A stretch of 18,670 nucleotides of DNA from an uncultured Clostridia bacterium (GTDB taxonomy: Bacteria; Bacillota; Clostridia; TANB77; CAG-465), in assembly GCA_944383035.1 (NCBI GenBank), contig CALWOE010000025.1, forward strand, positions 1 to 18,670, in the 5' to 3' direction. The position numbers were made by a program, and so were the translations under genes. How positions within the stretch are numbered: position 1 is the first letter of the stretch; every line of letters starts with the position of its first letter. A model generated the notes under the pieces. That model was not told the origin of the DNA. It saw only the letters and a program-made list of their open reading frames with translations, and ran no database searches. Below are positions 1 to 18,670 of this stretch, in pieces.

Positions 1-22
1 AAGAAAAATTTGACAAAAAAAT

Positions 23-53
23 TAAGCATTACTAATGCTTATATCGTTTTTTT
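23..53 (+). terminator. Putative intrinsic terminator of an upstream off-window gene
   Basis: 8-bp hairpin taagcatt (23-30) / aatgctta (34-41) with a 3-nt loop, then a T7 run at 47-53 after a 5-nt spacer. Confidence 0.4.
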
Positions 54-80
54 ATTTAGTCAACTGTCAAATTCCCGTTT

Positions 81-89
81 TGTTATAAT
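81..89 (+). promoter_or_regulatory. Extended -10 promoter element (TGtTATAAT)
   Basis: tgttataat at 81-89. No good -35 at 17-nt spacing (caactg), which an extended -10 can tolerate. The predicted TSS near 96 coincides with the start of a 10-bp hairpin. Confidence 0.45.
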
Positions 90-169
90 ATTTACTATCA
101 GTTACATTTTCCCGATACTAACTGATAGATATATTTTTGAACTATAGTAAACTTCATTTTTTCGGGTAG

Positions 170-207
170 AAGGTAAGTATGTGAGTGTCATATATTTACC
201 TTTTTTT
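170..207 (+). terminator. Intrinsic terminator closing a ~110-nt leader or small RNA upstream of the 338..2708 operon
   Basis: Stem 170-182 (aaggtaagtatgt) pairs with 190-202 (acatatatttacctt-type arm; core aaggtaa/ttacctt plus A-U and G-U pairs). Loop is gagtgtc and a T7 run ends at 207. Confidence 0.6.
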
Positions 208-337
208 ATTTGTAAAATCTTGACAAATATTGTATTTTCGTGTTGTTTAATGTATAATTTAATAAAAGATTATATAATGAGAATTAGTTTATTTAATATT
301 TTTTAATAAACTAATTGTTGTAATATTAAGGAGAAAT

Positions 338-1447
338 ATGAAAATAATTAGTAAAGATAATTATATAAAAAAAATGATAACAAATAGAGATATTGGTAAA
401 AGAGAGCTTAAAAGCTTATTTGCAATATTATATCAAGATGAAAAGTTAAAAAGTAATGTTACAAAAAAAGAAATAGTTACAAAAATAATAGATAAATATA
501 TAGCAGATTCAGATATTATATTTAAGATAATAAATGTAAATATTTTAAGTCTTTTAAAACAGGTATATAAAAAAGGTCAAATTACGATACCATCAAGTGA
601 TGAAAATATTGATAAATCACTTTTGTTATATTATTATTTTTTGGTAGATTTGGATTTCAAAAAAGGAGAAATAATATTAAATAAATTAGATTTTCTTGAT
701 GATAGTATAGGAACTGTGTTAAATAAACTTACAACAGAACAGATTAATAAAAGACAAGAAACATTAAATTTAATAAAAGGGATACTTTATGCATATGGTA
801 TGATTTCTGTTCAAGATTTAAAGTTTATATTAAAAAAATATGTAAAAGATGTATCGGATGAATTAATAGAGGATTATATAAATTTAGATGATGATCTTTT
901 GCGAGACTTTGAATATCAATTAATTGATTTTGAAAATATTAGTGATGTTAAGTTTATAAAACATAATTTAATTACACAAGAATATATAGATATAAATGAT
1001 CAGATATTAAATTTTCCAAAAAAAGTTTTTTTAAAAAAGGAATATTTATTAATTGCAAAATATAAATTTTATAGTGAAAATTATAAAGTGTTTGAGGATA
1101 TAAAATTATTAATTGGGAAAAACTATTTTAATGATTTTTGTGACGTTATTTTAGAAGAAGTAAATGTAAATTATGATAAAAATCAAATACTTGCGTATTT
1201 ATTTGAATTTTTAAGATATAATGAACATTTATCAGGGAGTGGATTTTTTAATTTAATACAAAGATTAATTGAATCTTTAGAATATACAAATTTATGGCCA
1301 TTTGGTGGTTACAGCTTCTTTGAGATTAGTAAAACTATAGATTTTAGTGATTTTGATAGAAGATCTAATAAAAAGAGTAAATTAAAAAAAGAAGATTTTA
1401 AATTAATAAAAAATAATAATGGAAATAATGGTGAAAAAAATGAATGA
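338..1447 (+). CDS. Hypothetical protein, 369 aa, no recognisable motif, translationally coupled to hflX
   Basis: Long ORF with SD aaggag 6 nt upstream of the ATG. Its stop overlaps the candidate hflX starts (8-29 nt overlap). Predicted soluble, helical and Lys/Asn-rich. I see no catalytic or binding motif. Confidence 0.7.
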   Translation: MKIISKDNYIKKMITNRDIGKRELKSLFAILYQDEKLKSNVTKKEIVTKIIDKYIADSDIIFKIINVNILSLLKQVYKKGQITIPSSDENIDKSLLLYYYFLVDLDFKKGEIILNKLDFLDDSIGTVLNKLTTEQINKRQETLNLIKGILYAYGMISVQDLKFILKKYVKDVSDELIEDYINLDDDLLRDFEYQLIDFENISDVKFIKHNLITQEYIDINDQILNFPKKVFLKKEYLLIAKYKFYSENYKVFEDIKLLIGKNYFNDFCDVILEEVNVNYDKNQILAYLFEFLRYNEHLSGSGFFNLIQRLIESLEYTNLWPFGGYSFFEISKTIDFSDFDRRSNKKSKLKKEDFKLIKNNNGNNGEKNE

Positions 1448-2708
1448 TGAGTTAAAACCTAAAGCATTAATTGTAGGTGTAAATTTAAGAAATGATAAAA
1501 ACTTTTCTTATTCTATAGAAGAGTTAAAAAATTTAGTATATGCTTGTAATATGGATGTAGTAGGAGTTATTACACAAAATTTAGAGAATATAAATAAACC
1601 TTACTATATTGGTACTGGAAAAATAGAAGATATAAATATTGGTATAAATCAATGTCAAGCTGATATTGTTGTATTTGATAATGAGTTATCGCCAGTTCAA
1701 CTTAGAAATTTAGAAAAGAAATTAAATATTTCAATACTTGATAGAACAGGTTTAATTTTAGAGATTTTTAGATCAAGAGCTAAAACCAAAGAAGCAAAAT
1801 TACAAGTAGAATTAGCAAAATTAGAATATTCACTTCCAAGACTTGTAGGACTTCATGATTCACTTGGAAGACAAGCAGGAAGCAGTACTCTTAGTAATAA
1901 AGGAAGTGGAGAGAAAAAAATAGAATTAGACAGAAGAAAAATTGAAAATAAAATATATGAATTAAAGAAAAGATTAGATGAATTAGAAAAGATCAGAAAT
2001 AATCAAAAGAAAAGAAGAAAAAATTCAAATATTCCAATTGTAGCATTAGTGGGCTACACTAATGCTGGTAAATCAACTTTAATGAATGCATATATAGATA
2101 CATATAAAAAAGATGAAGACAAAAAAGTATATGAAGAAAATATGCTTTTTGCAACACTTGATACAACTGTACGAAACATTGAAATATCAGAAAATAAAAA
2201 TATACTTTTGTCTGATACAGTTGGGTTTGTAAGTAAACTTCCACATAGTTTAATAAAAGCATTTAGGTCAACATTAAATGAAATAAAAGATGCAGATTTA
2301 ATTTTACATGTAATTGATTATAGTGATGAAAAATATGAAGAATATGAAAAAGTTACAACAAATACTTTAAAAGAAATTGGAGTAGACGAAAGCATTCCAA
2401 TAATAAAAGTATATAATAAATCAGATTTAATGTTAGATAGATTACCACTTGTTGAAGATAAAAATACAATATATATTTCAGCTTTAAAAAGATATGGAAT
2501 TTATGAATTATCAAAATTAATTGAAAATATTTTATTTAAAAATTATATAAAATGCAAAATGCAAATTCCTTTTCAAGATGGTGATATTTTATCATATTTA
2601 AACGATAATGCTCATATTATAAATACAAAATATAATGAACAGGGAACGCTTATTGAACTAGAATGCAAACCACAAGATTATAGCAAATATAAAAAATATG
2701 TAGTATAA
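1419..2708 (+). CDS. hflX: GTPase HflX
   Basis: HflX N-domain signature (LEYSLPRL...GEKKIELDRR). G1 is GYTNAGKST, G3 is DTVGF and G4 is NKSD. The start is ambiguous: ATGs at 1419, 1428 and 1440. The 1440 ATG has a weak ggtga SD and an ATGAATGA-type overlap with the upstream stop. Confidence 0.93.
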   Translation: MEIMVKKMNDELKPKALIVGVNLRNDKNFSYSIEELKNLVYACNMDVVGVITQNLENINKPYYIGTGKIEDINIGINQCQADIVVFDNELSPVQLRNLEKKLNISILDRTGLILEIFRSRAKTKEAKLQVELAKLEYSLPRLVGLHDSLGRQAGSSTLSNKGSGEKKIELDRRKIENKIYELKKRLDELEKIRNNQKKRRKNSNIPIVALVGYTNAGKSTLMNAYIDTYKKDEDKKVYEENMLFATLDTTVRNIEISENKNILLSDTVGFVSKLPHSLIKAFRSTLNEIKDADLILHVIDYSDEKYEEYEKVTTNTLKEIGVDESIPIIKVYNKSDLMLDRLPLVEDKNTIYISALKRYGIYELSKLIENILFKNYIKCKMQIPFQDGDILSYLNDNAHIINTKYNEQGTLIELECKPQDYSKYKKYVV

Positions 2709-2716
2709 TGTTAAAG

Positions 2717-2749
2717 AGGAAAAAATTTCTATTTTTTCCTTTTTATTTT
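2717..2749 (+). terminator. Intrinsic terminator after hflX
   Basis: Perfect 10-bp stem aggaaaaaat (2717-2726) / attttttcct (2731-2740), loop ttct, followed by ttttatttt. Confidence 0.8.
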
Positions 2750-2772
2750 ATAAATATACAAAAGAGGAAATT

Positions 2773-3591
2773 ATGGAGATTATATTGTTTTTTCTAAAGG
2801 ATGTTTTTTTACCTATAATTATTACTGTTATAACTCTTTTACTTGGAATTTTGATAGATTACAAAAAAAATAAACCAGTAATTCTTGTATCTCATGATGA
2901 ACATGGAAAAAATTTAAAAATAGATTTAAATAGTAAAATAAGTTATTTAGATGGATTTTTTTATGATAAGAGAAAATATAATGAAGAATTAGTAAACTTT
3001 TTAAAAAAGAAAAAATATTATATATTTTTCAACTTACCAAATTTATTGGATGATTTGGTTATATATTTTAGAAATAAAGATGTTAAAACTAATAGTTTAA
3101 ATTTTTATAGTGCAAATAAATATTTAGTTAAAGATATACTAGTAAAATTTAAAAATGATGAAGATTTTCTTGAAATATTAAAAAAATATGAGACGTACAA
3201 AGATAATTCAAAATGGTTAATAAAATTTACTAATATTGGAAAAAGTGAAGCATATGATTTTAAAATAGTTGAACTAGTTGAAAATAAAGGTAATAGTGTA
3301 ATTTATACCAAAACTTTAAATAAAGGAGATAGTTATAATTTAATTTTATATTATTTTGATAAATCTATAAGAGTAAATACATTCAATTATTCATATAAAA
3401 GTAAATTTGAGTTTGGTTATTCAAAAACTGAAAAAATAGAATTTTATCTTATAAATAAAAAAAGATATAACAAAAAAGACGAAAAATTGTTTATAGTAGA
3501 ATATAAAGATTCCAACGCAAGAAAAAAAGAATATTATTTTTGTGCAAAAAATATAAAGCAAAAAGAATTAAATAAAAAAAATTACAAATAA
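2773..3591 (+). CDS. Hypothetical membrane-anchored protein, 272 aa
   Basis: SD agagga upstream. N-terminal hydrophobic helix (FLPIIITVITLLLGILI) followed by a Lys/Asn/Tyr-rich soluble region. No recognisable motif. Confidence 0.65.
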   Translation: MEIILFFLKDVFLPIIITVITLLLGILIDYKKNKPVILVSHDEHGKNLKIDLNSKISYLDGFFYDKRKYNEELVNFLKKKKYYIFFNLPNLLDDLVIYFRNKDVKTNSLNFYSANKYLVKDILVKFKNDEDFLEILKKYETYKDNSKWLIKFTNIGKSEAYDFKIVELVENKGNSVIYTKTLNKGDSYNLILYYFDKSIRVNTFNYSYKSKFEFGYSKTEKIEFYLINKKRYNKKDEKLFIVEYKDSNARKKEYYFCAKNIKQKELNKKNYK

Positions 3592-3598
3592 TAATTGT

Positions 3599-3946
3599 AT
3601 GATATATGTAGTTAGTTTTTTAGTAGGAATTTTAAATGGACTTTTTGCAAGTGGAGCTGGACAATTTTTAGTTTTTTATTTAATTTATATTTTAAAGACG
3701 GAAACACATAAAGCAAGAGCTCTTAGTGTTTCCGTTTTATCTATATCAAGTATTATATCAATTATAGGATATAAAAATTATACCAATGTAAATTACTTAT
3801 ATCTTTTAATAATATTTTTTATAGCTATAATATCTTCATATCTTGGAACTAAAATAATGAAAAATTTAAGAGCAGAAATAATAAATTTGATATCTGGAAT
3901 TTTAATAGTAAGTCTTACAATAATAAGATTTTTCTTAGGAGGTTAA
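3599..3946 (+). CDS. Half-size (about 4-TM) TSUP / TauE-SafE family membrane protein
   Basis: 115 aa, almost entirely hydrophobic. Gly-rich first-helix motif GLFASGAGQFLVF resembles the TSUP GxGGG motif. No obvious SD. Confidence 0.65.
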   Translation: MIYVVSFLVGILNGLFASGAGQFLVFYLIYILKTETHKARALSVSVLSISSIISIIGYKNYTNVNYLYLLIIFFIAIISSYLGTKIMKNLRAEIINLISGILIVSLTIIRFFLGG

Positions 3947-3947
3947 T

Positions 3948-4352
3948 ATGATTTTTAAATTTGTAATTATAGCATTTGTAAGCTCAGTAATTGCAAGTAT
4001 GGGAATTGGTGGAGGTTCAATATTTATACTACTTTCATCACTTTTTAATCTTTTTCCATATAAAGAAGTAAAATTCTATAATTTATTTATGTTTATAATA
4101 ACAGGTTTTATAGCAACTATTTTTAACATAAAAAACAAAAAAGTAAATTTAAAAGAAATTATAAAAATAGTATTACCAGTTATTTTTGGTAGTATGTTTG
4201 GGATTTTTTTATTAAAATTTATTGATGATAATATATTAAGAAGTATTTTCTATATAATAATAATGTTTTTTGGAATATATGAAATAATTTCAAGTTTAAT
4301 TAAAATAAAAAATGCAAAAGATAATAAAAAAAGAAAGGAGGCGTTATTATGA
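3948..4352 (+). CDS. Half-size (about 4-TM) TSUP / TauE-SafE family membrane protein
   Basis: 134 aa with the motif SMGIGGGSIFILL typical of TSUP repeat units. A strong SD aggagg lies inside the end of the preceding gene, and the ATG is 1 nt after its stop. Confidence 0.7.
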   Translation: MIFKFVIIAFVSSVIASMGIGGGSIFILLSSLFNLFPYKEVKFYNLFMFIITGFIATIFNIKNKKVNLKEIIKIVLPVIFGSMFGIFLLKFIDDNILRSIFYIIIMFFGIYEIISSLIKIKNAKDNKKRKEALL

Positions 4353-4486
4353 AATTTGCAAAAGGTGCTGTAATTGGAATGATAGCCGGAACTGTTCTAG
4401 GAGTTATGAATAGTGAGAATATAAAAACTGCTTTTAATAAAACAAAGCATGAAGTTAAAAAAATGAAAAAGAAATATCATATGTAA
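4349..4486 (+). CDS. Small 45-aa protein with a Gly-zipper helix (YtxH-like), absent from the ORF track
   Basis: ATGA start/stop overlap with the preceding gene and SD aaaggagg at 4334-4341. Translation is MKFAKGAVIGMIAGTVLGVMNSENIKTAFNKTKHEVKKMKKKYHM. A terminator follows. Confidence 0.55.
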   Translation: MKFAKGAVIGMIAGTVLGVMNSENIKTAFNKTKHEVKKMKKKYHM

Positions 4487-4495
4487 TTTTTAAGT

Positions 4496-4528
4496 AAGGT
4501 GTATTTAAAAAAATATACCTTATATTTT
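4496..4528 (+). terminator. Putative intrinsic terminator after the TSUP/small-peptide genes
   Basis: 9-bp stem aaggtgtat (4496-4504) / atatacctt (4513-4521) with one G-U pair, 8-nt A-rich loop, then atatttt. Confidence 0.5.
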
Positions 4529-4551
4529 AATGTTATATTTTTGTTATTTTG

Positions 4552-4580
4552 TTGATTTTTGTTTTTAAATAATATATACT
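4552..4580 (+). promoter_or_regulatory. Putative sigma-A promoter of pflB
   Basis: TTGATT (4552-4557), 17-nt spacer, TATACT (4575-4580), about 30 nt upstream of the pflB SD. Confidence 0.45.
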
Positions 4581-4610
4581 AAATCTGTATGATAAAAATA
4601 AGGAGGAAAT

Positions 4611-6854
4611 ATGGAGGATATTAAAAAATTAGCATGGAAAAACTTTAATAAAGGTGTTTGGTGTGATAAGGTGGATGTAAGAGATTTTATATTAAAAAAT
4701 TATTCACCATACACAGGAGATGATTCATTTCTTTCAGGACCTACAGAAAAAACTACAAAATTATGGGAAAAAGTATCAAAACTGATGGAAGATGAAAGAC
4801 AAAATGGTGGAGTATTAGATGCGGATACATCAATAATATCAACTATAAATTCTCATGATGCAGGTTATGTAGATAAAGATTTAGAAATAATAGTTGGTTT
4901 ACAAACAGATAAACCATTAAAAAGAGCTATGATGCCAAATGGTGGTATAAGAACAGCAAAAGGTGCATTAGAAGAATTTGGATATAAAATGGATGAAAAT
5001 GTAGTAAATATTTATGAAAATTATAGAAAAACTCATAATCAAGGAGTTTTTGATGCATATACTCCAGAAATCAGAGCTTGTAGAAAAAGTGGAATAATAA
5101 CTGGACTTCCAGATGCATATGGTAGAGGAAGAATAATAGGTGATTACAGAAGACTTGCACTATATGGACTAAATTTTTTAATTGAACAAAAAGAATTAGA
5201 TAAAAAAAGACTTGAAGTAGATACTATGACAGAAGAGGTTATAAGAAGACGTGAAGAAGTTACAGAACAAATAAATGCATTAAAAGAATTGGGAGAAATG
5301 ACTAAAAAATATGGTATTGATGTTTCATATCCTGCTATAAATGCAAAAGAAGCTGTTCAATTTACATATTTTGCTTATCTTGCAGCAATAAAAGAACAAA
5401 ATGGTGCTGCAATGAGTTTAGGTAGAGTATCAACATTTTTAGATATATATATTAAAAGAGACATGGATGCTGGTTTATTAACTGAAGAACAAGCGCAAGA
5501 ATTAATGGATCAATTTATTATAAAATTAAGAATGGTAAGATTTTTAAGAACAAAAGCATATAATGCTTTATTTGCTGGTGATCCAAACTGGGTAACAGAA
5601 TCTATTGGCGGAATGAGTAATAATGGTAATACACTTGTTACAAAAAATTCATTTAGAGTGCTTCAAACTCTATATAATTTGGGACCTGCACCCGAACCAA
5701 ATTTAACTGTATTGTGGTCTAATAAATTACCTGATGGATTTAAAAAATATTGTGCAAAGGTTTCAATAGATACTAGTGCAATACAATATGAAAATGACGA
5801 CTTAATGAGAGAATACTATGGAGATGATTATTCTATAGCTTGTTGCGTATCTGCAATGAGAACTGGAAAACAAATGCAATTTTTTGGTGCAAGATGTAAT
5901 TTGGCAAAATCACTTTTATATGCTATAAATTCTGGAAAAGATGAAATATCTGGTGTTCAAGTAGGACCAGAAGTATCAGAACTTACAGGTGAATATTTAG
6001 ACTATGATGAAGTAATGAAAAGACTTGATAATGTATTTGATTGGGTGGCAGGAGTATATATAAATGCACTTAATATAATACATTATATGCATGATAAATA
6101 TTGTTACGAAAGATTACAAATGGCTTTTCATGATTTAGATATAAAAAGAACTATGGCGTGTGGAATTGCGGGATTATCTGTAGTAGTTGATTCTTTAAGT
6201 GCAATTAAATATGCAAAAGTAAAACCAATAAGAGATGAAAGAGGAATAGCTGTAGATTTTGAAGTGGAAGGAGAATATCCATGCTTTGGTAATGATGATG
6301 AAAGAGTTGATGAGATAGCATTAAAAGTACAAAAAATGTTTATGGATAAATTGAAAAAACATCCTACATATAGAAATTCAGAACAAACAATGTCAATTCT
6401 TACAATAACATCAAATGTCGTTTATGGTGAAAAAACAGGAACAACTCCTGATGGTAGACAAAAAGGAGAGCCTTTTGCACCTGGAGCAAATCCAATGTAT
6501 AATAGAGAAAAAAGTGGTATAATAGCAGCTTTAAATTCTGTAGCAAAACTTGATTATGAAGAAAGTTTAGATGGAATATCTTATACATTTTCATTTGTAC
6601 CATCTGTTCTTGGAAAAGATAAAGATGAAAAAGTAGATACATTAAAAGTATTACTTGATTCATATTTTGAACAATGTGGACATCATTTAAATGTAAATGT
6701 ATTTGACAGAGAAGTATTATTAGATGCAATGGATCATCCAGAAAAATATCCTCAACTAACAATAAGAGTATCTGGATATGCTGTTAATTTTGTAAAATTA
6801 TCAAGAAAACATCAATTAGATGTTATAGCAAGAACATTCCATGATAAAAGATAA
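4611..6854 (+). CDS. pflB: Pyruvate formate-lyase (formate C-acetyltransferase)
   Basis: 747 aa. Glycyl-radical motif RVSGYAVNF near the C-terminus and the catalytic Cys pair in IACCVSAM. Overall PFL-type sequence. SD aggagg upstream. Confidence 0.97.
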
Positions 6855-6884
6855 AATAATAATTTAAAAGTAAGATAAAATCAT

Positions 6885-6955
6885 GGCTCTATAATAAATG
6901 TTGGAGTGAAAATACACCTCAACATTTATTATAGAGCCTAATTTTCTTTTTTTAA
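6885..6955 (+). terminator. Strong intrinsic terminator after pflB
   Basis: Arms 6885-6908 and 6915-6938 form a 19-bp perfect stem (ggctctataataaatgttg / caacatttattatagagcc) plus partial pairing near the loop, followed by a T-rich tract ttttcttttttt. Confidence 0.85.
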
Positions 6956-7010
6956 TTTATTATTTTATAAAAAAAATTAATAAAACATTTTCAATTTGTA
7001 AAAAATATAG

Positions 7011-7016
7011 TATAAT
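7011..7016 (+). promoter_or_regulatory. Possible -10 box (TATAAT) for pflA
   Basis: tataat at 7011-7016, downstream of the pflB terminator and about 25 nt before the pflA start. The -35 is poor (ttttca). Confidence 0.35.
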
Positions 7017-7042
7017 AAAAAACGGTTATAATGGAGGAATTT

Positions 7043-7771
7043 ATGATAGGTAGAATACATTCAATAGAAAGTTTTAGTAAAGTTGACGGACCAGGTGTAA
7101 GATTTGTTGTATTTATGCAAGGATGTAATTTAAGATGTAGCTTTTGCCATAATCCAGATACTTGGGCTGTAAATGCAGGTGAAGAATTTACAGTAGATGA
7201 ATTAGTAAATAGAATTTTAAGTGTTAAAAATTATTTAAAAAATGGAAATGGGGGGGTTACATTTTCTGGTGGTGAACCAATGCTCCAAGCAAAGTTTTTA
7301 ACTCTTGTTTGTAAAAAATTAAAAGAAAATAATATTCATATTGCACTTGATACAGCAGGATGTTTTGATATAGAAAATGAAGATGTAAATGAACTTTTGA
7401 AATATGTAGATTTAGTACTTTTTGATATTAAACAAATAAAAAATAAATATCATAAAATGTTAACAGGTGTTCCAAATGATAAAATATTAAAAATGGCAGA
7501 ATATATATCAAATACATTAAATATAAAAATGAGAATAAGAGTTGTTTATATGCCTGGTATTACAGATGTTGAAAATTCGTTGTATGTTTTAAAGAAGTTT
7601 ATAAAAACTTTAAAAAATGTAGAAAAGGTGGATATTTTACCTTATCATGAAATGGGTATATATAAATGGGAAAAACTTGGTATGCAGTATAAGTTAAAGG
7701 ATGTTAAAGTCCCAACAAATGAACAAGTACACCAAGTTGAAGAATTTTTTGAAGAACAAAATAATAAATAG
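7043..7771 (+). CDS. pflA: Pyruvate formate-lyase activating enzyme (radical SAM)
   Basis: CNLRCSFCHN CxxxCxxC cluster motif and the N-terminus GRIHSIESFSKVDGPGVRFVVFMQGC typical of PFL activases. The ORF opens at 7031, but GGAGG at 7033-7037 favours the ATG at 7043. Confidence 0.95.
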   Translation: MIGRIHSIESFSKVDGPGVRFVVFMQGCNLRCSFCHNPDTWAVNAGEEFTVDELVNRILSVKNYLKNGNGGVTFSGGEPMLQAKFLTLVCKKLKENNIHIALDTAGCFDIENEDVNELLKYVDLVLFDIKQIKNKYHKMLTGVPNDKILKMAEYISNTLNIKMRIRVVYMPGITDVENSLYVLKKFIKTLKNVEKVDILPYHEMGIYKWEKLGMQYKLKDVKVPTNEQVHQVEEFFEEQNNK

Positions 7772-7795
7772 TGTAAAAGCTATTTATTATTTTTT
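7764..7795. terminator. Hairpin shared by the convergent ends of pflA and cca (possible bidirectional terminator)
   Basis: Perfect 8-bp stem ataaatag (7764-7771) / ctatttat (7780-7787), 8-nt loop. T-run on the + strand (7788-7795) and a T-rich tract on the - strand. The arms overlap both stop codons. Confidence 0.45.
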
Positions 7796-8973
7796 GTTAA
7801 TAAATCAATATATTCAGCTTGTTTTTTATAAAGAATATCTAAAAATTTTTTATATCCAATTTTATTTGAATATATCCCGTTATCATTTAAAGTTTTTCCA
7901 TTTATTTTAGTAAATATACTTATTGATAAATTTAATAACTCAAAATTTTTTTTTAAAGATTTTGGAATTTCAAAAAATTTAAAATATATATTTAAAATTA
8001 TTTCAAAATTTTGTATTCCAATATGTGATTTTTTTAATTTATTTAATAAAATAATTTTTTCGTAATTACTAAGATTATTAAAATTTATAGCTTTATCTAA
8101 ATAGTTAGATATATCTTGGCTATATAAAATATATTTTTTTGGTAAATTAAGCCTTTTGCAAAGATTAATAATAGAAATATCATTTATATTTAAAAGATAA
8201 GTACCTAATGAGAGTATTGAAAATATAACTGAGTCATCTTTTGTATATTTTACAATTTCATCTAATGATTTCATTAAGTTATTAAATAATGTTTTATTTT
8301 GTTTAAACAAAAAATTTAATTCAAAAAAATGAATATCTAAAATATCTGAGTTAATTAAGCAATGAAAAAAATTAGATGGATGATCTGTTTTTAAAGCTTT
8401 TTTTAATTCTTCAAATATTCTTTCATTTTTTAAATATTTAATTTCATCTTTTAATTTACTCATTAATTTTATAGTTTCAACATCTACTTTAAAATTATAT
8501 TTAGCACTAAATCTAGCAACTCTATAAACACGTAAACCATCTTCACAAAAACTATTAGATATATGCCTTATTATATGATTTTTTATATCTTCTATACCAT
8601 TGAAAGGATCAATTATATCATTAGTAATTACATCTTTTGCTATTGCATTTATTGTTATATCACGTCTTTTTAAATCGTCATATATTGTAATTTCTTTTGA
8701 AGTATCAAAATTAAAACCTTTATGACCGGTTTTAATTTTTGTTTCTTTTCTTGCAAGTGCACACTCATATGAATTTATAATGTATACAGGAAAGCTACTA
8801 CCTACTTTTTTTACATCTTTAAATAAGTTGTAAAGATCATTTTCATCAAGACCAGTTATGCAAAAATCTAGGTCTTCAGATTTAATATTCATGATTTCAT
8901 CACGTATAGCTCCTCCAACTAAATATAATCTTCCACCGGCATCATTTATTTTTTTTGCCATTTGATTTATCAT
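7780..8973 (-). CDS. cca: CCA-adding tRNA nucleotidyltransferase
   Basis: 397 aa. Class II nucleotidyltransferase head motifs LVGGAIRD...DLDF, RRDITINA, EDGLRVYRVARF and ERIFEELKK. Confidence 0.88.
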   Translation of the reverse strand: MINQMAKKINDAGGRLYLVGGAIRDEIMNIKSEDLDFCITGLDENDLYNLFKDVKKVGSSFPVYIINSYECALARKETKIKTGHKGFNFDTSKEITIYDDLKRRDITINAIAKDVITNDIIDPFNGIEDIKNHIIRHISNSFCEDGLRVYRVARFSAKYNFKVDVETIKLMSKLKDEIKYLKNERIFEELKKALKTDHPSNFFHCLINSDILDIHFFELNFLFKQNKTLFNNLMKSLDEIVKYTKDDSVIFSILSLGTYLLNINDISIINLCKRLNLPKKYILYSQDISNYLDKAINFNNLSNYEKIILLNKLKKSHIGIQNFEIILNIYFKFFEIPKSLKKNFELLNLSISIFTKINGKTLNDNGIYSNKIGYKKFLDILYKKQAEYIDLLTKNNK

Positions 8974-8988
8974 AAAATCACCATTTTT

Positions 8989-9017
8989 ATTATATAATAT
9001 TTAGAAATTAATAGCAA
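8989..9017 (-). promoter_or_regulatory. Putative sigma-A promoter of cca
   Basis: On the - strand: TTGCTA (9017-9012), 17-nt spacer, TATAAT (8994-8989). Divergent from the promoter at 9053. Confidence 0.5.
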
Positions 9018-9052
9018 ATTTTACAAAATTAACAAAAAATTATCATATTTAC

Positions 9053-9081
9053 TTGACAAAAATCATATAATATGGTATATA
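9053..9081 (+). promoter_or_regulatory. Sigma-A promoter with extended -10, driving the leader of the 93-aa gene
   Basis: Consensus TTGACA (9053-9058), 17-nt spacer ending in TGg, then TATATA (9076-9081). Confidence 0.65.
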
Positions 9082-9087
9082 TACTAT

Positions 9088-9209
9088 ATCGAGAGTGCAT
9101 ATAAGTTTAAAAAAATGAGCTATGCAGCCTATGATTAGGTACACTAGTATGAATATCTTCATACAAGGAGTCTTGGTATAAGACTTTTTGTATGAGGATA
9201 TTTTTTTTT
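9088..9209 (+). promoter_or_regulatory. Structured 5' leader ending in an intrinsic terminator (unclassified riboswitch or attenuator candidate)
   Basis: 18-bp terminator stem 9157-9174 / 9180-9197 (3 G-U pairs, loop ggtat) followed by ata plus T9 (9201-9209). A competing 7-bp hairpin gtatgaa / ttcatac (9147-9164) overlaps the terminator 5' arm. No credible promoter lies between the terminator and the ATG at 9267. Confidence 0.6.
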
Positions 9210-9266
9210 CAAAATAAAATTTTATTTTAGAATATCCCAAAATATAATTATAGGAGGAGATTATTT

Positions 9267-9548
9267 ATGTCTAAAGATTATGTCTTTTTTTCATTTGTTG
9301 GTAAAGCTTATAACGTTTTGAAAAATATAAATGGTGTAAAGATTTTATCATATGAAGATGAAGAAGGTGAAATGGAAAATGAAAATTCATATGTTTTAGA
9401 AATTACTTCTAATATGGATTATCCTAAGATTCTTAGACAAATTGTTGAGAGTACTCAAAATATGGGTATTAATTTGACAAAAATGTATTTTTTAGATGAA
9501 AAAGCTGTAACTGAAGTTATGGCTTTTTCTATTTTTGGTATTAGTTAA
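9267..9548 (+). CDS. Hypothetical small acidic protein, 93 aa
   Basis: Strong SD aggagg (9252-9257) and an ORF with Glu-rich centre (EDEEGEMENEN). No recognisable motif. Confidence 0.6.
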   Translation: MSKDYVFFSFVGKAYNVLKNINGVKILSYEDEEGEMENENSYVLEITSNMDYPKILRQIVESTQNMGINLTKMYFLDEKAVTEVMAFSIFGIS

Positions 9549-9572
9549 AAATGAATAAATTTAGTTCAAAAT

Positions 9573-9595
9573 AAAGTTTACTTAACTTTTTTTTT
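9573..9595 (+). terminator. Weak putative terminator after the 93-aa gene
   Basis: 6-bp A/T-rich stem aaagtt / aacttt (loop tactt) running into a T-run ending at 9595. The weak stem makes this call tentative. Confidence 0.3.
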
Positions 9596-9602
9596 ATTTT
9601 CC

Positions 9603-9631
9603 TTGATATTTATATTAATTTATAGTAAAAT
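9603..9631 (+). promoter_or_regulatory. Putative sigma-A promoter for the 9681..12957 gene set (possibly extending through 14051)
   Basis: TTGATA (9603-9608), 17-nt spacer, TAAAAT (9626-9631). Confidence 0.5.
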
Positions 9632-9680
9632 TATATTATGGAATTAAATATAAAAATGAAAAAGATGTGAGGGAATAGTT

Positions 9681-10004
9681 ATGGTTTATAAGAAAATAAC
9701 TTTAGTTGCTATAATGTTAGCTATAATTGCAGCTGTTGTTTCAAGCTTTACATTTGGTGCAACTGATACATTAACAAACGATAAAATAATTGATTCAACA
9801 TTACAAATATTAATATTACTTCAAAAATATTCTTGGCCAATAATAACTTTTGTATTTATATATGCTTTGTATCAATATTATGTTGCTGGTTCAGAAGTTA
9901 TAGAGCAAAAGATTTTAGGTCAAAGATTGATAGTTGGAATAGCAATATTTATGGTAATTTTACAATGTATGCCACTTGTTTATGCATTTTTAATAGTAAA
10001 TTAA
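9681..10004 (+). CDS. Small membrane protein, 107 aa: signal-peptide-like N-terminus plus two TM helices (VirB2/TrbC-like topology)
   Basis: SD gaggg upstream. N-terminal KK plus hydrophobic stretch ending FTFGA. Two further hydrophobic helices (WPIITFVFIYALYQYYV and LIVGIAIFMVILQCMPLVYAFLIV) are separated by a short polar/basic loop. Confidence 0.7.
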   Translation: MVYKKITLVAIMLAIIAAVVSSFTFGATDTLTNDKIIDSTLQILILLQKYSWPIITFVFIYALYQYYVAGSEVIEQKILGQRLIVGIAIFMVILQCMPLVYAFLIVN

Positions 10005-10034
10005 CAAATGATAAGTAATAGGAGAGATTAAATT

Positions 10035-11858
10035 ATGAAGGTACTTTTTGGAATTAATAATGATAATACAGTAAAGGATATAGTTGAATTTTATCAAGAT
10101 AGATATAAAGAAAAAATTGAATATAAAAATGTTTATTATTTTAAACAATTTATTCAAGAGTTATCAGCAAATAAATATGATAGGGCAGTAATGTTAGAAG
10201 AACTTGAAAAGTTTCCAACTAATAATTATGCACAAATTGATGATTATTTATTTAAAAATATTGATAGTATGACTGATGTGTTTGATGCAAAAGATATTAT
10301 ATATATAGCATCTGATAGAAGAAAACTTGGAGATGAATTTTTATCTAAGTTATTTAATCTTGGTATATATACAGTGCTTACAGACCAAAATAGAACAAAA
10401 GGAAAAGTTTGCGAAGGAATACATGCACCATATCTAAAGAAAGATGTAAAAAAATATTATGATAATGTTGTTGGAGAAAATGTATATAAATCAGGAGAGG
10501 TTTCTGAAATAGAAATTCAAAGAATTATATCATATTATAAAAATCAAAATGGTGTTGCAGATAAATATAATGAAATATTTGATAGAATTGCTACTCAATA
10601 TACAAACGAGCAATTAAAAGTAATTATTAATTTTTTACCTGCAGATGTAAAACAACATTTGGCTTTTAATAATGAAAAATATAAAGCATTAATGAATACA
10701 GTAAATCCAACAGTACAACCTACACCAGGTGTAAATAATGTGGCACAACAAACAGGAAATGAAAAGCAATCTCAACCGCAACCTCAACAATCACAACAAG
10801 TTCAAAAAACACAGCATATAATTGATAATAACAAAGATGTTAGCAATCGTGTTGAAGTAAAAAAAGAACCTCAAATAGTTGAGAAAATTGTAGTTCAACA
10901 GGTTGAAAAACCAGCATCTGTTGTAACACAAGTAGTTGAAAAAGAAGTTGTAAGATCTGTTTATGAAGTACCAAAAGATTATAAAAAAGTTGTATGTTTT
11001 GTTGGAGCTCCAAAAGTTGGAACAACGTTTTGTATAAATGCAGTTGCTACATTTTTAGCTAGAAATAAAGTAAAAACTGCAATTGTGGATGTAACAAGAA
11101 AAAGAGATACATATACAATATATACATATGATAATGAAGGAAAAAGAAATATTGCAGCACAAAGTATGAAATATGCTTCAAGTGGTATGAATGAACCATT
11201 AATATATGATAAATTAAGTATTTATACAGGAATGCCAGGTGAAGATAGAAAAACATATAATGCAAATGTTGCAATAGAAACAATAATGGCAAATAATAAT
11301 GTTATACTAATAGATTCTGATTTTACTACACCAACAGATTTCTTTAGATTATGTCAAGAAATTTATTTGGTACAAGACATGGATATTTTAAATATAAATC
11401 AAGTAACTATGTTTTTAAGAGAATTAAAATCTAGAGGTATACCACTTAGCAAATTAAGAGTAATAATTAATAAACATGTCAAATGTGCATTAACATCTAG
11501 AGATATATTAGATGGTATTGCTACATATACAAGTTATGACTTAAAAATGTATGATGAACTTTTAAATGTAAATCAGATTCCATATTTTATACTACCATTT
11601 GATGTAGAAAATTATACAAAATATGTTGAAATGGTGTATAAGTATTCTAATAAATTTGCTACATTTACAGATTTCTTTAAAGAAAACATTTTTAAAGTTA
11701 TAAATTCAATATATCCTGTTGCTGGTACTATGAAGGGAAGTTCTTCTTCTTACTCAGCACCTACTCAAAGAAAAAGTAGAATGTCTGGTATATTTAAGAA
11801 AACCCCAAGATATTCTAATACTACCACAACATCAGGATTTGAAAAAGAAGTAAAATAA
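10035..11858 (+). CDS. Pseudo-receiver / Q,P-rich linker / ParA-MinD-like domain protein with degenerate Walker A, 607 aa
   Basis: N-terminal ~140 aa has an alternating REC-like pattern (KVLFGINNDN...AVMLEELE...IIYIASD...GIYTVLT) without the Asp pocket or Lys. The linker is QPTPGVNNVAQQTGNEKQSQPQPQQSQQVQ. The C-terminal domain has VCFVGAPKVGTTF in place of the xKGGxGK[ST] motif, a Walker-B-like VILIDSD, and a MinD-like layout (LVQDMD..., RVIINKH). Confidence 0.75.
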   Translation: MKVLFGINNDNTVKDIVEFYQDRYKEKIEYKNVYYFKQFIQELSANKYDRAVMLEELEKFPTNNYAQIDDYLFKNIDSMTDVFDAKDIIYIASDRRKLGDEFLSKLFNLGIYTVLTDQNRTKGKVCEGIHAPYLKKDVKKYYDNVVGENVYKSGEVSEIEIQRIISYYKNQNGVADKYNEIFDRIATQYTNEQLKVIINFLPADVKQHLAFNNEKYKALMNTVNPTVQPTPGVNNVAQQTGNEKQSQPQPQQSQQVQKTQHIIDNNKDVSNRVEVKKEPQIVEKIVVQQVEKPASVVTQVVEKEVVRSVYEVPKDYKKVVCFVGAPKVGTTFCINAVATFLARNKVKTAIVDVTRKRDTYTIYTYDNEGKRNIAAQSMKYASSGMNEPLIYDKLSIYTGMPGEDRKTYNANVAIETIMANNNVILIDSDFTTPTDFFRLCQEIYLVQDMDILNINQVTMFLRELKSRGIPLSKLRVIINKHVKCALTSRDILDGIATYTSYDLKMYDELLNVNQIPYFILPFDVENYTKYVEMVYKYSNKFATFTDFFKENIFKVINSIYPVAGTMKGSSSSYSAPTQRKSRMSGIFKKTPRYSNTTTTSGFEKEVK

Positions 11859-11883
11859 CAAAAGATAAGAAAGGAAGAAATTT

Positions 11884-12957
11884 ATGTGGATACTTACAAT
11901 ATTGTTAGCTTTAGCATTGTTAGCGGCAATAGTATTTATTGTAATGATGGCAAACTCGTATAATAAAAACTTAAATTATTATATGCTTTTATCAAAAAAT
12001 GTATCTTCAATGAGTGCTGTTGAAAAAATGTTTGCTATAATGGGGAAAAATACAAGTGCAGAAGAAAAAATAGTACTTGCAAATAAAGTAATGTTAGAGT
12101 TATATTCTCCTAAATATTCTACTTTATCAATATATGATGGAAATACATATACTGCAAAAGCAACAAATGTTGAAAAGACATATATTGAAAGTGTAGCTAA
12201 TGTTGCAGAAGAAGTTGACTTTAAAGCTAATGCTAGTAAAAATGTTTCTAAGTATTTGACAACAACAGCAAATAAGACACTTACATATAAAAGTGCAATG
12301 GAAAGAAAAATAAAATCAGCAATGTTTTCACCAATATATTATAACAATACATATCTTGGATTTTGGTTATTAGAAGATACAAGAGAAGGAGCTTTTGATA
12401 ATATCCCAAAAGAAGAAATTCAAAAGCTAAAAAATAATCTTGGAATATTCTTAGAAAATATAGCTTTCCAAAATACTATAGAAATTGCTGAAAATACAGA
12501 TAAACAAACAACTTTCTATAATAATATGTATTTATATTCAAATATAAGACAAAAACTTATTGATAAAGATACAAGTGCTTTAACATTAATTTGTTTAGAT
12601 AACTTACCTGAAATAAATGAAAAGTACAATAGAAATTTAGGAAATGCACTTTTAATAAAAGCTGCAAATGCACTTAAAGAAATTGTAGGTAATGATTCGT
12701 TTTTAGTAAGATATAGTGGACTTAGATTTTTGGTTGTTACTCCTGATTGTAATGCAGGTGTTGTTCAACCTATGATGGATAGATATTTAACAAAATTAAA
12801 AAACGAAGTAGAGTATGTAAGTGATGAACCAGTTAATTTAAATGCACAAGTTGTTATACATACTTTTAGAAAGCAGAATAATATTGAAGTAGAAATAAGA
12901 AAAATGGTAAAACATATAGATAATATGAAACAAACAAATATAATACAAATTATATAA
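11884..12957 (+). CDS. Membrane-anchored sensor protein with a degenerate GGDEF domain, 357 aa
   Basis: N-terminal TM helix (WILTILLALALLAAIVFIVMM). The central region has a GAF-like pattern (SPIYYNNTYLGFWLLED...). The C-terminal GGDEF-like fold has LTLICLDNLPEINEKYNRNLGNALL (metal and substrate residues replaced) and RYSGLRFLV in place of RxGGDEF. Confidence 0.75.
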   Translation: MWILTILLALALLAAIVFIVMMANSYNKNLNYYMLLSKNVSSMSAVEKMFAIMGKNTSAEEKIVLANKVMLELYSPKYSTLSIYDGNTYTAKATNVEKTYIESVANVAEEVDFKANASKNVSKYLTTTANKTLTYKSAMERKIKSAMFSPIYYNNTYLGFWLLEDTREGAFDNIPKEEIQKLKNNLGIFLENIAFQNTIEIAENTDKQTTFYNNMYLYSNIRQKLIDKDTSALTLICLDNLPEINEKYNRNLGNALLIKAANALKEIVGNDSFLVRYSGLRFLVVTPDCNAGVVQPMMDRYLTKLKNEVEYVSDEPVNLNAQVVIHTFRKQNNIEVEIRKMVKHIDNMKQTNIIQII

Positions 12958-13007
12958 AGTACTAATATTAAATATTAGTAATATAATGTAAGAAAAGGAG
13001 TGATTTT

Positions 13008-13253
13008 ATGGATCAAAACACAACTGTTTTTACTCCACAAAAAGATGAATCAAAAAGAGTAAAAGAAATAATGGAACAAGTAGTTAGTGCATTAAAAGAT
13101 AAAGGTTATGAACCAATTAGTCAAATTATTGGATATATATTATCTGGTGACCCAACATATATAACATCTCATCAGAATGCAAGAGCTTTAATTTGCAAAA
13201 TAGAAAGAGATGATTTATTACAAGAAATGATTAAAAAATATTTGGATTTATAA
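13008..13253 (+). CDS. ireB: IreB-family regulatory phosphoprotein (UPF0297 / YrzL)
   Basis: 81 aa with the signature GYEPISQIIGYILSGDPTYITSHQNAR. SD aaaggag. Canonical position upstream of ruvX. Confidence 0.88.
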   Translation: MDQNTTVFTPQKDESKRVKEIMEQVVSALKDKGYEPISQIIGYILSGDPTYITSHQNARALICKIERDDLLQEMIKKYLDL

Positions 13254-13257
13254 TAAT

Positions 13258-13683
13258 ATGAAAAGAATTCTTGGTATAGATTATGGTGATGTAAGAGTGG
13301 GCCTAGCAATATCAGATCCACTTTTAATTACTGCTCAAGGACTAGATACTTTAGTTATCAATAATAGTGACAAAAACTTTTTGAAAAATATACGAAAAAT
13401 TATTAATGAATATGATATTGAAAAAGTTGTTATTGGTTATCCAAAAAATATGGATGGTACACCATCTAAAAAAACTGAAAAAATAGATATGCTTATACCT
13501 GAAATTGAAAAAATGAATGTACAAGTTATAAAATGGGATGAGCGTTTAACAACAGTTAGTGCATATAAAACAATGAGAGATTTAAATATTTCCCAAAAAA
13601 GTAAAAATAAGTATGCAGATAAATTTGCTGCTATATATATTTTAGAGGGATATTTAAATAGTATAAGAAATAAAGGAGGATAA
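13258..13683 (+). CDS. ruvX: Putative pre-16S rRNA nuclease / Holliday junction resolvase-like protein YqgF
   Basis: 141 aa with ILGIDYGDVRVGLAISD, VVIGYPKNMDGT and WDERLTT motifs of the YqgF/RuvX family. Confidence 0.92.
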   Translation: MKRILGIDYGDVRVGLAISDPLLITAQGLDTLVINNSDKNFLKNIRKIINEYDIEKVVIGYPKNMDGTPSKKTEKIDMLIPEIEKMNVQVIKWDERLTTVSAYKTMRDLNISQKSKNKYADKFAAIYILEGYLNSIRNKGG

Positions 13684-13685
13684 AA

Positions 13686-14051
13686 ATGGAAAATAACGAA
13701 AATGAAGAATTTTTATCATGTGGTACATCTTGTGAAACATGCCCAGGATGTGGACATCATCATGATGATGAATATCTTGATCATGAAGACGATAGAATAA
13801 TGATTCTTACAGATGAAGATGGTAACGATGTAAAATTTGAAAGATTAGATGTTATTGTTTTAGATGATAAAGAATATTTCATTATGGCAAAAATTGAAGA
13901 AGAAGAAAACGAAGATGAAGATTTTGAAGTAGTAATACTTGAATTAAAACAAGATGAAAATGGTGAAATGGTTTTAGATACAGTTACTGATGAAAAATTA
14001 GCAGAAAAAGTATTTAATGAATTTAAGGCAAGAAATGAAGATGAAGAATAG
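13686..14051 (+). CDS. DUF1292 (YrzB-like) protein with a Cys/His-rich N-terminal extension
   Basis: Core is ILTDEDGNDVKFERLDVIVLDDKEYFIM...VVILEL, typical of DUF1292, and the protein is acidic. The N-terminus carries CGTSCETCPGCGHHH. SD aaaggagg upstream. Confidence 0.85.
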   Translation: MENNENEEFLSCGTSCETCPGCGHHHDDEYLDHEDDRIMILTDEDGNDVKFERLDVIVLDDKEYFIMAKIEEEENEDEDFEVVILELKQDENGEMVLDTVTDEKLAEKVFNEFKARNEDEE

Positions 14052-14072
14052 CAAAAAGCTATTCTTTTTTTC
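14045..14072 (+). terminator. Intrinsic terminator after the DUF1292 gene
   Basis: Perfect 8-bp stem agaatagc (14045-14052, includes the TAG stop) / gctattct (14058-14065), loop aaaaa, then a T7 run. Confidence 0.75.
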
Positions 14073-14101
14073 TTGACTTTGATTTTAATAAATGGTAAAA
14101 T
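14073..14101 (+). promoter_or_regulatory. Sigma-A promoter with extended -10 for the 14152 orphan gene
   Basis: TTGACT (14073-14078), 17-nt spacer ending TGg, TAAAAT (14096-14101). Confidence 0.6.
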
Positions 14102-14151
14102 ATCATTTGCAACTAAATTAGTGCCAGATTATAAATATATGGAGGATCTTT

Positions 14152-14847
14152 ATGAAAAATATACAGTTTTGCTCTTTTCAAGAAAATTTACCAAGTGTAA
14201 GTATTTTAGATTTTTTCTATAACACAGTATATATGAAAAATGATAACTTACTTGATAACTTTGATAAATTTACAATAAGTGATAATTATAACTTATATGT
14301 AAAATGGGAATTATTTTCAAAGAATGAAGAAAAGGAGTTTTATTATATTTGTCAATATTCATGCTATAAATATTTACGAGAGTTATATATATTATATACA
14401 AAGAGAAATGTTTTAGATATTGATAAATGTAATATAGGAATATATTATATTAAAAAATATGAACAGGAACCTTTAATTTATGAAAAAAAATTTTTTTATA
14501 GATTTAAAGATTTTTTAATAAAAAAAAGAGATTTATTAATAAAAAATTCAAAAAAAATTAATGATTTATTTGAAATGGATAATTATATAAATTCTTTGTA
14601 TATTGGAATAAATGAAAATTATGAAAAAACAGAATTAGATGATTATTCAATAGGATATTGTAAAAATTTAATTTTTATTAATTCCAAAAAAGATATTCCA
14701 TTTCAAAAAATAAATATATCTAATAATATTATTAATTTAGATTTAAGTGTAATTAAAAGTATTAAATATATTAGATATTTAAATGAAAATACATTATTTT
14801 TAGTAAGTAAAGGTACTGAAAAATATTTTTTAAAAATTATTTCTTAA
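14152..14847 (+). CDS. Hypothetical protein, 231 aa, stand-alone transcription unit
   Basis: GGAGG at 14141-14145, 6 nt before the ATG. Bracketed by its own promoter and terminator. Tyr/Lys/Asn-rich with no TM segment and no recognisable motif. Confidence 0.65.
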   Translation: MKNIQFCSFQENLPSVSILDFFYNTVYMKNDNLLDNFDKFTISDNYNLYVKWELFSKNEEKEFYYICQYSCYKYLRELYILYTKRNVLDIDKCNIGIYYIKKYEQEPLIYEKKFFYRFKDFLIKKRDLLIKNSKKINDLFEMDNYINSLYIGINENYEKTELDDYSIGYCKNLIFINSKKDIPFQKINISNNIINLDLSVIKSIKYIRYLNENTLFLVSKGTEKYFLKIIS

Positions 14848-14855
14848 AACCCATA

Positions 14856-14899
14856 AATCTTTATAGTTAATTAAATATTAATTATAAAGATTTTTTTTT
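14856..14899 (+). terminator. Intrinsic terminator after the 14152 gene
   Basis: 16-bp stem aatctttatagttaat (14856-14871) / attaattataaagatt (14877-14892) with one G-U pair, loop taaat, T-run to 14899. Confidence 0.8.
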
Positions 14900-14985
14900 G
14901 AAAATTTTGTAATAGAAGTGAAATTTTAGTGAAATACCAGCTTTTATGTTCACTTTTAAAAATTTGTGTGGTATAATAAAAACCG

Positions 14986-16269
14986 GTGATAGGAATGGAA
15001 TTTGAAAATTTAGATGGATATACCATGTATGGAATTAAAGAAAAATATGCAAAACTTGCAAAAGATTCAGAAGAAAAATTAAAGCTAGTTTTTGATGAAA
15101 TTGATGATATCGCTTTATACAATCAAGCAAAAGTTTTAAAAGCTTTTCAAAATAATAGAATATCTGAAGTTCACTTTAAAAAAACAACTGGTTATGGTAT
15201 AACAGATTATGGAAGAGAAAAGATAGATGATACTTATGCAGAGATTTTTAATACACAAAAAGCATTGGTAAGAATTCAATTTGTTTGTGGAACTCATACA
15301 ATTGCTACAGTATTACAAGCTTTACTAATGCCAAATGACACATTGCTTACAATAACAGGAAGACCATATGATACTATACTAGAAACAATTGGTATTGTTG
15401 ATAATCCATTATCTTTGAAAAATTATGGAGTCAAATATGATGAAATAGATCTTACTGAAGATAATGATTTTGATATACCAAAAATTGTAGATTATTTAAA
15501 AAATAATAAAGTAAAAGTTGTACATATACAACGTTCTAGAGGATATAGTTTAAGAAATGCTTTAACTATTGATAAAATAGAAAAAGTTATAAAAGAAATT
15601 AAAGCTGTAGATAAAGATGTAATAGTAATGGTTGATAACTGTTATGGTGAGTTTGTAGAAAAAAGAGAGCCAACTGATGTTGGAGCAGATATTTTGTGTG
15701 GAAGTTTAATTAAAAATCCTGGCGGTGGTTTATGCGAAACAGGAGGATATATATGTGGTAGAGAAGATTTAATAAATCTTTGTGCAATTAGACTTACTTG
15801 TCCTGGTATAAATGCTGAAGAAGGAGCAACTCTTGGTCAAAATAAAAATATTTTACAAGGATTGTTTATGGCTCCATCAACTGTAAAAAATGCAATAAAG
15901 AGTGCAATACTTGCAGCATCAATGATGGAAGAATTAGGTTTTGAAACATTTCCAAATGCTTTTGAGAAAAGAAGTGATATTGTTCAAGTAATAAAATTAG
16001 AAAGTCCTGAGAAATTAGAAAAATTTATGCAAGGTGTTCAAGCTTCAAGTCCAGTAGATAGTCATGTAGTTCCAGTAGCTTCAGAAATGGCTGGATATGA
16101 GGATAAAATAATAATGGCAGCTGGTTCGTTTGTTGAAGGAGCAACAATTGAATTTGGTGCAGATGGCCCAATGAGACCACCATATGTAGCATATATGCAA
16201 GGTGGACTTACTTATGAGGCTACTAAACTTTCAATTTGTTTTGCTATTCAAAAAATGATGGAGAATTAG
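14986..16269 (+). CDS. YnbB / aluminium-resistance family PLP-dependent enzyme (methionine gamma-lyase-like fold)
   Basis: Family-typical strings VLKAFQNNRISEVHF, TTGYGITDYGREKID, FVCGTHTIA and GSLIKNPGGGL (PLP lysine context). The start is uncertain: GTG 14986, ATG 14995 or ATG 15025. An extended -10 TGgTATAAT lies at 14969-14977. Confidence 0.85.
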   Translation: MIGMEFENLDGYTMYGIKEKYAKLAKDSEEKLKLVFDEIDDIALYNQAKVLKAFQNNRISEVHFKKTTGYGITDYGREKIDDTYAEIFNTQKALVRIQFVCGTHTIATVLQALLMPNDTLLTITGRPYDTILETIGIVDNPLSLKNYGVKYDEIDLTEDNDFDIPKIVDYLKNNKVKVVHIQRSRGYSLRNALTIDKIEKVIKEIKAVDKDVIVMVDNCYGEFVEKREPTDVGADILCGSLIKNPGGGLCETGGYICGREDLINLCAIRLTCPGINAEEGATLGQNKNILQGLFMAPSTVKNAIKSAILAASMMEELGFETFPNAFEKRSDIVQVIKLESPEKLEKFMQGVQASSPVDSHVVPVASEMAGYEDKIIMAAGSFVEGATIEFGADGPMRPPYVAYMQGGLTYEATKLSICFAIQKMMEN

Positions 16270-16270
16270 T

Positions 16271-17509
16271 ATGAAAGTAGTTGTAATAGGAGGTGGGGCA
16301 GCCGGAATGGTGGCTGCTATAACCTCGGCGAGAAATAATAATGATGTTGTTATTTTAGAAAAAACAGATAATTTAGGGAATAAGTTGAAGATTACTGGTA
16401 AAGGAAGATGTAATATAACATTTTCTGGAGATATAGAAGATTTTAAGAAAAATGTTGTAAAAAATAATAAATTTATGTACAGTAGTTTTTCAAACTTTTC
16501 AAATACAGATGTTATAAACTTTTTCAATTCCTTAGGAGTAGAAACTAAAGTAGAAAGAGGAGCTAGAATATTCCCTGTATCAGATAATGCAAATGATGTA
16601 GTAAATGCATTAAAAAAAGAACTTAACAGATTAAAAGTAAATATACGCTATAATTCAAAAGTAGAGCATATTATCACTAAAGATAATATAGTACAAGGTG
16701 TTAGGTTAGAAGATGGAACTGTTATAAATTGTGATAAATGTATATTAACAACTGGAGGAAATTCGTATAAAAAAACAGGTAGTTCAGGTGATGGATATAA
16801 AATTGCAAAAGAATTAGGACATGAAATTGTTGATATAAAACCTGGACTTGTACCATTAAAATCTGATGATATCATTTGTAAGATGGCACAAGGACTTTCT
16901 CTAAAAAATATATTTTATAAAGTTTATTTAGATAATAAAATAATATTTGAAGAATTTGGTGAATTGATGTTTGCTCATTTTGGACTTACACGGCCAGTTG
17001 TGTTAAGCTCAAGTAGTAAGATAAATAGATTAAATAATTTAGAGGAAAATTTTAAAAATAAAAAGATAAATGCGGTTATAGATTTAAAACCAGCTCTTGA
17101 TTTTGATACTTTATATAAAAGAATATGTAGAGATTTTGATAAATATAGTAATAAAGAATTTAAAAATAGTTTAAATGATTTATTACCGCAAAAATTAATA
17201 CCTGTAATTATAAAGCTTTCAAATATTAAAGAAACAAAAAAGGTACATCAAATTACAAAAGAAGAAAGACATGATTTGTGTAATCTTATAAAAAACTTAA
17301 AAATAAATATAACTGGATTTATGCCAATGGATATTGCAATAATAACATGTGGTGGTGTAAGTGTAAAACAGATAAATCCTAAGACTATGGAATCAAAGTT
17401 GGTTAAAGGATTATATTTTGCAGGTGAAGTCTTAGATATAGATGGATATACTGGTGGATATAACCTACAAATAGCTTTTTCTACAGCTTATGCTGCAGGT
17501 CAAAATTAA
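16271..17509 (+). CDS. HI0933 / BaiN-like NAD(P)/FAD-dependent oxidoreductase
   Basis: N-terminal Rossmann motif VVVIGGGAAGMVAAI, then KLKITGKGRCNIT, and C-terminal GLYFAGEVLDIDGYTGGYNLQIAFSTAYAAG. The ATG is 1 nt after the preceding stop. Confidence 0.88.
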   Translation: MKVVVIGGGAAGMVAAITSARNNNDVVILEKTDNLGNKLKITGKGRCNITFSGDIEDFKKNVVKNNKFMYSSFSNFSNTDVINFFNSLGVETKVERGARIFPVSDNANDVVNALKKELNRLKVNIRYNSKVEHIITKDNIVQGVRLEDGTVINCDKCILTTGGNSYKKTGSSGDGYKIAKELGHEIVDIKPGLVPLKSDDIICKMAQGLSLKNIFYKVYLDNKIIFEEFGELMFAHFGLTRPVVLSSSSKINRLNNLEENFKNKKINAVIDLKPALDFDTLYKRICRDFDKYSNKEFKNSLNDLLPQKLIPVIIKLSNIKETKKVHQITKEERHDLCNLIKNLKINITGFMPMDIAIITCGGVSVKQINPKTMESKLVKGLYFAGEVLDIDGYTGGYNLQIAFSTAYAAGQN

Positions 17510-17524
17510 AAGGAGGAAGATAAA

Positions 17525-18670
17525 ATGGCAGAAACTTTATTTATAAAAGAAAAGAAAAAAATACCCAATATAGTAATGGTTATTATAGTAGCAGTTGTAT
17601 GTAGTATTTTGGGAAGTTTAGTTACATATTTTTTACTTGTAAATAAAATTAATGTTGCAAATAACAATGGTACTACAAATAATGTTACAACATATCAAAT
17701 AGAACAAACTGATAGTCCAGTGGTAGCAATAGCAAAAAAAGCTGGACCATCAATAGTTGGAGTTAAAGTACAAGCAATATCACAAAAAATTTTTGGTTCA
17801 CTTTCTGAATCAGCATCAGAAGGATCTGGAATAATATATACAGAAGATGGTTATATTATAACTAATTATCATGTTATATCAGAAGCTATGAATAATTCTA
17901 CAGCCAAAGTATATGTTACATTACCAAATACAGATGAAGAAATACCTGCTACAATTGTTGGGGGAGATTCAACTACAGATTTAGCAGTAATAAAAATAGA
18001 TAAAACTGGTTTAACAAAAGCAGAAATCGGAAAATCATCTGAATTAGAAGTTGGTGATTTGGCTGTGGCAATTGGTAATCCATTAGGTCAAGAATTTGCA
18101 GGAAGTGTTACAGTTGGATATATATCAGCATTAAATAGAACAATTTCAACAGATGGAAGAACATATAAATTAATACAAACAGATGCAGCGATAAATCCAG
18201 GTAATAGTGGTGGTGCTTTAGTAAATTCTCAAGGTCAAGTAATTGGTATAAATACTGTTAAAATATCAAACAGCTCATCAAATACATCTGTTGAAGGATT
18301 AGGATTTGCTATACCAATAGATGATGCAATTGAAGTTATTGATGAATTAATTCAAAACAAGAAGATAGTAAGACCATATATAGGAATTAACAGTATAGAT
18401 ATCGATTCAATTACAGCAAAATTAAATAATATACCTGAAGGTATATATGTATATAGTGTGGTTACAAATTCTCCAGCAGCTAAAGCAAATATTCAAAAAG
18501 GTGATATAATTGTTGGTATAGAAGGTAAAGATATAAAAACAACTGAAGAATTAAATGAAGTTAAAAATTCTAAGAAAGTTGGAGATGAAATAACACTTAA
18601 AATCTTTAGAAATAATCAAAATATTGATGTAAAAGTTACATTAGAATCTGATGAAAATATTCAACAATAA
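17525..18670 (+). CDS. htrA: HtrA/DegP-family serine protease with N-terminal membrane anchor and C-terminal PDZ domain
   Basis: TM helix IVMVIIVAVVCSILGSLVTYFLLV. Catalytic triad contexts TNYHVI, DLAVIKI and GNSGGALVN. PDZ-like IQKGDIIVGIEGKDI. SD aaggagg. The TAA stop is at 18668-18670. Confidence 0.92.
   Translation: MAETLFIKEKKKIPNIVMVIIVAVVCSILGSLVTYFLLVNKINVANNNGTTNNVTTYQIEQTDSPVVAIAKKAGPSIVGVKVQAISQKIFGSLSESASEGSGIIYTEDGYIITNYHVISEAMNNSTAKVYVTLPNTDEEIPATIVGGDSTTDLAVIKIDKTGLTKAEIGKSSELEVGDLAVAIGNPLGQEFAGSVTVGYISALNRTISTDGRTYKLIQTDAAINPGNSGGALVNSQGQVIGINTVKISNSSSNTSVEGLGFAIPIDDAIEVIDELIQNKKIVRPYIGINSIDIDSITAKLNNIPEGIYVYSVVTNSPAAKANIQKGDIIVGIEGKDIKTTEELNEVKNSKKVGDEITLKIFRNNQNIDVKVTLESDENIQQ

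Follow-up and report, generated by a model that had tools for sequence, protein, structure and literature searches.

A conserved three-gene operon upstream of ireB in uncultured gut Clostridia and its possible role as a Tad-derived membrane scaffold

What is the role of four consecutive + strand open reading frames that lie between cca and ireB in an uncultured gut Clostridia bacterium, and do they belong together? A first-pass annotation placed these frames, here O1 to O4, at 9267, 9681, 10035 and 11884 of the window (the whole 18,670-nucleotide, or 18.7 kb, stretch of DNA analysed), which is where they are found, with cca as their upstream neighbour on the - strand. It described them as an orphan module and every flanking gene as recognisable housekeeping; the latter is overstated, since ORFs 338-1447, 2773-3591 and 14152-14847 of the window have no Pfam match. 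The features of the locus are the following.

9053..9548, + strand: O1 unit, with its own promoter, leader hairpin, O1 ORF and 3' hairpin
9053-9081, + strand: O1 promoter, TTGACA-17-TGgTATATA
~9151-9203, + strand: O1 leader terminator hairpin, 25 bp and a T-run, fold z = -6.3 (the terminator scan counts at most 20 pairs, at 9154-9200)
9267-9548, + strand: O1 ORF, 93 aa
9498-9538, + strand: terminator-like hairpin at the O1 3' end (scan)
9603..9631, + strand: conserved promoter of the O2-O3-O4(-ireB...) unit, TTGATA-17-TAAAAT
9681-10004, + strand: O2, 107 aa, small membrane protein
10035-11858, + strand: O3, 607 aa, putative TadZ/MinD-like pseudo-ATPase scaffold
10035..10424, + strand: O3 N-terminal CheY-like (beta-alpha)5 pseudo-receiver, residues 1-130, pLDDT 93-98
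10437..10697, + strand: O3 helical bundle subdomain, residues 135-221 (AF2 model)
10704..10964, + strand: O3 disordered linker, residues 224-310, P/Q/E/K/V-rich, pLDDT below 50
10986..11714, + strand: O3 C-terminal MinD/ParA-fold (SIMIBI) domain, residues 318-560 (Foldseek)
11004..11027, + strand: deviant P-loop GAPKVGTT, O3 residues 324-331 (alignments)
11784..11801, + strand: SGIFKK, candidate MinD-like amphipathic membrane-targeting peptide near the O3 C-terminus
11884-12957, + strand: O4, 357 aa, membrane-anchored, degenerate GGDEF
12709..12729, + strand: RYSGLRF in place of RxGG[DE]EF, O4 residues 276-282 (alignments)
13008-13253, + strand: ireB (Pfam; synteny)
13258-13683, + strand: ruvX (Pfam; synteny)
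13686-14051, + strand: DUF1292 gene (Pfam; synteny)
14043..14075, + strand: first intrinsic terminator 3' of the O2 start, hairpin and T-run, overlapping the DUF1292 stop

Extent and conservation of the transcription unit

The conserved unit consists of three genes, O2-O3-O4, an uncharacterised operon of uncultured gut Clostridia. Neighbourhood analysis places them immediately 5' of ireB-ruvX-DUF1292 in about 55 of 59 related species-level genomes, with order and strand kept, and the genes upstream of them differ between species. O2 lies immediately upstream of O3 at 58 of the 59 loci by tblastn, and at L058 it was recognised by inspection. The O2-O3-O4-ireB-ruvX arrangement is also found in distant metagenomic lineages (L060, L062, L067 and L076); order, strand and spacing persist down to lineages with 26-43% protein identity, and each of the three proteins has invariant residues. 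This conservation is far beyond chance. O1, on the other hand, has no relatives in the 59 genomes and forms a single, 99%-identical cluster among 5.8 billion proteins; it is a species-specific ORFan that, with cca, constitutes a lineage-specific insertion beside the cluster, and its leader matches no known riboswitch class. Of the four-gene module first proposed, the last three genes thus hold together and O1 falls outside, separated from them by the promoter of the unit.

This promoter, embedded in CTTGATATTT...TTATAGTAAAAT, scores 10/12 matches in the promoter scan and is near-invariant: TAYAGTRMAAT occurs in 52 of 58 relatives, 32-56 nt (79 nt in one) 5' of the O2 ATG, and TTGATATTT...TA(T)AGT is kept at most distant ireB-linked loci examined. 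The scan detects no terminator between 9529 and 14043. The gap between O4 and ireB is indeed 50 nt, as annotated, and the corresponding spacers in relatives span 11-99 nt, again without a terminator. Read-through from O4 into ireB-ruvX-DUF1292, suggested earlier, is therefore likely, and these three would probably be the downstream genes of the unit.

Folds and motifs of O2, O3 and O4

O3 has more than 3,700 homologues, belongs to a closed family (477 representatives among 1.84 billion) and has no Pfam, NCBIfam or PDB sequence match, with Pfam CbiA, ParA and AAA_31 unmatched even at E = 10. O2 also lacks a Pfam or NCBIfam family. The confident AlphaFold (AF2) model of O3 (pLDDT 83 overall, domains above 93) predicts, from the N-terminus, a CheY-like domain and a helical bundle, then a disordered linker that leads to a MinD/ParA-fold domain, a layout corresponding to the TadZ architecture. 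The first of these bears out the pseudo-receiver claim, being modelled as (beta-alpha)5 at pLDDT above 93; it has no sequence match to receivers, lacks the DD pair and lysine of true receivers, and contains invariant E55 and E58. F182, Q188 and Y189 are conserved in the helical bundle. The equivalent linkers of relatives are 80-900 aa long and carry two canonical AT-hooks (KRGRGRPRK) in 85 of 149 family representatives (57%), most ireB-linked relatives included; members with hooks and inspected context (L060, L062 and L066) are all ireB-linked, and none are found in the window O3 or in all 120 close homologues. Hooks in 57% of representatives point to binding of DNA, a property that TadZ does not have, and count against a scaffold.

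The MinD/ParA-like fold proposed for the C-terminal domain is supported by Foldseek, with TM scores of 0.72-0.73 for ParA 3ea0, 0.72 for MinD 4v02, 0.71 for FleN, 0.70 for FlhG and 0.64 for BcsQ; BcsE-BcsRQ complexes are also among the matches, and the alignment to TadZ 3fkq spans both domains (581 columns). Its GAPKVGTT motif lies where annotated, and loss of the Walker-A lysine holds family-wide: T330 fills the position, with conserved K327 three residues earlier, and aligns with the Walker lysine of CapB, to whose P-loop the domain has a weak profile match, and with that of a Clostridium botulinum homologue (SDCSSGKS). The family consensus is GxxKxG[TS][TS] (G324 and G329 100%, K327 94%, position 330 never K), and no member has GK[ST]. 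D352, D427 and D429 are 99-100% conserved; the Walker-B and first switch-I aspartates are kept, and switch I reads DxT rather than DxD. From these alignments, the unusual P-loop is a conserved family signature and not a lesion, which speaks against 'dead' in the sense of decay. Near the C-terminus, GxFKK (G585, F587, K588 and K589) is the majority consensus of close homologues, with F587 nearly invariant, and in related subfamilies the C-terminus reads KKGLFG, RRGLFG or GLFKRR; SGIFKK may thus serve in membrane targeting.

O2 begins with a signal or transmembrane (TM) segment at residues 6-27; its C-terminal part is a conserved two-TM hairpin, formed by residues 52-69 and 83-106, with a Q-x-x-P motif. 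In O4, an N-terminal TM segment (residues 2-22) is followed by a conserved cytoplasmic domain of no known kind (approximately residues 45-195) and by the degenerate GGDEF domain recognised earlier (residues 204-346; Pfam GGDEF, E = 2.5e-14). The SGLRF motif is where it had been reported, and the family consensus there is RYSGxR[LF]. O4 no longer has the GG[DE]EF motif or the first metal-binding Asp, and the family and PDB profile alignments show SxxS or GxxS where the RxxD I-site would be; it is a membrane-anchored degenerate GGDEF protein with neither active site nor I-site. Invariant N245 and a usually acidic residue 246 fit part of a base-binding pocket. O4 matches the NCBIfam GdpS model at E = 1.3e-5, with no family-level match above any curated cut-off, and in L060, where the motif is RYMGPKF, Pfam detects GGDEF no more. 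O4 is present at about 55 of 59 loci and in distant L060, L062, L066, L067 and L076, and absent at L025, L042, L044, L058, L063 and L065. Its absence from several lineages counts against a scaffold.

Tad-linked relatives and the weighing of explanations

Divergent O2/O3 pairs sit within Tad-like pilus loci, including on C. botulinum plasmids, and O2 is homologous in every context. In L061 and L064, O2-like, O3-like and CpaB(SAF) genes are consecutive, the L061 row continuing with a MinD-like gene, T2SSE and T2SSF; L073 to L075 and the plasmids have a similar Tad-type locus. Together with the 3fkq alignment, these loci give the TadZ analogy first drawn a real evolutionary basis. O3 is not simply TadZ, however, because Tad-linked loci already encode a separate MinD-like (TadZ-like) gene beside the O3-like gene. 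Sequence comparison detects no similarity of O3 to either TadZ or the L061 TadZ-like gene (hhalign probability 27-42%).

We tentatively favour a non-catalytic membrane scaffold, similar to TadZ/MinD, that arose from accessory genes of Tad loci and is encoded by the first three genes of an operon P(9603)-O2-O3-O4-ireB-ruvX-DUF1292. O3 would be the core, its pseudo-receiver and helical bundle providing protein-protein contacts, as in TadZ, and its flexible linker connecting them to the MinD/ParA-fold domain. Replacement of the Walker-A lysine by Thr, with the aspartates kept, suggests that O3 does not cycle as an ATPase but acts as a static or ligand-gated hub. Its attachment to the membrane might come from its C-terminal peptide, from the short basic loop that the hairpin of O2, its constant neighbour, exposes to the cytoplasm, or from both. 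O4, anchored by one TM, would join as a third subunit that is not always present, its catalytically void GGDEF fold and middle domain acting as adaptor or input. The O2/O3 pair may have originated as accessory genes in the Tad-like (type IVc) pilus clusters of clostridia and been relocated beside ireB in the gut clade. It would probably position or stabilise machinery of the envelope, which could be a putative Tad-like pilus that the clade encodes at another locus or a cell-wall/division complex. As annotated, the window holds no pilus ATPase or platform gene (T2SSE/T2SSF) and no synthase gene, and at every ireB-linked locus the surrounding 6-10 kb are free of Tad ATPase and platform genes; a pilus role would thus act in trans.

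A chromosome-membrane or division-site system is rather unlikely. O3 would then bind the membrane as MinD does and also make contact with DNA, through AT-hooks in most orthologues; the three proteins together would anchor or monitor the nucleoid at the membrane by Noc/MinD-like logic, and co-expression with IreB would couple them to peptidoglycan synthesis and division. The hooks in 85 of 149 representatives, ireB-linked wherever context was seen, the MinD-like tails, the place of MinD among the best structural matches and the strict linkage to ireB-ruvX-DUF1292 argue for it, but that linkage may simply be positional, the window O3 and its 120 close homologues are hookless, the missing Walker lysine makes a MinD-type ATP-driven membrane cycle unlikely, and no minC, minE or ftsZ-related partner lies nearby.

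The second-messenger-receptor reading of the first-pass annotation, in which the degenerate GGDEF domain of O4 would detect c-di-GMP or GTP and O4 would signal via MinD-like O3 to control a secretion or exopolysaccharide machine, in the manner of BcsE/BcsQ/BcsR/BcsF, now looks improbable. The GGDEF fold, the partial base-binding pocket at N245 and residue 246, the BcsQ and BcsE-BcsRQ matches and the adjoining small membrane protein agree with it, yet O4 has lost the RxxD I-site, GG[DE]EF and the first metal-binding Asp, is no longer recognisable to Pfam in L060 and is dispensable in several lineages; synthase or EPS genes occur at none of the loci, and MinD matches better in structure than BcsQ does. 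Still harder to credit is a chance juxtaposition, mobile-element remnant or set of decaying genes without joint function. The O1-cca insertion and the plasmid homologues would suit it, but it is already contradicted by the conservation of order, strand and spacing over 59 species and the 26-43% identity lineages, of residues in all three proteins and of the promoter; furthermore, no phage match was obtained, and the loci examined bear no integrase or repeat signatures.

Comparison with known systems

Staphylococcus aureus GdpS, Bacillus subtilis YdaK and Escherichia coli BcsE are cyclase-dead, membrane-associated GGDEF-fold adaptors or receptors, and YdaK uses its RxxD I-site. O4 resembles them as a membrane-associated degenerate GGDEF protein, and differs in its single TM and novel middle domain and, from YdaK, in lacking that I-site. 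MinD, with FlhG/FleN and orphan ParA, provides the best structural matches of the O3 C-domain (TM 0.70-0.72), and the basic-hydrophobic tail of O3 resembles the MinD membrane-targeting sequence; O3, however, lacks KGGxxGK[ST], has Thr for the catalytic lysine and DxT in switch I, and has no MinC/MinE partners nearby.

With TadZ/CpaE of Tad (type IVc) pili, such as Eubacterium rectale TadZ (PDB 3FKQ), O3 shares an N-terminal atypical receiver-like domain, a C-terminal ParA/MinD fold and a non-canonical Walker A; a preprint describes TadZ with an atypical receiver domain (bioRxiv 10.64898/2026.07.08.737194). O3 differs in its extra helical bundle, its long disordered linker, often with AT-hooks in relatives, its shorter P-loop, GxxKxGT[ST], and its position beside ireB rather than tadA. 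The sole O3 relative found from a cultured organism, WP_172688024.1 (hypothetical protein, C. botulinum plasmid pINGR16-02E1, NZ_KT897276), is a full-length homologue, itself uncharacterised (N-domain HMM, E = 1.6e-38; C-domain HMM, E = 5.7e-15), with the O3 architecture and a MinD-like tail, LNKFFGRRK. Unlike O3, it has a canonical SGKS Walker A and matches Pfam CbiA (E = 1.3e-7), and its gene is immediately followed by those for a T2SS/T4P-family ATPase and a TadC-like platform. The uncultured order TANB77 has a conserved Tad-like pilus cluster of CpaB, TadZ-like (231 aa), CpaE-like (280 aa), TadA and a TadC-TadB fusion (PMC11680825). O2, O3 and O4 are not included in the published cluster (genes 927-938), whose source organisms, low-GC uncultured gut Clostridia ('Clostridium sp. 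CAG:...'), are of the same kind as that of the window, and which closely resembles the gene set beside the C. botulinum O3 homologue.

Extent and transcription of the conserved unit

The four open reading frames that the first-pass annotation grouped as one orphan module between cca and ireB, here O1 to O4, lie exactly where it had placed them on the + strand of a window of about 24% G+C. A gene of the CCA/poly(A)-polymerase family stands 5' of O1 on the opposite strand, and O4 is followed, after a gap of 50 nt, by ireB (PF06135, E = 8e-36), ruvX and a DUF1292 gene.

Features of the stretch from O1 to the DUF1292 gene
9267–9548, + strand, O1, 93 aa
9603–9631, + strand, promoter of the O2 unit, between O1 and O2
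9681–10004, + strand, O2, 107 aa
10035–11858, + strand, O3, 607 aa
11884–12957, + strand, O4, 357 aa
14043–14075, + strand, first terminator after O2, overlapping the DUF1292 stop

A scan of related genomes, one per species, gave 59 loci, and every one belongs to an assembly of an uncultured organism filed as 'Clostridia bacterium' or under a name of the 'Clostridium sp. CAG:465/921/1219' type. When all window proteins were compared with them by tblastn, O2, O3, O4, ireB, ruvX and DUF1292 were found in one order and on one strand in about 55 of the 59. O4 is missing from three (L025, L042, L044), and in another (L058) a diverged O2/O3 pair lies directly 5' of ireB. Neither O1 nor cca was found in any of the 59, and what lies upstream of O2 differs from locus to locus, pflA and a split TauE pair being two examples. 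The conserved unit consists of three genes, not four: the neighbourhood is conserved for O2-O3-O4 and not for O1, and chance juxtaposition is excluded because this gene set is conserved. A phage origin was also rejected.

O1 is a separate, lineage-specific unit, as follows from its own promoter, its own hairpins and its absence from the relatives. Its strong promoter (TTGACA-17-TGgTATATA, 9053–9081) precedes a leader of about 120 nt that ends in a perfect 25-bp terminator hairpin and T-run (about 9151–9203, fold z = -6.3; reported as 9154–9200 by the terminator scan, whose limit is 20 pairs), and another terminator-like hairpin (9498–9538) overlaps the 3' end of the gene. The gene has a good ribosome-binding site; a search of 5.8 billion proteins returned a single 99%-identical cluster, always in this species-level context, and Pfam, NCBIfam, PHROGs and PADLOC scans gave no match. 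The leader may serve as an attenuator, or it may be a small RNA in its own right. A riboswitch was rejected, since no Rfam covariance model matched at the gathering threshold and permissive E-values yielded only chance miRNA-like hairpins, and so was a leader common to O1 and the regions upstream of O2 in the relatives, which are alike only in AT-rich noise.

Several relatives have pflA directly before O2 (L002, L022 and L054 were compared with window positions 7780–9548), and in the window genome cca, on the - strand, and O1 are inserted between pflA and O2. Many relatives carry a split TauE/SafE pair just upstream of O2; in the window, TauE/SafE (3599–4352) is likewise two adjoining half-size genes (115 and 134 aa), of which the first corresponds to the C-terminal and the second to the N-terminal half of the Pfam model. 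Three other window ORFs, at 338–1447 (369 aa), 2773–3591 (272 aa) and 14152–14847 (231 aa), have no Pfam match; the last, which sits in a stretch of 15–20% G+C, also has no tblastn match in the 59 related loci.

A near-invariant promoter-like block, CTTG[AC]TATTT...TTATAGTAAAAT, precedes O2 in all relatives, with TAYAGTRMAAT 32–56 nt (in one case 79 nt) 5' of the O2 ATG in 52 of 58. The block, CTTGATATTT-N10-TTATAGTAAAAT, is kept throughout the related loci (L001–L059, including L058) and also in four more distant ones (L060, L062, L063, L065), where the proteins are only 30–45% identical. Its conservation far exceeds the need of a generic sigma-A promoter and, because it persists in lineages so diverged, suggests contact with a dedicated regulator or sigma factor. 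At the other end of the unit, the spacer to ireB from O4 (or from O3, where O4 is absent) measures 11–99 nt in the relatives, in many less than 35 nt, with no terminator visible. The terminator scan of the window likewise found none between 9529 and 14043, which supports the earlier suggestion that transcription continues into ireB-ruvX-DUF1292.

The O4–ireB spacer of the window holds a perfect 9-bp palindrome of A and T only (ACTAATATT-AAA-AATATTAGT, 12960–12980), followed by TAATATAAT. It is possibly a weak signal for processing or attenuation, or else an internal -10 element. Among 27 long spacers of relatives, only 7 hold a comparable hairpin, of other sequence, that beats shuffles, and a conserved hairpin as a general feature of this spacer was rejected on that count.

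The O3 family and its partners

Neither whole O3 nor its isolated domains matched any Pfam, NCBIfam, PHROG or PADLOC family even at E = 10; the CbiA, ParA, AAA_31 and MipZ profiles matched neither the protein nor its isolated domain at E up to 10, PDB sequence searches with O3 alone or with a close-family profile gave nothing meaningful, and a profile of the N-domain retrieved from the PDB only designed helical repeats and no receiver. Homologues number more than 3,700 at 90% clustering, and an exhaustive comparison of the O3 profile with 1.84 billion representatives returned only 477 matches (327 at E <= 1e-10), an outcome that marks the family as closed, with no merging into the ParA/MinD superfamily at the level of sequence. 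Members are 550–1434 aa long and share a conserved N-terminal part of about 225 aa, a linker of 80–900 aa and a conserved C-terminal part of about 270 aa. An AF2 model built on a diverse alignment of 140 sequences, which superseded a poor run on 45 close homologues (pLDDT 54), reached a mean pLDDT of 83, with both domains above 93.

Predicted regions of O3 (AF2 model, residues of the window protein)
1–130, (beta-alpha)5 CheY-like unit
135–221, helical bundle
224–310, disordered
318–560, seven-stranded P-loop NTPase fold of MinD/ParA type

Compared with the PDB by Foldseek, the model resembles the ParA-family protein 3ea0 (TM 0.72–0.73), MinD (4v02, TM 0.72; 3r9j, TM 0.71), FleN (5j1j, TM 0.71), FlhG (TM 0.70) and BcsQ (TM 0.64), and aligns over 581 columns with the two-domain TadZ of E. 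rectale (3fkq, E = 8e-6). The MinD/ParA-like fold proposed on first reading is thus borne out by structure comparison, to MinD/ParA and TadZ alike, and not by curated profiles. True receivers have an acidic pair and a lysine that are missing from this receiver-like domain, in which E55 and E58, close to where strand 3 ends, are invariant.

The P-loop of the window protein, GAPKVGTT, occupies residues 324–331, as first reported, and follows a family form, GxxKxG[TS][TS], as against the canonical KGGxxGK[ST]. Of 124 diverse C-domains, 100% have G324 and G329 and 94% have K327; position 330, the slot of the Walker lysine, is T, V, I or N, in none of them K. A weak alignment pairs the diverse O3 profile with the P-loop of CapB, a BY-kinase of S. 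aureus (GtsKnGts vs EAPGAGKS), and a homologue from C. botulinum has SDCSSGKS at this position; both alignments set T330 on the catalytic lysine. Walker B D427 and D429 are kept in 99–100% and the first switch-I Asp, D352, in 100%, and the second switch-I Asp is replaced by T354 in 97% of the family. Because the pattern is conserved family-wide and T330 falls on the lysine site, the deviant P-loop is a fixed family character and not random decay; the description of a dead MinD/ParA domain holds for the missing Walker lysine, family-wide, but not in the sense of decay. We infer that O3 has lost nucleotide hydrolysis.

The linker and the C-terminal tail differ between subfamilies. AT-hooks occur in 85 of 149 family representatives, usually exactly two (one member has six), about 20 residues apart inside long acidic disordered linkers, with the consensus K-R-G-R-G-R-P-[RK]-K (canonical KRGRGRPRK); examples are residues 495–530 of representative P0252 and 615–650 of P0301, the latter from L060. 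None of the 120 close homologues of window O3 has an AT-hook, nor does its subfamily. Subfamilies near the window carry a MinD-like basic-hydrophobic tail (KKGLFG, RRGLFG, GLFKRR), which in window O3 is SGIFKK (residues 584–589, with F587 nearly invariant). The AT-hook subfamily (P0255, P0265, P0341) has a different conserved terminus, FSxxMNxTLxKM[KR]xxY, which probably forms an amphipathic helix or binds a partner.

O2, always directly 5' of O3, has a signal or transmembrane (TM) segment and a two-TM hairpin (YS[IW]P...Q-x-x-P...) that is homologous in every context examined, with extracytoplasmic N-terminal extensions that vary. No Pfam, NCBIfam, PHROGs or PADLOC entry matches it, and of its earlier description as pilin-like the topology (signal peptide, two TMs) stands and the TrbC/VirB2-type profile match (PF04956, PF18895) does not, one homologue reaching PF18895 at E = 0.25, far below the cut-off.

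In O4 a single N-terminal TM is followed by a conserved domain (about 45–195) with many invariant residues, for which no profile supports a GAF or PAS identity, and by a GGDEF domain recognized above cut-off by PF00990 (E = 2.5e-14) and by TIGR00254 (38.7 vs cut-off 37.4); 37 of 37 family members match the GGDEF profile. Profile alignment with solved cyclases sets SG[IL]R[LF] on GGEEF (SGLRF in the window, within RYSGLRF at 276–282, as first located), and the first metal-binding Asp of DxD falls on C237 or a variable residue, so that the GGDEF domain is indeed degenerate. The I-site RxxD is SxxS in the family and GNDS in the window, aligned to RESD of PleD. Judged by these motifs, O4 cannot be a cyclase and lacks a canonical c-di-GMP I-site, which corrects the 'diguanylate cyclase' label that its homologues carry in the sources. 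A residual nucleotide pocket is possible because N245 is invariant and residue 246 mostly acidic. The O4 homologue of distant L060 (hhalign probability 99.95%) has RYMGPKF; others occur in L062, L066, L067 and L076, and O4 is absent from L058, L063 and L065.

Two genomic settings of O2 and O3

O2/O3 is linked to ireB in the window, in the 59 related genomes and in the more distant L060, L062, L063, L065, L066, L067 and L076, and no T2SSE, T2SSF or SAF gene was found in the window or any ireB-linked locus. A tad-locus setting (cpaB/rcpC, tadA/cpaF, tadB/tadC) occurs only for the divergent L061, L064, L072 and L073–L075. L061 runs from a 153-aa gene through O2-like, O3-like, CpaB (SAF) and MinD-like genes to a T2SSE ATPase, a T2SSF platform and short pilin-like genes, and its O2-like protein (239 aa) has a duplicated hairpin; L064, L073 and L074/L075 are Tad-linked in the same manner. 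A conserved gene of about 150 aa (one N-terminal TM and a soluble domain) always stands before the O2-like gene in Tad-linked loci and has no counterpart in the window.

Positions of the ~150-aa gene and of the C. botulinum cluster
L061, 303–764, ~150-aa gene
L064, 70–522, ~150-aa gene
L073, 7810–8220, ~150-aa gene
L074, 7830–8225, ~150-aa gene
L072, record 19515–38204 of the 134-kb C. botulinum plasmid NZ_KT897276, unannotated Tad-like cluster

A distant but full-length O3 homologue of 546 aa is carried by C. botulinum plasmids (NZ_KT897276 and relatives); it keeps the canonical lysine, is the only homologue to match Pfam CbiA (E = 1.3e-7) and ends in LNKFFGRRK. It lies directly 5' of a T2SS/T4P-family ATPase and a 669-aa TadC-like platform, and 7 kb to its 5' side stands an O2-like gene. 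The cluster further comprises a giant protein of 1927 aa, proteins of 281 and 277 aa (the latter with a P-loop-like HGRGNTS), a 137-aa pilin-like gene and a cell-wall hydrolase, the O2-like protein being of 241 aa; all its genes but two are annotated 'hypothetical', in a cultured pathogen. Given these Tad-linked homologues, O2/O3 is an accessory pair of clostridial Tad-like systems, which in the gut clade sits at ireB and has, by its sequence, lost the Walker lysine. A published TANB77 pilus cluster (CpaB, TadZ-like, CpaE-like, TadA and a TadCB fusion; PMC11680825) resembles the C. botulinum gene set; the paper also names pilus-less CAG-492 species. A link between the Tad-like pilus of TANB77 and the response to immunotherapy has been described (PMC11680825), and should the clade be TANB77, the O2-O3-O4 module would be a candidate regulator or localizer of that pilus.

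Proposed role and known systems

The best-supported reading is that O3 with O2, and optionally O4, would form a non-catalytic, membrane-associated scaffold of TadZ/MinD type, its genes being transcribed together with ireB-ruvX-DUF1292. As for the cargo, the Tad-linked homologues suggest a pilus whose genes lie elsewhere, and the AT-hooks, the MinD-like tail and the linkage to ireB suggest a role in division or at the chromosome or membrane. The other possibility raised on first reading, a c-di-GMP or other second-messenger receptor in a module like BcsQ/BcsE/BcsR/BcsF, is disfavoured because O4 is missing the I-site; in addition, neither the window nor the related loci hold a glycosyltransferase or synthase gene. 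A further-reaching version of the scaffold reading, which we consider improbable, is that O2-O3-O4 is an unrecognized, hydrolysis-independent MinD-like system derived from a Tad accessory, a membrane–chromosome bridge by which the position of the nucleoid, division and peptidoglycan synthesis are coordinated. The membrane side would then consist of O2, O4 and the C-terminal tail and the chromosome side of the paired AT-hooks of most orthologues, with co-expression with the PASTA-kinase substrate IreB in these reduced-genome gut Clostridia; if true, a new kind of spatial organizer would have evolved from a Tad-pilus accessory pair.

The scaffold reading concerns a family that many abundant, uncultured Clostridia of the gut have kept, in an operon that includes the cell-wall synthesis regulator IreB, and yet has no Pfam, NCBIfam or PDB sequence relative. 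The O3 family is undescribed, combining a TadZ architecture and a MinD fold with its own P-loop, linker features and partners, and it is without experimental characterization, the C. botulinum plasmid homologue included.

TadZ is defined by an atypical receiver followed by an atypical ParA/MinD-like domain, the receiver serving protein interactions (bioRxiv 10.64898/2026.07.08.737194). O3 shares this domain order with TadZ/CpaE, its (beta-alpha)5 unit preceding the C-domain, as the 3fkq alignment reflects. In sequence, its C-domain profile reaches the TadZ-like protein of L061 with an hhalign probability of only 27% (local) or 42% (global), 3fkq gave no PDB sequence match, and, unlike TadZ, window O3 lies outside any tad locus; the analogy with TadZ thus holds for the receiver-then-MinD architecture and the Tad-linked homologues, but not for sequence similarity or for a tad locus at the window. 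Compared with MinD/ParA, the fold is alike, whereas the lysine of KGGxxGK[ST] and the match to curated profiles are absent. The O3 family would extend the TadZ/MinD theme, in which ATPase folds are reused as non-catalytic positioning hubs, by a P-loop that is shortened and has its lysine relocated, by AT-hooks in pairs and by dedicated partners in the membrane.

Follow-up and report, generated by a model that had tools for sequence, protein, structure and literature searches.

A conserved protein family of gut Clostridia that joins a pseudo-receiver to a MinD/ParA-fold domain with a variant P-loop: a possible TadZ-like membrane scaffold

Results

Gene and domain architecture

The window, by which we mean the whole 18,670-nucleotide stretch of DNA analysed here (contig CALWOE010000025.1 of an uncultured Clostridia bacterium), carries an open reading frame on its forward strand (10035–11858) that encodes 607 aa, with an ATG start and an AGGAG-type ribosome-binding site 7–12 nt upstream. 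Both terminal domains of the product are kept across 59 species-level genomes and in no fewer than 407 clusters formed at 50% identity, which amount to thousands of sequences, while the linker between them varies freely. Because the terminal domains are conserved on this scale, the reading frame is a real gene and not a chance ORF. The features of the gene and of its surroundings are:

9681..10004, + strand: small membrane protein, 107 aa (directly upstream of the target gene in 58 of 59 loci)
10035..10460, + strand: pseudo-receiver domain, residues 1–142 (AlphaFold2, Foldseek, family counts)
10506..10700, + strand: predicted five-helix bundle, residues 158–222 (pLDDT 82–95 in both models; conserved motifs)
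10707..10961, + strand: disordered Q/P/V/E/K-rich linker, residues 225–309 (AlphaFold2 pLDDT <50)
10962..11729, + strand: MinD/ParA-class (SIMIBI) P-loop domain, residues 310–565 (pLDDT 80–96, Foldseek, Pfam)
11004..11027, + strand: variant P-loop GAPKVGTT, G324–T331 (hhalign register on MinD; family counts)
11088..11096, + strand: switch-I equivalent D352-V-T354 (hhalign register; family counts)
11313..11321, + strand: Walker-B equivalent D427-S-D429, inside NNVILIDSDF (family counts)
11469..11474, + strand: N479-K480, closing the RVIINK strand (family counts)
11730..11855, + strand: disordered C-terminal tail, residues 566–607 (pLDDT <50)
11884..12957, + strand: degenerate GGDEF protein, 357 aa (Pfam GGDEF, E=2.5e-14)
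14043..14067, + strand: first terminator-like hairpin past the module, after the DUF1292 gene (terminator scan)

Searches with the single window sequence returned no match in Pfam (E up to 10, for the whole protein and for separate domains), in NCBIfam, or by phmmer against the PDB, and a full-length profile recovered only spurious Q-rich PDB matches such as Med15. An Rfam scan of the window found no RNA family. Existing annotations call the protein hypothetical—in one case "arsenate reductase-like glutaredoxin"—because Pfam and NCBIfam do not recognise the family, and a literature search aimed at a prior description of such a family found nothing. This is an undescribed protein family, widespread in gut Clostridia. 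The short versions found among homologues are mostly fragments, left by assembly gaps or by gene-calling breaks in the low-complexity linker, and do not represent separate architectures; P0291 and P0298 are true stand-alone C-domains. One distant locus, L063, contains a run of 200 Ns, an example of the gaps behind fragmented homologues.

The N-terminal region, linker and tail

AlphaFold2 predictions were made on the monomer. With a shallow N-domain alignment the N-domain was modelled poorly, and a deeper alignment resolved residues 1–140 as a (beta-alpha)5 domain (pLDDT 85–96). Its Foldseek neighbours are receiver domains, namely PmrA REC (TM 0.70), PorX, RcsB and NarL, and Pfam Response_reg is matched weakly by 2 of 25 members. 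A profile of the N-domain matched no PDB sequence, and hhalign against CheY gave a probability of 0.1% and no usable register. All 100 representatives carry Glu at position 55, where beta3 ends; this residue would occupy the phospho-acceptor position, its equivalence to CheY D57 being set only by predicted secondary-structure position. The beta1 loop reads S/N-N-E/D, as against the CheY-like acidic pocket D12/D13, and beta5 is followed by hydrophobic-G-x-D-R, without the CheY-like Lys109; the full CheY-like receiver signature (D12/D13, Asp57, Thr/Ser87, Lys109) is not found in the domain.

The first-pass annotation had described a receiver-like N-terminus of about 140 aa in which the acidic pocket, the phospho-acceptor and the conserved Lys were all replaced. 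The fold agrees with the model, but the extent was underestimated: the conserved region runs to about 222 aa and comprises the receiver fold (1–142) and a five-helix bundle (158–221), the latter marked by the conserved motifs V-x-E-x-E-I, F182 and Q188-Y189. The acceptor Asp and the beta5 Lys are indeed missing, but the acceptor has been replaced by an invariant Glu and not at random.

The Q/P/V-rich segment reported to join the two domains is likewise present, and QSQPQPQQSQQVQ and VEKIVVQQVEKPASVVTQVVEKEVV both lie within the disordered linker. Its length in the family varies between about 0 and 873 aa around a median of about 350, and E/N/K/Q/P are abundant in it; its counterpart at the distant locus L058 is roughly 300 aa and rich in E/K/R/A. 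In the window, the linker-coding DNA includes a small 6/12-nt repeat (10766–10788). The tail carries a basic-hydrophobic stretch, RKSRMSGIFKK, and a conserved terminal SGFEKEVK, and of 117 family tails 76 bear one of two terminal motifs. Family tails are net cationic, and their amphipathicity exceeds that of shuffled versions of themselves (muH 0.49 vs 0.37, p=4e-17), in a test where, for truncated sequences, some of the scored segments reached into the final helix of the domain. The tail is, on these sequence properties, a candidate membrane-targeting sequence.

The C-terminal domain and its variant P-loop

The best Foldseek match of the C-domain is MinD (4v02; E=5e-8, TM 0.71), with 315 matches at E≤1e-3; others include the ParA-family structure 3ea0, CooC, HypB, Wzc, BcsQ, FlhG and NifH. 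Pfam CbiA is matched by 18 of 31 divergent members and MipZ by 9 of 31. Against PDB sequences, the family profile matches CapA/CapB chimeras best (E=0.0015), and also Wzc. Sequence searches did not retrieve TadZ (3FKQ), which is also absent from the top 50 structural matches. Taken together, the MinD match, the CbiA matches and the CapB profile match uphold the earlier assignment of the C-domain to the MinD/ParA (SIMIBI) class, to which it belongs at the level of its predicted fold, a seven-stranded alpha/beta P-loop fold like those of MinD, ParA and NifH. Among the functional residues of that class, the Walker B Asp and the Mg-ligand Ser/Thr are present; both lysines and the switch-I catalytic Asp are absent. 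The motifs cited in support of the assignment were located at residues 421–430 (NNVILIDSDF), 445–450 (LVQDMD) and 474–480 (RVIINKH), and GAPKVGTT at residues 324–331, which is exactly nt 11004–11027.

In the hhalign register, G324 falls on MinD G10, A325 on K11, K327 on G13, G329 on G15, T330 on K16 and T331 on T17; in the CapB alignment, the family G-T-S falls on CapB G-K-S. Across the family the motif reads G-[TAS]-x-K-x-G-T-[ST], where the x before K is variable and mostly S/T/N. Among 118 representatives, none has Lys at the MinD K11 position (T/A/S instead) or at the K16 position (T/V/I instead), and none has Asp at the D40 position (T354), which is T in 114, S in 3 and A in 1. K327, at the MinD G13 position, is Lys in 112 of 118, leaving six members without it. 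By comparison, G324, G329, D352 (the equivalent of MinD D38), D427 and N479 are each found in 118/118, position 331 is Ser or Thr in 118/118, D429 is kept in 117 and K480 in 110. Judging by its position in the fold, we take N479-K480 to be the nucleotide-base contact of MinD/ParA proteins.

The reported absence of the GK[ST] lysine therefore stands, T330 aligning with both MinD K16 and the CapB GKS lysine; a search for an intact Walker A lysine supplied from a shifted register found none at the canonical position in either alignment. Two further losses had gone unlisted: that of the signature lysine at MinD K11, and that of the catalytic, water-activating Asp (MinD D40, Soj D44). "Broken", the word first applied to this Walker A, is a misnomer, as the motif has not decayed: GxxKxGT[ST] is fixed family-wide and the other contact positions are invariant. 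Because K327 is so widely kept, and because the Mg, switch-I, Walker-B and base-contact residues do not vary, the motif is fixed and under selection.

Genomic context and partner genes

The target gene belongs to a conserved three-gene module—small membrane protein, target, degenerate GGDEF protein—that the first-pass annotation had overlooked, followed by IreB-RuvX-DUF1292. The order within the module is kept from 75% down to 38% identity, although synteny inside one bacterial class can stem from inheritance and not function. There are no terminator-like sites from 9681 to 14043, and the hairpin at 14043..14067 is the probable operon end; such sites were enriched in the scan (7 found vs 0.8 expected), and a promoter-like scan gave no excess over chance (52 vs 45±7).

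The small membrane protein has an N-terminal signal-like hydrophobic helix, then a hydrophobic hairpin that bears a conserved QKYSWP motif. It is homologous to the upstream genes, of 139–169 aa, at the distant loci L058, L063, L064 and L066 (30–41 bits), and matches no significant Pfam family. A likeness to T4SS_pilin was insignificant (E=0.25) and was set aside.

In the GGDEF protein, a transmembrane helix at the N-terminus is followed by an uncharacterised middle domain and then by a degenerate GGDEF domain. Its GG[D/E]EF motif is replaced by RYSGLRF, and RYSG-x-[RK]-[FL] occurs in 54 of 54 orthologues, among which no RxxD I-site is conserved; the protein is predicted from these motifs to be incapable of making c-di-GMP. 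It adjoins the target gene in about 53 of 58 close loci and also at the distant L063 and L066. Since it is missing at L042, L044, L058 and L064, it is not an obligatory partner.

Elsewhere, stand-alone paralogues of the C-domain adjoin EssC-type type VII secretion ATPases, whose genes they follow, which suggests that clostridial type VII secretion systems may have in these paralogues an accessory subunit that has so far escaped notice. The window contains no T2SSE, T2SSF or Flp genes, in agreement with the earlier remark that no Tad locus is present, and tadA/cpaF, tadB/C and flp are absent from the flanks of 59 + 5 related loci from many species. The window has no minC or minE gene, and neither was present at about 60 loci.

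Discussion

Proposed role of the family

The reading we put first, and to which we give about an even chance, is that the window protein is a non-hydrolysing, TadZ-like, membrane-associated scaffold or tether complexed with its two neighbours. In the family plan, a receiver unable to be phosphorylated, with a helical bundle, would be joined to a MinD/ParA-fold domain by a disordered tether whose length is free to vary. Because the signature Lys, the Walker A Lys and the water-activating Asp are absent family-wide, the C-domain would be unable to act as a MinD/ParA-type hydrolytic switch. Its pocket is strongly selected though the catalytic residues are lost, and for this reason most probably holds a nucleotide or similar ligand statically, or simply fixes a "bound-like" conformation; the MinD-like domain would then be a docking or dimerisation platform. 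The window protein, the small membrane protein and the degenerate GGDEF protein, co-transcribed, would form a membrane-associated complex, with the MinD-like domain and the amphipathic tail located at the membrane. The receiver-like head, which would carry Glu permanently at its phospho-acceptor position, may extend on the flexible linker and recruit another factor. The analysis shows the folds, the states of the motifs, their conservation and the gene order; we infer nucleotide binding without hydrolysis, membrane association and physical interaction with the neighbours, and, from the IreB-RuvX-DUF1292 operon, a possible link to cell-envelope processes. TadZ and the BcsE/BcsQ/BcsF proteins are taken as precedents for the scaffold reading, which the paralogues beside EssC-type ATPases also favour, such a placement being what one would expect of subunits that dock onto membrane machines.

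The conserved Mg and phosphate ligands could equally point to genuine catalysis by way of a lysine that has moved. In that case the protein would be an active NTPase, working as a positioning or oscillation switch, in which K327 reaches the beta and gamma phosphates in cis, doing the work of K16 as well as that of the signature lysine that acts in trans. "With-no-lysine" kinases offer an analogy for a relocated catalytic lysine, and the P-loop position that K327 occupies is Gly13 in MinD and Ras. The near-fixation of K327 favours such an enzyme, as does the invariance of the Mg ligand, of the Asp in switch I, of both Asp residues in Walker B and of the Asn at the base contact, a pattern that typifies working pockets and not dead ones; McdA, further, shows that a ParA-class protein can move its phosphate-contacting lysine (PMC6582323). 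However, McdA retains the canonical GK[ST] lysine, six members of the present family do without K327, and no representative has the water-activating Asp of MinD (D40), Thr, Ser or Ala taking its place. In MinD and Soj, changing the equivalent Asp blocks hydrolysis and leaves binding intact. To our knowledge no P-loop NTPase catalyses without the GK[ST] lysine, and our searches yielded none. We therefore regard an active NTPase as unlikely. A more far-reaching proposal, which we also consider unlikely, is that the family has a P-loop "with no (canonical) lysine", in which a phosphate-contacting lysine in cis, at the G13 position, confers either permanent nucleotide binding or a new mechanism of hydrolysis and, together with a constitutively "on-like" Glu-bearing receiver and the degenerate GGDEF partner, defines an unrecognised membrane-organising system. 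If true, such a system would be conserved across many gut Clostridia, with paralogues recruited into type VII secretion systems.

It is also conceivable, but in our estimate distinctly unlikely, that the protein is a pseudo-enzyme free of nucleotide, the pocket having been turned over to a partner protein or to a non-nucleotide phospho-ligand, for instance the head group of a phospholipid, a phosphopeptide, or a cyclic dinucleotide produced elsewhere. The loss of both lysines and the adjoining gene for a GGDEF-type protein would be in keeping with this, as would the presence of the Bcs MinD-class protein within a c-di-GMP-sensing complex (PMC7439463). Nevertheless, the family retains T/S331, D352, D427 and N479-K480, which hold Mg-nucleotide in MinD/ParA proteins; the partner GGDEF domain, for its part, is predicted to make no c-di-GMP and is without a conserved I-site, and the target has no identified c-di-GMP-binding motif.

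A divergent BY-kinase of the split Firmicute type, with the upstream membrane protein as a CapA-like activator and the C-domain as a CapB-like kinase, would explain why CapA/CapB chimeras (E=0.0015) and Wzc head the PDB profile matches, why Wzc is also a structural neighbour, and why a membrane protein precedes a P-loop protein as in capA-capB. Even so, it is highly improbable: the BY-kinase (CapB/Wzc) set of Walker A GK[ST], Walker A' DxDxR, Walker B and C-terminal Tyr cluster is not found complete, there being no GK[ST] lysine and, in the basic, amphipathic tails, no C-terminal Tyr cluster; the structural match is poorer for Wzc (TM 0.47) than for MinD; and neither a Wzz/CapA-like Pfam match in the membrane protein nor any polysaccharide gene in the window was found. 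The reading as a genuine TadZ/CpaE orthologue, with a Tad pilus locus at another genomic site, is suggested by the shared two-domain architecture and the equally absent canonical Walker A lysine, but has very little chance of being correct when about 60 loci from many species never adjoin tadA/cpaF, tadB/C or flp, the P-loop has no K/R-G-G, and no Pfam match is obtained, whereas InterPro recognises the TadZ-like protein TsfV.

MinD/ParA-class proteins are the main bacterial placers of large structures, by a mechanism thought to need two P-loop lysines. The present family, hosted by abundant but uncultured gut Clostridia, is a natural experiment on the capabilities that the MinD fold retains without hydrolysis, and a family model would better annotate many gut metagenome-assembled genomes.

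Comparison with known systems

TadZ/CpaE proteins bind ATP, dimerise and localise the pilus machinery to a pole. The first-pass annotation had likened the window protein to them, and the likeness in architecture is real: in both, a receiver domain that would not be phosphorylated is joined to a MinD/ParA fold whose Walker-A-like motif is without the canonical lysine. TadZ, of which there is a structure from E. rectale (Xu et al., 2012), has an atypical receiver domain together with a MinD-like domain and acts in localisation. The role of TadZ/CpaE is scaffolding and localisation, not that of a motor, and the same role is proposed for the present family. The GK[ST] lysine is normally absent from the TadZ consensus, K/R-G-G-x-G-x-S/T, but in G-x-x-K-x-G-T-[ST] the Lys comes two positions later, and the TadZ K/R and G-G positions are T/A/S, a variable residue and K, so that the TadZ motif itself is not found. 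Unlike TadZ/CpaE, the family has Thr at the MinD D40 equivalent, a long disordered linker and an additional helical bundle; it never occurs in a Tad locus, has conserved partners of its own, and matches nothing in Pfam. The P-loop difference, the absent Tad genes and the lack of a Pfam/InterPro-type match weaken the analogy.

TsfV, of clostridial type VIIf secretion, combines a TadZ-like atypical receiver with a P-loop domain and is proposed to be an accessory protein (PMC11217815). It too is encoded away from Tad genes, and paralogues of the family's C-domain adjoin EssC-type ATPases. Compared by description, TsfV differs in that InterPro finds TadZ-like_ARD and an AAA domain in it, whereas Pfam finds nothing in the window protein; further, the window holds no T7SS genes.

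MinD remains the best structural match, and the C-domain retains its Walker-B Asp, switch-I Asp and Mg-ligand Thr; the basic, amphipathic C-terminal tail may also recall the MinD membrane-targeting sequence. It differs from MinD in that K11, K16 and D40 are gone and a receiver-like domain and linker are fused N-terminally. In McdA, a ParA-type protein that positions carboxysomes, the signature lysine has become Ser/Thr and a lysine from another position is used (PMC6582323). McdA is an active ATPase that keeps its canonical lysine, and the substitute, which acts in trans, is remote from the P-loop; in the present family, by contrast, both lysines are lost and the new one lies within the P-loop.

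The enterobacterial Bcs cellulose secretion system places a MinD-class protein, BcsQ, in a c-di-GMP-sensing complex, where BcsE binds BcsQ through a degenerate GGDEF domain and BcsF, a short membrane polypeptide, brings the complex to the membrane (PMC7439463). The same elements recur here: a MinD/ParA-class protein, a degenerate receiver, a dead GGDEF domain and a short membrane polypeptide. They are distributed differently, since the receiver is fused to the MinD-like domain and the GGDEF domain sits on a separate, membrane-anchored protein. BcsQ also has an intact deviant Walker A, the BcsE GGDEF domain retains the RxxD c-di-GMP site that the partner here is without, and no cellulose synthase genes lie near the window gene. 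Three seemingly "dead" domains—receiver, MinD-like and GGDEF—are nonetheless conserved together, in an arrangement that echoes the logic of BcsE, BcsQ and BcsF in an unrelated lineage.

The target gene and its distribution

The ORF at 10035–11858 on the forward strand (607 aa), closely preceded by an AGGAG-type ribosome-binding site, is by its sequence conservation a real, conserved gene. The ORF listing and translation of the window recover what the first-pass annotation had described: GAPKVGTT at residues 324–331 (nt 11004–11027), NNVILIDSDF, LVQDMD, RVIINKH, and a Q/P/V-rich linker. Fifty-seven species-level genomes carry full-length homologs (56–75% identity); all belong to uncultured gut Clostridia (CAG:465, CAG:921, and CAG:1219 types). 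When 1.84 billion cluster representatives were searched exhaustively, 407 family clusters at 50% identity were recovered, 182 of them at E ≤ 1e-30. The window (G+C ~24%) looks like a Bacillota chromosome, and its genes include HflX, pyruvate formate-lyase and its activase, the CCA-adding enzyme, IreB, RuvX, DUF1292, and HtrA.

Single-sequence searches of the target against Pfam, NCBIfam, and PDB sequences gave zero matches, even at E = 10; assignment of its domains therefore required profiles and structure. Many database entries of the family are N-domain-only or C-domain-only fragments, because assemblies or gene calls are interrupted at the low-complexity linker, as with the run of 200 Ns in one distant locus (L063 4876–8107). 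The source name of one full-length homolog (P0002), "arsenate reductase-like glutaredoxin family protein," is evidently a mis-annotation.

C-domain fold and nucleotide pocket

Of 31 maximally diverse C-domains (alignment A1), 18 match the CobQ/CobB/MinD/ParA nucleotide-binding domain of Pfam (CbiA), the best at E = 4e-6, and nine match MipZ. The AlphaFold2 model of the C-domain (residues ~310–565; pLDDT 80–96) retrieves MinD from the PDB with Foldseek (4v02; E = 5e-8, TM 0.71 normalized to the target) beside the ParA-family ATPase 3ea0, followed by CooC, HypB, Wzc, BcsQ, NifH, and FlhG. Together with an A1 profile match to BY-kinase CapB structures (E = 0.0015), this evidence identifies a MinD/ParA-class (SIMIBI) P-loop fold, as had been proposed. 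The comparison with MinD that the first-pass annotation recommended was made by ungapped hhalign alignment of A1 to E. coli MinD, whose sequence served as alignment target only.

Pocket residues of the target, MinD counterparts, and counts in 118 complete C-domains of family representatives
G324; MinD G10, P-loop Gly; G 118/118
A325; MinD K11, signature lysine; T 79, A 27, S 7, G 1, V 1, P 1, no Lys
K327; MinD G13, P-loop Gly; K 112/118
G329; MinD G15, P-loop Gly; G 118/118
T330; MinD K16, Walker A lysine; T 107, V 10, I 1, no Lys
T331; MinD T17, Mg ligand; S or T 118/118
D352; MinD D38, switch I; D 118/118
T354; MinD D40, catalytic base; T 114, S 3, A 1, no Asp
D427; MinD D120, Walker B; D 118/118
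D429; two residues past the Walker B Asp, no MinD role assigned; D 117/118
N479; base-contact position, assigned by fold; N 118/118
K480; next after the base-contact Asn, no MinD role assigned; K 110/118

The lost P-loop lysines are those at the K11 and K16 positions, and the counts there and at D40 mean that the residues for MinD/ParA hydrolytic, dimer-forming switching are absent family-wide. The earlier description of a "broken" Walker A was right that the GK[ST] lysine is missing (T330 lies on MinD K16), but the motif is fixed across the 118 representatives and shows no decay; the account of catalytic losses was also incomplete, since the K11 and D40 residues are gone as well (0/118 each). 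Across the family the loop reads G-[TAS]-x-K-x-G-T-[ST], with GTSKNGTS the commonest form, and it holds a new lysine (K327); pocket residues besides those at K11, K16, and D40 are invariant or nearly so. The P-loop is a fixed variant, neither broken nor decayed, and the pocket bears the mark of selection for some role apart from canonical ATP turnover.

McdA, which is without the signature lysine, uses a lysine from elsewhere (PMC6582323). That the target is an active NTPase whose lysine has moved is nonetheless unlikely: the family has a new P-loop lysine and retains the Mg-ligand position, but has no Asp at D40. A nucleotide-free pseudo-enzyme with a repurposed pocket is less probable again; the loss of both lysines would suit it, while the Walker B Asp and the base-contact Asn are invariant. 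A BY-kinase-like pair is very improbable, the CapB profile match setting the family G-T-S on the CapB G-K-S.

Pseudo-receiver, linker, and tail

A second AlphaFold2 model, built on a deeper alignment of 55 sequences (A4), divides the N-domain (residues 1–222) into a (beta-alpha)5 domain (1–142; pLDDT 85–96) and a separate five-helix bundle (158–221). Its Foldseek neighbors are nearly all response-regulator receiver domains—PmrA (TM 0.70, rmsd ~4 Å, ~131 columns), then PorX, RcsB, NarL, and KdpE at modest E-values (3e-4 to 1e-2)—in agreement with the receiver-like alternation first noticed in the sequence. Sequence support is faint: 2/25 N-domain members match Pfam Response_reg, and hhalign gave no usable alignment with CheY. 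At positions taken from the predicted strands, the beta1 loop reads S/N-N-E/D, and no family representative has a Lys after beta5, where the sequence is hydrophobic-G-x-D-R. The phospho-acceptor Asp and beta5 Lys are thus absent, as reported, but the acceptor position at the end of beta3 is an invariant Glu (100/100 representatives) inside an E-[DE]-L-E motif. The N-domain is therefore best described, from model and alignment, as a putative pseudo-receiver that cannot be phosphorylated on Asp. D-to-E substitutions in receivers can be phosphomimetic, and by analogy the fixed Glu suggests a permanently "on-like" receiver surface.

Residues 225–309 and 567–607 are predicted to be disordered. Across the family the linker ranges from ~0 to 873 aa (median ~350), is rich in E/N/K/Q/P, and behaves as a spacer, free in length and sequence. 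In the most divergent genome-derived homolog (L058 2919–5315; 798 aa, 43% identity), on a contig of 39% G+C versus ~24% in the window, a ~300-aa E/K/R/A-rich segment, probably a coiled coil, replaces the Q/P-rich linker.

Family tails are of two types, one with basic-G-[LI]-F endings (RRGLFG, KKGIFGRK; RKSRMSGIFKK in the window) and one with F-S-x-x-M-N-x-T-L-x-x-M-[KR]-x-x-Y; 76/117 carry either motif. The best 14-residue tail window, net positive in charge, has a helical hydrophobic moment of 0.49 versus 0.37 in its own shuffles (89% of tails; Wilcoxon p = 4e-17), some windows overlapping the last domain helix in truncated entries. The tail thus resembles the MinD membrane-targeting sequence and may have a membrane role.

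Gene neighborhood

A tblastn search of every window protein against 59 related loci recovered, in nearly all of them, a conserved gene order whose membrane and GGDEF partners the first-pass annotation had overlooked:
9681–10004: 107-aa membrane protein
10035–11858, forward strand: target
11884–12957: degenerate-GGDEF protein
then IreB, RuvX, and DUF1292

The GGDEF gene is absent from a few loci (L025, L042, L044, L058). Two distant loci (L063, L066) keep the order around family members just 36–39% identical in the C-domain, and a third (L064) keeps it without the GGDEF gene; the upstream small proteins of all three are homologous to that of the window (30–41 bits). Common to these small membrane proteins are a signal-like helix and a hydrophobic hairpin that carries a QKYS-x-P motif. 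In the GGDEF partner, a transmembrane helix at the N-terminus accompanies the Pfam GGDEF fold (E = 2.5e-14). With RYSG-x-[RK]-[FL] at the active site in 54/54 orthologs and no conserved RxxD I-site among them, the partner is a dead cyclase; its middle domain (residues ~40–200) is conserved and uncharacterized. The interval from 9681 to 14043 is free of terminator-like hairpins (sites of this kind are enriched, seven found versus 0.8 expected), which, with the hairpin that follows DUF1292 at 14043–14067, is consistent with one transcription unit.

Elsewhere in the window, a long terminator-like hairpin (9154–9200; 20 pairs, then a T-run) occupies part of a 290-nt intergenic region, across from the CCA-adding enzyme gene, which is transcribed divergently; the hairpin could be a leader, attenuator, or small RNA; no Rfam family matched 9060–9200. 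The ORF ~65 nt downstream (9267–9548, 93 aa) has a good ribosome-binding site, no homolog in the 59 loci, and no significant Pfam match; it may be specific to the lineage, or no gene at all. Two neighboring ORFs of half size (3599–3946, 115 aa; 3948–4352, 134 aa) together encode a TauE/SafE-type exporter, with the order of the halves swapped relative to the Pfam model (C-terminal half first, then N-terminal); the pair is kept in most related loci, which rules out a frameshift and identifies a real split or permuted gene pair. ORFs 338–1447 (369 aa), 2773–3591 (272 aa), and 14152–14847 (231 aa) match nothing in Pfam or NCBIfam.

Type VII secretion paralogs

Two stand-alone C-domain paralogs (E = 1e-101 to the C-domain profile), P0291 (275 aa, GSSKSGTS) and P0298 (277 aa, GTSKSGTS), each directly follow a ~1530-aa FHA+FtsK/SpoIIIE (EssC-type) ATPase and an 83-aa gene, YukD/EsaB-like by eye (L060 2148–7828; L067 1151–6834). 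One of the two loci has a DUF4176 gene, and neither encodes an N-domain nearby. These paralogs may represent an accessory subunit, so far unrecognized, in a variant of clostridial type VII secretion. TsfV of clostridial T7SSf combines a TadZ-like atypical receiver domain with a P-loop domain (2024 survey of T7SS variants; PMC11217815); the fold family is therefore recurrently associated with membrane secretion machines.

Proposed role and comparison with known systems

We favor, at about even confidence, a non-hydrolyzing, TadZ-like scaffold or tether. With K11, K16, and D40 lost, the MinD-fold domain would be locked as a static docking or dimerization platform at the membrane. The amphipathic tail would aid its placement there, together with the small membrane protein and the GGDEF partner anchored in the membrane, while the pseudo-receiver head, held out on the flexible linker, would recruit another factor. 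Most weakly, the ireB-ruvX-DUF1292 operon position hints at a link to cell-envelope or division physiology.

A literature search found no prior paper on such a family, which is new and large, belongs to the MinD/ParA/TadZ-like class, and has a fixed P-loop without precedent. The finding is solid and would moderately surprise specialists, the function being one that we infer; the initial observation is confirmed and its interpretation partly supported. The proposed TadZ/CpaE likeness without a Tad locus holds for the receiver-plus-MinD-fold architecture and the gene context, but not for the P-loop, which has no K/R-G-G. In its inferred working the target is most like TadZ/CpaE, and it shares its fold with MinD; it falls outside both groups, lacking the deviant Walker A, the K/R-G-G, any surrounding Tad or Min gene context, and any Pfam or NCBIfam match. 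That it is a genuine TadZ encoded far from its Tad locus is highly unlikely. The canonical lysine is also missing from the TadZ consensus K/R-G-G-x-G-x-S/T; the family goes further than TadZ and McdA because both P-loop lysines are gone. For the partner set, BcsE/BcsQ/BcsF offers the nearest precedent in mechanism: there, a MinD-class protein has a dead GGDEF* domain as its binding partner, and their complex is recruited to the membrane by a short membrane polypeptide (PMC7439463).
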